From IMG/VR virus record IMGVR_UViG_3300045988_111617: DNA of 64,000 bases. The stretch is one strand, 5' to 3'. The position numbers and the translations under genes are program-made. This document shows positions 1 through 64,000 of the stretch, one piece after another (within the stretch, counting starts at the first letter, position 1; every line of letters starts with the position of its first letter). The DNA is from a virus. The notes under the pieces were generated by a model that was not told the DNA's origin, did no database searches, and saw only the letters and a list, made by a program, of their open reading frames with translations.

Positions 1-183
1 ATATATTACCATCTATAGAAATTCAACATAAATATTGGTACTTATGGCGAGTTTCATTTTCTTGGTTAAAATGGAATTACACTATTAATATTACTAACCA
101 ATATTGGAATAAAGGTTAATAATAAATGCCAGAATGGTGGAATTGGTAGACACGAGGGACTTTAATAATAAAATGAATTAGTT

Positions 184-666
184 ATGGTTTATGAAAATTG
201 TAAATTTTATGGACCATATCAAAGTAAAAAGGATAAAAGATTAAGATGTTTATTAGTTCGTCCAAATGGAACTAAAGTTACATTATCTTATCCTAAATAC
301 TTGATGGAAGTTCATTTAGATAGATATTTGGAAAATAATGAAACAGTAGACCATATTGATGGGAATTTTCTCAATAATGATATTTCTAATTTACAAATTT
401 TAAAAAGGCAAGAACACTGTTATAATGATGTTATTAGAAATAAAAACATTAAAGTTAAATGTAGTTATTGTGGGAAATTATTTACTATACCAGGAAATAT
501 GATTAACAATAGAAATAGAAAGTTATCTGGATATTTTTGTAGTAAAAGCTGTTCTGGAAAATATGGAAGAGAAATTCAATTAGGTCTTAGGACAAAAGAA
601 GAAGATTCTCAAAAAATAATTCCAAATAAATATCAGGTTAAGAGTGCTCAAGTTGGAAACTCTTGA
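184..666 (+). CDS. HNH homing endonuclease
   Basis: 160-aa ORF; HNH-type motif VDHIDGNFLNNDISNLQIL; C-terminal Cys cluster CSYCGK...CSKSCSGK; TGA stop. Confidence 0.65.
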   Translation: MVYENCKFYGPYQSKKDKRLRCLLVRPNGTKVTLSYPKYLMEVHLDRYLENNETVDHIDGNFLNNDISNLQILKRQEHCYNDVIRNKNIKVKCSYCGKLFTIPGNMINNRNRKLSGYFCSKSCSGKYGREIQLGLRTKEEDSQKIIPNKYQVKSAQVGNS

Positions 667-924
667 GTAGATGTGGGCTAAACGGTGAAGGTTTCAGCCT
701 GTAAATGAAAATAACGCCGTGCTAAATTCAATAAATTAACTTATTGATAAATGTGTAGAGACTATACACCCACCTCCTAAACAATAATTATATTGCACGG
801 AGAAGACATAGTCCAAGCTAATAATTAATAGTAAGATTATTAGTATGAAAATCCCTTGGGCAGCAATGCCTGTGTGAGTTCAAGTCTCATTTCTGGTACT
901 AACTAAAGATATTGTATAGTGACA

Positions 925-983
925 GACAGAGTTACTTCATTAAGACTTGCAATTCTTAACTCTCATATAACAGCATCTCTGTC
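925..983 (+). other. structured element A (7-bp outer stem gacagag/ctctgtc enclosing gagttacttc motif and inner 4-bp hairpin)
   Basis: Perfect 7-bp inverted repeat closing 45 nt; inner hairpin aaga/tctt; shares core gagttacttc with elements at 1028, 1176, 4934. Confidence 0.35.
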
Positions 984-1027
984 TAAATTTTCTTATGATA
1001 TCTTATATAAGGCACTATTGTTGACAT

Positions 1028-1069
1028 TTAGAGTTACTTCAAGCGTCTCTTGCTTTCAACAGACTCTAA
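1028..1069 (+). other. structured element B (7-bp outer stem ttagagt/actctaa, gagttacttc core, inner hairpin aagc/gctt)
   Basis: Outer and inner stems covary relative to element A while the single-stranded core is conserved; immediately upstream of the tRNA. Confidence 0.35.
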
Positions 1070-1100
1070 AGATTGTTACATAGTGTCTTTCAATCTAAAC

Positions 1101-1230
1101 TTCCCTGTAGCTCAGTTGGTAGAGCATGATGTAAAAAGAACTGTAAAGAATGTTCCCTAATTGTGGTGATGTTTACAGTTACTTCGGATTTGTAATCTCA
1201 GGGTCCTTGGTTCGAGTCCAAGCAGGGAAG
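1101..1230 (+). tRNA. tRNA-like gene with canonical acceptor, D and T arms, interrupted by about 60-nt insertion; anticodon unresolved
   Basis: 7/7 acceptor pairing ttccctg(1101-1107)/cagggaa(1223-1229). D arm is tagctcagttggtagagc. T arm is cttgg-ttcgagt-ccaag. The insertion contains a 9-bp hairpin aactgtaaa(1140-1148)/tttacagtt(1171-1179). No 5-nt partner for the anticodon stem tgatg could be found. Confidence 0.45.
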
Positions 1231-1262
1231 TTTTTTAATAGAAACTTTAATAATATAACAAT

Positions 1263-1493
1263 ATGATAACAACAGTAGAAGAGCTAATTTCTGCATTAGC
1301 AAAGTATCCAAAAAACACGAAGGTATATTCCAACCTTATTACTCGAAATTTTAAGGGTGAACTTGTTATAGAACATCAAATAACTCTTGAAGAAAAAAAG
1401 GCAGCTGAAAAGGAAACAGAGGAGTTCTATAAAAGGTACAAAGAAGATATGGATAGAAGCGGAGAAATAACTTCTTTTGCAAATAGATGGTAG
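1263..1493 (+). CDS. hypothetical protein
   Basis: 76-aa ORF, TAG stop. Confidence 0.45.
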   Translation: MITTVEELISALAKYPKNTKVYSNLITRNFKGELVIEHQITLEEKKAAEKETEEFYKRYKEDMDRSGEITSFANRW

Positions 1494-1545
1494 AATTGCT
1501 ATCATTTAAATAATAATCATAAAATAACAAATAGGAGGAATAGAT

Positions 1546-1725
1546 ATGTTGATACCTATGTATTTTTTCATACAAATTTTATTTGTTGTACTTAGAATAA
1601 CTAATGTCATTGACTGGAGCTGGAATAAAGTACTCATTCCTACATGGATTATGTTGGGCATCCTTGCAATGTGGTTAGTGTTTTGTCTGGGCATATTGAT
1701 TGTTTCAGCAGCAATGTGTTTTTAA
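1546..1725 (+). CDS. small membrane protein (59 aa, below ORF-track cutoff)
   Basis: ATG at 1546 preceded by aggagga SD; two hydrophobic helices (MLIPMYFFIQILFVVL... IPTWIMLGILAMWLVFCLGILIV); TAA stop. Confidence 0.5.
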   Translation: MLIPMYFFIQILFVVLRITNVIDWSWNKVLIPTWIMLGILAMWLVFCLGILIVSAAMCF

Positions 1726-1747
1726 AATAAATTGAATATATGTAAGA

Positions 1748-2191
1748 TTGAATGGGAGGAATAATATGAAGCAGTTTAATTTGGATGAATACTTGAAGAA
1801 TCCGCAAAGGAAGGTTATTACAAGAGAAGGGCTTCCTGTTAGAATTATTTGTACTGATAAAATTTGTGACAACAGAGGAAGTCAAAAACCAATAATGGCA
1901 CTTGTAAATTTTGGTGATAAAGAAGTTGTTTATCCTTATACTTCAGATGGTATAAGCTCTCCATTATTGCCTAAATTTGATTTATTTTTCACCCAAGAGA
2001 AAAAAGAAGGTTGGGTAAATATATATACCGATAATCGTGGAGTCGCATATTCTGGACAAGTGATTCACAGTGAATATAAAAATGCAGAAACTGCTGGGCG
2101 GTCACTTGAAGGTTATCTAACAACAGTAAAAATAGAGTGGAAGGAACAAAATGTCAATAGATGGAAAGGCAAAAGATTTTGCTGGTTATAA
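1748..2191 (+). CDS. hypothetical protein
   Basis: 147-aa ORF with gggagga SD. Confidence 0.55.
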   Translation: MNGRNNMKQFNLDEYLKNPQRKVITREGLPVRIICTDKICDNRGSQKPIMALVNFGDKEVVYPYTSDGISSPLLPKFDLFFTQEKKEGWVNIYTDNRGVAYSGQVIHSEYKNAETAGRSLEGYLTTVKIEWKEQNVNRWKGKRFCWL

Positions 2192-2350
2192 CACGCCATC
2201 TTCACAAGATATAGTAACTTCAGCAAAGATGAATGGCAAATATGAAGGATTTAAGGCTGGTGCTGAGTGGATGTTTAAGAAGATGAGTGATTTTGGAAAG
2301 TATGATTATGTTGATTGGGACGATTGATAGGGAAATAATGGAGGTTTAAT

Positions 2351-2569
2351 ATGACAATAGAAGAAAAAGCAAGGGTAGAATACCCTTATATAACTCCATC
2401 TGACGGGTATGAAGACCATGATTATAATGAAGCCGCTAAAGACGGGTTTATTAACGGAGCAAAATGGATGCTTGAAAACGCGGCAAATTGGATTGGTGAT
2501 AATGTGGTCTTTGATAAGTTTGGAAGACCTATAGATGTCGAGAATTTTAGAAAAGCAATGGAGGAATAA
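2351..2569 (+). CDS. hypothetical protein
   Basis: 72-aa ORF with ggagg SD. Confidence 0.5.
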   Translation: MTIEEKARVEYPYITPSDGYEDHDYNEAAKDGFINGAKWMLENAANWIGDNVVFDKFGRPIDVENFRKAMEE

Positions 2570-2572
2570 ATC

Positions 2573-2806
2573 ATGGCGTGGTTAAAATATAGTGACAAGG
2601 GTATAGTCAATTTAGATAAAATTGTAAATATTCATGTTAGAGAAGCAGATACGTATAGGTGGGCTATTTACCTTCATGATGATGGAAATAATACATATCG
2701 CTCAAAGATATATAGTTCATGGGATGAATGTATGAAAGACTTTAATGTTTTGATGGAGTATTTGGAGGATGGCGCACAATTCATTGATATGACAAATCTT
2801 TTATAA
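2573..2806 (+). CDS. hypothetical protein
   Basis: 77-aa ORF with ggagga SD, tightly packed after previous stop. Confidence 0.5.
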   Translation: MAWLKYSDKGIVNLDKIVNIHVREADTYRWAIYLHDDGNNTYRSKIYSSWDECMKDFNVLMEYLEDGAQFIDMTNLL

Positions 2807-2819
2807 ATTAATTTAGATT

Positions 2820-3110
2820 ATGGGAGTAATTATAGGAGCAGTTATTTTATTTACATTTTTGTCACTTTTGTTTGCATTTTTAGCAGGTATATTTATTACA
2901 AAAATGCGTGATGATACTGATATAGTTTGGTGTGTGGCTTCTATACTTGGCCTCATATTAAATGTTGGTCTTTCTATAGCTGCAATACAGGTGTATTATG
3001 AGAAAAAAGAATACTTACCAACCAAATATGAACTCAAAAAGAAAGTTATTCATATTGAAGAAGACAACACAATTAAATTAGATACAGTTTACAAATTTAT
3101 GTGTAAATAA
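2820..3110 (+). CDS. hypothetical membrane protein
   Basis: 96 aa with two predicted TM helices at N-terminus. Confidence 0.5.
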   Translation: MGVIIGAVILFTFLSLLFAFLAGIFITKMRDDTDIVWCVASILGLILNVGLSIAAIQVYYEKKEYLPTKYELKKKVIHIEEDNTIKLDTVYKFMCK

Positions 3111-3111
3111 T

Positions 3112-3474
3112 ATGGAGTCAATTTATAATAGCTATATCCCAGAAGATTTAGCCAGAAAAATGCTGGATGTTGGGTTTCCTCTGTACAAATATGGTATAGG
3201 AAGTTATGATGGAAAACCATCTTTCTTTACTGTAGATGAAGATAATCCAATATGGGAAACTTGTGAGAGATTTAGAATCCCTACATATGCAGAAGCTCTG
3301 GATATGCTTTTAGATAAAAATATTACAATCTCTATAGAACCAACGGATGAACTTAAGTTTGAATTTTTTATCTATTTTCAGAGCACAAAAGGAAAGATAA
3401 GTAGTCTTTCTAGTGTACGCGATAATTTTAAAACGGCATTAAAAGATGCAACATCTATGGCTATTTGTTTTTAA
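3112..3474 (+). CDS. hypothetical protein
   Basis: 120-aa ORF directly abutting the previous gene. Confidence 0.5.
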   Translation: MESIYNSYIPEDLARKMLDVGFPLYKYGIGSYDGKPSFFTVDEDNPIWETCERFRIPTYAEALDMLLDKNITISIEPTDELKFEFFIYFQSTKGKISSLSSVRDNFKTALKDATSMAICF

Positions 3475-3656
3475 ATAAATTTAATATGTTAGTAAAAGAA
3501 CTTATTGAGGAGCTTAAGAAGTTTCCTGAAGATGCTGATATCATAGTTACTACAAAATATAAAGGATATAATGTTATATCTTCTGTTGGAGCTATGAGAA
3601 CTGTTGAAACAGAGAAAGACAATGCTGAAACTATTTGTCCAGTATTGATTTTCTAA
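3465..3656 (+). CDS. hypothetical protein
   Basis: 63-aa ORF overlapping previous stop. Confidence 0.4.
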   Translation: MFLNKFNMLVKELIEELKKFPEDADIIVTTKYKGYNVISSVGAMRTVETEKDNAETICPVLIF

Positions 3657-3671
3657 ATATATGGGGGTGTT

Positions 3672-3845
3672 TTGGTTTTGATTACACTCTATTTGGTAGT
3701 ACCTTATGCAGTAGATGTGCAGCCTACTTTAAAAAAGCACAAACCAATAAATGCTAACAAAGCTAGAAAAACAGTTAGAAGCCTTGTAGATTATATTAAA
3801 TCTGCTATGCAGGCACCAGCAATCTCTTTTGCAGTTGCTGCCTAA
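3672..3845 (+). CDS. possible small secreted/membrane protein with TTG start
   Basis: Open frame from stop at 3654 to TAA 3843-3845 without ATG; TTG at 3672; hydrophobic N-terminus LVLITLYLVVPYA. Confidence 0.2.
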   Translation: MVLITLYLVVPYAVDVQPTLKKHKPINANKARKTVRSLVDYIKSAMQAPAISFAVAA

Positions 3846-4197
3846 CAACTGGCTTTAGTATTTGTGCCTTAAACAAATACTTGGTGGATGATGGGTGGAT
3901 GTTACCACCTGACTTTTGGAGTATTTCAGCAGTAATTGAAATACTATCCTAAGCATATAAATAAAGGTATTATTGAAGGTTTGTAAGACACAGGTTCAAC
4001 TACTCGGACCCTCTGCACAGGAATGTGCAGATGAAAACTGCTTGAACTGCTGGAAAGCTAAGTATCTGTTGAGAAACACATATATGCTAATCAGCATCCA
4101 AGCCTCTGGGAAGACAGAGGAAGGTTCAGAGACTAAGGACACTAAGGTGAGCCTACAGTAAGCAGCACCAAGAACTGGTGATGATATAGTCCAATCT

Positions 4198-4773
4198 CTA
4201 ATTAAAATTAGAAATATATTTTGAAATTAATTTAAGATATTGTTTAGTTTCTAAATCAGACATTGTATTTTTAAGATAATTTATAGGAGTAGATACAAAT
4301 TGTATATTTCCTATGATATATCCTTTAGAAGAATCTATTCTATCTAAAGAAGCCCTATTAGCAATAGGAATATCTTTAGTATGATTAGATGTAGGTAAAA
4401 TAAGAGAAATTCCAGTATATGGACATATTCCTTGCTGATTATTCCAGACTTCTCTGAGATAATCTATAGTCAAATTAAAGTTCTTATACCTCTTTTTAGC
4501 ATTTCTAAAGGTATATTTAAAAGGAGTATCTTCTGTTCTTTTATTCCCTGAAAGAGAAGATATATGCTTTTTACCTTCTTCACTGTTTCTCCAATCAGAA
4601 GTGTGATTAAGATTATGTTTATTAGCATAAAGTACTGAGCAACTTCTGGAACAGAAGTTATGTCTTCCTAATTTTAAATTTCTTTTATACTCTGATTCTG
4701 GTTTAGTAGCTTCACATCCACAATTATCACATGTAAAAGTGATAAGTTTTCTATTTTTCTTATAATTTAGCAT
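4198..4773 (-). CDS. HNH homing endonuclease
   Basis: 191 aa; N-terminal CDNCGC...CSRSC zinc-binding; C-terminal SLDRIDSSKGYIIGNIQFV typical of phage HNH_3 endonucleases. Confidence 0.6.
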   Translation of the reverse strand: MLNYKKNRKLITFTCDNCGCEATKPESEYKRNLKLGRHNFCSRSCSVLYANKHNLNHTSDWRNSEEGKKHISSLSGNKRTEDTPFKYTFRNAKKRYKNFNLTIDYLREVWNNQQGICPYTGISLILPTSNHTKDIPIANRASLDRIDSSKGYIIGNIQFVSTPINYLKNTMSDLETKQYLKLISKYISNFN

Positions 4774-4985
4774 AGTTAATATAATTAATCATGCAAAGAT
4801 AAGAATAAGTCGTGGAATTATCAAGTTAATAATTGAAATATTTAGCGAGTCCTGTCACCTCCACTAATAAATGGGGAAGTAGCATAATAAAAAAACTCTT
4901 GAGCTTTTACTTCTGAAGAGATAGTGTTATTGAGAGTTACTTCAGGTTAATGCATTAGTATCATAAACTAAAGATTGTTTGTTCA

Positions 4986-5001
4986 AATCAAACCTTCCCC
5001 A
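4986..5001 (+). repeat. 16-bp direct repeat aatcaaaccttcccca (left copy) flanking GIY-YIG cassette
   Basis: Exact 16-nt match with 5712-5727. Confidence 0.8.
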
Positions 5002-5068
5002 GGAACATAAAAGTAGAACCTCCACGCGGTATGTTCTGGGTAATGCTAATCTACTTAATATAACAATT

Positions 5069-5713
5069 ATGATTTCTATTTACTGTATTACTAATAAAAT
5101 AAATGGAAAAAAGTATGTTGGGAAAACTCATTTACCTATAACTTCCAGATTTTCCCAACATATCCATGATGCTCTGTTTAGACCTTCTATGAATAGACCT
5201 CTACATAAGGCTATATTAAAATATGGAAGAGAAAATTTTGATATAGAATTGCTATGTACCTGTAGTATAGAAGAATCAGATTCAAAGGAGTCTTATTATA
5301 TCAATAAATTAGGTACTTATAGAAAAGGATATAATGTAACTCTTGGAGGAGAAGGTAAATTTTCTATTGACTATAAAGAAGTAATTGCGGTATATAAATC
5401 TGGAAACAGTATAACAGAAACTTCAAGGATAGTAGGATGTGATAAAAGTTCTGTCTTGAAGATTTTAGATATGTATAATATTAAAAGACATCCAAGATTT
5501 TCTGTTACTTCTGGCAAGAGTAAAGCTAAAGCTGTCTTGCAATATTCATTAGATAATAAATTTCTTAGGAAATTTAACTCCTCAGAAGAAGCAGCTAAAC
5601 ATATTGTACAAGAGAGAAGAATAAAGTATAGCAAAGGGGTGTCTTCTAAAATAGCAAATTGTGCTAAACATAAGACATTCTCAGCATATGAATATAAGTG
5701 GGAGTATGAGTAA
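5069..5713 (+). CDS. GIY-YIG homing endonuclease
   Basis: MISIYCITNKINGKKYVGKT GIY-YIG motif; the ORF-track start at 4979 is TTG and lies upstream of the repeat; ATG at 5069 favoured. Confidence 0.7.
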   Translation: MISIYCITNKINGKKYVGKTHLPITSRFSQHIHDALFRPSMNRPLHKAILKYGRENFDIELLCTCSIEESDSKESYYINKLGTYRKGYNVTLGGEGKFSIDYKEVIAVYKSGNSITETSRIVGCDKSSVLKILDMYNIKRHPRFSVTSGKSKAKAVLQYSLDNKFLRKFNSSEEAAKHIVQERRIKYSKGVSSKIANCAKHKTFSAYEYKWEYE

Positions 5714-5727
5714 TCAAACCTTCCCCA
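5712..5727 (+). repeat. 16-bp direct repeat aatcaaaccttcccca (right copy)
   Basis: Exact match to 4986-5001; overlaps stop codon of the GIY-YIG gene. Confidence 0.8.
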
Positions 5728-5731
5728 CCAT

Positions 5732-5761
5732 AGGACACTTCAGAATGAGGTGTCCTTTTTA
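5732..5761 (+). terminator. rho-independent terminator
   Basis: aggacac...gtgtcct stem followed by T-run. Confidence 0.6.
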
Positions 5762-5787
5762 TTTGTAAATCATTAAAACCTTATATT

Positions 5788-6171
5788 ATGATAGAGTATA
5801 GAGTTGTAATTTGGAACTTTTCTACTGACAGAGTAGAGCATTATGATATAATGCCTTATCTGTACAGAAGACTTGAAGAGAAGAGGAAGAAAAGGCAGAT
5901 AACATTGAAAGACCTCACTCTGGAAAAGCTGAAAGAGTTCATTGATGCTGAATCAAAGTATCAGTTCTGGGCAAGATGTGAGTATGAAGTAATACTTTCT
6001 TCATGGCCCCCAAGAGAGAATGGACGTAGACATAAGATGGATGTATATGAGCAGATTCATATGAATCTTGACAATATAGCCAAACTTATGTATGATGACC
6101 TTCAGAGAGGAAAGCCTGCAAGAGTAAGCAAGACAAATAAGTACATAAGAGTTAAAACTTTAAATAGTTAA
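5788..6171 (+). CDS. hypothetical protein
   Basis: 127-aa ORF. Confidence 0.5.
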   Translation: MIEYRVVIWNFSTDRVEHYDIMPYLYRRLEEKRKKRQITLKDLTLEKLKEFIDAESKYQFWARCEYEVILSSWPPRENGRRHKMDVYEQIHMNLDNIAKLMYDDLQRGKPARVSKTNKYIRVKTLNS

Positions 6172-6542
6172 TGAACAATCAATCAAAAATTCTTCTCACT
6201 GTACAAGGTATAGAGGGAGGAACCCTAAGACCCATTGGGAAAAAGAGGGTCAAGTGGTCCATAACCAAAAAAGATTTGGACCCAAAATACCATGGTAAAG
6301 ATGCATTCAAGCCAATCAGGAAAGGTCATACGGATATTCCTGATTTTGAGGAAATATCTTGCCAGCAGACTATTAAACTTACACAGGATGCCTATGACTA
6401 TATGACATCCCCTGAACAACCTTACTGGTTCAAAGGTAATTGGAAGCTCATGACCAAGAAACAGAGACTTGAGGTTCATCTTCAGAGGATATGTGATGAT
6501 AGGAGAGGCACAAGTTACACCTATTCAATCCTTGAAGATTAA
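6171..6542 (+). CDS. hypothetical protein
   Basis: 123-aa ORF, start overlaps previous stop. Confidence 0.5.
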   Translation: MNNQSKILLTVQGIEGGTLRPIGKKRVKWSITKKDLDPKYHGKDAFKPIRKGHTDIPDFEEISCQQTIKLTQDAYDYMTSPEQPYWFKGNWKLMTKKQRLEVHLQRICDDRRGTSYTYSILED

Positions 6543-6742
6543 TGAAAGTAAGAACAAAGAAAGTAATCTTATTTGCACTATGGCTTGTAATAGTATTTCC
6601 TGTTTTTGGAATGCTTCTTTCAGGCTTAAGTGCTCCATCTACCATTACTAATCTTGCCTCAGTGTTGGCAATAGTTGGATTAGTTTTGGTTAGTATAGAC
6701 ACAAAATGTTTCACAAACTTTATAAAAACTAAAAACAAATGA
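6542..6742 (+). CDS. small membrane protein
   Basis: 66 aa, two TM helices. Confidence 0.45.
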   Translation: MKVRTKKVILFALWLVIVFPVFGMLLSGLSAPSTITNLASVLAIVGLVLVSIDTKCFTNFIKTKNK

Positions 6743-7311
6743 GTAAATTTTTCAAATTTATTATGGTTATTGCAGCAGTAACCATGATGGCAATGTCCTG
6801 TACAAGAATCAATGCAGGATATGAGGGTATCAAGGTCAATCTCTATGGAGATAAAAAGGGAGTAGATGATATCACTCTTGTAACTGGTATGGTATGGTAT
6901 AATCCTATCACTACAGCAGTCTATGAATATCCTACATTCATTCAGACTGTAGACTATGAGCCATTTACTATCAATGCAAAGGATGGTTCTCAGTTCACTA
7001 TTGACCCTACTATCAACCTTAACATGATTCCAGGTACTTCTTCTAAGGTATTTGTAAAATATAGGAGACCTATGGAGGAAGTTATAAGGGATGTACTGTA
7101 TACTCATGTCAAGAATGCCTATAGGATTAAACTCAGCAATTATACTACAGATGAGTTGGTATCCAAGAGGGAAGAGTTTGAAAAGGCTACAGAAGATTAT
7201 CTCAGGGAAGTGCTGTTCAAGGAGAACTTTGAACTTGGAGAAATGACTTCAGGTCTTAAGTATCCTGCCTCACTTGAAGCCTCTATTACAGCAAAGAATG
7301 AAGCTAAAATG
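6739..7311 (+). CDS. SPFH/band-7 (stomatin/prohibitin-like) protein, exon 1
   Basis: N-terminal TM segment then SPFH-like region (GIKVNLYGDKKGVDDITLVTGMVWYN...). The ORF-track reading frame runs into intron sequence and stops at 7338. Splicing at the duplicated aaaatg joins it to exon 2. Confidence 0.5.
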
Positions 7312-7444
7312 TATGGTTTCCTAACAAGAAATTGTTAGATAAAAAATATTTCCTTAATTGCTGGAAACTCCTAAGTAATTTATTTACTCATTTGCATAAA
7401 TCAAATATTTTTATTATATTTGTTTTATAAAAATGAAATAAATT

Positions 7445-8146
7445 ATGGACAATCAGCAGCCAAGTACTAATTACAGAAGTATAAAGAAAAATGCTCTAAA
7501 ATACATAGTTTCTATTGGGGAAATCTATGGAGTTTATAAAGTATTATCTGAAGAGAAAATACAAACTTCTAAATGTACAGAAGTTAGATATAGATGTGTA
7601 AATATAAACTCTGGGCAAGAATATCTTAAAAGAGGAAGAGAACTTTATAGAATAAGAGACAGAGTAAATAATAAATTTCAAAATAAAAGACAAGAAGGAC
7701 TTAGAAGGTATTTATATAGAAATTATATGAATAATGCAAGGAAAAGGAAGCATGACTTCTCTTTATCATTTGAGGAATTTGATAATCTTATATCACAGCC
7801 ATGTTATTATTGTGGAGAACCTCCTAAAGAGGTAGATAAAGAGTTCCTTTGTAAAAGAGGGGATAGATTTCAACCCAATATAACTGTAAATGGAATTGAT
7901 AGAAAGAATCCTCTGATTGGTTATCAGTTAGATAACTGTGTTCCTTGTTGTCCTACTTGTAATTATATGAAACATGTCTCTACAGAATCTGAATTTCTCT
8001 CTCAAATAAAGAAAATCTATACTTTTAAAATTAGTAAAGGTTCAACGACTATCCCGAGAGGGAGTACATCACAAGCTAATGGTGATGGAAATGGGAAACC
8101 CTTAACAGATAATACTGAAGGTGAAGATATAGTCTCAACTTTATAG
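7445..8146 (+). CDS. HNH homing endonuclease (intron-encoded)
   Basis: 233 aa; HNH motif GIDRKNPLIGYQLDNCVPCCPTCNYMKH. Confidence 0.65.
   Translation: MDNQQPSTNYRSIKKNALKYIVSIGEIYGVYKVLSEEKIQTSKCTEVRYRCVNINSGQEYLKRGRELYRIRDRVNNKFQNKRQEGLRRYLYRNYMNNARKRKHDFSLSFEEFDNLISQPCYYCGEPPKEVDKEFLCKRGDRFQPNITVNGIDRKNPLIGYQLDNCVPCCPTCNYMKHVSTESEFLSQIKKIYTFKISKGSTTIPRGSTSQANGDGNGKPLTDNTEGEDIVSTL
8099..8134 (+). repeat. 36-nt repeat (33/36 identical to 11857-11892), intron core segment
   Basis: cccttaacagataatactgaaggtgaagatatagtc vs cccttaacagataatgctgaaggtgaagacatggtc. Confidence 0.8.
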
Positions 8147-8208
8147 AAATATAAAGAAGTTTCATAGAAAACTGCATAAGTGTTGCGAACTTATGTGAAG
8201 ATAAAATG

Positions 8209-8424
8209 GTACAGAAGAGTCAGAAGGCACAGAATGAACTTGAACTTGTAAAGGCAGAGGCAGAGAAGATGCTTGTTTCTGCAAGAGCAGAGAAAGAGGC
8301 TAACTTGCTTAGGACACAGGCTCTTACACCTCAGGTGCTTGAACAGATGTGGATAGAAAAGTGGAATGGTGTTCTACCTGTATATGGTACAGTTCCTACT
8401 CTATTCAAAGATATAACCAAGTAG
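8209..8424 (+). CDS. SPFH/band-7 protein, exon 2 (C-terminal coiled-coil)
   Basis: VQKSQKAQNELELVKAEAEKMLVSARAEKEANLLRTQALTPQVLEQMWIEKWNGVLP resembles the AEAEA-rich C-terminus of SPFH proteins; in frame with exon 1 after splicing. Confidence 0.5.
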   Translation, partial: VQKSQKAQNELELVKAEAEKMLVSARAEKEANLLRTQALTPQVLEQMWIEKWNGVLPVYGTVPTLFKDITK

Positions 8425-8425
8425 T

Positions 8426-8731
8426 ATGTGGTGGATATTTATATCTATAGTTTTTGCCCTTATACTGTATGTAAGCACAAGAAACCTTGCAGAATACGGT
8501 GGTAGGGGCAAAGGCTTTATACCAGTTAAATTTCCTATTTGGGGATTACTGTTGCTAATCATTTCTCTACTCATTCCTATTTTTAACATCCTTGCATTTC
8601 TTGTATGTATAGTCTCGATTTTTATAGCAGTGTCTATGGGAACCAAATATACTAATGATGGATGGCACCTCATAAAGGGGAAGAAGAATTGGGTTTACAG
8701 TGCAGTAATGTTTTTACAGAAAGAAATCTAA
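8426..8731 (+). CDS. NfeD-like small membrane protein (candidate SPFH partner)
   Basis: 101 aa, three TM helices then a short soluble tail, immediately downstream of the SPFH gene; NfeD-SPFH pairing is a known operon pattern. Confidence 0.35.
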   Translation: MWWIFISIVFALILYVSTRNLAEYGGRGKGFIPVKFPIWGLLLLIISLLIPIFNILAFLVCIVSIFIAVSMGTKYTNDGWHLIKGKKNWVYSAVMFLQKEI

Positions 8732-8961
8732 AAAAAAAAATGGATAACACAGGAACATTTAAGAGTGCTCTTACTCAGAGTTTCAAGGGCATCAAGGAAA
8801 CAAAGGCTGCTGCCTTGACAACATGCAGAAGAGATATAACCTCAAGATGAATCTTGTAATTACTCATACTGATATAGACTATTCTGAAGCTGGTGTATGT
8901 TTCCCTAAAGGAGACTGCTCTTTCTTTATAAATAGTATGTCAAAGGTTCTTAAAGAGTTTC

Positions 8962-10263
8962 TTGTTCTACAGAACATCTATACCTCAGACAATCCTGATT
9001 CAAACTTTGAATTGTATGACACAAGAATTAACTGAACAGAAAAGCAGGTTACAGAATGAAATGTCAGATTACCTCAATGAAAGGGGTAATCTGGCTTTAC
9101 AATGGGCTACTGGAATAGGCAAGTCCAGAGTGGCAGTAAATGCTGTAATGGATTTGTTTAACCAGTATGGAGAAGAGTTCAGGGCCCTCATTGTAGTAGC
9201 AGAAGATGCTCATAAGGATAACTGGAGAGAAGAGTTCAAAAAAGGACTTAACCCTCTGGTATATGACTGGATAATGCCTCATGTTCAGATTATCTGTTAT
9301 GCTTCTCTCAAGAACTGGAGAGATACAAAGTGGGACATCATTGTGTTTGATGAGGCTCATCACCTTCAGTCTGATACAAGGAAGGACATTCTGCAAAGTC
9401 TTAACTCACCAAGAGTACTTGCCTTATCTGCAACTCTCAAGGAAGATGTCCTTGAGGCTCTCACCAGATGTTTTGGAAGATTCAAAGTGAGCAAGATAAC
9501 TTTGCAGGATGCCATTGATAAAGGCTTTCTTCCTGAACCAAAGATAGTCTGTATTCCTCTTGAACTCAAAAGATTTGACAGAACTGAGACTATTGAAATG
9601 GACTTGAGAACTGCCAAGTCTGGAGATAAGGGAGTTATAAAAGACCTTTGGAGCAACAGGTGGAAGTATATGAGGAACAGAAAGGCATACTTGGGATATG
9701 TTCTTAAGTTTTCATGTACTCAGAAAGAAAAGTATGAGTATATAAATGAGCAGTTTGATTACTGGAAAAGGCAATACTTCAGGAATCAGGGCAACATAAG
9801 GCTTAAGAATATGTGGCTTCAATGGGGAACCAAGAGAAAGAGATTTCTTGGTGAACTCAAGACAAGAGAAGCAGAAGAACTTTGTGTCAAACTCAATAAG
9901 GAGGGCAAGAGGTTCATCTGTTTCTGTTCTTCTATTATACAGGCTGAGTTCCTTGGAGGAGAGAACTGTATTCACTCAAAGAAGAAGGATGTAGAGGGGG
10001 TTATCTCTGCATTCAACTCAGGAAAGACTAACTCAATCTTTGCAGTAGGAATGCTTCAGGAAGGTCAGAACTTGACTAATATACAGGCAGGTATCATTGT
10101 GCAGCTTGATGGGGAGGAGAGAGGATTTATACAGAAGTTTGGTAGAAGCTTAAGAGCAGAAGACCCTGTGCAATATATCCTTTATTATAAAAATACAAGA
10201 GATGAAGAGTATCTTCAAAAAGCTCTTGAAAATATAAATAAAGATTATGTACAAGAAATATGA
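8962..10263 (+). CDS. SF2 (SNF2/DEAD-like) DNA helicase
   Basis: Walker A QWATGIGKSRVAV, DEAH-box VFDEAHHL, helicase C-terminal motifs (QEGQNLTNIQAGIIVQLDG); start may be an internal Met. Confidence 0.65.
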   Translation: MFYRTSIPQTILIQTLNCMTQELTEQKSRLQNEMSDYLNERGNLALQWATGIGKSRVAVNAVMDLFNQYGEEFRALIVVAEDAHKDNWREEFKKGLNPLVYDWIMPHVQIICYASLKNWRDTKWDIIVFDEAHHLQSDTRKDILQSLNSPRVLALSATLKEDVLEALTRCFGRFKVSKITLQDAIDKGFLPEPKIVCIPLELKRFDRTETIEMDLRTAKSGDKGVIKDLWSNRWKYMRNRKAYLGYVLKFSCTQKEKYEYINEQFDYWKRQYFRNQGNIRLKNMWLQWGTKRKRFLGELKTREAEELCVKLNKEGKRFICFCSSIIQAEFLGGENCIHSKKKDVEGVISAFNSGKTNSIFAVGMLQEGQNLTNIQAGIIVQLDGEERGFIQKFGRSLRAEDPVQYILYYKNTRDEEYLQKALENINKDYVQEI

Positions 10264-10862
10264 AAATAACAATTGAAACAAATGCCATGATTAGACATGG
10301 CACTTGTATTGGAGAAATATTGGTTTTGCTCGAAATACTTAATGGAGTAAATCATTCCCAGATTATCAATAATCTAATAAAAAAGGGATATATTACATCT
10401 GCAACTGGCCAATCTTTCGTAACTGAAAAGAAATATGCTTTAATGGATAAAGCTAAAGGTTTACTTGAAGATGTTAATTTGGACTCTGTAGATTCTGATA
10501 ATAAGGAGTCTAGAAACATCGAGGAATTAGCAATTAAATTAAAAGAGCTTTTCCCAAAAGGTAAAAAACCTGGTACTACTCAATATTGGGCAGAAGGAAC
10601 TTCTTTGATAGTTAAACGACTTAAGGTTTTCTTCAAAAAGTATGGAGAGTATACTGATGAACAGATATTGTCCGCAGCTGAAAGATATATAAAATCTTTT
10701 AACGGAGATTATTCTTATATGAGAGTGCTCAAATACTTTATATGGGCTGAAAAAGTAAATAAAGCTGGAGAAGTAGAATCAACATCTGATTTACTTACTT
10801 TTATAGAGAATACAGAAGACCTTGACCCTATCAGAAATGATTGGACATCTAACTTGAATTGA
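10260..10862 (+). CDS. hypothetical protein
   Basis: 200-aa ORF. Confidence 0.5.
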   Translation: MKITIETNAMIRHGTCIGEILVLLEILNGVNHSQIINNLIKKGYITSATGQSFVTEKKYALMDKAKGLLEDVNLDSVDSDNKESRNIEELAIKLKELFPKGKKPGTTQYWAEGTSLIVKRLKVFFKKYGEYTDEQILSAAERYIKSFNGDYSYMRVLKYFIWAEKVNKAGEVESTSDLLTFIENTEDLDPIRNDWTSNLN

Positions 10863-10863
10863 T

Positions 10864-11021
10864 ATGGAGTTTTCAGAAGTGTTGCAAGACCTTCAAAGGA
10901 GAAGAGATAGAGTGATGAATGGACTGTGGAACTGTATTCCACTGCCATTTCCAAGATTTAAACAGTTACTTCCTGGATTTGAACAGGGAAAGTACATAGT
11001 GGTTACTGCTAATCAGAAGGT
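10864..11021 (+). CDS. DnaB-like replicative helicase, exon 1
   Basis: ATG 10864; ...LPGFEQGKYIVVTANQKV supplies the first half of the Walker A; the frame stops 3 codons into the intron (TAA 11029-11031). Confidence 0.55.
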
Positions 11022-11097
11022 AAAACCTTAACAATTTTCTTAATCTATTGTATATTTGAATCATTTGTTTTATATTTGCAGTTACAAATTAAAACAT

Positions 11098-11742
11098 ATG
11101 GACAAAATTACAAGAGATTTAAGAAAAGCTGGTATTTATTGTATAGAGAATACTAAAAATAAAAAGGTGTATATAGGAAGTTCCAAAAACATCTATCAAA
11201 GATTATTGAAACATTTTGCCTTATTAAGGCATAATAAGCATCAGAATGGACATCTTCAAAATGCATGGAACAAGTATGGAGAAGGTGTGTTCAGATGGTA
11301 TGTTTTAGAGTTCTGCTCAGAGGATAAATTGACTGAAACAGAACAACTTTGTATAGATTTATTTGGAGCTGAATATAACATAACAAGGATTGTGGAAAGA
11401 AATGTTCTATCAGAAGAGTCAAGAACAAAGCAAGGAAATACAAGGAGAAGGCTTCATCAAGAAGGGAAACTTGAATGGAACTTTAATCCTGTGCCTTTGT
11501 ATGTGTATGATTTAGATGGAAATTTTCTGTTTATAAATCCTTTAGGAGTTAAAGATACAGCAAGTAAATTAGGCATATCTGCATCAAGTATATGCAGAGT
11601 TACAAATGGAACCTATAGTCAATGCAAAGGCTACAGGTTCTCTTACAAACTTGAAAATCTACCTCCTATAACTGTAAACTCTAATAAACAAAATGTAAAA
11701 TACCAGAGATTAAGGACTGCCGTGTCAAAGAGAAATTTTTGA
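11098..11742 (+). CDS. GIY-YIG homing endonuclease (intron-encoded)
   Basis: MDKITRDLRKAGIYCIENTKNKKVYIGSS; start chosen at atggacaa, which is shared with the HNH intron ORF start context. Confidence 0.65.
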   Translation: MDKITRDLRKAGIYCIENTKNKKVYIGSSKNIYQRLLKHFALLRHNKHQNGHLQNAWNKYGEGVFRWYVLEFCSEDKLTETEQLCIDLFGAEYNITRIVERNVLSEESRTKQGNTRRRLHQEGKLEWNFNPVPLYVYDLDGNFLFINPLGVKDTASKLGISASSICRVTNGTYSQCKGYRFSYKLENLPPITVNSNKQNVKYQRLRTAVSKRNF

Positions 11743-11856
11743 TATTATAACACCTGAATATCCTCAGAAGCTAAGTTGGGAAACCAATATGTCAATTTGA
11801 GGAGGCATAGGCTATACCTTGAGTATAGATTCAGCCCCAGAGGCCAGATGCAGGTG

Positions 11857-11892
11857 CCCTTAACAGATAATGCTGAAGGTGAAGACATGGTC
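11857..11892 (+). repeat. 36-nt repeat, second copy (intron core)
   Basis: 33/36 identity with 8099-8134. Confidence 0.8.
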
Positions 11893-11937
11893 CAGACCAC
11901 AAACATTTATTGTGGTAGGGAAACCTATAGTGGTAAG

Positions 11938-12952
11938 AGGTAAGTCAAAACTATGTGATTACCTGTTAGTCTATTCTACTATATTCTTTGCTATGGAACA
12001 TCCAGAGTTCAAGGCAAAGATTCTCTATTTTACTCTTGAGATGAGTCCTAAAGAGAAGTATAATGAGTTCTTATGTCATCTTCTGTTCAGACTTGATGGT
12101 ATAGTCATATCTCCTACAGAGCTCAAGAGCACTGATAAGGACAAGCCAGTTGACCCTCATATCTTTGAACTTCTTAAAAGTGAAAGGTATCAGGCCTATA
12201 TAAGGAAGTTTGAAGAAATGGTGGAATATATAGATACTGACAGAAATCCTACTGGAATAAACAAAAAGTGCAGAGCTTATGCAGAAGAGCATGGTCATTA
12301 CAATTATAAGACAGTCAAGAACAAGAACAAATTGACTGGTGAGGAAGAGGAAGTAAGGATACTTGACCCTACTGAACCTTATACTCCAGATGACCCAGAA
12401 GAGTACAAGATTGTCATAGTGGATAATGCTTCTAACATATCTTTGGAAAAGGGTCTGGACAAGAGGGAATCCATTGACAAACTTTCAAAGCATGGTATTA
12501 CTTTAAGAAATCAGATGCAGTTCATATTTGTGCTTATTCAGCATCAGGCTCAAGCCCAAGAGGGTATTGAGAATCAAAAACTGAACAGGCTTAAACCATC
12601 ATCAGATGGATTGGCTGACTGTAAGACTACCACCAGAGATGCAAATCTTGTGATTGGTCTATACTCACCGTTCAAGTATGGAATACCTGATTTTGAAGGG
12701 TATGACATCAAGAAGTTTAGGAACTATATAAGGTTTATGGAAGTTATTGAAGATAGGGATTATGGTTCAGCAGGAAACATATGTCCATTGTTCTTCAATG
12801 GTGCAGTAAGTACATTCAATGAACTTCCTTTACCAACAGACAGTGCTGGACTTGAGAGTGTCTATGGCTATATAGATACTCTTAACAAACAGAAGATGAA
12901 AAGAAAGGCTAAGTCTTTCTTTATGTATTTGAGAAAAATTTTTAAGAAATAA
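11938..12952 (+). CDS. DnaB-like replicative helicase, exon 2
   Basis: GKSKLCDYLL...ILYFTLEMS aligns with the T4 gp41 / DnaB Walker A and H1a regions (VGKSLGLCSLAADYL...LYISMEMA, from memory). Confidence 0.6.
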
Positions 12953-12958
12953 GTGTAG

Positions 12959-13702
12959 ATGAAAGCATTAGTGCTTGCAAAAAGTGGATTTGGGAAGAGT
13001 ACCTCAATTGGTGCTATTCCTGAATTGGGACTTAAAGGGCTTGACCCAGCCAAGACTTATCTGATTAGCTGTGTGAATAAACCTCTTCCTTTTAGAGGTG
13101 CTGCTTCTCAGTATAAGATTGCCAAGGTTAAGAGTCAGCCAACAGACAAGACTTTCCCTGCTGAGATAGCATCTGGGAACAGACTTATCTCTAATGATGC
13201 AAAGACCATTGCAGCAGTAATTGAACTGCTTGCTAATTCCCCTTATGAGAACATAGTTCTTGATGATATGAACTACATATCTCAGGACTTCTATATGAAG
13301 AATGCTCTCAAGGGAGGATGGGATACCCCAAAGCAGATTGGCTATGGTATGGGACTTATCTTTGATGCAATCAACAAGGTTCCTGAAGATAAGAACATGA
13401 TTTGTCTTGCTCATTATGAGGAGTACAAGGATAAGAATGGAGATAGTCTGTCTTACAGATATAAGAGTACTGGAAACATGGTTGACCAGTATATTACTCC
13501 TGAGGGTAAGTTTGAGGTAGTCCTTTATGGAAAAGCCTCATATGATGAGAAAGAAAAGAAGTCCATCAGAGAGTTTGTAACCAATGATGATGGACAGTAT
13601 CCAGCAAAATCTCCTGTGGGAATGTTTCCACTGTATATACCTAATGACCTTGGGTATGTTGTGGACACTATGAAGGAGTATTACTTTGGAAGTAACAACT
13701 AA
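12959..13702 (+). CDS. P-loop ATPase (AAA_24/Sak4-like)
   Basis: Walker A LAKSGFGKST at the N-terminus, Walker B NIVLDDMN. Confidence 0.55.
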   Translation: MKALVLAKSGFGKSTSIGAIPELGLKGLDPAKTYLISCVNKPLPFRGAASQYKIAKVKSQPTDKTFPAEIASGNRLISNDAKTIAAVIELLANSPYENIVLDDMNYISQDFYMKNALKGGWDTPKQIGYGMGLIFDAINKVPEDKNMICLAHYEEYKDKNGDSLSYRYKSTGNMVDQYITPEGKFEVVLYGKASYDEKEKKSIREFVTNDDGQYPAKSPVGMFPLYIPNDLGYVVDTMKEYYFGSNN

Positions 13703-13714
13703 AAATAAATACAA

Positions 13715-14056
13715 ATGGAATTAAGTAGATATGAACTTGCTGCTGTCAAGAAGACAGCACAGATTATTAAGCCCAAGAGGGCTAAAATTTGCAAGCTTCT
13801 TGCAAAGAGAGAAGAGATTAATAGGCAGATAGATTCTCTTCAGAGTGAGATTGACCTCTGGGAGGCTCCTATCATAACCAAACATGGTTATTCTTCTGAG
13901 CAGATTCTTTCAGGAGAGGCTGATGAGATAGCCTCACAGACTGAGAATATGTCAGAGGTTCCTGTAGAAACTGTTGATGATACAGAGGAGGGAGAAGCTG
14001 CTGATATGCGGGCTGGACATACATCAACATCTGTAGATGAGAACCCAGAACTTTAA
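13715..14056 (+). CDS. hypothetical acidic protein
   Basis: 113-aa ORF, acidic C-terminus. Confidence 0.45.
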   Translation: MELSRYELAAVKKTAQIIKPKRAKICKLLAKREEINRQIDSLQSEIDLWEAPIITKHGYSSEQILSGEADEIASQTENMSEVPVETVDDTEEGEAADMRAGHTSTSVDENPEL

Positions 14057-14085
14057 TAGTAAATCAACTAAAACAAACAAAACAA

Positions 14086-15030
14086 ATGAGTAGAACGAAT
14101 AAACTGTTTTTTGCAGTAGCAAAGGGTAAAATATCCTCTGAGGGAGGAGAAGTCAAGAGGTACATTGGTGTAGCACCAGTATTTGTACTTGCAGTGAATC
14201 CAGACAAGAAGAAACTGGAGGAACTCTATGGTAATACCCTTGAGAATGACCCAGTATATGTAGGTGAGGCTGAGGTTGGAGAGGACAAGAAGAAAGTAGC
14301 ACAGGTAAGGCTTGACTTTATCCTCAAGATAGATGGTACCAAGTGCAAAGACTCTCAGGGAAATCCTATTGATGCTCTTACCAGAGTGTCATTCTTCCTC
14401 AGAAACCAGTATAGAACCAACAATGCTGGAGATAAGATTCAGGTGATTGACAAGTATGGTAGAACTGCATGGGTAACCAAAGAGCAGTTTGAGAAGAAGG
14501 AGATTCCTGTATATTCCAATGGTCCTGCAAACCTTGACAAGGACTATAGACCATGCTTCTGGGGAGAAGAGCAGCTCACTAACTTCATAAGGGCATACCT
14601 CAACATTCCTAATGTAATGAAGTATGTCAATAAGCAGTGGGTTCTCATTGACAAGCCAGAGGAGGCAGAAGTAAGATTGGATGAGATTTCCAACTATTTC
14701 AAGGGTAACTATTCAGAGTTGAATGAAATCCTTACTTATCAGCCTCAGAATAAGGTTAAACTTCTCTTTGGAGTAAGGACAACTGATGACAACAAGCAGT
14801 TCCAGGCTGTATATACTGAAATGTTCCTCAAGAATGGTGTAACTGACTATTCAAGACTTGACAAGGATGTTCAGGAGAGGAAGAATGCAGGAGCATATCC
14901 TACAACTGAGTTTGAGGTATGTGACCTTAAGGTTTATCAGGTAGGTGCAACTGACCTAAGCAATGCAGCAGTTCCTGGTGACATGCCTGATTTCACAGAT
15001 GCTCCAGCCAATCCTTGGGGAAGCAAATAA
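14086..15030 (+). CDS. hypothetical protein (possibly ssDNA-binding; unsupported)
   Basis: 314-aa ORF between the ATPase and the primase. Confidence 0.45.
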   Translation: MSRTNKLFFAVAKGKISSEGGEVKRYIGVAPVFVLAVNPDKKKLEELYGNTLENDPVYVGEAEVGEDKKKVAQVRLDFILKIDGTKCKDSQGNPIDALTRVSFFLRNQYRTNNAGDKIQVIDKYGRTAWVTKEQFEKKEIPVYSNGPANLDKDYRPCFWGEEQLTNFIRAYLNIPNVMKYVNKQWVLIDKPEEAEVRLDEISNYFKGNYSELNEILTYQPQNKVKLLFGVRTTDDNKQFQAVYTEMFLKNGVTDYSRLDKDVQERKNAGAYPTTEFEVCDLKVYQVGATDLSNAAVPGDMPDFTDAPANPWGSK

Positions 15031-15057
15031 AAAACAAACTATAAATAATATATCCAT

Positions 15058-16035
15058 ATGGTAGCAAGAGGTTCAGACAGTACTTCTATTGAGAAGGTCA
15101 ATGACCTATATTCAGACTTTGATATTGCACACAAGTATTTAGGTATTACTTGTGTTCCTGAAGTAATTAATTCTCCACTCAGACAGGACAACAACCCTTC
15201 ATTGGGATTGTTCATAAACAACAGGACTAATAGTCTGTGGTTCAAAGATTTTGGAAGTGGAGAAAAAGGAAGTCTGTATGACCTTCTTGCCAAAATGTGG
15301 AATGTCTCCAAAGACAAGGTGTATGATAGAATCCTTGAAGATATGCCTGCTCCAGCCCTTATAAGAAAGCATGGAGTAAAGGTGTACAGGAAGTCAGCAG
15401 GCAAAGTTGAAGTTAGAGTTAGGAAATGGAGGGACTATGATATTGCCTACTGGGATTCCTATGGAATATCACTGCCTTGGCTTAAATTCGGAGAAATATA
15501 TCCCATATCTCATATTATCTTTACCAAGAATGGACACTCTTATCCTATTCCAGCAGAAAAGTATGCTTATGTCTATGTAGAAAGGAAAGACGGTATAGTC
15601 TCATTCAAGATTTACCAGCCCTACTCAAAAGAGTATAAGTGGATGTCTAAACATGACTCTTCTGTATGGGATTTATGGACTAAGATTCCAGAGAAAGGTG
15701 ATAAACTGATTATCACTTCATCAAGAAAAGATGCCCTTGCTATATGGTCTAATACAAGTATTCCTGCCCTTAGCTTGCAGGGGGAAGGTTATATACCAAA
15801 GGAGCATGTAGTCCAACAGTTGAAAGGCAGATATAATAAGGTTTATATACTTTATGATAATGACTTTCAAAGTGAAGAGAATCATGGAAGGATGTATGGT
15901 AAGATGATTGCTGAGAGATTCAATGTTACTCAGATTGAAATACCTGAGAAGTGGGGGAGCAAGGACCCTTCAGACTTAGTAAAAAATCATGGAAGAGAAG
16001 TTCTGAGAGAGGTCATAAATGAGTTAGTAAACTAA
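15058..16035 (+). CDS. DNA primase (DnaG-like, Toprim)
   Basis: Toprim signature YILYDNDFQSEENHGRMYGK...IEIPEKWGSKDPSDL. Confidence 0.6.
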   Translation: MVARGSDSTSIEKVNDLYSDFDIAHKYLGITCVPEVINSPLRQDNNPSLGLFINNRTNSLWFKDFGSGEKGSLYDLLAKMWNVSKDKVYDRILEDMPAPALIRKHGVKVYRKSAGKVEVRVRKWRDYDIAYWDSYGISLPWLKFGEIYPISHIIFTKNGHSYPIPAEKYAYVYVERKDGIVSFKIYQPYSKEYKWMSKHDSSVWDLWTKIPEKGDKLIITSSRKDALAIWSNTSIPALSLQGEGYIPKEHVVQQLKGRYNKVYILYDNDFQSEENHGRMYGKMIAERFNVTQIEIPEKWGSKDPSDLVKNHGREVLREVINELVN

Positions 16036-16049
16036 AAAAAAAAGAAACA

Positions 16050-16712
16050 ATGAGTAGAAAAGTTACTGTGCTTGTAGAGAGCACACAGAGCAAAGTTGTG
16101 TTTGAGTCAAATGCTACCACCCTTGGTGAGCTTAAGAATGAACTGAGAGAAAGACAGGTAAGGTATGATTCAAATTGTGTATTTAAGGAGGCTGCTTCAA
16201 AGACCATCCTTACATCTGATGAGTCTGTCCTTCCTTCTAACATTCCTTGGAAGGGTCAGGTAACTAATGACCTTGTGTTCATGGTCACTGCACCTCAGAA
16301 GAAAATCAGGTCTGGTGTTATGGATAGAAGGGAAGCCTATGCAAGAGTTAAGGAGCTCGGTCTTCAGGGAAAGATTCAGGAACATGAGGGAAAGAACTTC
16401 ACTCAGTGTTCAACTGCTGTTCTTATCTCCTATATAGAGAATGAGGAGAAAAAGGCAGTCAAGAAGACTCCTAAACATACTCCTGCTCCTATAGCAAAGG
16501 AGAAAGTAGTTAAAGCAGATGCCTACACTATGCCAGCATCAGGAAAAGAAATGATGTCTAATCTTAGAAACCTTCTTGATGAGATGGTATCTAAGGGAGT
16601 TCTCATGCAGCATGATGCTGATAACATCTGGGGTGTTGCCAATGGTCAGCCTGCTCTTCCTGTAGAGAGGGAGCAGTCTTATGATGAACTTGCTGAACAG
16701 TTTGACTTCTAA
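16050..16712 (+). CDS. hypothetical protein with candidate N-terminal ubiquitin-like beta-grasp
   Basis: Residues 4-85 alternate strand/helix/strand segments (KVTVLVEST, KVVFESNA, TTLGELKNELRERQ, CVFKEAASK, LVFMVTA); no terminal GG. Confidence 0.3.
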   Translation: MSRKVTVLVESTQSKVVFESNATTLGELKNELRERQVRYDSNCVFKEAASKTILTSDESVLPSNIPWKGQVTNDLVFMVTAPQKKIRSGVMDRREAYARVKELGLQGKIQEHEGKNFTQCSTAVLISYIENEEKKAVKKTPKHTPAPIAKEKVVKADAYTMPASGKEMMSNLRNLLDEMVSKGVLMQHDADNIWGVANGQPALPVEREQSYDELAEQFDF

Positions 16713-16716
16713 TAAT

Positions 16717-16765
16717 GAGGGATAAGGGTTAGGATGAATTTCCTCTCCCTTATCCCCCTTTTTTA
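16717..16765 (+). terminator. rho-independent terminator
   Basis: gagggataaggg...cccttatccccc stem followed by tttttt. Confidence 0.6.
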
Positions 16766-16770
16766 TAGGG

Positions 16771-17946
16771 ATGAATATGACAGATGAACAGAAAAAAGAA
16801 TGGGAAAATCTGTATGACAGCCTGATGGAGAAACCAAAAAGAATTCTTGAAATATTCAGTGATTATTTTGGAGAAGATAAAGTGGATATGCAAGGGTTCT
16901 GTGCTAAGGAGAACTTCTGTAAAAATAAATCATTAGGGAGGAATAATATAGATGCTATATCACATCCAGGTGGTATATTCATACTTGTATGGTTTCCTCA
17001 AGTGAAAGTCACTAATGAGTATAACAAGTCTGTAGATATACAGGACCTTTATGCTAAAGTGAAGATTAATACAAAGGGACAACTTATAGGGAAGTTCTAT
17101 CTCAATAGAGCTACCTATCCATTAAGTCATATGAGAGCTGGATATATGCATTCCCATATTCCTGGAATAAATGTCCATAACTTCTCAGAATTCCTTACAC
17201 CTTGTACTGGAGATGGGCCTATTAATGCTACTATTGGAGGTCTTAACAGGGAGTTTGACGAAGATGTATGGCAGTTATTCTGTAGTGAACTTGAAGACTT
17301 TACTCAAGTAGAGTCAATTGCAGGGGTTCCGTACAGAAGACTTGAGAATATAGGTGCCAACCCGTCTTATGATGTGACACAGAAGTTCTTTTATGTAGCC
17401 AGAGGACTTTATGGAAAGGTAGCAAGACCTCCATATGAATTTAGGGGTGTAGACCTTGGAATCATACCAGATTTCACAAGATACCTGCTTAAGAATGTCT
17501 CTCTTCCTATGGAATACTCAAATGGAACATACTGTCTTGGAATGTCTTATTATGATGCTACCATCTTGATTAGTAATAAGTTCATAGAATGGTTCAATCT
17601 TGAAGACAATCCATACAGGAGGTTATATAATTTTCAGTATTTGAAGGATATGAATATCCTTAGAGAGTATATGATAGCTGATGGTAAAATCCATACTACC
17701 AGGGCTACTGGAGATATCAATGATTATAGGGACCATGAGGGTAAACTTGTATGTAAATTCAAAGAAAGAGAGATTAGATTACACATAATTAATACTTCTT
17801 CCTCTGAACAGCATTCAGCTACCCTATTGCAAGCACATGTTATAAGGGATATAGTATCAGCTATTTGTAAAGTTGTAAATTTAAGATATGGAAGAAAAGA
17901 AGGAGAAGAGAAGTCTGAGCTTGATAGACAGACATTCTACGTATAA
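16771..17946 (+). CDS. hypothetical protein (391 aa)
   Basis: Long ORF, no motif recognised; several Cys/His clusters. Confidence 0.5.
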   Translation: MNMTDEQKKEWENLYDSLMEKPKRILEIFSDYFGEDKVDMQGFCAKENFCKNKSLGRNNIDAISHPGGIFILVWFPQVKVTNEYNKSVDIQDLYAKVKINTKGQLIGKFYLNRATYPLSHMRAGYMHSHIPGINVHNFSEFLTPCTGDGPINATIGGLNREFDEDVWQLFCSELEDFTQVESIAGVPYRRLENIGANPSYDVTQKFFYVARGLYGKVARPPYEFRGVDLGIIPDFTRYLLKNVSLPMEYSNGTYCLGMSYYDATILISNKFIEWFNLEDNPYRRLYNFQYLKDMNILREYMIADGKIHTTRATGDINDYRDHEGKLVCKFKEREIRLHIINTSSSEQHSATLLQAHVIRDIVSAICKVVNLRYGRKEGEEKSELDRQTFYV

Positions 17947-19030
17947 ACTCATAATACCTGATTTAGTTCAGAGAAAGATAAGAGAATGGTGTTATCATTT
18001 CCCTACCAAAGAATGGTCTGGAACACTGTTCTACACAGTAGAGGGTTCTTTTGAGGATAATTCTTTGGTTATTACCTGTAAGGATATTTATGTATCTGAC
18101 ATAGGTTCTGCTACCTATACAGAGTTTGACCATAGTGCTGATATTGTTACCTATCAGGCAATGAATGACCTGCTTGACTGTTATACAGGACTTATCCACT
18201 CACATAACCAAATGGCAACATTCTTCAGTGGAACAGACAGAAACACTCTTATAGAGGAAGGTATGGATATGCCTCACTTCCTCTCACTTATAGTGAATAA
18301 TGCAGGTGTATATACTGCTAAGATTACCAGAAGGGTGAGTCTTCAGACCTCTAAGATAACCTATCCTACCTTTGGTGGAGAAAATAAGTCTGAGGAAGTG
18401 GAATCTACTATAAATGAATATCTTGAGGCATTTCCTCTTGAGATAAATGTACAGGAAGATACATCTATCAGGGATGAAGTTGTTCAGAGAATCAAAGAGA
18501 TAGAAGCAGAGAAAACTACTGTAAGAAGAGCTAACTTCCCTTCTACCAAGGAGGAAGATACATCCTCTGAGGGAGAAGAGGGAGTATCATTTACTGGGAA
18601 GTTTCCCTTACAGAGAACATCAGTACAGCCAACATTATTCCCCGCTGAAGGAATATTTTCTTCAAAAACAGATGGGAGTTGGGTCAATATTGAAGTCCCT
18701 CAAGAGTTGGCTCAGAGGCTGCTTATACAGTTAGTAACTGGTTCTATCACAGCTGGTTATAGTGACAAGTTTGATATAGAGAAGTGGTGTTCCTCTGTAA
18801 TGGAGAAGGCTTTCCTCAGAAGGTTCCCTGACCCTCAGAACCTTGAGAACTGGCTTGACTGTTATATAGAGGTTCTTACATGGTATACTGACTGGAAGGA
18901 AGTTGAAAATGAGGATTCTGATATGATAGCCAAGGCTGTAGCAGCTAAATTGCTTAGCATGTGTGAGCAATTACCTGATAACAAGATACTTGATGCTATC
19001 AAGTTTAAACTTCAGGAGGAAATAGCATGA
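17888..19030 (+). CDS. JAB/MPN+ (JAMM) metalloprotease domain protein
   Basis: Upstream Glu in YTVEGSFED then HSHNQMATFFSGTD, which is exactly H-x-H-x7-S-x2-D; the JAB domain fills the N-terminal 150 aa and the 230-aa C-terminal extension is unknown. Confidence 0.6.
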   Translation: MEEKKEKRSLSLIDRHSTYKLIIPDLVQRKIREWCYHFPTKEWSGTLFYTVEGSFEDNSLVITCKDIYVSDIGSATYTEFDHSADIVTYQAMNDLLDCYTGLIHSHNQMATFFSGTDRNTLIEEGMDMPHFLSLIVNNAGVYTAKITRRVSLQTSKITYPTFGGENKSEEVESTINEYLEAFPLEINVQEDTSIRDEVVQRIKEIEAEKTTVRRANFPSTKEEDTSSEGEEGVSFTGKFPLQRTSVQPTLFPAEGIFSSKTDGSWVNIEVPQELAQRLLIQLVTGSITAGYSDKFDIEKWCSSVMEKAFLRRFPDPQNLENWLDCYIEVLTWYTDWKEVENEDSDMIAKAVAAKLLSMCEQLPDNKILDAIKFKLQEEIA

Positions 19031-19989
19031 CACAGGATACACAGGATACGTCAGTTAGACTGGCTGAAGCAATTAGTGGTCTTATAGACCAGCTCAATGA
19101 TGAGCATACTGAGACTGCTGTCTCTGAGGAGAATATTTCTGAAGAGAATACTTCTGAAGAGGTAGAAGAGCAGGCTGCATACCCAGAGTACCCAAGTATA
19201 AGTAGTGAAACTACTGTTCCTGAGCAGTCTCATGATAGGATTTCTGCCAACTCTGAGACTATTACCATTGACGCAAGTACTTCAAGGTTCAGTGGGGCAG
19301 TATGGTATAATAAAGTGCAGGAGAAAACAATCACTCTTGCAGGTTTGGGTGGTATAGGTTCTTATGTGGCTTTTCTTCTCTCAAGAATGAAGCCTAGTCA
19401 CATAAGAATCTATGATGATGATACTGTAGAATCGGCAAATATGTCAGGACAGTTCTATAGTGTTCTTGACCTCAACAAGACTAAGGCTCAAGCTATGACT
19501 GACATGATGCATAATTACAGTAGTTATTATTCCATAATCTCTCTCAATGAAAGGTTCACAGCAGGTTCCCCTTCTACTGACATCATGATTTGTGGATTTG
19601 ACAGTATGGCTGCCAGAAGGATATTCTACAGTGTATGGAAACACCATGTGATGAGCATACCTGAAGGACTAAGAAAACACTGCCTGTTCATAGATGGAAG
19701 ACTTGCAGCAGAGGAGTTCCAGGTTCTATGTATACAGGGTGATGCCAGTTATAATATGGAGAAGTATGAGAGAGATTGGCTATTCTCAGATGTTGAGGCT
19801 GATGCCACACTCTGTAGTTATAAGCAGACAACTTTCATGGCTAATATGATTGGTTCTATCATGACTAATCTCTTTGTAAACTTCTGTGCCAATGACCTTG
19901 AGGGTGATGAAAAGCCTATGATAGATAGGAGTCTTCCATTCCTTACATCATATGATGCTTCTTTGATGATGTTTACTACGGAGGCTTGA
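19027..19989 (+). CDS. E1-like (ThiF/MoeB family) adenylyltransferase
   Basis: Gly-rich loop TLAGLGGIGSYVAF, Asp motif IYDDDTVESANMSGQFY (compare D-x-D-x-V-x-x-SNL-x-RQ), candidate crossover-loop Cys in MICGFDS; acidic N-terminal extension. Confidence 0.6.
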   Translation: MTQDTQDTSVRLAEAISGLIDQLNDEHTETAVSEENISEENTSEEVEEQAAYPEYPSISSETTVPEQSHDRISANSETITIDASTSRFSGAVWYNKVQEKTITLAGLGGIGSYVAFLLSRMKPSHIRIYDDDTVESANMSGQFYSVLDLNKTKAQAMTDMMHNYSSYYSIISLNERFTAGSPSTDIMICGFDSMAARRIFYSVWKHHVMSIPEGLRKHCLFIDGRLAAEEFQVLCIQGDASYNMEKYERDWLFSDVEADATLCSYKQTTFMANMIGSIMTNLFVNFCANDLEGDEKPMIDRSLPFLTSYDASLMMFTTEA

Positions 19990-20753
19990 TTATGATTACA
20001 GCAGTTTACAATGACCTCATTACTCGTCCCTTCAATACTATACATGTAGATACAGGTACGTTTGTTACAAATTCCTCCTGTCTCGAAAAGCATGATATAC
20101 TGAATGGATACATATGTACAGATATGAATCATACTGGTTCATTTGAAGTACCTATGGCTATGCTTCCTTATCTTGAGACTATCTTGGCACAGCCAAAGAT
20201 AAAGTGGAAGCAGATTGCTATGCCCCTATACTATGATGATACTGTCATAAAGAATACTTCTTATGCTATCCTAAAATATTTCTTCAGAGACACTTCAGTA
20301 GGTGGAGGAAGACTCTCTAAGGTTACAACAGGAAAAGGAGAGGTTTATTATGGAGGAAATGGGATGATATTTGACCAACATATGAAACCTCTTGTCCTGT
20401 ATACTGTTACTGTTACAGGTATGACTCCTATAACTGTTCCTCCCAGGCTAACAAGAATGAAGACAACCATTTCTGCCCTTAATGTGAGAGTGTCTCCTAA
20501 GGTGCTTCTTAAGGATGATATGCTCAAGAAGAACATAATCTCCAAGGTTATACCTTCACTTGTATCAAGAAGTTTTGCAAATATAAGGGGTGCAGTATTA
20601 GATAAGCCTATAACTCCTAAGGTTATCATTGAAGACCTTTCAGAGTGGATTAAAAGACCTGCAAAAGTAGGTAGTCCTCAGACCTTCAAGGAAGATATGC
20701 AGAAGTTCCTGTCAAGAGAGGATATTGTTCAGGATATAATAGAATGCCTATGA
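19986..20753 (+). CDS. hypothetical protein
   Basis: 255-aa ORF. Confidence 0.5.
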   Translation: MIMITAVYNDLITRPFNTIHVDTGTFVTNSSCLEKHDILNGYICTDMNHTGSFEVPMAMLPYLETILAQPKIKWKQIAMPLYYDDTVIKNTSYAILKYFFRDTSVGGGRLSKVTTGKGEVYYGGNGMIFDQHMKPLVLYTVTVTGMTPITVPPRLTRMKTTISALNVRVSPKVLLKDDMLKKNIISKVIPSLVSRSFANIRGAVLDKPITPKVIIEDLSEWIKRPAKVGSPQTFKEDMQKFLSREDIVQDIIECL

Positions 20754-21388
20754 CTTGGGATAGTACAGTATCAGTAGATAGTATGGCTGTTCCTTGGTCT
20801 AAGGTCATAAAATCTGGAAGACCCTTTTGTCCTGATAAGAATGACATTCTCAAGGCATTCTCATACTGTAGTCCTGATAACTGCAAGGTAGTATTTCTTG
20901 GACAAGACCCATATCCTCAGAAGGGTGTTACAACAGGCATACTGTTTGCAAATAAGTCAGAAACTTTGCCTGAACAACTATCCCCTTCATTGAAGGTCAT
21001 CAAAAATTCTTTGTTTGAAGACTTGCATATTTCAGAAAAAGATTCTAACTTTGACCCTTCATTAATATCCTGGGCAGTACAGGGGATACTTATGATTAAC
21101 TCTGCACTTACTGTAGAGATGAACAAGGTAGGTTCTCATGTTATGATATGGAGACCTTTCATATCAAAACTCCTGAGGAATCTGTCTCTGTATAATCCAG
21201 ATATACTGTTTGTTCTGTTTGGTTCACAAGCAAGCACATTCAGACCTTATATCAACAAGGAAAGTACTGTTCTTGAGATACCTCACCCTGCATATAGTGC
21301 AAGAACTGGAGAAAAATTTCCTCTTATCTTCAATGCAATAAATGAAATTCTTGCAAAGAAAGGTAAGGAGAAGATACGTTGGATTTAA
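20744..21388 (+). CDS. uracil-DNA glycosylase family 1-like
   Basis: KVVFLGQDPYPQKG (GQDPY motif) and LEIPHPAYSA (HPSPLS-like) in the correct order. Confidence 0.55.
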   Translation: MPMTWDSTVSVDSMAVPWSKVIKSGRPFCPDKNDILKAFSYCSPDNCKVVFLGQDPYPQKGVTTGILFANKSETLPEQLSPSLKVIKNSLFEDLHISEKDSNFDPSLISWAVQGILMINSALTVEMNKVGSHVMIWRPFISKLLRNLSLYNPDILFVLFGSQASTFRPYINKESTVLEIPHPAYSARTGEKFPLIFNAINEILAKKGKEKIRWI

Positions 21389-21403
21389 CATTTTATTTAT
21401 ATT

Positions 21404-21958
21404 ATGGGAGATAAATTTATAACTAAAGATGGAAAGAAGGTTTCTCTTGGGGAACCTCTCAGCATTACTGCTATTCTCAAGAATGAGGAAATGGAGACAT
21501 CCTTTGTATTCAGAAGTGACCATCTCACTTCCTCAGAGGCAAGAATACTTATAATGAAAGGAATGCTCAAGGAAGAGGAACTTCTTGACAGAGAGCCAAT
21601 ACCTATGGTTCCTACCATTGATGAGGTATTTGCTCTTGTAAGTACATGGCTTACGGGCACTCCTCATGCAAAGGATACAGCAAAAGAGTTCCTTGCTGCA
21701 ATGCCTGACTATGCAGGGTTCTCAGTTGTGCTTAGAGCTCTTGCAGTTCTGATAGACAGGAAATATCCTGACCATATCAACAATGCTGATGTTGATAAGT
21801 ATTTCACTATTGACATGACTAATGGAAAAGTGTGTGAAGTTCCTAAAGGTAGAATCAAGAACTTTAGAAACTTTGCTGCATTCAGAAACATTGATGACAT
21901 CAAGATTGCCACTAAGATTCTGAGACCTTCCATTAAGGAACTGTGGCCTAATGAATAA
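21404..21958 (+). CDS. hypothetical protein
   Basis: 184-aa ORF. Confidence 0.5.
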   Translation: MGDKFITKDGKKVSLGEPLSITAILKNEEMETSFVFRSDHLTSSEARILIMKGMLKEEELLDREPIPMVPTIDEVFALVSTWLTGTPHAKDTAKEFLAAMPDYAGFSVVLRALAVLIDRKYPDHINNADVDKYFTIDMTNGKVCEVPKGRIKNFRNFAAFRNIDDIKIATKILRPSIKELWPNE

Positions 21959-22370
21959 GAAAGTAGTCAATGCTACAGCTGTATTTAAGGACAATATAAA
22001 GTTCAGAAGTAAAGCTGAAGCAAAGATGTATGAACTGTTGAAGGAGTCAGGGCTCTGGTTTGAATATGAACCAGACCCTATAATCCTTCAAGAAGGCTTC
22101 TATCCTATGGGATGGTATGAAGGTACAAAGTACAGGGAGGACAAGATTAGAGCTATTACCTATACACCTGACTTCATTGTGAAGGTTCCAGATAAAAACT
22201 GGTTCTTTATAGTGGAAGTAAAAGGTTTTATTACTGACAGATACCCTCTCAAAAGGAAGATGCTTATCAATCATATAGATAGTTCAGAGAACAACTATGT
22301 GTTTGCAGAGGTTCATACCAAAAGAGATATGGAGTTTATAATAGCAGAAATAAAGAAGTTTTCAAGATGA
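21951..22370 (+). CDS. PD-(D/E)XK-like endonuclease (DUF1064-like pattern)
   Basis: FRSKAEAKMYELLKESGLWFEYEP...YTPDFIV...FIVEVKG. Confidence 0.4.
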   Translation: MNKKVVNATAVFKDNIKFRSKAEAKMYELLKESGLWFEYEPDPIILQEGFYPMGWYEGTKYREDKIRAITYTPDFIVKVPDKNWFFIVEVKGFITDRYPLKRKMLINHIDSSENNYVFAEVHTKRDMEFIIAEIKKFSR

Positions 22371-22639
22371 GTACACCAGTCCAAAGAATCAAACAGTTGC
22401 TTTCCTGTGTACCAGAGAAAGACATTCCTTATGCAAATAAGTTCATTAAGGAAAGGGATTTTGAAGCCCTCAGAGATTTAGTCAAGTCTGATATAAGGAT
22501 ACTTCTTAAGAAGAAGGATGAATCCCTTGAGGAGCAGATAGACAATCTAAGACTTCTTAAAACTGAGATAGACTCCTATCTGCTTTTGTTAGGTCTTGAA
22601 GATGATGAAGTTGAAACAGATTTTTGGGAAGGAGAATAA
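22367..22639 (+). CDS. hypothetical protein
   Basis: 90-aa ORF. Confidence 0.45.
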   Translation: MSTPVQRIKQLLSCVPEKDIPYANKFIKERDFEALRDLVKSDIRILLKKKDESLEEQIDNLRLLKTEIDSYLLLLGLEDDEVETDFWEGE

Positions 22640-23670
22640 TGAAATCATTGAAAGATATATCATGGGATGTAACAGAAGACCAATATAGAGCTGATTCAGC
22701 ATTGTCCTATTCAACCCTTTCAAGATTCAATAGAGAGGGTTTTGACAATCTTGCTCATCTATTTGATAAAACAGAAAGTCCATCTTTGTTATTTGGTTCA
22801 GTAGTTGATTGTCTACTTACTGGAACTGAGGAGGAATTTAAAGATAGATTTTTTGTAGCAGATTTCTCTGAACTTCCAGATAAACAAAAGGAAATTGTTG
22901 AAGGCATATTTCATGCTGCTAAACCTGGGGAGTCTTGGGATAAGATAATGGATGCTGTTATTTTAGAGTATCTATTGGCTAATAATTATCAGCCTAATTG
23001 GAGAACAGAAACCAGAATTAAAGTAATAAGAGAAGCTGGTAGAGAATATTATGATTTACTTACTCTTGCTGAGGGAAAGACAGTGATATCACAGAAATTG
23101 TATCAGGATGCTTTAGACTGTGTGGAGACATTAAGAAGGTCTGAAAGCACCAAGTGGTATTTTGAAGCAGACAATCCTTTCAACAAGAATATTGAAAGAC
23201 TATACCAGTTGAAGTTCAAAGGAAGTTATGAGGGTATAAACCTCAGATGTATGGCTGACCTTATTATAGTAGACCATGAGAAGAAGATAGTATATCCTTG
23301 TGACCTTAAGACTTCTTTCAAACCTGAGTGGAGATTCTACAAGTCCTTCATGGAATGGGGATATTGGATTCAAGCTCAACTGTACTGGTATCTTATCAGG
23401 CAGGCTATGGATGGAGATGAATACTTCAAGGACTTCAAACTGGCAGATTACAGGTTTATTGTCATAAGTAACAGGACAAGAAAACCTCTTGTGTGGGAAT
23501 TCCCACAGACTCGGGCTATTACTGACCTTAAACTTGGGGAGCATAAACTCAGGAACTGGAGAAGTATAGCAAAAGAACTTAATACTTACCTTACCAAGGA
23601 CTATGAAGTTCCAATAGATATTAACATGAATTCAATCAACAATATAAGCAAGTGGCTAGAGAATGAATGA
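22624..23670 (+). CDS. PD-(D/E)XK nuclease (RecB/lambda-exonuclease-like)
   Basis: CMADLIIVDHEKKIVYPCDLKTS: the D...D-x-K arrangement. Confidence 0.45.
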   Translation: MGRRIMKSLKDISWDVTEDQYRADSALSYSTLSRFNREGFDNLAHLFDKTESPSLLFGSVVDCLLTGTEEEFKDRFFVADFSELPDKQKEIVEGIFHAAKPGESWDKIMDAVILEYLLANNYQPNWRTETRIKVIREAGREYYDLLTLAEGKTVISQKLYQDALDCVETLRRSESTKWYFEADNPFNKNIERLYQLKFKGSYEGINLRCMADLIIVDHEKKIVYPCDLKTSFKPEWRFYKSFMEWGYWIQAQLYWYLIRQAMDGDEYFKDFKLADYRFIVISNRTRKPLVWEFPQTRAITDLKLGEHKLRNWRSIAKELNTYLTKDYEVPIDINMNSINNISKWLENE

Positions 23671-25861
23671 GTATAAAGTAGTTAAGAGAGATGGCACTCT
23701 TGCAGAATTTGATGAAGAAAAGATTGTCAATGCAGTTGCTGCTGCATTTGAATCAGTAGGGCAGACCCTGCCACCAGGACTTATAGAGTCTTTTATCAAG
23801 ACAATTGAAGTCAATCTCCCTAATCCTGTAGCAGTAGAGGAGATACAGAATAGGGTTGAAAGATACCTTATGGACAACAAATATTTTCAGGCAGCAAAAT
23901 CTTTCATTCTATATAGAGAGAAACACAAGCAGGCAAGATTCATTAGGGAGAGGATTGATTATATGAATAAATATAGCCAGTCTAATGATAATGCAGCTAC
24001 TTCATCAGAGACAGATGCTAATGCAAATGTAACTATGAAGAATGTGGCTAATCTTGAAGGAGAAGTGTATAAAACCACTAATAGAGTCATTCAAAGACAG
24101 AGGATGAAGGATAAACTAAATGAGATGTTTCCTGAGGTAGCTAAGAAGTATGAGGAGGATTTGAATCATCATATCATTTATACCCATGATGAGGCTACCA
24201 CCCCTGTATTGAAGCAATACTGTATGGCAGTAAGTCTATATCCTCTTATGATGGAGGGAGTAGGTAATATTGATGGTGTCACACCTTCAGCACCTAATGA
24301 TTTACAGTCATTCAGTGGACAAATTACCAATCTTATATTCCTTCTTTCTTCTCAATGTAAGGGAGCAGTTGCAGTAGGTGAATACTTTATTGCACTGAAT
24401 TATTATATTGTGAAAGAGTTTGGAGAAGATTGGTATAATAGATTAGATGAGGTAACTACTTCTCCTGCTTGTAATAAGCAAAGAACTATTAGAGATGCTG
24501 TATATAAGGCATTCAAGCAGTTTATTTATGGTGTAAATCAGCCTGCTGGTAATAGGTCATATCAGAGTCCATTTACTAATGTGTCTTATTATGACCACAC
24601 ATATTTTAATTCACTGTTTGGAGAGTTCATCTATCCTGATGGTACTAAACCTCAATGGGAAGCTATAGATTGTCTTCAGAAGCTGTTTATGAAGTTCTTC
24701 AATAAACTGAGAACTAAACAGATTCTTACTTTCCCAGTAGAGACAATGGCTATGGTGTATGACCCAAAGACCAATGATATTATAGATAAGGACTACAAAG
24801 ACTTTACTGCTGAAATGTATGCAGAAGGTCATAGTTTCTTTACCTATATATCAGATAGTGCTGATAGCTTGGCTTCATGCTGTAGGTTGAGAAATGAACT
24901 TGCAGAGAATACTTTCAATCCTACATCAGGTCTTACTGGTGTTATGACTGGTTCTTGTAATGTTATTACTCTTAATATTAACAGAATTATACAGGATTGG
25001 GCTAAACAAGAAACTACTTGGTGGAGTACGGAAGGAGATAAAAACCTTCTTCATTGTAAGGATAATGTCTCACTCTTTAAGAAATATTTAGTAGATATCC
25101 TTGAAAGAGTCTACAAGTATCATATTGCATTCAAGACAATGCTCTATGAACTCGAAGATAAGGGAATGTTTGCAGCTTCAAATGGTGGATATATTCATAT
25201 CAGCAAGTTGTACAGCACTATTGGTATTAATGGCTTGAATGAGGCTGCAAGGTTCTTGGGTCTTGAAGTAGGTAATAATCCTGAGTACATTGAGTTTCTA
25301 CAACTCATACTTGGAACTATCAAAGAGGAGAATAAGAAGCATTCTATTCATGATAAGAAGAGACCTTTCTTGTTTAATTCTGAGGTAGTACCTGCTGAGG
25401 GATTGGGAGGAAAGAATTATCAATGGGATTTGCAAGATGGGTACGTAGTGCCTGATGATGAGAACCTATACAACTCATATTTCTATGATGCCCATGATGA
25501 TACTTCAGTACTTGACAAGTTTATTCTTCATGGAAGGCAGACTTATCAATTCACTGATGGTGGTTCAGCGGCTCATATCAATCTTGAAGACCATCTGAGT
25601 AAAGAGCAGTATCTCAAGTTGATAGACTTTGCAATAGCCAATGGTACTAACTACTTCACATTCAATATTCCTAACAGTAAGTGTGATGATTGTGGGTATA
25701 TCACTAAGCACCCAATCACAGAGTGCCCTAAGTGTCATAGTCACAACATTACTCAATATACAAGGGTAATTGGGTATCTTAGGCCTATTAAGTCCTTTGG
25801 TGAGGATAGACAGATTGAAGCAGCTAAGAGAACCTATAGTGATGGAAGGAGTGAGATATGA
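23663..25861 (+). CDS. nrdD: anaerobic ribonucleoside-triphosphate reductase (class III)
   Basis: N-terminal ATP-cone (VVKRDGTLAEFDEEKIVNAV), C-terminal Zn ribbon CDDCGY...CPKCHS, glycyl-radical motif TRVIGYLRP. Confidence 0.75.
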   Translation: MNEYKVVKRDGTLAEFDEEKIVNAVAAAFESVGQTLPPGLIESFIKTIEVNLPNPVAVEEIQNRVERYLMDNKYFQAAKSFILYREKHKQARFIRERIDYMNKYSQSNDNAATSSETDANANVTMKNVANLEGEVYKTTNRVIQRQRMKDKLNEMFPEVAKKYEEDLNHHIIYTHDEATTPVLKQYCMAVSLYPLMMEGVGNIDGVTPSAPNDLQSFSGQITNLIFLLSSQCKGAVAVGEYFIALNYYIVKEFGEDWYNRLDEVTTSPACNKQRTIRDAVYKAFKQFIYGVNQPAGNRSYQSPFTNVSYYDHTYFNSLFGEFIYPDGTKPQWEAIDCLQKLFMKFFNKLRTKQILTFPVETMAMVYDPKTNDIIDKDYKDFTAEMYAEGHSFFTYISDSADSLASCCRLRNELAENTFNPTSGLTGVMTGSCNVITLNINRIIQDWAKQETTWWSTEGDKNLLHCKDNVSLFKKYLVDILERVYKYHIAFKTMLYELEDKGMFAASNGGYIHISKLYSTIGINGLNEAARFLGLEVGNNPEYIEFLQLILGTIKEENKKHSIHDKKRPFLFNSEVVPAEGLGGKNYQWDLQDGYVVPDDENLYNSYFYDAHDDTSVLDKFILHGRQTYQFTDGGSAAHINLEDHLSKEQYLKLIDFAIANGTNYFTFNIPNSKCDDCGYITKHPITECPKCHSHNITQYTRVIGYLRPIKSFGEDRQIEAAKRTYSDGRSEI

Positions 25862-26346
25862 AGTATGTAGATGCTAAAGTAGTATTCTCTGAAGTCCCTG
25901 ATGAAATTACTCTTGCTATAAGTATATCTAACTGCCCAGGAACATGTAAAGGATGTCACTCCCCCTGGTTAAGAGAAGATGTAGGAGAATCTTTAACTAA
26001 AACATCTGTACGTGAACTTTTAGAAAAGAATAACGGAGTTACCTGTATATGTTTTATGGGAGGAGATAGAGATATTGAATCTCTTAAACAACTGATTAAA
26101 TGGACTAAAGAGAACTATCCAAAAATAAAAACTGCTTGGTATTCTGGTTTAGATTATCTTAAAGACAAGGAGATAACCAAATATTTAAATTATCTTAAAC
26201 TTGGTTCTTATAAAGAAAGTATGGGGCCTTTAGATAATCCACATACTAATCAGGTGTTTTATCAAGTTCTTCATACTCAAACGGACTCAACATTGTTAAT
26301 TGATATTACGTACAAATTTTGGAAAAAAGATTCCTCAGAAAAGTAA
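25858..26346 (+). CDS. nrdG: anaerobic RNR activating protein (radical SAM)
   Basis: CPGTCKGC (CxxxCxxC) near the N-terminus; ATGA overlap with nrdD. Confidence 0.6.
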   Translation: MKYVDAKVVFSEVPDEITLAISISNCPGTCKGCHSPWLREDVGESLTKTSVRELLEKNNGVTCICFMGGDRDIESLKQLIKWTKENYPKIKTAWYSGLDYLKDKEITKYLNYLKLGSYKESMGPLDNPHTNQVFYQVLHTQTDSTLLIDITYKFWKKDSSEK

Positions 26347-26534
26347 TTGGGGAGAAAACATTCCCAAGATGCCATTATACAAGAAAGAAACACAGATGGA
26401 AGCCTAAAGTTCCTTACGTCTCTATGCAAGCAGCTGAACTCTTTATTGAAGAGAGAAAGTTAGAGAATTATGTAGCTTACAGGTGTCCTGTATGTGGTAA
26501 ATGGCATATTGGATTTCACAAAGAAAAAGAGTAG
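26319..26534 (+). CDS. small basic protein with C-terminal zinc ribbon
   Basis: 71 aa, CPVCGKWH; followed by a terminator. Confidence 0.35.
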   Translation: MEKRFLRKVIGEKTFPRCHYTRKKHRWKPKVPYVSMQAAELFIEERKLENYVAYRCPVCGKWHIGFHKEKE

Positions 26535-26539
26535 AAATA

Positions 26540-26566
26540 AGCCCTCAGAAATGAGGGCTTTTATTA
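26540..26566 (+). terminator. rho-independent terminator
   Basis: agccctca-gaaa-tgagggct stem with GNRA-like loop followed by tttt; lies inside the 5' extension of ORF-track entry 26494. Confidence 0.65.
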
Positions 26567-26577
26567 TATATAGAGGT

Positions 26578-27045
26578 ATGCTTAAAATAAAGATAAAAAC
26601 ATTCAAAGACCAAATTCTGCCAGAAATTATCAATAAGGGAGATTGGATAGACCTCAGAGCAGCAGAAGAATATAACCTAAAACCAGGAGAATACAAACTA
26701 CTTAAATTAGGAGTAGCAATGGAACTTCCTAAAGGTTTTGAGGCTCTTGTAATTCCAAGAAGTTCTACTTTTAAGAACTATGGAGTTCTTCTTGCCAATT
26801 CTGTAGGAATGATAGATGGTAGCTATAATGGAGATGATGATGAATGGAGATTTCCTGCATATTGTTTAGTAGAGAAGCCTATTCATAAAGGAGATAGAAT
26901 TTGTCAGTTTAGAATTCAGCTATCTCAAAAAGCCACTTTTTGGCAAAAAATAAAATGGTTTTTAAATGATAAAATAAAGATAATAAACGTAGAAAAATTG
27001 AATACCATTAACAGAGGTGGGATTGGAAGCACAGGAAGGAAATAA
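26578..27045 (+). CDS. dut: dUTP diphosphatase
   Basis: ALVIPRSSTFKNYGVLLANSVGMIDGSYNGDDDEWRF...GDRICQ dUTPase motifs; start moved to the ATG after the terminator. Confidence 0.7.
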   Translation: MLKIKIKTFKDQILPEIINKGDWIDLRAAEEYNLKPGEYKLLKLGVAMELPKGFEALVIPRSSTFKNYGVLLANSVGMIDGSYNGDDDEWRFPAYCLVEKPIHKGDRICQFRIQLSQKATFWQKIKWFLNDKIKIINVEKLNTINRGGIGSTGRK

Positions 27046-27068
27046 CCTGTGCTATTGTTGGACAGAAA

Positions 27069-27575
27069 ATGAAAAAAAAAATGGTATTGACTTTAGTAAT
27101 TTGTTTCTTAGTTGCAGTAATGGCAGCATTCAGTAGAGATGCACTTAACCTATGGCTATCTAAAAAGGTAGGGTTTCCTCTTAAGGAGACTATAACTAAG
27201 GAAGGTATTCCCATAGTTACCCTTAAGAATGGAGAGAAAGAATTTAACTTCATTCTTGATACTGGGAGTACTGTATCTCATATAGACTCTACTATTAAGG
27301 ATTCTCTATCTGATGTAGAGGAAGTTGAAGGTAACAATTTTGCTATTGCTACTGCAAATGGTTCAGTTGAAGGTAACAACAGCTGGATTAGAGTTCCTTT
27401 GAACTACAAGAAACAGAGCTTTATCGAGGATTTCATGCCTTTGGACTTACATGATACCTTTGAAGATATAAAGGAAGAGACAGGGTTACAATTGCATGGT
27501 GTTCTTGGTAATACCTTCCTTAGAAAGTACAGATATGTACTTGATTATGATGATTTAGTTGCATATACAAAATGA
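27069..27575 (+). CDS. secreted retropepsin-like aspartic protease (candidate)
   Basis: Signal peptide MKKKMVLTLVICFLVAVMAAFS; FILDTGSTVSHID (D-T-G-S active-site motif). Confidence 0.4.
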   Translation: MKKKMVLTLVICFLVAVMAAFSRDALNLWLSKKVGFPLKETITKEGIPIVTLKNGEKEFNFILDTGSTVSHIDSTIKDSLSDVEEVEGNNFAIATANGSVEGNNSWIRVPLNYKKQSFIEDFMPLDLHDTFEDIKEETGLQLHGVLGNTFLRKYRYVLDYDDLVAYTK

Positions 27576-29890
27576 TATATCTTGTATCACAGCAGATATT
27601 GCCTCCCTCAGATACTTACAAAAGGATAAGTGTTGAGGAATCTCTACAGTTGCTTGAAACTATCTCTGTTGTGGGTCTTGATACTGAGACTATGGGCTTT
27701 GACCCATATACAAAACAACTCCTTATGCTTCAGTTGGGCTGTTATGACTTTCAAGTAGTCATAGACTGTACCACAGTAAGTCCTGAACTCTACAAAAGTT
27801 ATCTTGAATCTGATAGGCTGTTCATTGGATGGAATATAAAGTTTGACTTGAAGTTCCTGTTCCATCAAAGAATAGTGCTTAAGAATGTCTATGATGGGTT
27901 CCTTGCAGAGAAACTCATGTGGTTGGGTTATCCTGCTGGTATTCATTCTATGAGTCTTAAAGCAGCAGGAGAGAGATATTGTGGGGTTGAACTTGACAAG
28001 ACAGTCAGAGGTCAGATTATGTGGGCAGGACTTTCAGATGCAGTCATTGACTATGCTGCAAATGATGTAAAGTGGCTGCCTATGATTATGGAGAAGCAGG
28101 CTATAGAACTTGAAAAACAAGGTCTGTCAAATGCTCTTGTCTATGAGAACAAGTCTGTCATCTGGCTTGCCTATACTGAGTATTGTGGAGTGCTTCTTAG
28201 TAGAGAAAGATGGAGGAGAAAGATGGACTTGGACAGAATGAATGTCCAAGTGTTTGAAGATGCTCTCAATAAGTGGGTAGTAAGTTCTTATAAAGGAGAA
28301 GAGTACTCCTATCACTATCTTCAGATAGAAGGTGTCCCAGAAGATGACCTTAATAAGATGAGGTCTAAAATGGAAGGGGAAAGAGCACCAGAGGCTGATA
28401 TAAAAGGAGTAAAGAGAGGCTATTATGAAGCATATAAAGTTCCTATAGGAGTTAAGGTTCTTGAAGATTTTGTCATTGATGACCCTCAAGGAGACCTGTT
28501 TTCTGGTTGGGACAATGCTGTTCAGTGTAATATAAACTGGAACAGTCCTATGCAGGTGATAAGACTTTTCAAGTTCCTTGGATTCAATCTGTTGGTTCAA
28601 GACCCTGAGACTGGTGAAATGAAGGATAGTATTGAGTCAAAAGTGATAGAGCCTCAGAAAGAGAGGTCTACTTTGGCTTATCTATATCTTCAGTATAAGG
28701 CTGCCACAAAGGTCACTTCTACCTATGGAGAGAATGTACTCAGGCAGATTAATGGGACTAGTGGAAGGCTTCATACCAACTTCAACCAGTTAGGAACTGA
28801 TACAGGAAGGTTGAGTTCTGGAGGAAAGGATAAGAAGGCAGGACTTGAGTATCTGAATTTTCAGAACTTCCCTGCTGACCCTGAGACCAGAGCCTGCTTT
28901 ATATCTGGTCCTGGAATGAAGTGGATTAGCTGTGACTATAGTGGACAGGAGTCAAGGATTATAGCAGACATAACCAATGATACTGCTATGCTTGACCTGT
29001 TTAACAATGGTTGTGGAGATATTCATTCTCTGGTAGCGAAGATGGCATATCCAGAAATTATTGGAGATTGCCCTATTGAGGAAATCAAACACAAATTCAA
29101 GCATTGGAGAAGTGAGGCAAAGGGTGTTGAGTTTGCCATAAATTATGGTGGAGATGCCAACACTATCAGGTCAAATAAAGGCCTGCCTATACAAGAGGCT
29201 CAGAAGATATATGACAGTTATATGAAAGGTTTCAAGGGTATGAAAACATATCAGGACAGACAGAGAAAGTTTGTCATGGAAAATGGCTTTATCATCCTTA
29301 ATCCAATAAGCCAACATAAGGCATATATCTATGACTATGACCTTCTGATGAAACTTAAGTCCAAGTTTACATCAGACTTTTGGTCTACTTATAGACTGTG
29401 TAAAGGTAAAGAGACCAAGAATCTACCAAAAGTAGTGAAGCAGGAACTCTATAAGAGGTTTGCTGAATGTACTGATATAAGGCAGATTACAGGGCAATAT
29501 CCTTATACAAAGAAGGTAGGACAGAAGGAGGAGCATTATACAGCAGTAGTTACTCTGGAAGATGCCTATGTACACCCTGTCAAATATTTCTTCAAAAGAA
29601 AAGCTGCTTCTGAAAAGCAGGCAATCAACTATCCTTGTCAAGGTACAGGAGCTGTCATGTTCAAGACAGCCTCATGTTTCTTATGGGATTATCTTGTTAA
29701 ACATGACTTAGTATTCAAAGTCAAACTCTGTATTCCAGCACATGATGAATGGAATATAGAGGTTCCAGAGGAACTTGCTGATGAAATGACCAAAGTATTG
29801 CAGGATTGTATGGCTAAAGCAGGAGGATACTTCTGTAGAAAGCTTAAACTTCCAGCAGATGCAGAGACAAGTGACCATTGGATACATTAG
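27572..29890 (+). CDS. DNA polymerase family A with 3'-5' exonuclease
   Basis: Exo I VVGLDTETMG, Exo III YAANDV, pol motif A DYSGQESRI, motif B RSEAKGVEFAINYGG, motif C PAHDE. Confidence 0.75.
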   Translation: MIYLVSQQILPPSDTYKRISVEESLQLLETISVVGLDTETMGFDPYTKQLLMLQLGCYDFQVVIDCTTVSPELYKSYLESDRLFIGWNIKFDLKFLFHQRIVLKNVYDGFLAEKLMWLGYPAGIHSMSLKAAGERYCGVELDKTVRGQIMWAGLSDAVIDYAANDVKWLPMIMEKQAIELEKQGLSNALVYENKSVIWLAYTEYCGVLLSRERWRRKMDLDRMNVQVFEDALNKWVVSSYKGEEYSYHYLQIEGVPEDDLNKMRSKMEGERAPEADIKGVKRGYYEAYKVPIGVKVLEDFVIDDPQGDLFSGWDNAVQCNINWNSPMQVIRLFKFLGFNLLVQDPETGEMKDSIESKVIEPQKERSTLAYLYLQYKAATKVTSTYGENVLRQINGTSGRLHTNFNQLGTDTGRLSSGGKDKKAGLEYLNFQNFPADPETRACFISGPGMKWISCDYSGQESRIIADITNDTAMLDLFNNGCGDIHSLVAKMAYPEIIGDCPIEEIKHKFKHWRSEAKGVEFAINYGGDANTIRSNKGLPIQEAQKIYDSYMKGFKGMKTYQDRQRKFVMENGFIILNPISQHKAYIYDYDLLMKLKSKFTSDFWSTYRLCKGKETKNLPKVVKQELYKRFAECTDIRQITGQYPYTKKVGQKEEHYTAVVTLEDAYVHPVKYFFKRKAASEKQAINYPCQGTGAVMFKTASCFLWDYLVKHDLVFKVKLCIPAHDEWNIEVPEELADEMTKVLQDCMAKAGGYFCRKLKLPADAETSDHWIH

Positions 29891-29924
29891 GATATTTGGG
29901 AAAAAGGGGCTGTAGTACCTTTAA

Positions 29925-30003
29925 GCCTTACCTGAGCCCCTGAACCTTTCAGGTAACAGACCATTGGGTAATTCCATAGGAGTGCAGTAGTAAGGCTTTT
30001 TTA
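29925..30003 (+). terminator. structured terminator-like RNA element after polA
   Basis: Outer stem gccttac/gtaaggc enclosing hairpins (aggggct/agcccct 29905-29941, acct-ttc-aggt), then tttttt. Confidence 0.35.
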
Positions 30004-30318
30004 TAAAAAAAAAGAGGAATGAAACGAGTAATGCTATAATCAATAATATAATCTGCCAGTACACAAAGCCAATAGAAGAAGTTCTTCATGGTTGGATTAT
30101 TCTTATAGATGGTCAGGTATGGAAACCTTATTCAGGAAGTTTTATATTTAACTCAAGGAAACAGGCAGTTACTGCTTTTTATGATGCGATGAGGTGGAGA
30201 GTAGTAGGCTCTATGGGAATAGCTGAAGGTAATAGCTACTATTGGAGGGACAGTTCAATGTATTGGGCAAGATTTAAGGAAGCCTTGAAAGATAGGATGG
30301 AAATAAGACAGATTTAAC

Positions 30319-30600
30319 ATGGAAACAAGAGAATATCTATTGAATCAGAAAGAAAAAGAAAAGAAAGATATGGTTAATCATCCAGACCATTATAATGTCA
30401 ATGGCATGGAATGTATTGATGTTATGGAAAAACTGTTTGGTATAGACTGGACATATCATTTCTGTGTGCTTAATGCTTTCAAATATCAGTTTAGGTTTAA
30501 TAATAAAGGCAAAGCTCAGGAAGATTTGAGAAAGGCTGCATGGTATAATACTAAGGCAGCAGAACTTCTTGAGAAGATGGAGGGAAAAAACAATGGCTAA
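30319..30600 (+). CDS. hypothetical protein (HPDHY motif, DUF3310-like from memory)
   Basis: 93 aa, NHPDHYNVNG...KYQFR. Confidence 0.4.
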   Translation: METREYLLNQKEKEKKDMVNHPDHYNVNGMECIDVMEKLFGIDWTYHFCVLNAFKYQFRFNNKGKAQEDLRKAAWYNTKAAELLEKMEGKNNG

Positions 30601-31282
30601 ATATCAGAAAATACAGACACTATTTCTCAGAGATGATAAGAATATTATCATTCCTGACCAGTTCACTTATCCAGAGTTTGAGTATCTGAAAGATAATAAA
30701 TGGGAGTGTACTGAGAAGATTGATTGAACCAACATCAGAATAGAACTTGACTTCAATGTCCATGATGATGGAGTAAGAGAGGTAAATGTTAATTTCAAAG
30801 GAAGAACTGATGAGGCTAACATACCTGAACATTTGTACAGAAGGCTTGAAGAACTGTTTGACAATGTTAATTGGCTTGAGATATTTGATATCACAAGTAC
30901 TACATCCATTACCCTCTATGGTGAAGGATATGGAGCTAAGATTCAAAAAGGAGGTAACTACATAAGTTCTGGTGTAGATTTTATCCTCTTTGATGTTAAA
31001 GTTGATAAATGGTGGCTGCAAAGGGATGCTGTTGAGGATATTGCAAATAAACTCAACATCAAAATAGTTCCTCTTATAGGATATATGACTATCCCTGAGG
31101 CAGTTGAGTATGTCAGGAGAGGCTTCAAGTCTACTATTGCAGAGAATAAGGATTATGAGGCTGAGGGTCTTGTTCTTAAGACTACTACAGGACTTCTGAG
31201 AAGGAATGGAGAAAGGCTTATAACCAAAATCAAGACAGTTGATTTCAGAAAATACAGAGATAGTCAAGTGATGAAATCATGA
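30593..31282 (+). CDS. Rnl2-like RNA ligase interrupted by in-frame TGA (30725-30727) at the KxDG glycine; recoded or pseudogene
   Basis: ATG 30593; TEKID-TGA-TNIRI is the nucleotidyltransferase motif I KIDGTN with the stop at the Gly position; downstream EGLVLK (motif IV) and ITKIK (motif V) are in the same frame. The ORF track shows only the 30833-31282 part. Confidence 0.55.
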
Positions 31283-31467
31283 AACAGTGGACATCAAAAG
31301 AGTTTCTAAGGATGCTTAGAAAGAATGGATATACTTACAGTAGACATAATGGGGACCATCATATCTATGTAAGTGAGGGAGGAAGGCATATATCTGTACC
31401 TCAGAAACTTGAGTGTGTCATTGCAAGAAGACTGATTAAAGAATATAATTTAAATACTGAATTATGA
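31279..31467 (+). CDS. hicA: HicA-family toxin (mRNA interferase)
   Basis: 62 aa, LRKNGYTYSRHNGDHHIYVSEGGRHISVP matches the HicA/YcfA pattern. Confidence 0.55.
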   Translation: MKQWTSKEFLRMLRKNGYTYSRHNGDHHIYVSEGGRHISVPQKLECVIARRLIKEYNLNTEL

Positions 31468-31474
31468 GTTTAGT

Positions 31475-31729
31475 ATGAGTAGAATTTATGGTGTAAGCAG
31501 TGATGGGGGATACCCAGCAGGGGCAGAATTTGATTCTAAATGTCCTTGGAATCAACCTCCAGATGAAGAGGTTGAAGTTTGTGTAAGTGTAACATATCAT
31601 GGTACAGTCAAGGTTAAAGTTCCTCATAATTATGAGGAATGTGACCTTAAAAAGGCTGTAAGAAATCAGATAACTCTTCCTGGGGATTTCTCTAAGGTAT
31701 GGGTTGAAGATGAAATGGAGATAATATAG
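31475..31729 (+). CDS. hypothetical protein (positional HicB-antitoxin candidate)
   Basis: 84-aa ORF immediately downstream of hicA; no sequence support for HicB. Confidence 0.3.
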   Translation: MSRIYGVSSDGGYPAGAEFDSKCPWNQPPDEEVEVCVSVTYHGTVKVKVPHNYEECDLKKAVRNQITLPGDFSKVWVEDEMEII

Positions 31730-31739
31730 AAGTAGGAGA

Positions 31740-32423
31740 ATGAGAATATTGGTTATAGGTGACATACATGGTCACAATGGTTGGGAGAAAGTAGTCTCCA
31801 AGGAGGATTGGGATAAAGTAGTCTTCCTTGGAGATTACTTTGACAATTATAGGAATACTCCTGGAAAAGAGCAAGTTACTAACTTCAAGAAGATACTTGC
31901 AATGAAGGCTACTCACCCTGATAAGGTAGAACTTCTCTATGGAAATCATGACCATTCCTATCTTAACAAGGAAAGATGCAGTGGTTATAAATGGCAAAAT
32001 CAACTTATTTATGAAGAAGTACTTAAGGAAGCTAAGGATAAAGGCTGGCTTAAACCTGTGTATATTCACGATGACATTATCTTCTCTCATGCAGGAGTAT
32101 CTTCATATTGGCTCAAAGAGGTAGCCCAATTAGCACATCCTCAGGACATTACTTGGGAGAATGTTCCTCTTGATAAGTTCAACTTCAATGAACTTACTGG
32201 GTACAATCCATTTGGAGATACACCTTCACAGAGTCCTATCTGGCTTAGACCTATGTCCCTTCTGAAATACCCCATTGATGGATACAGGCAGGTAGTAGGA
32301 CATACTCAGATGAAGGTTCCTGTGAATAGGGATAAAGTATGGTTCAATGATATGATGCCTAAGTATTATATCATTGTTGAAGATGGTAACATAGAGTTTA
32401 AGGAGAATAAACTGGAAGTTTAA
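31740..32423 (+). CDS. calcineurin-like metallophosphoesterase (Ser/Thr phosphatase-like)
   Basis: ILVIGDIHGH, VVFLGDYFDN, YGNHDHSY motifs. Confidence 0.65.
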   Translation: MRILVIGDIHGHNGWEKVVSKEDWDKVVFLGDYFDNYRNTPGKEQVTNFKKILAMKATHPDKVELLYGNHDHSYLNKERCSGYKWQNQLIYEEVLKEAKDKGWLKPVYIHDDIIFSHAGVSSYWLKEVAQLAHPQDITWENVPLDKFNFNELTGYNPFGDTPSQSPIWLRPMSLLKYPIDGYRQVVGHTQMKVPVNRDKVWFNDMMPKYYIIVEDGNIEFKENKLEV

Positions 32424-32445
32424 GTAATCATGGAAAGATAAAATT

Positions 32446-32724
32446 ATGTATACAGTTAAAGAGTGGCATTGTAGACCCACTTATAGAAAAGGAGACTTAG
32501 AGGCTGAAGCGGTAGTAATTAATGTTACTACTTTTAAAACTAGAAAAGCAGCTAAAGAGTTCATTGAAAATAAGTTGAAAGGGAAAAAGGAGGCTTGGAG
32601 AAGATACCATAAAGGTAATGAGACAAGCTATTGTGGATATTGTACTGGTAAAACTTGGATTCATGAGAATAATGGTGAAACTTACAAGGAATCTTTCACT
32701 TTTGAATTATCAAAAGGCATATGA
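32446..32724 (+). CDS. hypothetical protein
   Basis: 92-aa ORF. Confidence 0.45.
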   Translation: MYTVKEWHCRPTYRKGDLEAEAVVINVTTFKTRKAAKEFIENKLKGKKEAWRRYHKGNETSYCGYCTGKTWIHENNGETYKESFTFELSKGI

Positions 32725-33299
32725 GTGAAATTGTTAGATTAGACCAAGTAACAAGTTGGAAGAGAGCTTTGAATGCTGCAAGAAGGACTATTGGTAAAAC
32801 ACCATTAGCTAAAGAGCCTTCAAAGTCTTGGGAAGCAAAGATGCTCCTTGCTGAGCATAGTCCAATTAGGTTAGTAGAATTTGATTGGACATGGAAGGAC
32901 ATCATGCAGTGGGTTACTACTCATCTTGTAAGACATCATGAAGGCTGTGAGAAGTTTGTTCATAGCCAGAGAGGAGACAGGAGAGTATTACCTGTCCCAA
33001 GAAATGAATTACCTCAAGGTGCTCTCAATGATATGGATATGACAGCCAATGCTCAAGCTATCATAAACATATCAAGGAAGAGACTGTGTTCTTGTGCTTC
33101 TAAAGAAACCAGAGAGGCATGGAAACAAGTAGTAGAAGCTATCAGGGAGGTAGACCCAGTATTAGCTGATAAATGTGTTCCTGAATGTCTGTATAGAGGA
33201 TTCTGTCCTGAGTTTATGAACCCTTGTGGGTATTCTAAAACTAAGAAATTTGAAGAGGATTTGCAGAAATACAGAAGCACAGACTATGAGCAGGAGTAA
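32721..33299 (+). CDS. thyX: flavin-dependent thymidylate synthase-like
   Basis: AARRT..., EHSPIRLVEFDW..., VRHHEGCEKFVHSQRGDRR align with the ThyX core FRHRIASYNELSGRY as recalled from T. maritima; RHR is changed to RHH with one extra residue. Confidence 0.5.
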   Translation: MSEIVRLDQVTSWKRALNAARRTIGKTPLAKEPSKSWEAKMLLAEHSPIRLVEFDWTWKDIMQWVTTHLVRHHEGCEKFVHSQRGDRRVLPVPRNELPQGALNDMDMTANAQAIINISRKRLCSCASKETREAWKQVVEAIREVDPVLADKCVPECLYRGFCPEFMNPCGYSKTKKFEEDLQKYRSTDYEQE

Positions 33300-33314
33300 T
33301 TCCTGCTCTTTTTA
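33288..33314 (+). terminator. rho-independent terminator
   Basis: gagcagga-gtaat-tcctgctc stem followed by ttttt. Confidence 0.6.
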
Positions 33315-33552
33315 TAATAAGCAATTAAAAAAAAAGAGAATATGGCAATTTTTAGTAATGGTAAGGCTACATTTGCAGAGAGACTCAGCAGTGTAAAAGC
33401 TATGTTTCAGACTGCACACAATCAGGCATCTGCATTGAATGATGAGATGTAAAAAGAAATTGAAACAAAGCAGTCTCAGATTGAGTCTATTAATGCTCAA
33501 ATAAAGGAGATTAGTATCACTCAGGAAGAGACTAAGAGATTTATGTCTAACC

Positions 33553-34191
33553 TTGAAAAGTTTATTTAGTATGAATGAGGATAAATTAAAAGTCGGTAAT
33601 ATACTTTCTGAGACAACTCACTACAAGGTAGTGGCAAAGTTTGGAGACCATATTGACTGTATTCTTCAGGAAAGTGGAGACAAAATAAGTCTTGGAAATG
33701 ATTACGCCTTGAAGTATTGTTCTTCAGGAGATGTCTATGAAGAAATCAAGAAGGTGACCAAAGAGGATAAAGCTGATGGTACTCCAGGTATAAGAACTAT
33801 CTTTGAGAACATCCATTCTTCTGAGGTATTTACAGTGACATTCAAAAAGCAGGATAAAAAGAAGACCAAAAAGCAAATAGCAGAGGAGAAGAACTCTCAG
33901 ATAGATGAGGCTATTGCTATGATTAGCAGAGCCAAAGAGCAGAAGAAGTCTATGGCTGTAGCCTATGCTGAGGCTCTTGAGTTCATTCAGAACAATCCTG
34001 TAAAGGACTATATTGAAGGTGAGGATAGAGTACTGAGAGGCTACAAGATGCAGTTTGTCTCAAGAGATGGTAAATACAAATGTATGGACATGGATATTGA
34101 GAGAACTGAGAAAGAAACAGGTGAAAGATTGGTAAACATCAACACCATAAGTTGCTTGATATATAATGGTGTAAAATATATTGTGGAATAA
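33553..34191 (+). CDS. hypothetical protein
   Basis: 212-aa ORF; last 9 codons duplicated downstream of the HNH gene. Confidence 0.5.
   Translation: MKSLFSMNEDKLKVGNILSETTHYKVVAKFGDHIDCILQESGDKISLGNDYALKYCSSGDVYEEIKKVTKEDKADGTPGIRTIFENIHSSEVFTVTFKKQDKKKTKKQIAEEKNSQIDEAIAMISRAKEQKKSMAVAYAEALEFIQNNPVKDYIEGEDRVLRGYKMQFVSRDGKYKCMDMDIERTEKETGERLVNINTISCLIYNGVKYIVE
34165..34191 (+). repeat. target-site duplication copy 1 (codons YNGVKYIVE-stop)
   Basis: 19/27 nt identical to 34826-34852 and the same amino acids except I/V; the differences are wobble positions. Confidence 0.65.
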
Positions 34192-34258
34192 GCCAATTAA
34201 TTTTCAGTAAATTTGGAAATCTTACTTATTTTGCTTACCTTTGTAAAAAGAAAATATT

Positions 34259-34831
34259 ATGGGAGGAAAGAGAGTACAAATCATTGAAGTTAGTGGGATT
34301 AAATACAAAAAGTGTCCACATTGTGGTAGATTGCTACCATTATCTGACTTTGCTAAAAATGCTTCAAGCAAATATGGAGTCAGAAGTTGGTGTAAGAATT
34401 GTGTAAATAGTAATACTGACCCAGTAGCTAATAAACTCAGATGCAAACAGTACTATGAAACTACTGGGAGAGAACTTACTAAGCAGAGAAAGGAGAATAA
34501 TATACAGCTCTATTTATATCAATCAGCAAAATCAAGAGCAAGTCAAAAAGGAATAGAGTTTTCTATTAGTATTGATGATATTTTGGTTCCAGATGTATGC
34601 CCTATTCTTGGAATACCTCTAAAATATAATAGAGGTATAAAGGAAGATAATTCTTATTCATTGGATAGAATAAACCCCGCTGAAGGTTATATTAAAGGTA
34701 ATATTTGGGTAATATCATTAAGAGCTAATAGAATTAAAAATGATTCTACTCCTCAGGAACTGAGACTTATTGCTGATAAGGTAGAAAAAGCTATCAAATC
34801 TCAATCTCTCAGCTTATCTACAATGGAGTGA
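34259..34831 (+). CDS. HNH homing endonuclease
   Basis: CPHCGR...CKNC zinc finger at the N-terminus; SLDRINPAEGYIKGNIWVIS...AN HNH region. Confidence 0.6.
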   Translation: MGGKRVQIIEVSGIKYKKCPHCGRLLPLSDFAKNASSKYGVRSWCKNCVNSNTDPVANKLRCKQYYETTGRELTKQRKENNIQLYLYQSAKSRASQKGIEFSISIDDILVPDVCPILGIPLKYNRGIKEDNSYSLDRINPAEGYIKGNIWVISLRANRIKNDSTPQELRLIADKVEKAIKSQSLSLSTME

Positions 34832-34852
34832 AGTATGTTGTAGAGTAAATCT
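34826..34852 (+). repeat. target-site duplication copy 2 (YNGVKYVVE-stop in an alternative frame)
   Basis: See 34165-34191. Confidence 0.65.
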
Positions 34853-34894
34853 CTACTATTTACTTCTCTTTTTGATAATATTAAGAAATTTTCT

Positions 34895-34927
34895 AAGGGA
34901 GATAGCAATATCTCCCTTATTTTTTTA
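34895..34927 (+). terminator. rho-independent terminator
   Basis: aagggagata-gcaa-tatctccctt stem followed by ttttttt. Confidence 0.65.
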
Positions 34928-35040
34928 TACTATAATTAGTAATCAAATTAGAGAGTATACAGATTAATACTTAATAGCTTGGTTAATTAAAATTAAATAC
35001 TTATCTTTGTCTATCTTTAAATTAATTAATACCAAATAAC

Positions 35041-38000
35041 ATGAATTCAGGAATTAATTGTGTTGTTGACACTCCAATACTTCAGGAATTATACAACAAA
35101 GTTAAAAACAAAGTAGAAAGTTATGAGGAATTTAAAACTCTTGTATCCCTTTGGTGGAGAAGAGAGAAACAAAAAAATCCTCAGTTTGATTATGAAGTAT
35201 ATCCATCTCCTGATAAGATAGATTCTCTGCTTGCTGAAAGAACTAACAAGAAAGAAGAAGGAGTGGATTCAACTATTTCATATACTCCAAAAGGTAAGAG
35301 AACTCAAGTATATACTATTAAAGGGTCTCATATCTATAATAGGGATGGCAAAGAAGTATTTGCAAAAGACAGTATAGATAGAAATAAGATATTCGCTAAT
35401 TTTGCTGTTAAATCTGGGAGAGCAGTAGTTGTCGAGCATAATAACAGTAGATATGTTGTAAATGATAGAAATCAAATTATCTCTGTTACTACTGGTAAAA
35501 TGATGCAGTGGGATGAGAAGAATAAGGATAGAAATGCAATCATTAAAGCTGCTCAGGAGAAGTTTAATGGGAGAAAGTCAGCGGAAGTAGAAGAAGCTCC
35601 TATATTTGAAGATAATGAAACTTCTTCTGAGGAAAGAGGCACAGCAATAAATAACTTTATTCCATTTTCAGAAGAAATAGAAGAGCTTTCTCTTGAAGAG
35701 AGAGGGCTTACTCCTGCTATAAATCCTAATGATTTGGAAGCTAAAGCAGATGTTGCTTTTGGAACTCCTCAAAGAAGAAGGGATAGAGTTAATCTTATTG
35801 CTAATGCTATTAGACAAAATTTCAGTATTGAATTTGAAAGACAGAAAAGAGTTTTACAGGAAAGACTTTCTTCTGAAACAGATGCTGATAAGATTGTAGA
35901 ACTACAGGAGCAATTAGATACTCTTGATGAAAAAAGAGCTGTTGAACTCGGTTTTAATAATATCCTTGTAAGAATAAGGAAAATGTTTCAACCAAAAGAT
36001 TCTCTTCCTGCTTATTACAATTCAGAGTTTGTGAAACTTCAAGATAATTGGGATACAGTAGTTGCAGAGGCCCTGGAGCTTTTAAAAGAAACTGATGGTT
36101 TAGCAGTTGATTTCATTGAAACTAATTTTGATGATGGAACTCAGATAGATGAAGAATCAGGAGATTACTTTGATGATGATAGTCAGAAGGAGTATGGTTA
36201 CAAAGATGGTTGGATGACTAAAGCTAGATTTGTAGACCAGAGAGATTCTCTCAGTAAGAAGGTTAGAAAAATCATTTGGACTACTGATAAAATCGGCTTT
36301 GACGGAAAGCCAGAAATTGATGATTTAGGTTTTAAAAGATATTTGCAACCAGATATGGTGCAAGCTACTCTTTTACAAGCTTTTGGACAGTCAAGAAATT
36401 CTGAGCATTTTTGGAAAATCCTTAATGATTTAGCTAAAAGAAAGAAGTGGGTTCAGCCTCTTATAGACAGACTCAATAAAGAAGAAGATACTAAATCTCA
36501 ATTTTATCAGAACTTTAGAAAGGAGTTTATGCCTTATTGGGTACAACTTCAGAAAGAAGTAAAAAATACTGATGGAGAAGTAATATCAGTTGTAACTCAA
36601 ACTAAGAGGGTAAATAAAATTCCTGGAATTATGCACATGCTTGATGAATGGAGGGATAATTATGAGGAAGGGTCTAAATTAGATGAGCTTAGTGTTTATA
36701 AAGAAGGACAACAGTTAGACAAAGATAATGCAAGTAAAGCATTTGATTATATTTCAGAGCTTCAAAATAGTTATCCTGAGGATGTTAATGAATGGATAGA
36801 ATCAGATGATAATCTCAATAAGGTAATGAGAGCTCTGCACATGGCAGGAATAACTGCTGATGCAGAAGTTGTAAGAGAAGCTTTAAAAGGAGAAGACTTA
36901 CAAGACGGTACTCAAAGACTTGATAAAATTTATCAGCTTTTATCTGGAATGTTCAGAGATATTAAAGAGGATAAAGTTGGCAAGACAGTATCTTCAGATG
37001 GCACTGTACAATATGATGACCTTCTTAATGCTTATGACAGCACTTATACTATAATAGCTAAAATAATAGACACTATTCCAGAAGATTCTGTATTAAGTTC
37101 TTTTAGAGAAGCAGGTAATTCCTATCAGAGTTATTCAGCTCCTTCTTATTTAGGTAAACTTATAAATAATTTAAAGAACTTAGATGGAACAGCAGAGTCT
37201 TTAAACAAGTTTTATCAAGAACAATATGGTCAATATAAATGGTTTTATAGTAGAAATACAGGATATAGAAGTTCTTGGCTTAGACAACTTGTAAATAGCC
37301 AAAGTAAGAGAGATTTGCTTGATAGGAAAGTAATTTTACATTCTGGTAAACTTGAATTTAATGACTGGGGAAATTCAGAATATGCTAAGGTAATGATTTC
37401 TGAATTTTTAAGCACTGCTGATAATAATTCTGCTTGGTATTACTTACCTCTGCTTGCTGATGCTGAATCTGCTGAGTTCATAAAGTTCACTAAATATACT
37501 GATTCTTCTGTACAAGATGAATCAGGTAATTATATTCCTTATGACAAACTAATTCTTAATGAATTAGAGGATGTGGTAAGACAAGAGTATGACAGAATCA
37601 TGCTTGTAAGGCAGAGAGAGGGTAAAGTAAATCCAATAGCTAACTTTGATATTATAAGAGACAAGGATGGAGAGGAAATAGGAGTTGTCAGAAATGCTGA
37701 TGGAGATATTATCAGTAGAAATACTGGTAATGAGTTTAAGTTTTTCCCTGCACTTAATACCTATAAAATAAATGGCAGACTCTTTATAGATGTGCTTCAA
37801 GAAAAAATACTTAGAAATGATTCTGATGTAGCTAGCTTTATTCAATCAGCCTTAAGTGATATTATGGAGAGTGGATTTGCTAAGTTCATGAAAACCATGG
37901 ATGAAGCAGGAGTTTTAGAGACTAATAATGGAGTTTCTAAATATTTTCAAATGAAAGCAAGTGAGTTGGAAGGGACTCTGAGAAATTTTTATTGGAATAA

Positions 38001-41000
38001 TGCTCTTGCTCAAACTCAGCTTATTGAGCTTACTACCACAGACCTTGCTTATTATAAGGATATGAGGGACTTCCAGAAAAGGTTTAAAGAGGTTTATGCA
38101 CAAACTCTTAAACTCAATACTGAAGCAACTTTTAATGGTGAAAAGGTGGGAAGGCAAAAAGGAAGAGTAGCTTATTTGAAGGACTTGAAGATGGTTGCTC
38201 CTTCTAAAGAAGCCTTAAAGCAAATGCTTGAAGGTAGAGTAGAAGCAGGTGCAATATCTGAACTGGATAAAGATGCTATATTAAATCACTTTAATAAGGT
38301 TAATGTTGCAGATGCCCAAGCTTATAGAACCCTTGATTCTTATAGAAGAGTGTTAGTTATGTCTGGTAGGTGGACTCAAACAGATGAGGATGCTATGAAC
38401 AGACTTAAAAATGGCACTTGGAATATTAGGGATTTCAATACTATTTGGCAAACTATTAAACCATTTATGTATACACAAGGACCTAGGCCTTCTGGAGTAG
38501 CTGATTATGGAAATATAAAAGTTCCTTCTCAGTATAAAAACTCTGAGTTCCTACTTCTTGCTATGTATAATACCATTGCTACTCCTTTACAGGATTCTTC
38601 AGTATTGAGAGCTATTAATGAATTTATGGAAGAGAATGATATTGATATAGTGATGTTTGAATCTGCTGTAAAAGCAGGTAATCAAGCTCCTATTAAGATA
38701 GATATAAATATGTCTCTTCCTGATATTAAGAATCTCTTAAATTCTAAAATTAAGAATTCTGATGGCTCTGAGAATGCAGAAGTTATTCATGAGTTTGATT
38801 ATGAAGATTATGGTATCCAAGTTGAGACTCCTGAACATATGGTAGATAAATACCAGTTGTTTGGTACCCAAATTAGGAAACTTATTTCTTCAGATATGGC
38901 TGATGACATTGAAATTTCCCTCTTTGGTTCTAAAAAGAAATTCTCAAAAGCTGAATGGTGGACTATGTATAATGGGCTCATTACTGCCAATGTTGTAGAT
39001 TCATATAATGAGGTAGCTAAAGAGTTTTCTTCAATAGAACATGTTGCAGAAATAATCCAGAGTGAGCTTAAAGGTAATACCAGATATAGTGATGAGATAA
39101 AGAAAGCTTGTGAATTAATAGAAGTAACAAACCCTCTTACAGGGGAGACTGAGAAAGTATTTAATCTTCCTCTTTATGACCCAGTACAAAGTGAGAGAGT
39201 TCAGCATCTTTTAAATAGTATAATTAAGAAGAAAGTTGTAAAACAAACTATAAAAGGAGGAACAGGAATTCAGGTATCTGCTTATGGTTTAACTGATAAG
39301 CTTTCCATTGTTTGGGAAGGAGAAGGGAAAAACAGAAGGATGAAGTATATGGAGTGTTATCTTCCAGCTTATTCTAAGGAATTCTTTGAACCTTTGATGA
39401 AGTTTAAAACAGTGAATGGAGAACAAGTTGGTTATTTGGATATTAATGAATTACCAAATGAACTTAGAAGAATCATAGGATACAGAATCCCAACTGAAGA
39501 TAAATATAGTATGGCTCCTTTATATATTAAAGGATTTCTTCCACAGGAAAATGGTTCTATGATTATGCTTCCAGCAGAAATAACTGAACTCACTGGTTCA
39601 GATTTTGATGTTGATAAGTTTTATCTTATGTTTCCTGAATTCTATATTCAAAAGTTCAATTATTCTAGAGCTAAAGAGGATTTCCAAAGGTTAAACAAAA
39701 TAACTGATGAGGTAGCATCTTGGTTCAAGAACAGTGACCTCAAAGAAGCTTTTGATGAAGCTCCTCAAAGTTTTAAAGAATGGTTTGAAGATAACAAAAA
39801 ATCTTATAGATATGATAAACCTAGAATAATATATAATAGGTATGATTATTCAAAATCTACAAGAGAGAATTCAGTACAACAGAGAAATAATCAGCTTATT
39901 AATATGATTTGGGGAGTACTTACTAACCCAGATACTGTTGAGAAGCAATTAAACCCTGGCAATTTTGAAAAGGCTAAAATAGCTGCTAGAATTTGTAGTA
40001 TTGCAAATAATGCAGACTCTACTAAGTTAATGAGTCTTTTAGGAATTACAGATAAAGAACTTATATATGATACTCTTGCTAAACTTTCCTTAGATGAATT
40101 GGATGCTATTTCTTCTTCATTCATTGGAGTACTTAGTCCTATAAATCCAACTACTCAATTATTCTTTCATAGTCAAAATGCTACAGGAGGTAAGATGATT
40201 GGTATTTATGCAAATAATAATGCTAGTCATGCAATAGTGCAGCACACTAAACTTTCTTGTATTCCATTTATTATTGATGGGCATACATATAATTCTCTTC
40301 ATTCTATAAAGAATGAAAGAGGTAATTATATTACAAGAAATATTTCTAACTTCCTTGCAGCTTCTGTGGATAATGTAAAAGACCCTGTGCTTAAAGACCT
40401 TATGCAAGACACTATTACAGGAGATTTATCTTGTTTTATGTTAAGGGCAGGAGTAGAACCTAATGAAGTAGGATTATTTATGAACCAGCCTATTGTCAAA
40501 GAAATTATAGAAGCTTTGAGAAAAAATGAATTTGGTGATAGAAAGACTATTATAAATTCTGTGATAGATTCTTGGGCTAAACAAAGACAATGGAAAACTT
40601 CTAAAGAAGATGCAGAAAGATATAAGAATCTTTATTCAGAAGATTTATTCAATGCAATTCTTTTTGAAAAAGATATGCAAAGAACATTTGATGAAAATGC
40701 AACTAAAGAAGAACAAAATTGGTTTAATTTCCAATTATATGTAGGAAATGCTTTCAAGAACATGTACGCAACCAGTAATGATTTATCTGAACTTACTGCT
40801 ATTATGAGGGCAGATACTTCAAATGGTTCTGCTGGACCAAGTAATGCAGATACTTATAATAAGATTAACAGAATATTAAGATTTCAAGAGAGGATGCAGT
40901 CTGATAGGTTTAATCTTATAAACGCAGATTTAATCAGCTTTAGTTATCCAAAAGAAGGAGAGGATATTTATGACTCATGTATGAAAACTTCTTTACCATT

Positions 41001-42276
41001 CCTAAATGCCTTTACTAATGCAGGAATTGGAGGAACAATGGTCTTAATGAAGAAGTATTTTCCTCATTTCAATGCCTCTATATACAACATGCTATTTGAC
41101 CCAGAATTTGGATTGACTACATATTTAAAAGAGGGCAGAACTAATACGAAGTTTATAAATACTGTTCTTAATGATTTACTAGTATATGTAATGTCTAAAA
41201 CACAGTTCTTTAACTCTTATGTAGATAATGTGGGGAATGTACATACTGGAATTGAAAACAGAAAGAGATTCATAATAGATTTTCCTAATGAATTTATTAA
41301 AATAGTTAATGAAAATCCAGATATTGCTGAGAATAGATTTGTATCAAGAATTAGATTGAAATATCCTAAGAGAGGAGCAAATGGAAAACTTCCAATAGCA
41401 TCTTTGGCATTTAGAAATTCTGGTAAACTCAGTACAATACAGAGGGATATGTATTCGAGAGACTGGCTGTCTTTATTATATAGTCCTAATCCAAAAGCTG
41501 TAGAACTTGGATTGAACTTATTTAAGTATGCTTCTTTCATGGGAGGATTTGGATTTGGTCCAAATTCATTTATACATATGGCTCCTGTACTCCTGAGAAA
41601 GGCAATTCCAGGATATGAGCAAACACTTAGGAATCTTGTAAAGAAAGATGACTACTTTCCTTTCATTAGACAGTTTATATTGAATCATATGGATATGCCT
41701 AATTTAGTTCCTCAGTATGCTGAAAAAGACCTTTCTGGAATTACTTATTCAAATTATGACAGAAATTTTGAAGCTACTCCTAATAATCCTTCTTTTATTA
41801 AAGAGCAGATGACTACTACTGATGAAAGTAAGAATATGATATTAATGAATAAATTAATTCCTTTTATAAGTATCATAAAATCTAATGGGGAATTAGCTTA
41901 TTTTGAAGCAGATTCTTGGTATGTAGCAGATGGACAACCTATCAGGTATCATAAAGTCAGTCCACTTGGATTTAAAGGTAAAGTATTGGAGTATGAATAT
42001 GGAAAACCTAATTTGGACTCCGTATTTTATAAAGTTCAAAGACTCAAAGAAGACATGGTTTCATCTACTTTTGAAGATGGGGAAGATGGACTCCCTAGCA
42101 AGGAAATTGCTCCATATGATTCTGTTGAGCAAATTGAGGCTCCTATTCCAGAAGGATTTGATATAAGCTTTAAACAAAATATTGAAGATTATGAAGCAGC
42201 TCCAGTAGAAGATGCAAATGGACAAATAAGTTGTGGAGGATTTGATTTGGAAGGTTCTCCTTTGTTTAAGTTATAA
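35041..42276 (+). CDS. giant virion-type RNA polymerase-like protein (crAss-like, two-barrel RNAP candidate)
   Basis: 2411-aa ORF; GSDFDVDKF (nt 39601-39615) resembles the NADFDGD metal-binding motif of the RNAP beta-prime DPBB; size and placement match the giant RNAP genes of crAss-like phages. Confidence 0.5.
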   Translation: MNSGINCVVDTPILQELYNKVKNKVESYEEFKTLVSLWWRREKQKNPQFDYEVYPSPDKIDSLLAERTNKKEEGVDSTISYTPKGKRTQVYTIKGSHIYNRDGKEVFAKDSIDRNKIFANFAVKSGRAVVVEHNNSRYVVNDRNQIISVTTGKMMQWDEKNKDRNAIIKAAQEKFNGRKSAEVEEAPIFEDNETSSEERGTAINNFIPFSEEIEELSLEERGLTPAINPNDLEAKADVAFGTPQRRRDRVNLIANAIRQNFSIEFERQKRVLQERLSSETDADKIVELQEQLDTLDEKRAVELGFNNILVRIRKMFQPKDSLPAYYNSEFVKLQDNWDTVVAEALELLKETDGLAVDFIETNFDDGTQIDEESGDYFDDDSQKEYGYKDGWMTKARFVDQRDSLSKKVRKIIWTTDKIGFDGKPEIDDLGFKRYLQPDMVQATLLQAFGQSRNSEHFWKILNDLAKRKKWVQPLIDRLNKEEDTKSQFYQNFRKEFMPYWVQLQKEVKNTDGEVISVVTQTKRVNKIPGIMHMLDEWRDNYEEGSKLDELSVYKEGQQLDKDNASKAFDYISELQNSYPEDVNEWIESDDNLNKVMRALHMAGITADAEVVREALKGEDLQDGTQRLDKIYQLLSGMFRDIKEDKVGKTVSSDGTVQYDDLLNAYDSTYTIIAKIIDTIPEDSVLSSFREAGNSYQSYSAPSYLGKLINNLKNLDGTAESLNKFYQEQYGQYKWFYSRNTGYRSSWLRQLVNSQSKRDLLDRKVILHSGKLEFNDWGNSEYAKVMISEFLSTADNNSAWYYLPLLADAESAEFIKFTKYTDSSVQDESGNYIPYDKLILNELEDVVRQEYDRIMLVRQREGKVNPIANFDIIRDKDGEEIGVVRNADGDIISRNTGNEFKFFPALNTYKINGRLFIDVLQEKILRNDSDVASFIQSALSDIMESGFAKFMKTMDEAGVLETNNGVSKYFQMKASELEGTLRNFYWNNALAQTQLIELTTTDLAYYKDMRDFQKRFKEVYAQTLKLNTEATFNGEKVGRQKGRVAYLKDLKMVAPSKEALKQMLEGRVEAGAISELDKDAILNHFNKVNVADAQAYRTLDSYRRVLVMSGRWTQTDEDAMNRLKNGTWNIRDFNTIWQTIKPFMYTQGPRPSGVADYGNIKVPSQYKNSEFLLLAMYNTIATPLQDSSVLRAINEFMEENDIDIVMFESAVKAGNQAPIKIDINMSLPDIKNLLNSKIKNSDGSENAEVIHEFDYEDYGIQVETPEHMVDKYQLFGTQIRKLISSDMADDIEISLFGSKKKFSKAEWWTMYNGLITANVVDSYNEVAKEFSSIEHVAEIIQSELKGNTRYSDEIKKACELIEVTNPLTGETEKVFNLPLYDPVQSERVQHLLNSIIKKKVVKQTIKGGTGIQVSAYGLTDKLSIVWEGEGKNRRMKYMECYLPAYSKEFFEPLMKFKTVNGEQVGYLDINELPNELRRIIGYRIPTEDKYSMAPLYIKGFLPQENGSMIMLPAEITELTGSDFDVDKFYLMFPEFYIQKFNYSRAKEDFQRLNKITDEVASWFKNSDLKEAFDEAPQSFKEWFEDNKKSYRYDKPRIIYNRYDYSKSTRENSVQQRNNQLINMIWGVLTNPDTVEKQLNPGNFEKAKIAARICSIANNADSTKLMSLLGITDKELIYDTLAKLSLDELDAISSSFIGVLSPINPTTQLFFHSQNATGGKMIGIYANNNASHAIVQHTKLSCIPFIIDGHTYNSLHSIKNERGNYITRNISNFLAASVDNVKDPVLKDLMQDTITGDLSCFMLRAGVEPNEVGLFMNQPIVKEIIEALRKNEFGDRKTIINSVIDSWAKQRQWKTSKEDAERYKNLYSEDLFNAILFEKDMQRTFDENATKEEQNWFNFQLYVGNAFKNMYATSNDLSELTAIMRADTSNGSAGPSNADTYNKINRILRFQERMQSDRFNLINADLISFSYPKEGEDIYDSCMKTSLPFLNAFTNAGIGGTMVLMKKYFPHFNASIYNMLFDPEFGLTTYLKEGRTNTKFINTVLNDLLVYVMSKTQFFNSYVDNVGNVHTGIENRKRFIIDFPNEFIKIVNENPDIAENRFVSRIRLKYPKRGANGKLPIASLAFRNSGKLSTIQRDMYSRDWLSLLYSPNPKAVELGLNLFKYASFMGGFGFGPNSFIHMAPVLLRKAIPGYEQTLRNLVKKDDYFPFIRQFILNHMDMPNLVPQYAEKDLSGITYSNYDRNFEATPNNPSFIKEQMTTTDESKNMILMNKLIPFISIIKSNGELAYFEADSWYVADGQPIRYHKVSPLGFKGKVLEYEYGKPNLDSVFYKVQRLKEDMVSSTFEDGEDGLPSKEIAPYDSVEQIEAPIPEGFDISFKQNIEDYEAAPVEDANGQISCGGFDLEGSPLFKL

Positions 42277-42279
42277 TTT

Positions 42280-45200
42280 ATGAAAAGTTGTGCAGTTATT
42301 CCCCAAATAAAGGGAAAAGATGGTAATGTAAAAGATAGCAAGTTATTTAAGGACTTGCTATCCTTTACTAATAATAATAGAGAGCAAACTAATAGGCTTT
42401 ATTATATTACTAAAAATCCTAAATTTCAATCAGACTATTCTGATATTCTTAAATATGATGATTTAGGAGAAGTAACTATGAATAGTCTCTTAAAGTTAGA
42501 CCTGTCTTCTATGTTAGAAGAGGGTAATCTTAAAAGAAAAATTTCTGAGAATTATGGATTTTTTGAAAAAGGGGCTCCTGTTGTATTAGATGATACTACT
42601 GAAAATTACAACAGTTTAGTAGAAAAAGCTATTTCTTTTAATGCTTCTTCTGAATATAAAGATAATTTTTCTGCTATTATTAGAAGAACTCCAGAAAGAG
42701 GTATCTATGTTTCTTTGGAAAAATCTACTACAGAGAATCAAGTTTTGGCTCAAAAAATGGCAGCTTCCTATAATCTCAATAAAAAGATTAGAGACTTTTT
42801 AGGAAAGAATGGTATTTCAGTAGGTGCTTTGAATTCTCTAGATTTAGCACTTGGAAGAAGTGGAGTAACAGATTTTTCAAAAGCTTTTAAAGAGGGTGAA
42901 GGTATAGCTGAACTTATAAGAATAGCTAATGGAAGTAGAGGAGAAGAAGTTCTTCCAGAGGAATTTGCTCATTTTATAATAGAGTCTATGGAGAATGAAC
43001 CAGTGGTTTCAAGACTCCTTAATCTCATGAGTAATAGGGAATTAGCTGAAAGTGTTTTAGGAGATTCATATGGTGCATATGAAACACTAACTGATAAGGC
43101 ACTTGCTCATGAAGCAGCTGCAAGGTTGCTTTTGGATAGTATATATGAGTTAAATAATCTTCAAAAAGGGGTTTGGAGTAGTCTTCTTTCTAGAGTAAAA
43201 AGTAGATTCAATAGTAAATTCTCAAAAATGGATGCAGAGAGTCTTTTGAGAAGTGTAGGGGAAGCTAAAGCAGCAGCTCAGCAATTAGCTACTAACTTAC
43301 CTCTACAAAAAATTTCCTTCCAAATAAATGATAGACAGTTATCTCATATAGATGAAAAATTAGATAGTATAAAAAAGCTTCTCAAAAGATTACAAGAACA
43401 AGAAATAAAAAGATACCACATTTATAAAACCAGAACTACTAAAAGAGGAATTAAGAAGGACTCTTCTGGATTCCAGGCTTCCCAAAGACAATTTATAAAT
43501 TTGCTTGAGAGTCATTTAATGTCTGGTAAATTTATGGAAGGTATAGTATTCTACTTACAAGAAGCCAGTGATACAATAAAATCCATAAAGAACTTATATG
43601 AAAAATTACAAACTCCTTCTCTTAGTTTTGAGGAAGAAGCTAGGTATTTGAGAGAAATAGGGAACTACATTGGAACCTATAGTACTACTATCCAAGATAT
43701 TAGAAGTACTCTTAATGAGGGAGTGTTGGATGACCAAGAATTAGGTCCTGAAATTAAAGCTTTAGTAACTAATATTAGTGAGACTTTAAGTAGGGATAAA
43801 ACACATCTTGGAGAATTATCTTTTAGGCACTTTAATAATTTCTTGCAGAAGTATTTTCCTAATGAAGGTATAGATATTACTTTTAAAGGTAAAGAACAAC
43901 ATATTGGAAGAGAGGATTTAAAAAATCTTTTGAAGCACACAGATTATGACCCATCATTAATTAATATATGGATAAATAGTGCTGCTGAAACTAATGATAT
44001 TATTATAAAACTTGCTGATTCAATTATAAAGAAATATAAAGATAGAGCAAGAAATGAAACCATAGCTCTGAGAAAAAGGATTCAAGTTGCTGCCCAAAAA
44101 TTAAGAGCAGCAGGAATATCTAATGAGGATTTCATGTTTGAGAAAAATAGTAAGGGGGAATATACCCATAACTATGTATCTGAAATTCAATGGGCCAAAT
44201 TCAAAGAAGCTCAGAGAGATATGTACAAAAGAGTGGAACAGAAATATGGGAAAGAGCCTGTAGGAGATAATTTAGATAAGAGAAATATGGAAATATCTCA
44301 ATGGTATAGAGATAATACCAATGAGCAACATCTTCCTAATAGTAAATATAGAAATCCTAACTTCCTTTCTGGAGCTCAATTAGCTTATTACAATGAGTTC
44401 ATGGCTATAAGAGAAGAGCTTCTTAATTTACTTCCACCTAATATATATGTAGAACCAGGTAAAATGGAAGACCCTATGAGAGCTATACAAGTTAGAAGAG
44501 ACTTTGTAGATAGACTCTCACATTCTCCTGTAGAAAATTGGTGGGGTGAAATTAAAGACTCTTTGGCAGACACTATAATAAGAAGAGAAGATGACACTGA
44601 ATTTGGAGTTAAATTAGCTCCTCAGGACTTTACTGGAAGAGAATTAATGTCTTTACCTATATTCTTTACTAAAAAAGTAGAAAGGGCTTCTGATTTAAGT
44701 CATGATACAGTATCCACTCTTATAATGTTTGCAGATTCTGTTTATAATTATTCCAATTTATCTGAAATAGTAGATTCTTTAGAGGTAGGAAGAGATGTTA
44801 TGATGAGCCAGTGGGGTAAAGAATTTGGTAGAACTGCATCTAAAGAATTAGGAGGGAAGCCAGTTGTATCAATGGTCAGAGAATTTGGTAATACTGTTGT
44901 TGAAAAATTAAGTAAAGATAATGCTAATTTCATCACCGCTTATAATAATCTATTGGATTCCCAAGTATATGGAAGATACCTTAAAGATGAGGGAACCATA
45001 GGTAATACTAAAGTAGATAAACAAAAGGCTGCATCTTTTTGGAATAGGGTAGCCTCTCTTAATCAATTAGCTTTGAGTGCTTTAGCTGCAATGGCAGCTT
45101 CTGCTCAGGATATGGCTAATGTGAATCAAGAAGCAGTAGCTGGTGAGTTTTTTAGTGCAGGAGAATTATTTAAAGCAGATAATATATACTTTTTTAAAGG

Positions 45201-46338
45201 GCTTCCAGGCATTTTAAAGGAAATCGGAACGGATATAAAATCATCTAAACTTTCTTTGTTCATAGAAAAATTTGATATTCTTCATGATTATGAAAATGAA
45301 GTAAGAGAATTATCTTTTGGTAAAGGTTGGTTTAAGAAAATGCTTAGTTCTAACACTCTGTATTTTATGTTGAGAATGGGTTCTCATTGGGGAGAAACTA
45401 GAACAGCTTTAGCTCAAGCACTTCATATGAAACTCAAAGATTCAGGAGGAAATCAAATAAATCTTTGGGATGCTCTTGAAGTTAAACCTATAGACTCTTC
45501 TCATCCAGAATATGGAGCTACCTTAGAATTGAAAAAAGGGGTACTTAAAGAAGATGGAACTGAACTTACAGAAGCAGACTTTGAGCAGTTTAAAAACAAA
45601 TGTATGGCTTTAAATCAAAAATTATATGGTATATATAATCAGGCTGATAAAAATGCTTTACAAAGAACTGCTATAGGTAAATTAGCTTTCTTATACAGAA
45701 GCTGGATGATACCTGCTATCAATAGAAGATTTGGAGGAGCACAGTATAACTTCATGTTAAACTCTGACACAGAAGGTTATTATAGAACTCTGGGTAAATT
45801 TTTATGGAGCACTCTGAAAGATTTAAAAGAATTTAAATTCACTGCAATAGCTTATTGGCACGAGATGTCTGATGCAGAAAAGGCTAATATGGCTAGAGCT
45901 TTGACTGAACTAACCACTTTTGCAGTATTAATAGCAGCAAATAGCTTCTTACTTTCTGATTGGGATGATAAGAAAAACCCTTGGGTAATGAGGAATTTAG
46001 CCTACTTGTCAAGAAGGTTACAAACTGAAGTAGGAGCTATGGCACCTACTCCATTAATATTTGATGAGGCTTTCAAGATTCTTAAATCACCAATGGCAGG
46101 TATAGACCCAGCAGAAGGACTACTTAACTTTGTATGGAATGCTGTTAATCCTTGGCATTGGGGGCTTGAAACAGACTTTATGGGATTAGGAGATGAAGAG
46201 AGACTTATAAAAGGAGGTAAATATAAAGACCATTCTAAATTATATAAATCCTTTATGAATTCTCCATTCTTACCTATGAAGAGGTCTATTGAGAGGGCTA
46301 TAAATCCAGAAGAGAGTATGCCTTTCTTCAACAATTAA
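42280..46338 (+). CDS. giant virion/ejection protein (1352 aa)
   Basis: Uninterrupted ORF directly after the RNAP gene; no motif recognised. Confidence 0.55.
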   Translation: MKSCAVIPQIKGKDGNVKDSKLFKDLLSFTNNNREQTNRLYYITKNPKFQSDYSDILKYDDLGEVTMNSLLKLDLSSMLEEGNLKRKISENYGFFEKGAPVVLDDTTENYNSLVEKAISFNASSEYKDNFSAIIRRTPERGIYVSLEKSTTENQVLAQKMAASYNLNKKIRDFLGKNGISVGALNSLDLALGRSGVTDFSKAFKEGEGIAELIRIANGSRGEEVLPEEFAHFIIESMENEPVVSRLLNLMSNRELAESVLGDSYGAYETLTDKALAHEAAARLLLDSIYELNNLQKGVWSSLLSRVKSRFNSKFSKMDAESLLRSVGEAKAAAQQLATNLPLQKISFQINDRQLSHIDEKLDSIKKLLKRLQEQEIKRYHIYKTRTTKRGIKKDSSGFQASQRQFINLLESHLMSGKFMEGIVFYLQEASDTIKSIKNLYEKLQTPSLSFEEEARYLREIGNYIGTYSTTIQDIRSTLNEGVLDDQELGPEIKALVTNISETLSRDKTHLGELSFRHFNNFLQKYFPNEGIDITFKGKEQHIGREDLKNLLKHTDYDPSLINIWINSAAETNDIIIKLADSIIKKYKDRARNETIALRKRIQVAAQKLRAAGISNEDFMFEKNSKGEYTHNYVSEIQWAKFKEAQRDMYKRVEQKYGKEPVGDNLDKRNMEISQWYRDNTNEQHLPNSKYRNPNFLSGAQLAYYNEFMAIREELLNLLPPNIYVEPGKMEDPMRAIQVRRDFVDRLSHSPVENWWGEIKDSLADTIIRREDDTEFGVKLAPQDFTGRELMSLPIFFTKKVERASDLSHDTVSTLIMFADSVYNYSNLSEIVDSLEVGRDVMMSQWGKEFGRTASKELGGKPVVSMVREFGNTVVEKLSKDNANFITAYNNLLDSQVYGRYLKDEGTIGNTKVDKQKAASFWNRVASLNQLALSALAAMAASAQDMANVNQEAVAGEFFSAGELFKADNIYFFKGLPGILKEIGTDIKSSKLSLFIEKFDILHDYENEVRELSFGKGWFKKMLSSNTLYFMLRMGSHWGETRTALAQALHMKLKDSGGNQINLWDALEVKPIDSSHPEYGATLELKKGVLKEDGTELTEADFEQFKNKCMALNQKLYGIYNQADKNALQRTAIGKLAFLYRSWMIPAINRRFGGAQYNFMLNSDTEGYYRTLGKFLWSTLKDLKEFKFTAIAYWHEMSDAEKANMARALTELTTFAVLIAANSFLLSDWDDKKNPWVMRNLAYLSRRLQTEVGAMAPTPLIFDEAFKILKSPMAGIDPAEGLLNFVWNAVNPWHWGLETDFMGLGDEERLIKGGKYKDHSKLYKSFMNSPFLPMKRSIERAINPEESMPFFNN

Positions 46339-46342
46339 TAAC

Positions 46343-46379
46343 AAAAAAAAGAGACTCAGTTTTGAGTCTCTTTTTTTTT
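46343..46379. terminator. bidirectional rho-independent terminator between convergent gene blocks
   Basis: aaaaaaaa-gagactca-gttt-tgagtctc-ttttttttt. Confidence 0.75.
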
Positions 46380-46399
46380 ATTTTACCCCTAGAAAAAAT

Positions 46400-56937: not shown

Positions 56938-59900
56938 CTATTCAAAATATCTTACTGCCAAATCATGGAACTCCATTCTTTCATTAGAAAGAGTTGGAGT
57001 CTTGGACAGTTTAAGATATATCCAAGGGTTTCTTATTCTATTCAATCCATAAGGATTATCAGGACCTTTCTTATCTCTTGGGATATCCATTCTCCATATT
57101 CTGAACTTCCTCCTTACATCAGGATATTTATCTCTTGCCTTAAAAGGATATAGAGGAGAAGTAGAGTCACCTACAGAAATCTTGTTTCCCTGATATTCAT
57201 TCCATACTTCAAGAGTATCAAAGGTATCTCCCGTAAGTTTTCCCTCACCAGGTATATAAGGATTATAATCTGGGTCACTCATATCAAACATGTCAGCTCT
57301 ATATTCAAGAGTACTGAATGTTTTGTCTCCATAAGGGTCAGGAGTAATTCTATATAACATATGATAGCCTTGTAAGCTTCCAAACAGATTATTGAACTCT
57401 CCTTTACCCTGTATCCACAATTTATTTACTCCCTTGTTATCCTCTCTGAATGCTACAAATTTATCCTGAACATTAACCATCATTGGAACTTCTCCATAGC
57501 TGAAGAATGATGTAAATTGATTAAGCATTTCATTATAGCACAGTACATCCTGCTGGGTCTCTTCACTCCCTCTAAGGAAGTAGACATCATCATTCCCCCT
57601 ATCCCAGTAAGCAACAAAGTTATTGAAGTCCACAGGATTCCATAAGTCAGTAGAATTGTTTCTTCCTATCCAATCCTTGAACCCCTTCTCATCAGAGAGA
57701 GATTTCACAGTTCCTGTGAACAGACTGAGTGAACTGTTGATATTATCTATGAAGTAGATACCATTCTTGGTTTCAACTATGGACCACTTGTTGATACATC
57801 CAGCCTTGTCAGTAATATACCTCTTTCCATCAACCTTACCTGAGTTGGCAATCTCAATAGGTACTCCTTGCTGAGTTCCAATCTGAGTTCTTGAATTAAA
57901 GAGTATCTCAGCAATACCTTTATCCTGGAATGCTATAAGTGAGTTCTGGAACCTTCTTATAGCTCTAAGTGGTCCTTTATCACCATCAAGAGTTTCAATT
58001 TCAGATAAAGTAATATTAGTCCAAATATCTATATCTTCTCCTGGAGTTTTTTCTTTAGTCCAAGTAAACTGAGTAGGATAAGAAGTAGTAGTATCAGTAC
58101 TATCAAGTACAACAGAAGTATTGAATGAATCCTGTCTGGTATAAGCTTTATTAATACTATTAAAGGTTTCTGTGTTTACAAGAGTATAATCAGAAGTAGA
58201 CATATTCTTATCAGTCTTTCCATTAAGATTGATTCTACTTTCAATCATTCCAGAAAAGATTTCAATAATACTGTTGTCTTTACCTTTTGTGTATGGTATA
58301 GTTTTAAGGACATCATATCTCTGATAATAAGAGTCACCTTCTACTCCATAAAGAATATTAGATTTAGTAATGTCAGTAACAGCACCACAATCTACAAAAG
58401 TATTCTTCTTTAAAGCATCTTCTCTTGTTCCTCCATATCTATAATCATCTTCAGAATAATCTTTAATATCTCTATAAAGTTCTCCTACAAAGAGTAAAGA
58501 AGTATCAAAAGTATCTGTATCTATTTTACCTGAATTATAAGTATCTAGAGGAATGGATAAATTGTCTGGTTTTATTGTAATATTATTTAAAAGTACCTCA
58601 TTCAAAGTATTTATTTCTCTAGTATATTTATAAGACGTTCCTTTATAATCTTTTAAGTATACAACTTCAAGTTCAGGATTTAATCCAATATTTGTTTTTA
58701 TACTTACTCCTTTATTTATATCATCGACAGTTAAAGTTTCAGTAGTATTAAGCTTAAATATTGGAGATTGAACTGCTCTATTAGAAGAGTATCCTATATA
58801 CAATGGGCTATAAGTAGCATCTATTTTGAAAGAATACTTGTCAGAATCTGCTTTTGTAATTGTTATAGTATTACCTATCTCAACAGTTTTTTCACTAATA
58901 CCTTCTGAATTTATATACAATAAATCATAAAGACCTGATTCACTTCCTGGGGTAATACTTAAGGTATATTTAGTAGTAACACCTCCTTCTATTACAGGAG
59001 TCACTGTTACTGTAAAACCAGGATAAACATTCTTTTTGTATTCTACATCTTCTCCTAGATAAGTAACAGCATTACCTGATATCTCTTTGATAAAAGCAAT
59101 AGCTAATTTATTTGAATAAGCATTCTTAGCATTTTTAAAATCCTTATCAAAGGAATTATAAGCATCTACTGTGGAAGTATTATCAAGTTCTATTATATAA
59201 ACAGAGCCAGAATTCAGCAATCTATCTGGAGTATAATAAGGATAATCTCCAGTTATAAGAGTATCATTCATTGGTAATTCATCAACATAAGTTTCCCAAG
59301 GAAGATAATAATTAGATAAATTAATATTTAGAGTATCTGCATTTACTGAAGGCAATATAATTGTTTCATCTCCTACAGGATTAAAAGACAGAATACAGTT
59401 CTTTTTACTCTTTGCTGCTACATTTACAGGAGCTGTAGAGTCTGTAACAACAGCTTCCCAGTTAGCAGTATCTGATAAAAAGTCTAATCCTTCTGTATAT
59501 TGCTTATCTCCAGTAGTATACTCTTTATATTTTTCTGAAGATTTATCATCAGAACTAACACTCAAAACAAAGTCATAATTATTATAGTAAAGCCTTTCAT
59601 CCCTGATATTTAGAAATACATTGTCTATAGATTCATCAGCTATATTTATATTACTGATTCCTCCTTTAGGCTCCCAAGCCATCTTCATATAATAATTATA
59701 ATCTCCAGTATTAGTTATATCTAAATCTGTTCTATATTTATTGAGCCAGCAATAATTAGTAAATAAACTATATTTAAGATTAGCAAGTATTTTATCTTTA
59801 ACTACATATTCCTCAATATCATTTTTCTTATATAGAGCACCTGTTTTATGCCAAGGATATATTATATAAGGAGCTACCACAGAACTGCTGTCTTTTTTTA

Positions 59901-62676
59901 TAGCATCTCCACTAAAAAATGGTAAAGTAGGAGCCTGTTCTGGATATTGAGAAATATTCTCTTTATTCAAATTATCTGGCAAGAAACTACTTTCAGAGTT
60001 GTCTTTTTCAGGATTCATGTAGAAACCAGTAGTTCCTGCTGTAAGTGGAGAATAACCTATAATTCTAAATTTAAAATCATCTGGAAGAGTCTGATACTCA
60101 CCAAACTCAATATCTGGAGAATTAAGAGTTACTATAGACTCATCTATATAGAACCTATTACCTAAAGTCTTGCTATATAAAAGTCCATTATTTGCTAATA
60201 CTCCTCCTACTTTTATTTTTCTTCTTTGCAGAGGAGCAGAGGTTCTTTTGTGATAGGCGGCCTTTCCTGCATTTTTCCAATCTGCATAAAGAGCAGTTTT
60301 CATCTCCTCTGTGGGTTTAGAAGGGAAATATCTAGCATATTTTGGATAATGAGCTAATAACCTTGGATATAAATCTTTCGTATAAGACCTACTAAATTCT
60401 TGCCATACTTTGTTAAATCCTGCTGCTGCATAAGCTTCTCTCCATTTAGAACTAATATTTATAGTTGCTTCTGAAATTAATCCAACATTATCATATACCT
60501 CTTCTTTTCCTTCATTATTAAAAAACTCCAGTATTGCTTGAGCTTCTGCTCCTGTTACACCATAAAATCCTCCTTTATTGTCTTTATAATAAGCCTTGAC
60601 AGTCCACCTAACCCAAACCTGTCTTCTATCTAAAGCTATATCATTCAGAGTAAAATAAGGAGGCTTAGTTATTTCTTTGCCCTGCTCATCATATTCTCCA
60701 TTGACATTCTGTATTTCTGCTGAAATACTTTTGTTTGCTGGTATTTGTGAGAAATGAGTATTTGTAATAACATTGCTATTCTTAGGTCTAAAAAACCAAG
60801 AAGACATTGCATAAGGAGAATTCAATACTCTTTGAGTTGCATTGAATACAGTAGGATTAACAAAACCTTGAGCTATGACAGACCTATCAGATTCAGCCAT
60901 AATTGCCCTTACTAAAATAGCCCTTTTATAAGGGGTATTTTTAGAAATATAAGAAGCTACTTCTTGGGGTATTGTACATTTAGCTATTGCCTTATATGTT
61001 CTGATAGAATTTGATTTTGGATATAAAGTATTAACCTTATCTCCTATCCAATATACTGAACTTCTCCTTCCTGTACTTGTCAAGAAAACTAGTCCAAATC
61101 TATATTTCTCCCCACCCTTAAAGAACAGATATTTATTAGAACCTAAATTAAGTTGCTGGTCTTCATAATATACGGTTCCCAAACTGTTATTCTGAAATAC
61201 ATACTTATCAGAATATTCAAATTCAACCATAGAACTTTCTCCAGTAAAATCTCCGCTTGGAGTCTTTCCTATAGTATTATCTATAAGAGCTTTAAGTTCT
61301 GCATCAACTGAATCTGTTTGAAGCTCTATATTACCTAAGAATAAAGTATTATCTTTTTGAGCAAGAGTCTCTGCATGAATCTCTGTTCCTCCTATATAAA
61401 GGAGAGTAGTTGGGTCTATTGATATAGTATAAGAACCTGTATCTACATAAGAAACTTCATCTGTAATAGGTAGAGTAGCTACTTTATTACAAGACAAATT
61501 AGTTGTAGTAATAACAGAATAAATGTTTATATTATCAAATCTCTTGTCTAAGCCTCTTAGGTCTATTTTAAAAGCACAAGAAGCTGTAGAATCAGCTGAA
61601 GTTGCTCTTTCTTGGTCACTGAGATTGTATATATTACTTTTACCAACTATATTAGTTTCCTGTCCAAAATCATTTGAATAGGTGAAGAAGTATTGTATAG
61701 TCCCGCTACTAAATGAAGAAGTACCTAAAAATGTTTTTGTTATTTCAATATCAAGGTCAGGACTAAACTCTGTAACAAAATCAAACTGACTTGGATTATC
61801 ACTGCTATAGTCAAGTTTCTTTATATTGATAAATCTTGGTTGATTTATTCCATCTACCCAGTAAACTTTTTGTACAGCTTCTGTTTCATAATTGGCAAGA
61901 GTTTCTATTGGATGTTTAGAATCAAATCCTAAGTTTCCATCAAACAGTGATAAACTTCTCCAATTCTCCTCATCAATATACTCTATTCTATAGATATGGT
62001 CTATCTTAGTATCCTCTTCATGAGTAAATAGAACCATATAATTATTTAATACACTATGCCCTATTAAAGTTCCCTTTAAGGTTATTGGAGTTTCTGTTGG
62101 AGAATCCTCACTCTCATATAAAAATTTTCCATCATCATAATCATGATAAACAATATTTATAGGATGATACGTATGATTCTCCAATATATATCCTAACTCT
62201 GCCTTTAAATACTCTACTTCTGAAATAGGACTAGTTAAGGTGTTCCCTTCTTTAAATACCCATTTTCTAGAGTTATAAGTATATACCATACTTCCTGTTT
62301 CTCCAGATTTGAGTTTCCAAAGAAGAGTTAGTGAATTAGCATAACTCTCAATTTTAGAATCAACTTCAAAATCTCCATCAGCATAATAATCTATTATGTA
62401 AGCAGTACTTTTAGTAAAAGGCTGCCCCTTAAGCTCTATTTCTTTATTACCTCTTTCATTTGTAACAGAAAGGAGGGTATCATGGTCTCTGGCTATTATT
62501 CTGACATTGAAGTTCTCATAAGCAAATTCATTGTTTACTTTACTTATTGAGAGGTCTCTTGTCATTCCTCTATTTTGAAATGATGCAATCTTCTGTTCCA
62601 TATTACTTATATCTCCATATAAATCCTCCACAAGAATGCTGCCTTCCTTTACAACACTTTGTAATATCTCCAGCAC
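56938..62676 (-). CDS. giant structural protein (tail/tail-fibre candidate, 1912 aa)
   Basis: Uninterrupted ORF; the true start is probably the internal Met at 62601 (MEQKIASF), which removes the 74-nt overlap with the GIY-YIG gene. Confidence 0.55.
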   Translation of the reverse strand: MLEILQSVVKEGSILVEDLYGDISNMEQKIASFQNRGMTRDLSISKVNNEFAYENFNVRIIARDHDTLLSVTNERGNKEIELKGQPFTKSTAYIIDYYADGDFEVDSKIESYANSLTLLWKLKSGETGSMVYTYNSRKWVFKEGNTLTSPISEVEYLKAELGYILENHTYHPINIVYHDYDDGKFLYESEDSPTETPITLKGTLIGHSVLNNYMVLFTHEEDTKIDHIYRIEYIDEENWRSLSLFDGNLGFDSKHPIETLANYETEAVQKVYWVDGINQPRFINIKKLDYSSDNPSQFDFVTEFSPDLDIEITKTFLGTSSFSSGTIQYFFTYSNDFGQETNIVGKSNIYNLSDQERATSADSTASCAFKIDLRGLDKRFDNINIYSVITTTNLSCNKVATLPITDEVSYVDTGSYTISIDPTTLLYIGGTEIHAETLAQKDNTLFLGNIELQTDSVDAELKALIDNTIGKTPSGDFTGESSMVEFEYSDKYVFQNNSLGTVYYEDQQLNLGSNKYLFFKGGEKYRFGLVFLTSTGRRSSVYWIGDKVNTLYPKSNSIRTYKAIAKCTIPQEVASYISKNTPYKRAILVRAIMAESDRSVIAQGFVNPTVFNATQRVLNSPYAMSSWFFRPKNSNVITNTHFSQIPANKSISAEIQNVNGEYDEQGKEITKPPYFTLNDIALDRRQVWVRWTVKAYYKDNKGGFYGVTGAEAQAILEFFNNEGKEEVYDNVGLISEATINISSKWREAYAAAGFNKVWQEFSRSYTKDLYPRLLAHYPKYARYFPSKPTEEMKTALYADWKNAGKAAYHKRTSAPLQRRKIKVGGVLANNGLLYSKTLGNRFYIDESIVTLNSPDIEFGEYQTLPDDFKFRIIGYSPLTAGTTGFYMNPEKDNSESSFLPDNLNKENISQYPEQAPTLPFFSGDAIKKDSSSVVAPYIIYPWHKTGALYKKNDIEEYVVKDKILANLKYSLFTNYCWLNKYRTDLDITNTGDYNYYMKMAWEPKGGISNINIADESIDNVFLNIRDERLYYNNYDFVLSVSSDDKSSEKYKEYTTGDKQYTEGLDFLSDTANWEAVVTDSTAPVNVAAKSKKNCILSFNPVGDETIILPSVNADTLNINLSNYYLPWETYVDELPMNDTLITGDYPYYTPDRLLNSGSVYIIELDNTSTVDAYNSFDKDFKNAKNAYSNKLAIAFIKEISGNAVTYLGEDVEYKKNVYPGFTVTVTPVIEGGVTTKYTLSITPGSESGLYDLLYINSEGISEKTVEIGNTITITKADSDKYSFKIDATYSPLYIGYSSNRAVQSPIFKLNTTETLTVDDINKGVSIKTNIGLNPELEVVYLKDYKGTSYKYTREINTLNEVLLNNITIKPDNLSIPLDTYNSGKIDTDTFDTSLLFVGELYRDIKDYSEDDYRYGGTREDALKKNTFVDCGAVTDITKSNILYGVEGDSYYQRYDVLKTIPYTKGKDNSIIEIFSGMIESRINLNGKTDKNMSTSDYTLVNTETFNSINKAYTRQDSFNTSVVLDSTDTTTSYPTQFTWTKEKTPGEDIDIWTNITLSEIETLDGDKGPLRAIRRFQNSLIAFQDKGIAEILFNSRTQIGTQQGVPIEIANSGKVDGKRYITDKAGCINKWSIVETKNGIYFIDNINSSLSLFTGTVKSLSDEKGFKDWIGRNNSTDLWNPVDFNNFVAYWDRGNDDVYFLRGSEETQQDVLCYNEMLNQFTSFFSYGEVPMMVNVQDKFVAFREDNKGVNKLWIQGKGEFNNLFGSLQGYHMLYRITPDPYGDKTFSTLEYRADMFDMSDPDYNPYIPGEGKLTGDTFDTLEVWNEYQGNKISVGDSTSPLYPFKARDKYPDVRRKFRIWRMDIPRDKKGPDNPYGLNRIRNPWIYLKLSKTPTLSNERMEFHDLAVRYFE

Positions 62677-63211
62677 ACAGATTATTTATAGCAGCTGCCT
62701 CTCTTATAGACTTATACTCTGCCATAAAATCTCCAATTTTTGAAAACTGAAGAACAGCTTTACTACATTTTATCTTGGCTGCTTCTGCACCATGTAATAT
62801 CTGTTCTTTTGGAAATATCCTTCCTTTAAGAGAACTTGCTATTTTACTTCTCCACTCTTTAGATAAAGTTCTTCCCTTCCTTTGTTTAGACCATATCTTC
62901 TTTGTTTCCTCTGATGGTTTGTATCCCAAATATCCATCCCCACCATCTGAAAGGTTGTAAGAAATACCTAAACTTTTATAGTGTCTTATAAGGTCTATCT
63001 CCAGAGACTTAGCTGTAAATTCATCTAATCCAGTAAATAGAACTTCATGCTTTATGTTATTCCATCCATACTTTAGTATGGCATTAAAGAAATAAGTATG
63101 TCTTTTGTATCCTTTCCCATTGTACCATCTCTTTTCAGGAATTTGAGTAGTGATTCCTATATAAACTTTTCCTGATGGAGATGTATGTCTATATAAACTG
63201 TATGACTTCAT
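62603..63211 (-). CDS. GIY-YIG homing endonuclease
   Basis: YSLYRHTSPSGKVYIGIT GIY-YIG motif; inserted between structural genes. Confidence 0.65.
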   Translation of the reverse strand: MKSYSLYRHTSPSGKVYIGITTQIPEKRWYNGKGYKRHTYFFNAILKYGWNNIKHEVLFTGLDEFTAKSLEIDLIRHYKSLGISYNLSDGGDGYLGYKPSEETKKIWSKQRKGRTLSKEWRSKIASSLKGRIFPKEQILHGAEAAKIKCSKAVLQFSKIGDFMAEYKSIREAAAINNLCAGDITKCCKGRQHSCGGFIWRYK

Positions 63212-63933
63212 GACTGTACAGTTAAATATTCTTTAGACCCAGAATTTATAAATCCTTTTGAATGTTCATTAGCCCTTGCTATTAAAGCTGTCCACAGATT
63301 AGTAAGAGATTCCATCTGGTCAATAGATGGCATTATCATATCAGTCTGACACTGGCCAACATAAAATGCATATTCCTGCTGGGCATTCTGTAGAATGGCA
63401 GGCTGTAGTTTTCCTAAATCAAACAGTATAGTGAACTGCTGTTTCTTGATATAGGCTTCAAGGGCTCTAAGGAAGGAAGGATTGTCAGGTAATAAAGGAT
63501 AACCTTCATCATCAGTTGCTATGGCATTATAGGCTATCTCTATATCTGTATCCTTAGTTGAGGTATATATAACACTTCCTTGAATCTTATATGTAAGGTC
63601 AGTCCCATATCTTCCTACATCAGGCTTCTCATTGCTCATATGAAATGAGTCAGTAGAATACCTATAGGATATATGAGACCTATGGTCAGGTTCTATGCCA
63701 TCAACTTTCTTGGCTGTCCTTACCTGTATCATAGATACATAATCACAAGGCAGCATACATCTGTAATTCTCTACATGAAGTAAAGCAGTCTTCTCTTCAA
63801 AGAGAGAAGGAACTCCTACTATCTGTAAGAAATCTACAGTGTAATCAAGAATAGTTTCAAAGGGCACATCTCTGAGAAGAGGATGTCTCATTATTCTGTC
63901 AGCAACCCTTCTTATGTTAGTTGTCTTCTCCAT
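63208..63933 (-). CDS. hypothetical structural-module protein (241 aa)
   Basis: ORF at the window edge; no motif recognised. Confidence 0.45.
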   Translation of the reverse strand: MEKTTNIRRVADRIMRHPLLRDVPFETILDYTVDFLQIVGVPSLFEEKTALLHVENYRCMLPCDYVSMIQVRTAKKVDGIEPDHRSHISYRYSTDSFHMSNEKPDVGRYGTDLTYKIQGSVIYTSTKDTDIEIAYNAIATDDEGYPLLPDNPSFLRALEAYIKKQQFTILFDLGKLQPAILQNAQQEYAFYVGQCQTDMIMPSIDQMESLTNLWTALIARANEHSKGFINSGSKEYLTVQS

Positions 63934-64000
63934 GCCTAATTCTATATAACATAAGGGAATCTATTTCCCCGTTTTTTATTTTATGCTTAAGTCCTTTCTT

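What the first reader, a model, noticed from the sequence alone, without database searches (positions are those of the whole stretch)
30593..31282. Rnl2-like RNA ligase with an in-frame TGA exactly at the catalytic KxDG glycine
One frame reads from ATG 30593 through to 31282 with a single TGA at 30725-30727. The flanking residues TEKID-stop-TNIRI reproduce ligase motif I (KIDGTN) with the stop at the Gly position. Motifs IV (EGLVLK) and V (ITKIK) follow in frame. Two explanations are possible. One is a very recent GGA to TGA nonsense mutation or a sequencing error, which would make it a pseudogene. The other is site-specific readthrough or recoding. Genome-wide TGA reassignment (code 25, UGA=Gly) is unlikely because TGA ends many confident genes here.
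Basis: partly seen in the sequence, partly recalled or inferred. Interest (0 to 1): 0.6.

Follow-up and report, generated by a model that had tools for sequence, protein, structure and literature searches.

The report
Recent nonsense mutation in phage RNA ligase
One strain of a crAss-like gut phage from the Fiji cohort carries a real single-base G-to-T change that turns the catalytic-motif glycine codon of an accessory RNA ligase gene into a stop codon; this is an ordinary, very young knockout allele, not a recoding signal.

Summary
ORF 30593-31282 (+) is a 229-codon RNA ligase gene (Pfam PF09414). It has a single in-frame TGA at 30725-30727, exactly at the Gly of motif I (KIDGTN).

The TGA is not an assembly error. 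The truncated products are on record in about 30 separately assembled contigs from the FijiCOMP cohort, all 99.98-100% identical to the window.

It is also not recoding:
- A sister strain from the same cohort is 99.93% identical over 20.7 kb. In the ligase gene it differs at one base only, 30725 G instead of T, and encodes exactly the "repaired" protein.
- All other relatives examined carry GGA.
- TGA terminates 18 of 58 ORFs in the window, including the ligase gene itself.
- The strain's 14 tRNAs include no UGA reader.
- There is no structured element downstream of the stop.
- No other residue of the window's protein is unique, so nothing has decayed downstream yet.

The cultured relative crAss001 lacks this ligase in the syntenic half of its genome that I checked.

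Verdict: a very recent GGA→TGA nonsense allele, a natural knockout of an accessory gene, segregating in one phage strain. Low interest.

In passing, the window's tmRNA gene is split by a group I intron.

The parts
30593..31282 (+). RNA ligase gene (229 codons, stand-alone Rnl2-type nucleotidyltransferase domain), interrupted at codon 45
   Evidence: Pfam PF09414 E=6.7e-19; PHROG 548; T4 Rnl2 PDB hits; intact 229-aa orthologues at 96-99% identity
30725..30727 (+). Nonsense codon TGA in place of GGA (Gly45 of motif I KxDG); the change is G→T at 30725
   Evidence: GGA in L001-L008, in sister-strain loci L019-L028 and in 9 IMG/VR and metagenome loci
30716..30733 (+). Motif I (K42-I-D-[G45→stop]-T-N); K42 is the predicted adenylylation lysine
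   Evidence: Invariant columns K42 I43 D44 G45 T46 N47 in alignment A1. The catalytic role of the lysine is taken from established knowledge of covalent nucleotidyltransferases
30593..30727 (+). Remnant N-terminal ORF (44 aa), the only product expected from the normal start
   Evidence: This exact 44-aa product is called on 32 contigs in public assemblies
30833..31282 (+). Remnant C-terminal ORF (149 aa from TTG) carrying motifs III-V but no motif I lysine; probably not a functional product
   Evidence: on record in 30 contigs. The loss of function is inferred
30914..30934 (+). Motif III (LYGEGYG, residues 108-114)
   Evidence: Aligned to T4 Rnl2 'VFGEFAG'; invariant in A1
30980..30997 (+). 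Motif IIIa (FILFDV, residues 130-135)
   Evidence: Aligned to T4 Rnl2 'FYVFDI'; invariant in A1
31163..31180 (+). Motif IV (EGLVLK, residues 191-196)
   Evidence: Aligned to T4 Rnl2 'EGYVLK'; invariant in A1
31220..31234 (+). Motif V (ITKIK, residues 210-214)
   Evidence: Aligned to T4 Rnl2 'AIKCK'; T211 K212 I213 K214 invariant in A1
31279..31467 (+). HicA-toxin-like gene whose ATG overlaps the ligase stop (ATGA); a possible translational coupling would be lost in the nonsense allele (inference)
   Evidence: Pfam HicA_toxin E=1.3e-8; sequence
30319..30600 (+). Upstream DUF3310 gene whose stop overlaps the ligase start (context only)
   Evidence: Pfam PF11753 E=1e-15

Best explanation
The window comes from a crAss-like phage of about 104.6 kb (Crassvirales; its major capsid protein is 80% identical to that of Bacteroides phage crAss001). 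It carries an accessory RNA ligase gene made of a stand-alone Rnl2-type nucleotidyltransferase domain. In one strain circulating in the Fiji Community Microbiome cohort, a single G→T transversion at window position 30725 changed the GGA codon for the motif I glycine into TGA. Translation from the normal start should end after 44 residues. The downstream 149-codon remnant lacks the adenylylation lysine, so the strain is a natural ligase knockout. The mutation is very young: nothing else in the gene differs from the intact sister allele. The knockout strain is still found in many assemblies, so the ligase is dispensable at least in the short term. Shown here: the SNP, its reproducibility, the intact sister allele, and the absence of any recoding apparatus. 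Inferred: loss of protein function, dispensability, and a possible polar effect on the overlapping hicA-like gene.
For: (1) Stop position and motifs.
(2) Real allele: the exact 44-aa and 149-aa truncated products are on record in 32 and 30 contigs. Ten such loci, L009-L018, come from at least 5 different SRA runs of PRJNA217052, a BioSample-level scaffold of 104,618 bp (SAMN02333939 = FijiCOMP subject M1.20, stool) and SPAdes re-assemblies. All carry TGA and are 99.98-100% identical to the window.
(3) Intact sister allele: the exact repaired protein P0122 (G45) is found on 24 contigs read. Its loci L019-L028 include other FijiCOMP runs. L019 differs from the window by 12 SNPs and 2 homopolymer indels over 20.7 kb (99.93%). 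In the 690-nt ligase gene they differ only by T/G at 30725.
(4) All other relatives carry GGA: L001-L008 and 9 IMG/VR and metagenome loci.
(5) No decay: no residue of the window protein other than codon 45 is absent from the homologues.
(6) The gene is normally under purifying selection: median pairwise dN/dS is 0.24 among intact alleles.
(7) TGA is a normal terminator: 18 of 58 ORFs end in TGA, and ORFs of 2411, 1352, 2083 and 1912 codons contain none in frame.
(8) No UGA decoder: there are no tRNAs in the window. The strain's tRNAs lie upstream of the window (12 in one array, plus Lys and Ile further on) and were read from samples that carry the TGA allele. They are Met, Thr, Leu(UAA), Phe, Cys, His, Ile, Trp(CCA), Asn, Ala, Pro, Gln, Lys(UUU) and Ile(UAU), with no UCA anticodon. 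Relatives also have none.
(9) No structure downstream of the stop: z-score -0.11.
(10) Accessory gene: crAss001 has no ligase in the syntenic half of its genome.
Against: Raw read pile-ups were not inspected, so within-sample allele frequencies are unknown. The mapping of SRA runs to subjects could not be obtained. All TGA contigs could therefore come from one person's sample sequenced in several runs. Loss of activity is inferred, not measured. Basal near-cognate UGA readthrough cannot be excluded by sequence analysis. About 10 kb of the TGA strain's own genome was checked for tRNAs only in 95%-similar relatives.
Confidence: 0.93

Rival explanations
1. Sequencing or assembly error: the true base at 30725 is G and the gene is intact.
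For: A single-base difference is the kind of change an error could produce. Per-run contigs have low coverage, about 3-5x according to the SPAdes contig names.
Against: T at 30725 recurs in at least 10 separately assembled contigs from at least 5 SRA runs and three assembly pipelines. Other runs of the same project, carrying the sister strain with identical flanking sequence, consistently give G, so a context-dependent systematic error is excluded. The TGA lineage also has linked differences from the GGA lineage (12 SNPs in 20.7 kb) and its own micro-variants.
Confidence: 0.01
2. Programmed recoding: the UGA is decoded (as Gly, Trp or Sec) by a suppressor tRNA, by a recoding signal, or as part of the stop-codon reassignment known in some crAss-like phages, so that a full-length active ligase is made.
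For: Stop-codon reassignment (TAG→Gln, TGA→Trp) with phage suppressor tRNAs is documented in other Crassvirales (PMC7886860; bioRxiv 10.1101/2021.08.26.457843). The ORF downstream of the stop is intact. UGA followed by A is, from my own knowledge of E. coli, a relatively leaky context. The strain encodes tRNA-Trp(CCA), the usual near-cognate reader of UGA.
Against: Only one strain has the stop, and its 99.93%-identical sister has GGA, so there has been no time for a recoding device to evolve and no sequence difference nearby that could be one. TGA terminates 18 of 58 ORFs, including this gene. No other conserved gene shows an in-frame TGA: gene lengths in L009 and L019 are identical except for the ligase. 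There is no UCA-anticodon tRNA and no downstream hairpin. Near-cognate readthrough would insert Trp at an invariant Gly, which would probably be inactive. An intact downstream ORF is expected for any very young nonsense allele.
Confidence: 0.03
3. Adaptive knockout: the nonsense allele is real and was selected, for example because the ligase or the coupled expression of the downstream HicA-like toxin is costly or is sensed by a host defence. This is a variant of the main explanation that differs only in the evolutionary cause.
For: In the public assemblies of this cohort the TGA lineage is at least as widely recovered (30-32 contigs) as the intact sister allele (22 contigs listed). It has acquired micro-variants of its own. 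The ligase stop overlaps the hicA-like start. The neighbourhood is variable among relatives.
Against: Contig counts may reflect one deeply sequenced sample. The TGA is linked to other SNPs, so hitch-hiking or drift explains its frequency equally well. No independent second knockout of this gene was seen among the homologues, loci and cluster members examined. Purifying selection (dN/dS about 0.2) elsewhere argues that the gene is normally useful.
Confidence: 0.1

Closest known systems
T4 RNA ligase 2 (Rnl2; PDB 1S68, 2HVQ), nucleotidyltransferase domain, Pfam PF09414
   Same: The order and sequence of motifs I, III, IIIa, IV and V match (KIDGTN / LYGEGYG / FILFDV / EGLVLK / ITKIK). Pfam PF09414 is matched over the full profile. 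T4 Rnl2 chains are the only significant PDB hits.
   Different: The protein is only 229 aa. The match ends at about residue 238 of the 335-residue T4 Rnl2 chain, so the Rnl2 C-terminal domain is absent. Sequence similarity is low (PDB E-values 1e-4 to 1e-3). In this strain the gene is cut at codon 45.
Intact orthologues in closely related crAss-like phages (e.g. P0122, P0001-P0066; IMG/VR UViG_3300045988_082301); more distantly, the annotated 'RNA ligase' of uncultured phage cr116_1 and IAS virus
   Same: Same locus (DNA polymerase, small gene, DUF3310, ligase, hicA-like, metallophosphoesterase, thyX-like) and 96-100% protein identity. P0122 is identical apart from codon 45. cr116_1 and IAS virus are 57-60% identical.
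   Different: All of them have GGA (Gly) at codon 45 and are full length.
Stop-codon-reassigned Crassvirales (TAG→Gln or TGA→Trp blocks with suppressor tRNAs)
   Same: The phage order is the same, and there is an in-frame stop codon in a conserved gene.
   Different: Here there is a single stop in one early or middle gene of one strain. TGA is kept as a terminator, there is no suppressor tRNA, and the stop sits at a Gly codon rather than a Trp or Gln codon.

Membership tests
Rnl2-type RNA ligase / Pfam PF09414 (covalent nucleotidyltransferase superfamily) | Significant full-length match to the family profile | tested here: met
   PF09414 E=6.7e-19, 69.1 bits against a cutoff of 27, profile positions 2-171 of 171; PHROG 548 RNA ligase E=3e-24.
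Rnl2-type RNA ligase / Pfam PF09414 (covalent nucleotidyltransferase superfamily) | Intact motif I KxDG with the adenylylated lysine in a continuous reading frame | tested here: not met
   In the window allele the Gly codon is TGA. K42 lies in a 44-aa remnant, separated from motifs III-V. The feature is met in the sister allele P0122 and in all relatives. The window copy is therefore a disabled member.
Rnl2-type RNA ligase / Pfam PF09414 (covalent nucleotidyltransferase superfamily) | Motifs III, IIIa, IV and V in order | tested here: met
   HMMER alignments to T4 Rnl2 chains 1s68_A and 2hvq_A align LYGEGYG, FILFDV, EGLVLK and ITKIK with GEFAG, FYVFDI, EGYVLK and AIKCK. All are invariant in A1.
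Rnl2-type RNA ligase / Pfam PF09414 (covalent nucleotidyltransferase superfamily) | Rnl2-specific C-terminal domain (needed by T4 Rnl2 for nick sealing; from my own knowledge of the Rnl2 literature) | tested here: not met
   The protein ends 15 residues after motif V. The PDB alignment stops at chain residue 237-238 of 335, and the PHROG 548 match covers profile positions 3-238 of 341. It is a stand-alone nucleotidyltransferase domain, not a full Rnl2 orthologue.
Rnl2-type RNA ligase / Pfam PF09414 (covalent nucleotidyltransferase superfamily) | Fold of the nucleotidyltransferase domain | tested here: inconclusive
   The AlphaFold2 model built from an 18-sequence alignment had mean pLDDT 53.7. 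It was too poor for a fold search, so none was run.
Rnl2-type RNA ligase / Pfam PF09414 (covalent nucleotidyltransferase superfamily) | ATP-dependent RNA end-joining activity | not testable with these tools
   Needs biochemistry on the intact (P0122) and truncated products.
Stop-codon-reassigned phage genome (code 4 / 25-like UGA sense) | The reassigned codon is not used as a terminator and occurs in frame in many genes | tested here: not met
   18 of 58 ORFs end in TGA. ORFs of 1352 to 2411 codons are uninterrupted. The TGA and GGA strains have identical gene lengths in all other genes over 20 kb.
Stop-codon-reassigned phage genome (code 4 / 25-like UGA sense) | Phage-encoded suppressor tRNA (anticodon UCA) | tested here: not met
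   ARAGORN finds none in the window, among the strain's 14 tRNAs in L129, L132, L133 and L029, or in relatives' loci covering the rest of the genome. About 10 kb was seen only in relatives.
Stop-codon-reassigned phage genome (code 4 / 25-like UGA sense) | The in-frame stop is conserved among relatives | tested here: not met
   By motif-pattern count, GGA in 22 loci and TGA in 10; 5 further loci (L001-L004, L008) also carry GGA. All TGA loci belong to one strain.
Selenocysteine insertion at UGA | SECIS-like hairpin immediately downstream of the UGA | tested here: not met
   Folding of 30716-30800 gives -12.7 kcal/mol, z-score -0.11 against shuffles. The downstream sequence is identical in the GGA allele.
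Recent nonsense (loss-of-function) allele / nascent pseudogene | Orthologues are intact with a sense codon at the site, and the difference is a single substitution | tested here: met
   GGA↔TGA at 30725 is the only difference from the sister allele in 690 nt.
Recent nonsense (loss-of-function) allele / nascent pseudogene | The variant is reproducible in independent data | tested here: met
   At least 10 separately assembled contigs from at least 5 SRA runs. Raw reads were not inspected.
Recent nonsense (loss-of-function) allele / nascent pseudogene | Secondary decay downstream (further stops, frameshifts, unique substitutions) | tested here: not met
   None: no unique residue other than codon 45 and zero other differences from the sister allele. 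This is consistent with a very young allele, so 'pseudogene' is meant only in the sense of a fresh knockout.

The most novel reading that the evidence does not exclude
The nonsense allele is not neutral. Either low-level UGA readthrough keeps a trickle of full-length ligase, making it a leaky, down-tuned allele, or loss of the ligase (and of translational coupling into the overlapping hicA-like gene) was selected in this Fijian phage lineage, for instance to evade a host defence that senses phage RNA-repair activity. If so, it would be a natural experiment on what RNA ligases do for crAss-like phages.
Probability: 0.06. Interest if true: 0.4.

Novelty: already known. Interest (0 to 1): 0.08.

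Why it matters
It matters little as biology. A single-strain nonsense polymorphism in an accessory phage gene is commonplace. There are two modest practical points. First, annotators should not take this in-frame TGA as evidence of an alternative genetic code in this crAss-like lineage. Second, the pair of near-isogenic natural strains (GGA and TGA, 99.93% identical) in one human cohort gives a ready-made comparison for asking whether the phage RNA ligase affects fitness in the gut.

Tried and rejected
- Megablast of 29900-32500 against INPHARED phages found no match. The closest annotated phages are related only at protein level.
- An exact-pattern scan of IMG/VR with the end of L029, meant to walk along the genome, found nothing.
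- The search for related loci with a variable 175-aa flank gene returned only distant phages. I replaced it with conserved structural genes and with an exact look-up of a flank protein. The latter delivered the strain's own tRNA array.
- AlphaFold2 on an 18-sequence, low-diversity alignment gave pLDDT 53.7, so I ran no fold search. Family placement rests on Pfam, PHROG and PDB sequence matches.
- A crude scan for same-frame ORF pairs split by one stop was swamped by antisense and non-coding ORFs and was uninformative. I replaced it with a gene-by-gene comparison of the TGA and GGA strains' gene calls.
- I tried to map SRA runs to FijiCOMP subjects through paper supplements. Only SAMN02333939 = subject M1.20 was recovered.
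- Considered and rejected: code 25 or code 4 reassignment, selenocysteine, a suppressor tRNA, and assembly error (reasons in the report).
- The conserved non-coding stretch after the DNA polymerase gene has no Rfam match and unexceptional folding.

Full report
**1. The observation**

The + strand frame starting at ATG 30593 runs to TGA 31280-31282 and contains exactly one internal stop, TGA at 30725-30727. The translation reads ...WECTEKID*TNIRIEL... With Gly in place of the stop, the 229-aa product matches Pfam RNA_ligase (PF09414) end to end (E=6.7e-19, 69.1 bits, cutoff 27). It also matches PHROG 548 'RNA ligase' (E=3e-24). Its only significant matches among solved structures are T4 RNA ligase 2 chains (1s68, 2hvq). 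There LYGEGYG, FILFDV, EGLVLK and ITKIK align with Rnl2 motifs III, IIIa, IV and V.

K42-I-D-G45-T-N is invariant in 18 homologues spanning 70-100% identity. So the stop sits exactly on the motif I glycine, three codons after the predicted adenylylation lysine. The product length is 229 aa, not 230.

**2. What the window is**

The gene content includes crAss capsid, ring, muzzle and cargo proteins and giant RNAP-like proteins of 2411, 1352 and 2083 aa. The major capsid protein is 80% identical to that of Bacteroides phage crAss001. The phage record classifies crAss001 as Crassvirales; Steigviridae; Asinivirinae; Kehishuvirus. Together these identify a crAss-like phage.

The window is 100% identical to a 104,618-bp scaffold assembled from BioSample SAMN02333939. 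That sample is stool of subject M1.20 of the Fiji Community Microbiome Project, PRJNA217052.

The ligase lies in the replication and nucleotide-metabolism block. The local gene order is:
- family A DNA polymerase (27572-29890)
- a small gene
- DUF3310 (30319-30600)
- the ligase
- a hicA-like gene (31279-31467)
- an 84-aa ORF
- a metallophosphoesterase (31740-32423)
- a 92-aa ORF
- a thyX-like gene

**3. Is the TGA real?**

Yes. The exact 44-aa N-terminal product and the 149-aa C-terminal remnant are on record in 32 and 30 contigs of public assemblies. The ten loci I fetched (L009-L018) come from at least five different SRA runs, assembled by MEGAHIT, SPAdes and a scaffold-level pipeline. All have TGA and are 99.98-100% identical to the window.

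Two micro-variants exist inside this lineage. One is an extra A in the homopolymer at 30005. The other is A→T at 30518.

**4. What do relatives have?**

Every relative has GGA. This holds for:
- eight loci encoding 98-99% identical proteins
- four IMG/VR genomes and five metagenome contigs matched with a pattern that left codon 45 free
- all 60 retrieved proteins

The decisive result concerns the conceptually repaired protein, with G at position 45 and every other residue unchanged. It exists as such in the databases (P0122, found on 24 contigs read). Its loci include other runs of the same Fiji project and a 103,481-bp contig. L019, fetched from that contig, differs from the window by 12 substitutions and 2 homopolymer indels over 20.7 kb (99.93% identity). 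Within the 690-nt ligase gene these loci differ at one position only, 30725 (G instead of T).

No residue of the window's protein other than codon 45 is absent from the homologues. Among intact alleles the gene evolves under purifying selection, with median pairwise dN/dS of 0.24.

The stop is therefore a single, very recent G→T transversion on an otherwise unchanged, normally functional gene. A context-specific sequencing error is excluded. Runs carrying the sister strain have identical flanking sequence and consistently read G.

**5. Could the UGA be decoded?**

Nothing supports it.
- TGA ends 18 of 58 non-overlapping ORFs in the window, including the ligase gene itself. The very long ORFs contain no TGA in frame.
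- Gene calls in the TGA strain (L009) and the GGA strain (L019) are identical in length for every other gene over 20 kb.
- The window has no tRNA gene.
- I recovered the strain's own tRNAs from contigs of samples that carry the TGA allele (L132 and L133; also L129 and L029). Twelve lie in one array and two further on. They are Met, Thr, Leu(UAA), Phe, Cys, His, Ile(GAU), Trp(CCA), Asn, Ala, Pro, Gln(UUG), Lys(UUU) and Ile(UAU). None has anticodon UCA.
- Loci covering the structural half of the genome in the sister strain and in 95%-similar relatives have no further tRNAs.
- The RNA downstream of the stop folds no better than shuffled sequence, z = -0.11, and it is identical in the GGA allele.

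Known reassignment in Crassvirales differs in kind. It involves many in-frame TAG or TGA codons, suppressor tRNAs and avoidance of the codon as a terminator (PMC7886860; bioRxiv 10.1101/2021.08.26.457843).

Basal near-cognate readthrough by tRNA-Trp cannot be excluded from sequence alone. It would place Trp at an invariant Gly.

**6. Mechanism and consequences**

Shown: a nonsense SNP that splits the catalytic lysine from motifs III-V.

Inferred: translation ends after 44 residues. The 149-codon remnant starts at a TTG and lacks motif I, so it cannot be adenylylated, and the strain lacks ligase activity. The ligase stop overlaps the ATG of the hicA-like gene (ATGA at 31279-31282). Premature termination 555 nt upstream may therefore also lower expression of that gene, if the two are translationally coupled. 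This is inference only.

The knockout lineage was recovered in about as many contigs as its intact sister. The cultured relative crAss001 has no ligase in the syntenic half of its genome. The gene therefore appears accessory and dispensable in the short term.

**7. Comparison with known families**

The gene works like, and belongs to, the PF09414/Rnl2-type nucleotidyltransferase family. It lacks the Rnl2 C-terminal domain (the match ends at about residue 238 of 335), so it is a stand-alone domain ligase rather than an Rnl2 orthologue.

The copy in the window fails the 'intact motif I' criterion and is a disabled member. It fails every criterion tested for stop-codon reassignment or selenocysteine insertion. 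It meets the criteria of a fresh nonsense allele, except that no secondary decay has yet occurred.

**8. Limits**

- Raw reads were not available.
- Run-to-subject mapping was not obtained, so the TGA lineage may come from one person or from several.
- The AlphaFold model was too poor to use.
- About 10 kb of the TGA strain's own genome was checked for tRNAs only in relatives.

**9. Verdict**

This is a real but ordinary feature: a very young GGA→TGA loss-of-function allele of an accessory RNA ligase in one crAss-like phage strain. Novelty: already known kind. Interest: low.

**10. Seen in passing**

- The strain's tmRNA gene is interrupted in the T-loop by a group I intron of about 850 nt.
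- A neighbouring small gene has lost its start codon, ATG→AGG, in both the TGA and the GGA strains.
- A roughly 280-nt deletion removed the phage tRNA-Gly(UCC) found in relatives.
- A Ro60/TROVE-like gene lies just upstream of the window.

Noticed in passing
window 3663-4867 (+): tmRNA 5' part 3663-~3997, intron ~3998-4846, 3' part ~4847-4867: A phage-encoded tmRNA gene is split in the T-loop of its tRNA-like domain by a group I intron of about 850 nt. Rfam gives tmRNA 48.1 bits (gathering score 47) at 3671-4002 and Intron_gpI 76.1 bits (gathering score 50), full model, at 3987-4213. The relative L030 has the uninterrupted gene (ARAGORN, tag ...AISFAVAA), and identity with it breaks at ~3997 and resumes at ~4847. 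The insertion also holds an ORF on the opposite strand (4198-4773, 191 aa, no Pfam hit on record). ARAGORN misses the split gene. Intron-form tmRNAs are known in bacteria, with none longer than 700 bp in PMC11915505; I did not find one described for a crAss-like phage.
   Followed up: partly
window 30015-30317 (+): The 100-102-aa gene between the DNA polymerase and DUF3310 genes has lost its start codon. Relatives read ATG AAT GAA and the window reads AGG AAT GAA (T→G at 30016). The rest of the frame is open. No gene is called there in either the TGA strain or the GGA sister strain, so this second apparently disabling point mutation is older than the ligase stop.
   Followed up: partly
L129 5190-5480 (window strain, about 14.5 kb upstream of window position 1), compared with L071 4005-4590 and L068 4135-4590: The window strain's tRNA array lacks the tRNA-Gly(UCC) that three close relatives carry between tRNA-Thr and tRNA-Met. 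A clean deletion of about 280 nt removes it. This is a coincidence with the Gly-codon mutation and has no evident causal link.
   Followed up: partly
L029 5899-7308 (about 2.7-4.1 kb upstream of window position 1): A 469-aa TROVE-domain (Ro60-like) protein is encoded in the phage, flanked by AAA ATPases and close to tRNA genes and the tmRNA. crAss001 annotates an 'RNA-binding protein' at the equivalent place. Together with the ligase, the hicA-like gene, the metallophosphoesterase and the tmRNA, this suggests an RNA-quality-control or RNA-repair gene set. No Y-RNA search was done.
   Followed up: no
window 31279-31729 (+): A HicA-toxin-like gene (62 aa, Pfam E=1.3e-8) starts at an ATG that overlaps the ligase stop. 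It is followed by an 84-aa ORF with no family match, and there is no recognisable HicB antitoxin. Gene callers in other assemblies mostly pick a shorter 51-aa version that would remove part of the HicA domain.
   Followed up: partly
L003 3040-3615 and L005 10932-11507 (relatives), equivalent to window ~31470: Some close relatives carry a 191-aa NUMOD4 homing-endonuclease gene inserted between the hicA-like gene and the 84-aa ORF; the window strain lacks it. Several other HNH, GIY-YIG and NUMOD genes are scattered in the window and its flanks, so endonuclease-driven mosaicism is high in this lineage.
   Followed up: no
window 29895-30005 (+): A non-coding stretch just after the DNA polymerase stop is nearly identical in relatives that differ elsewhere. 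It ends in a stem followed by a T-run and looks like a terminator. There is no Rfam match and folding is unexceptional, z = +0.19.
   Followed up: yes
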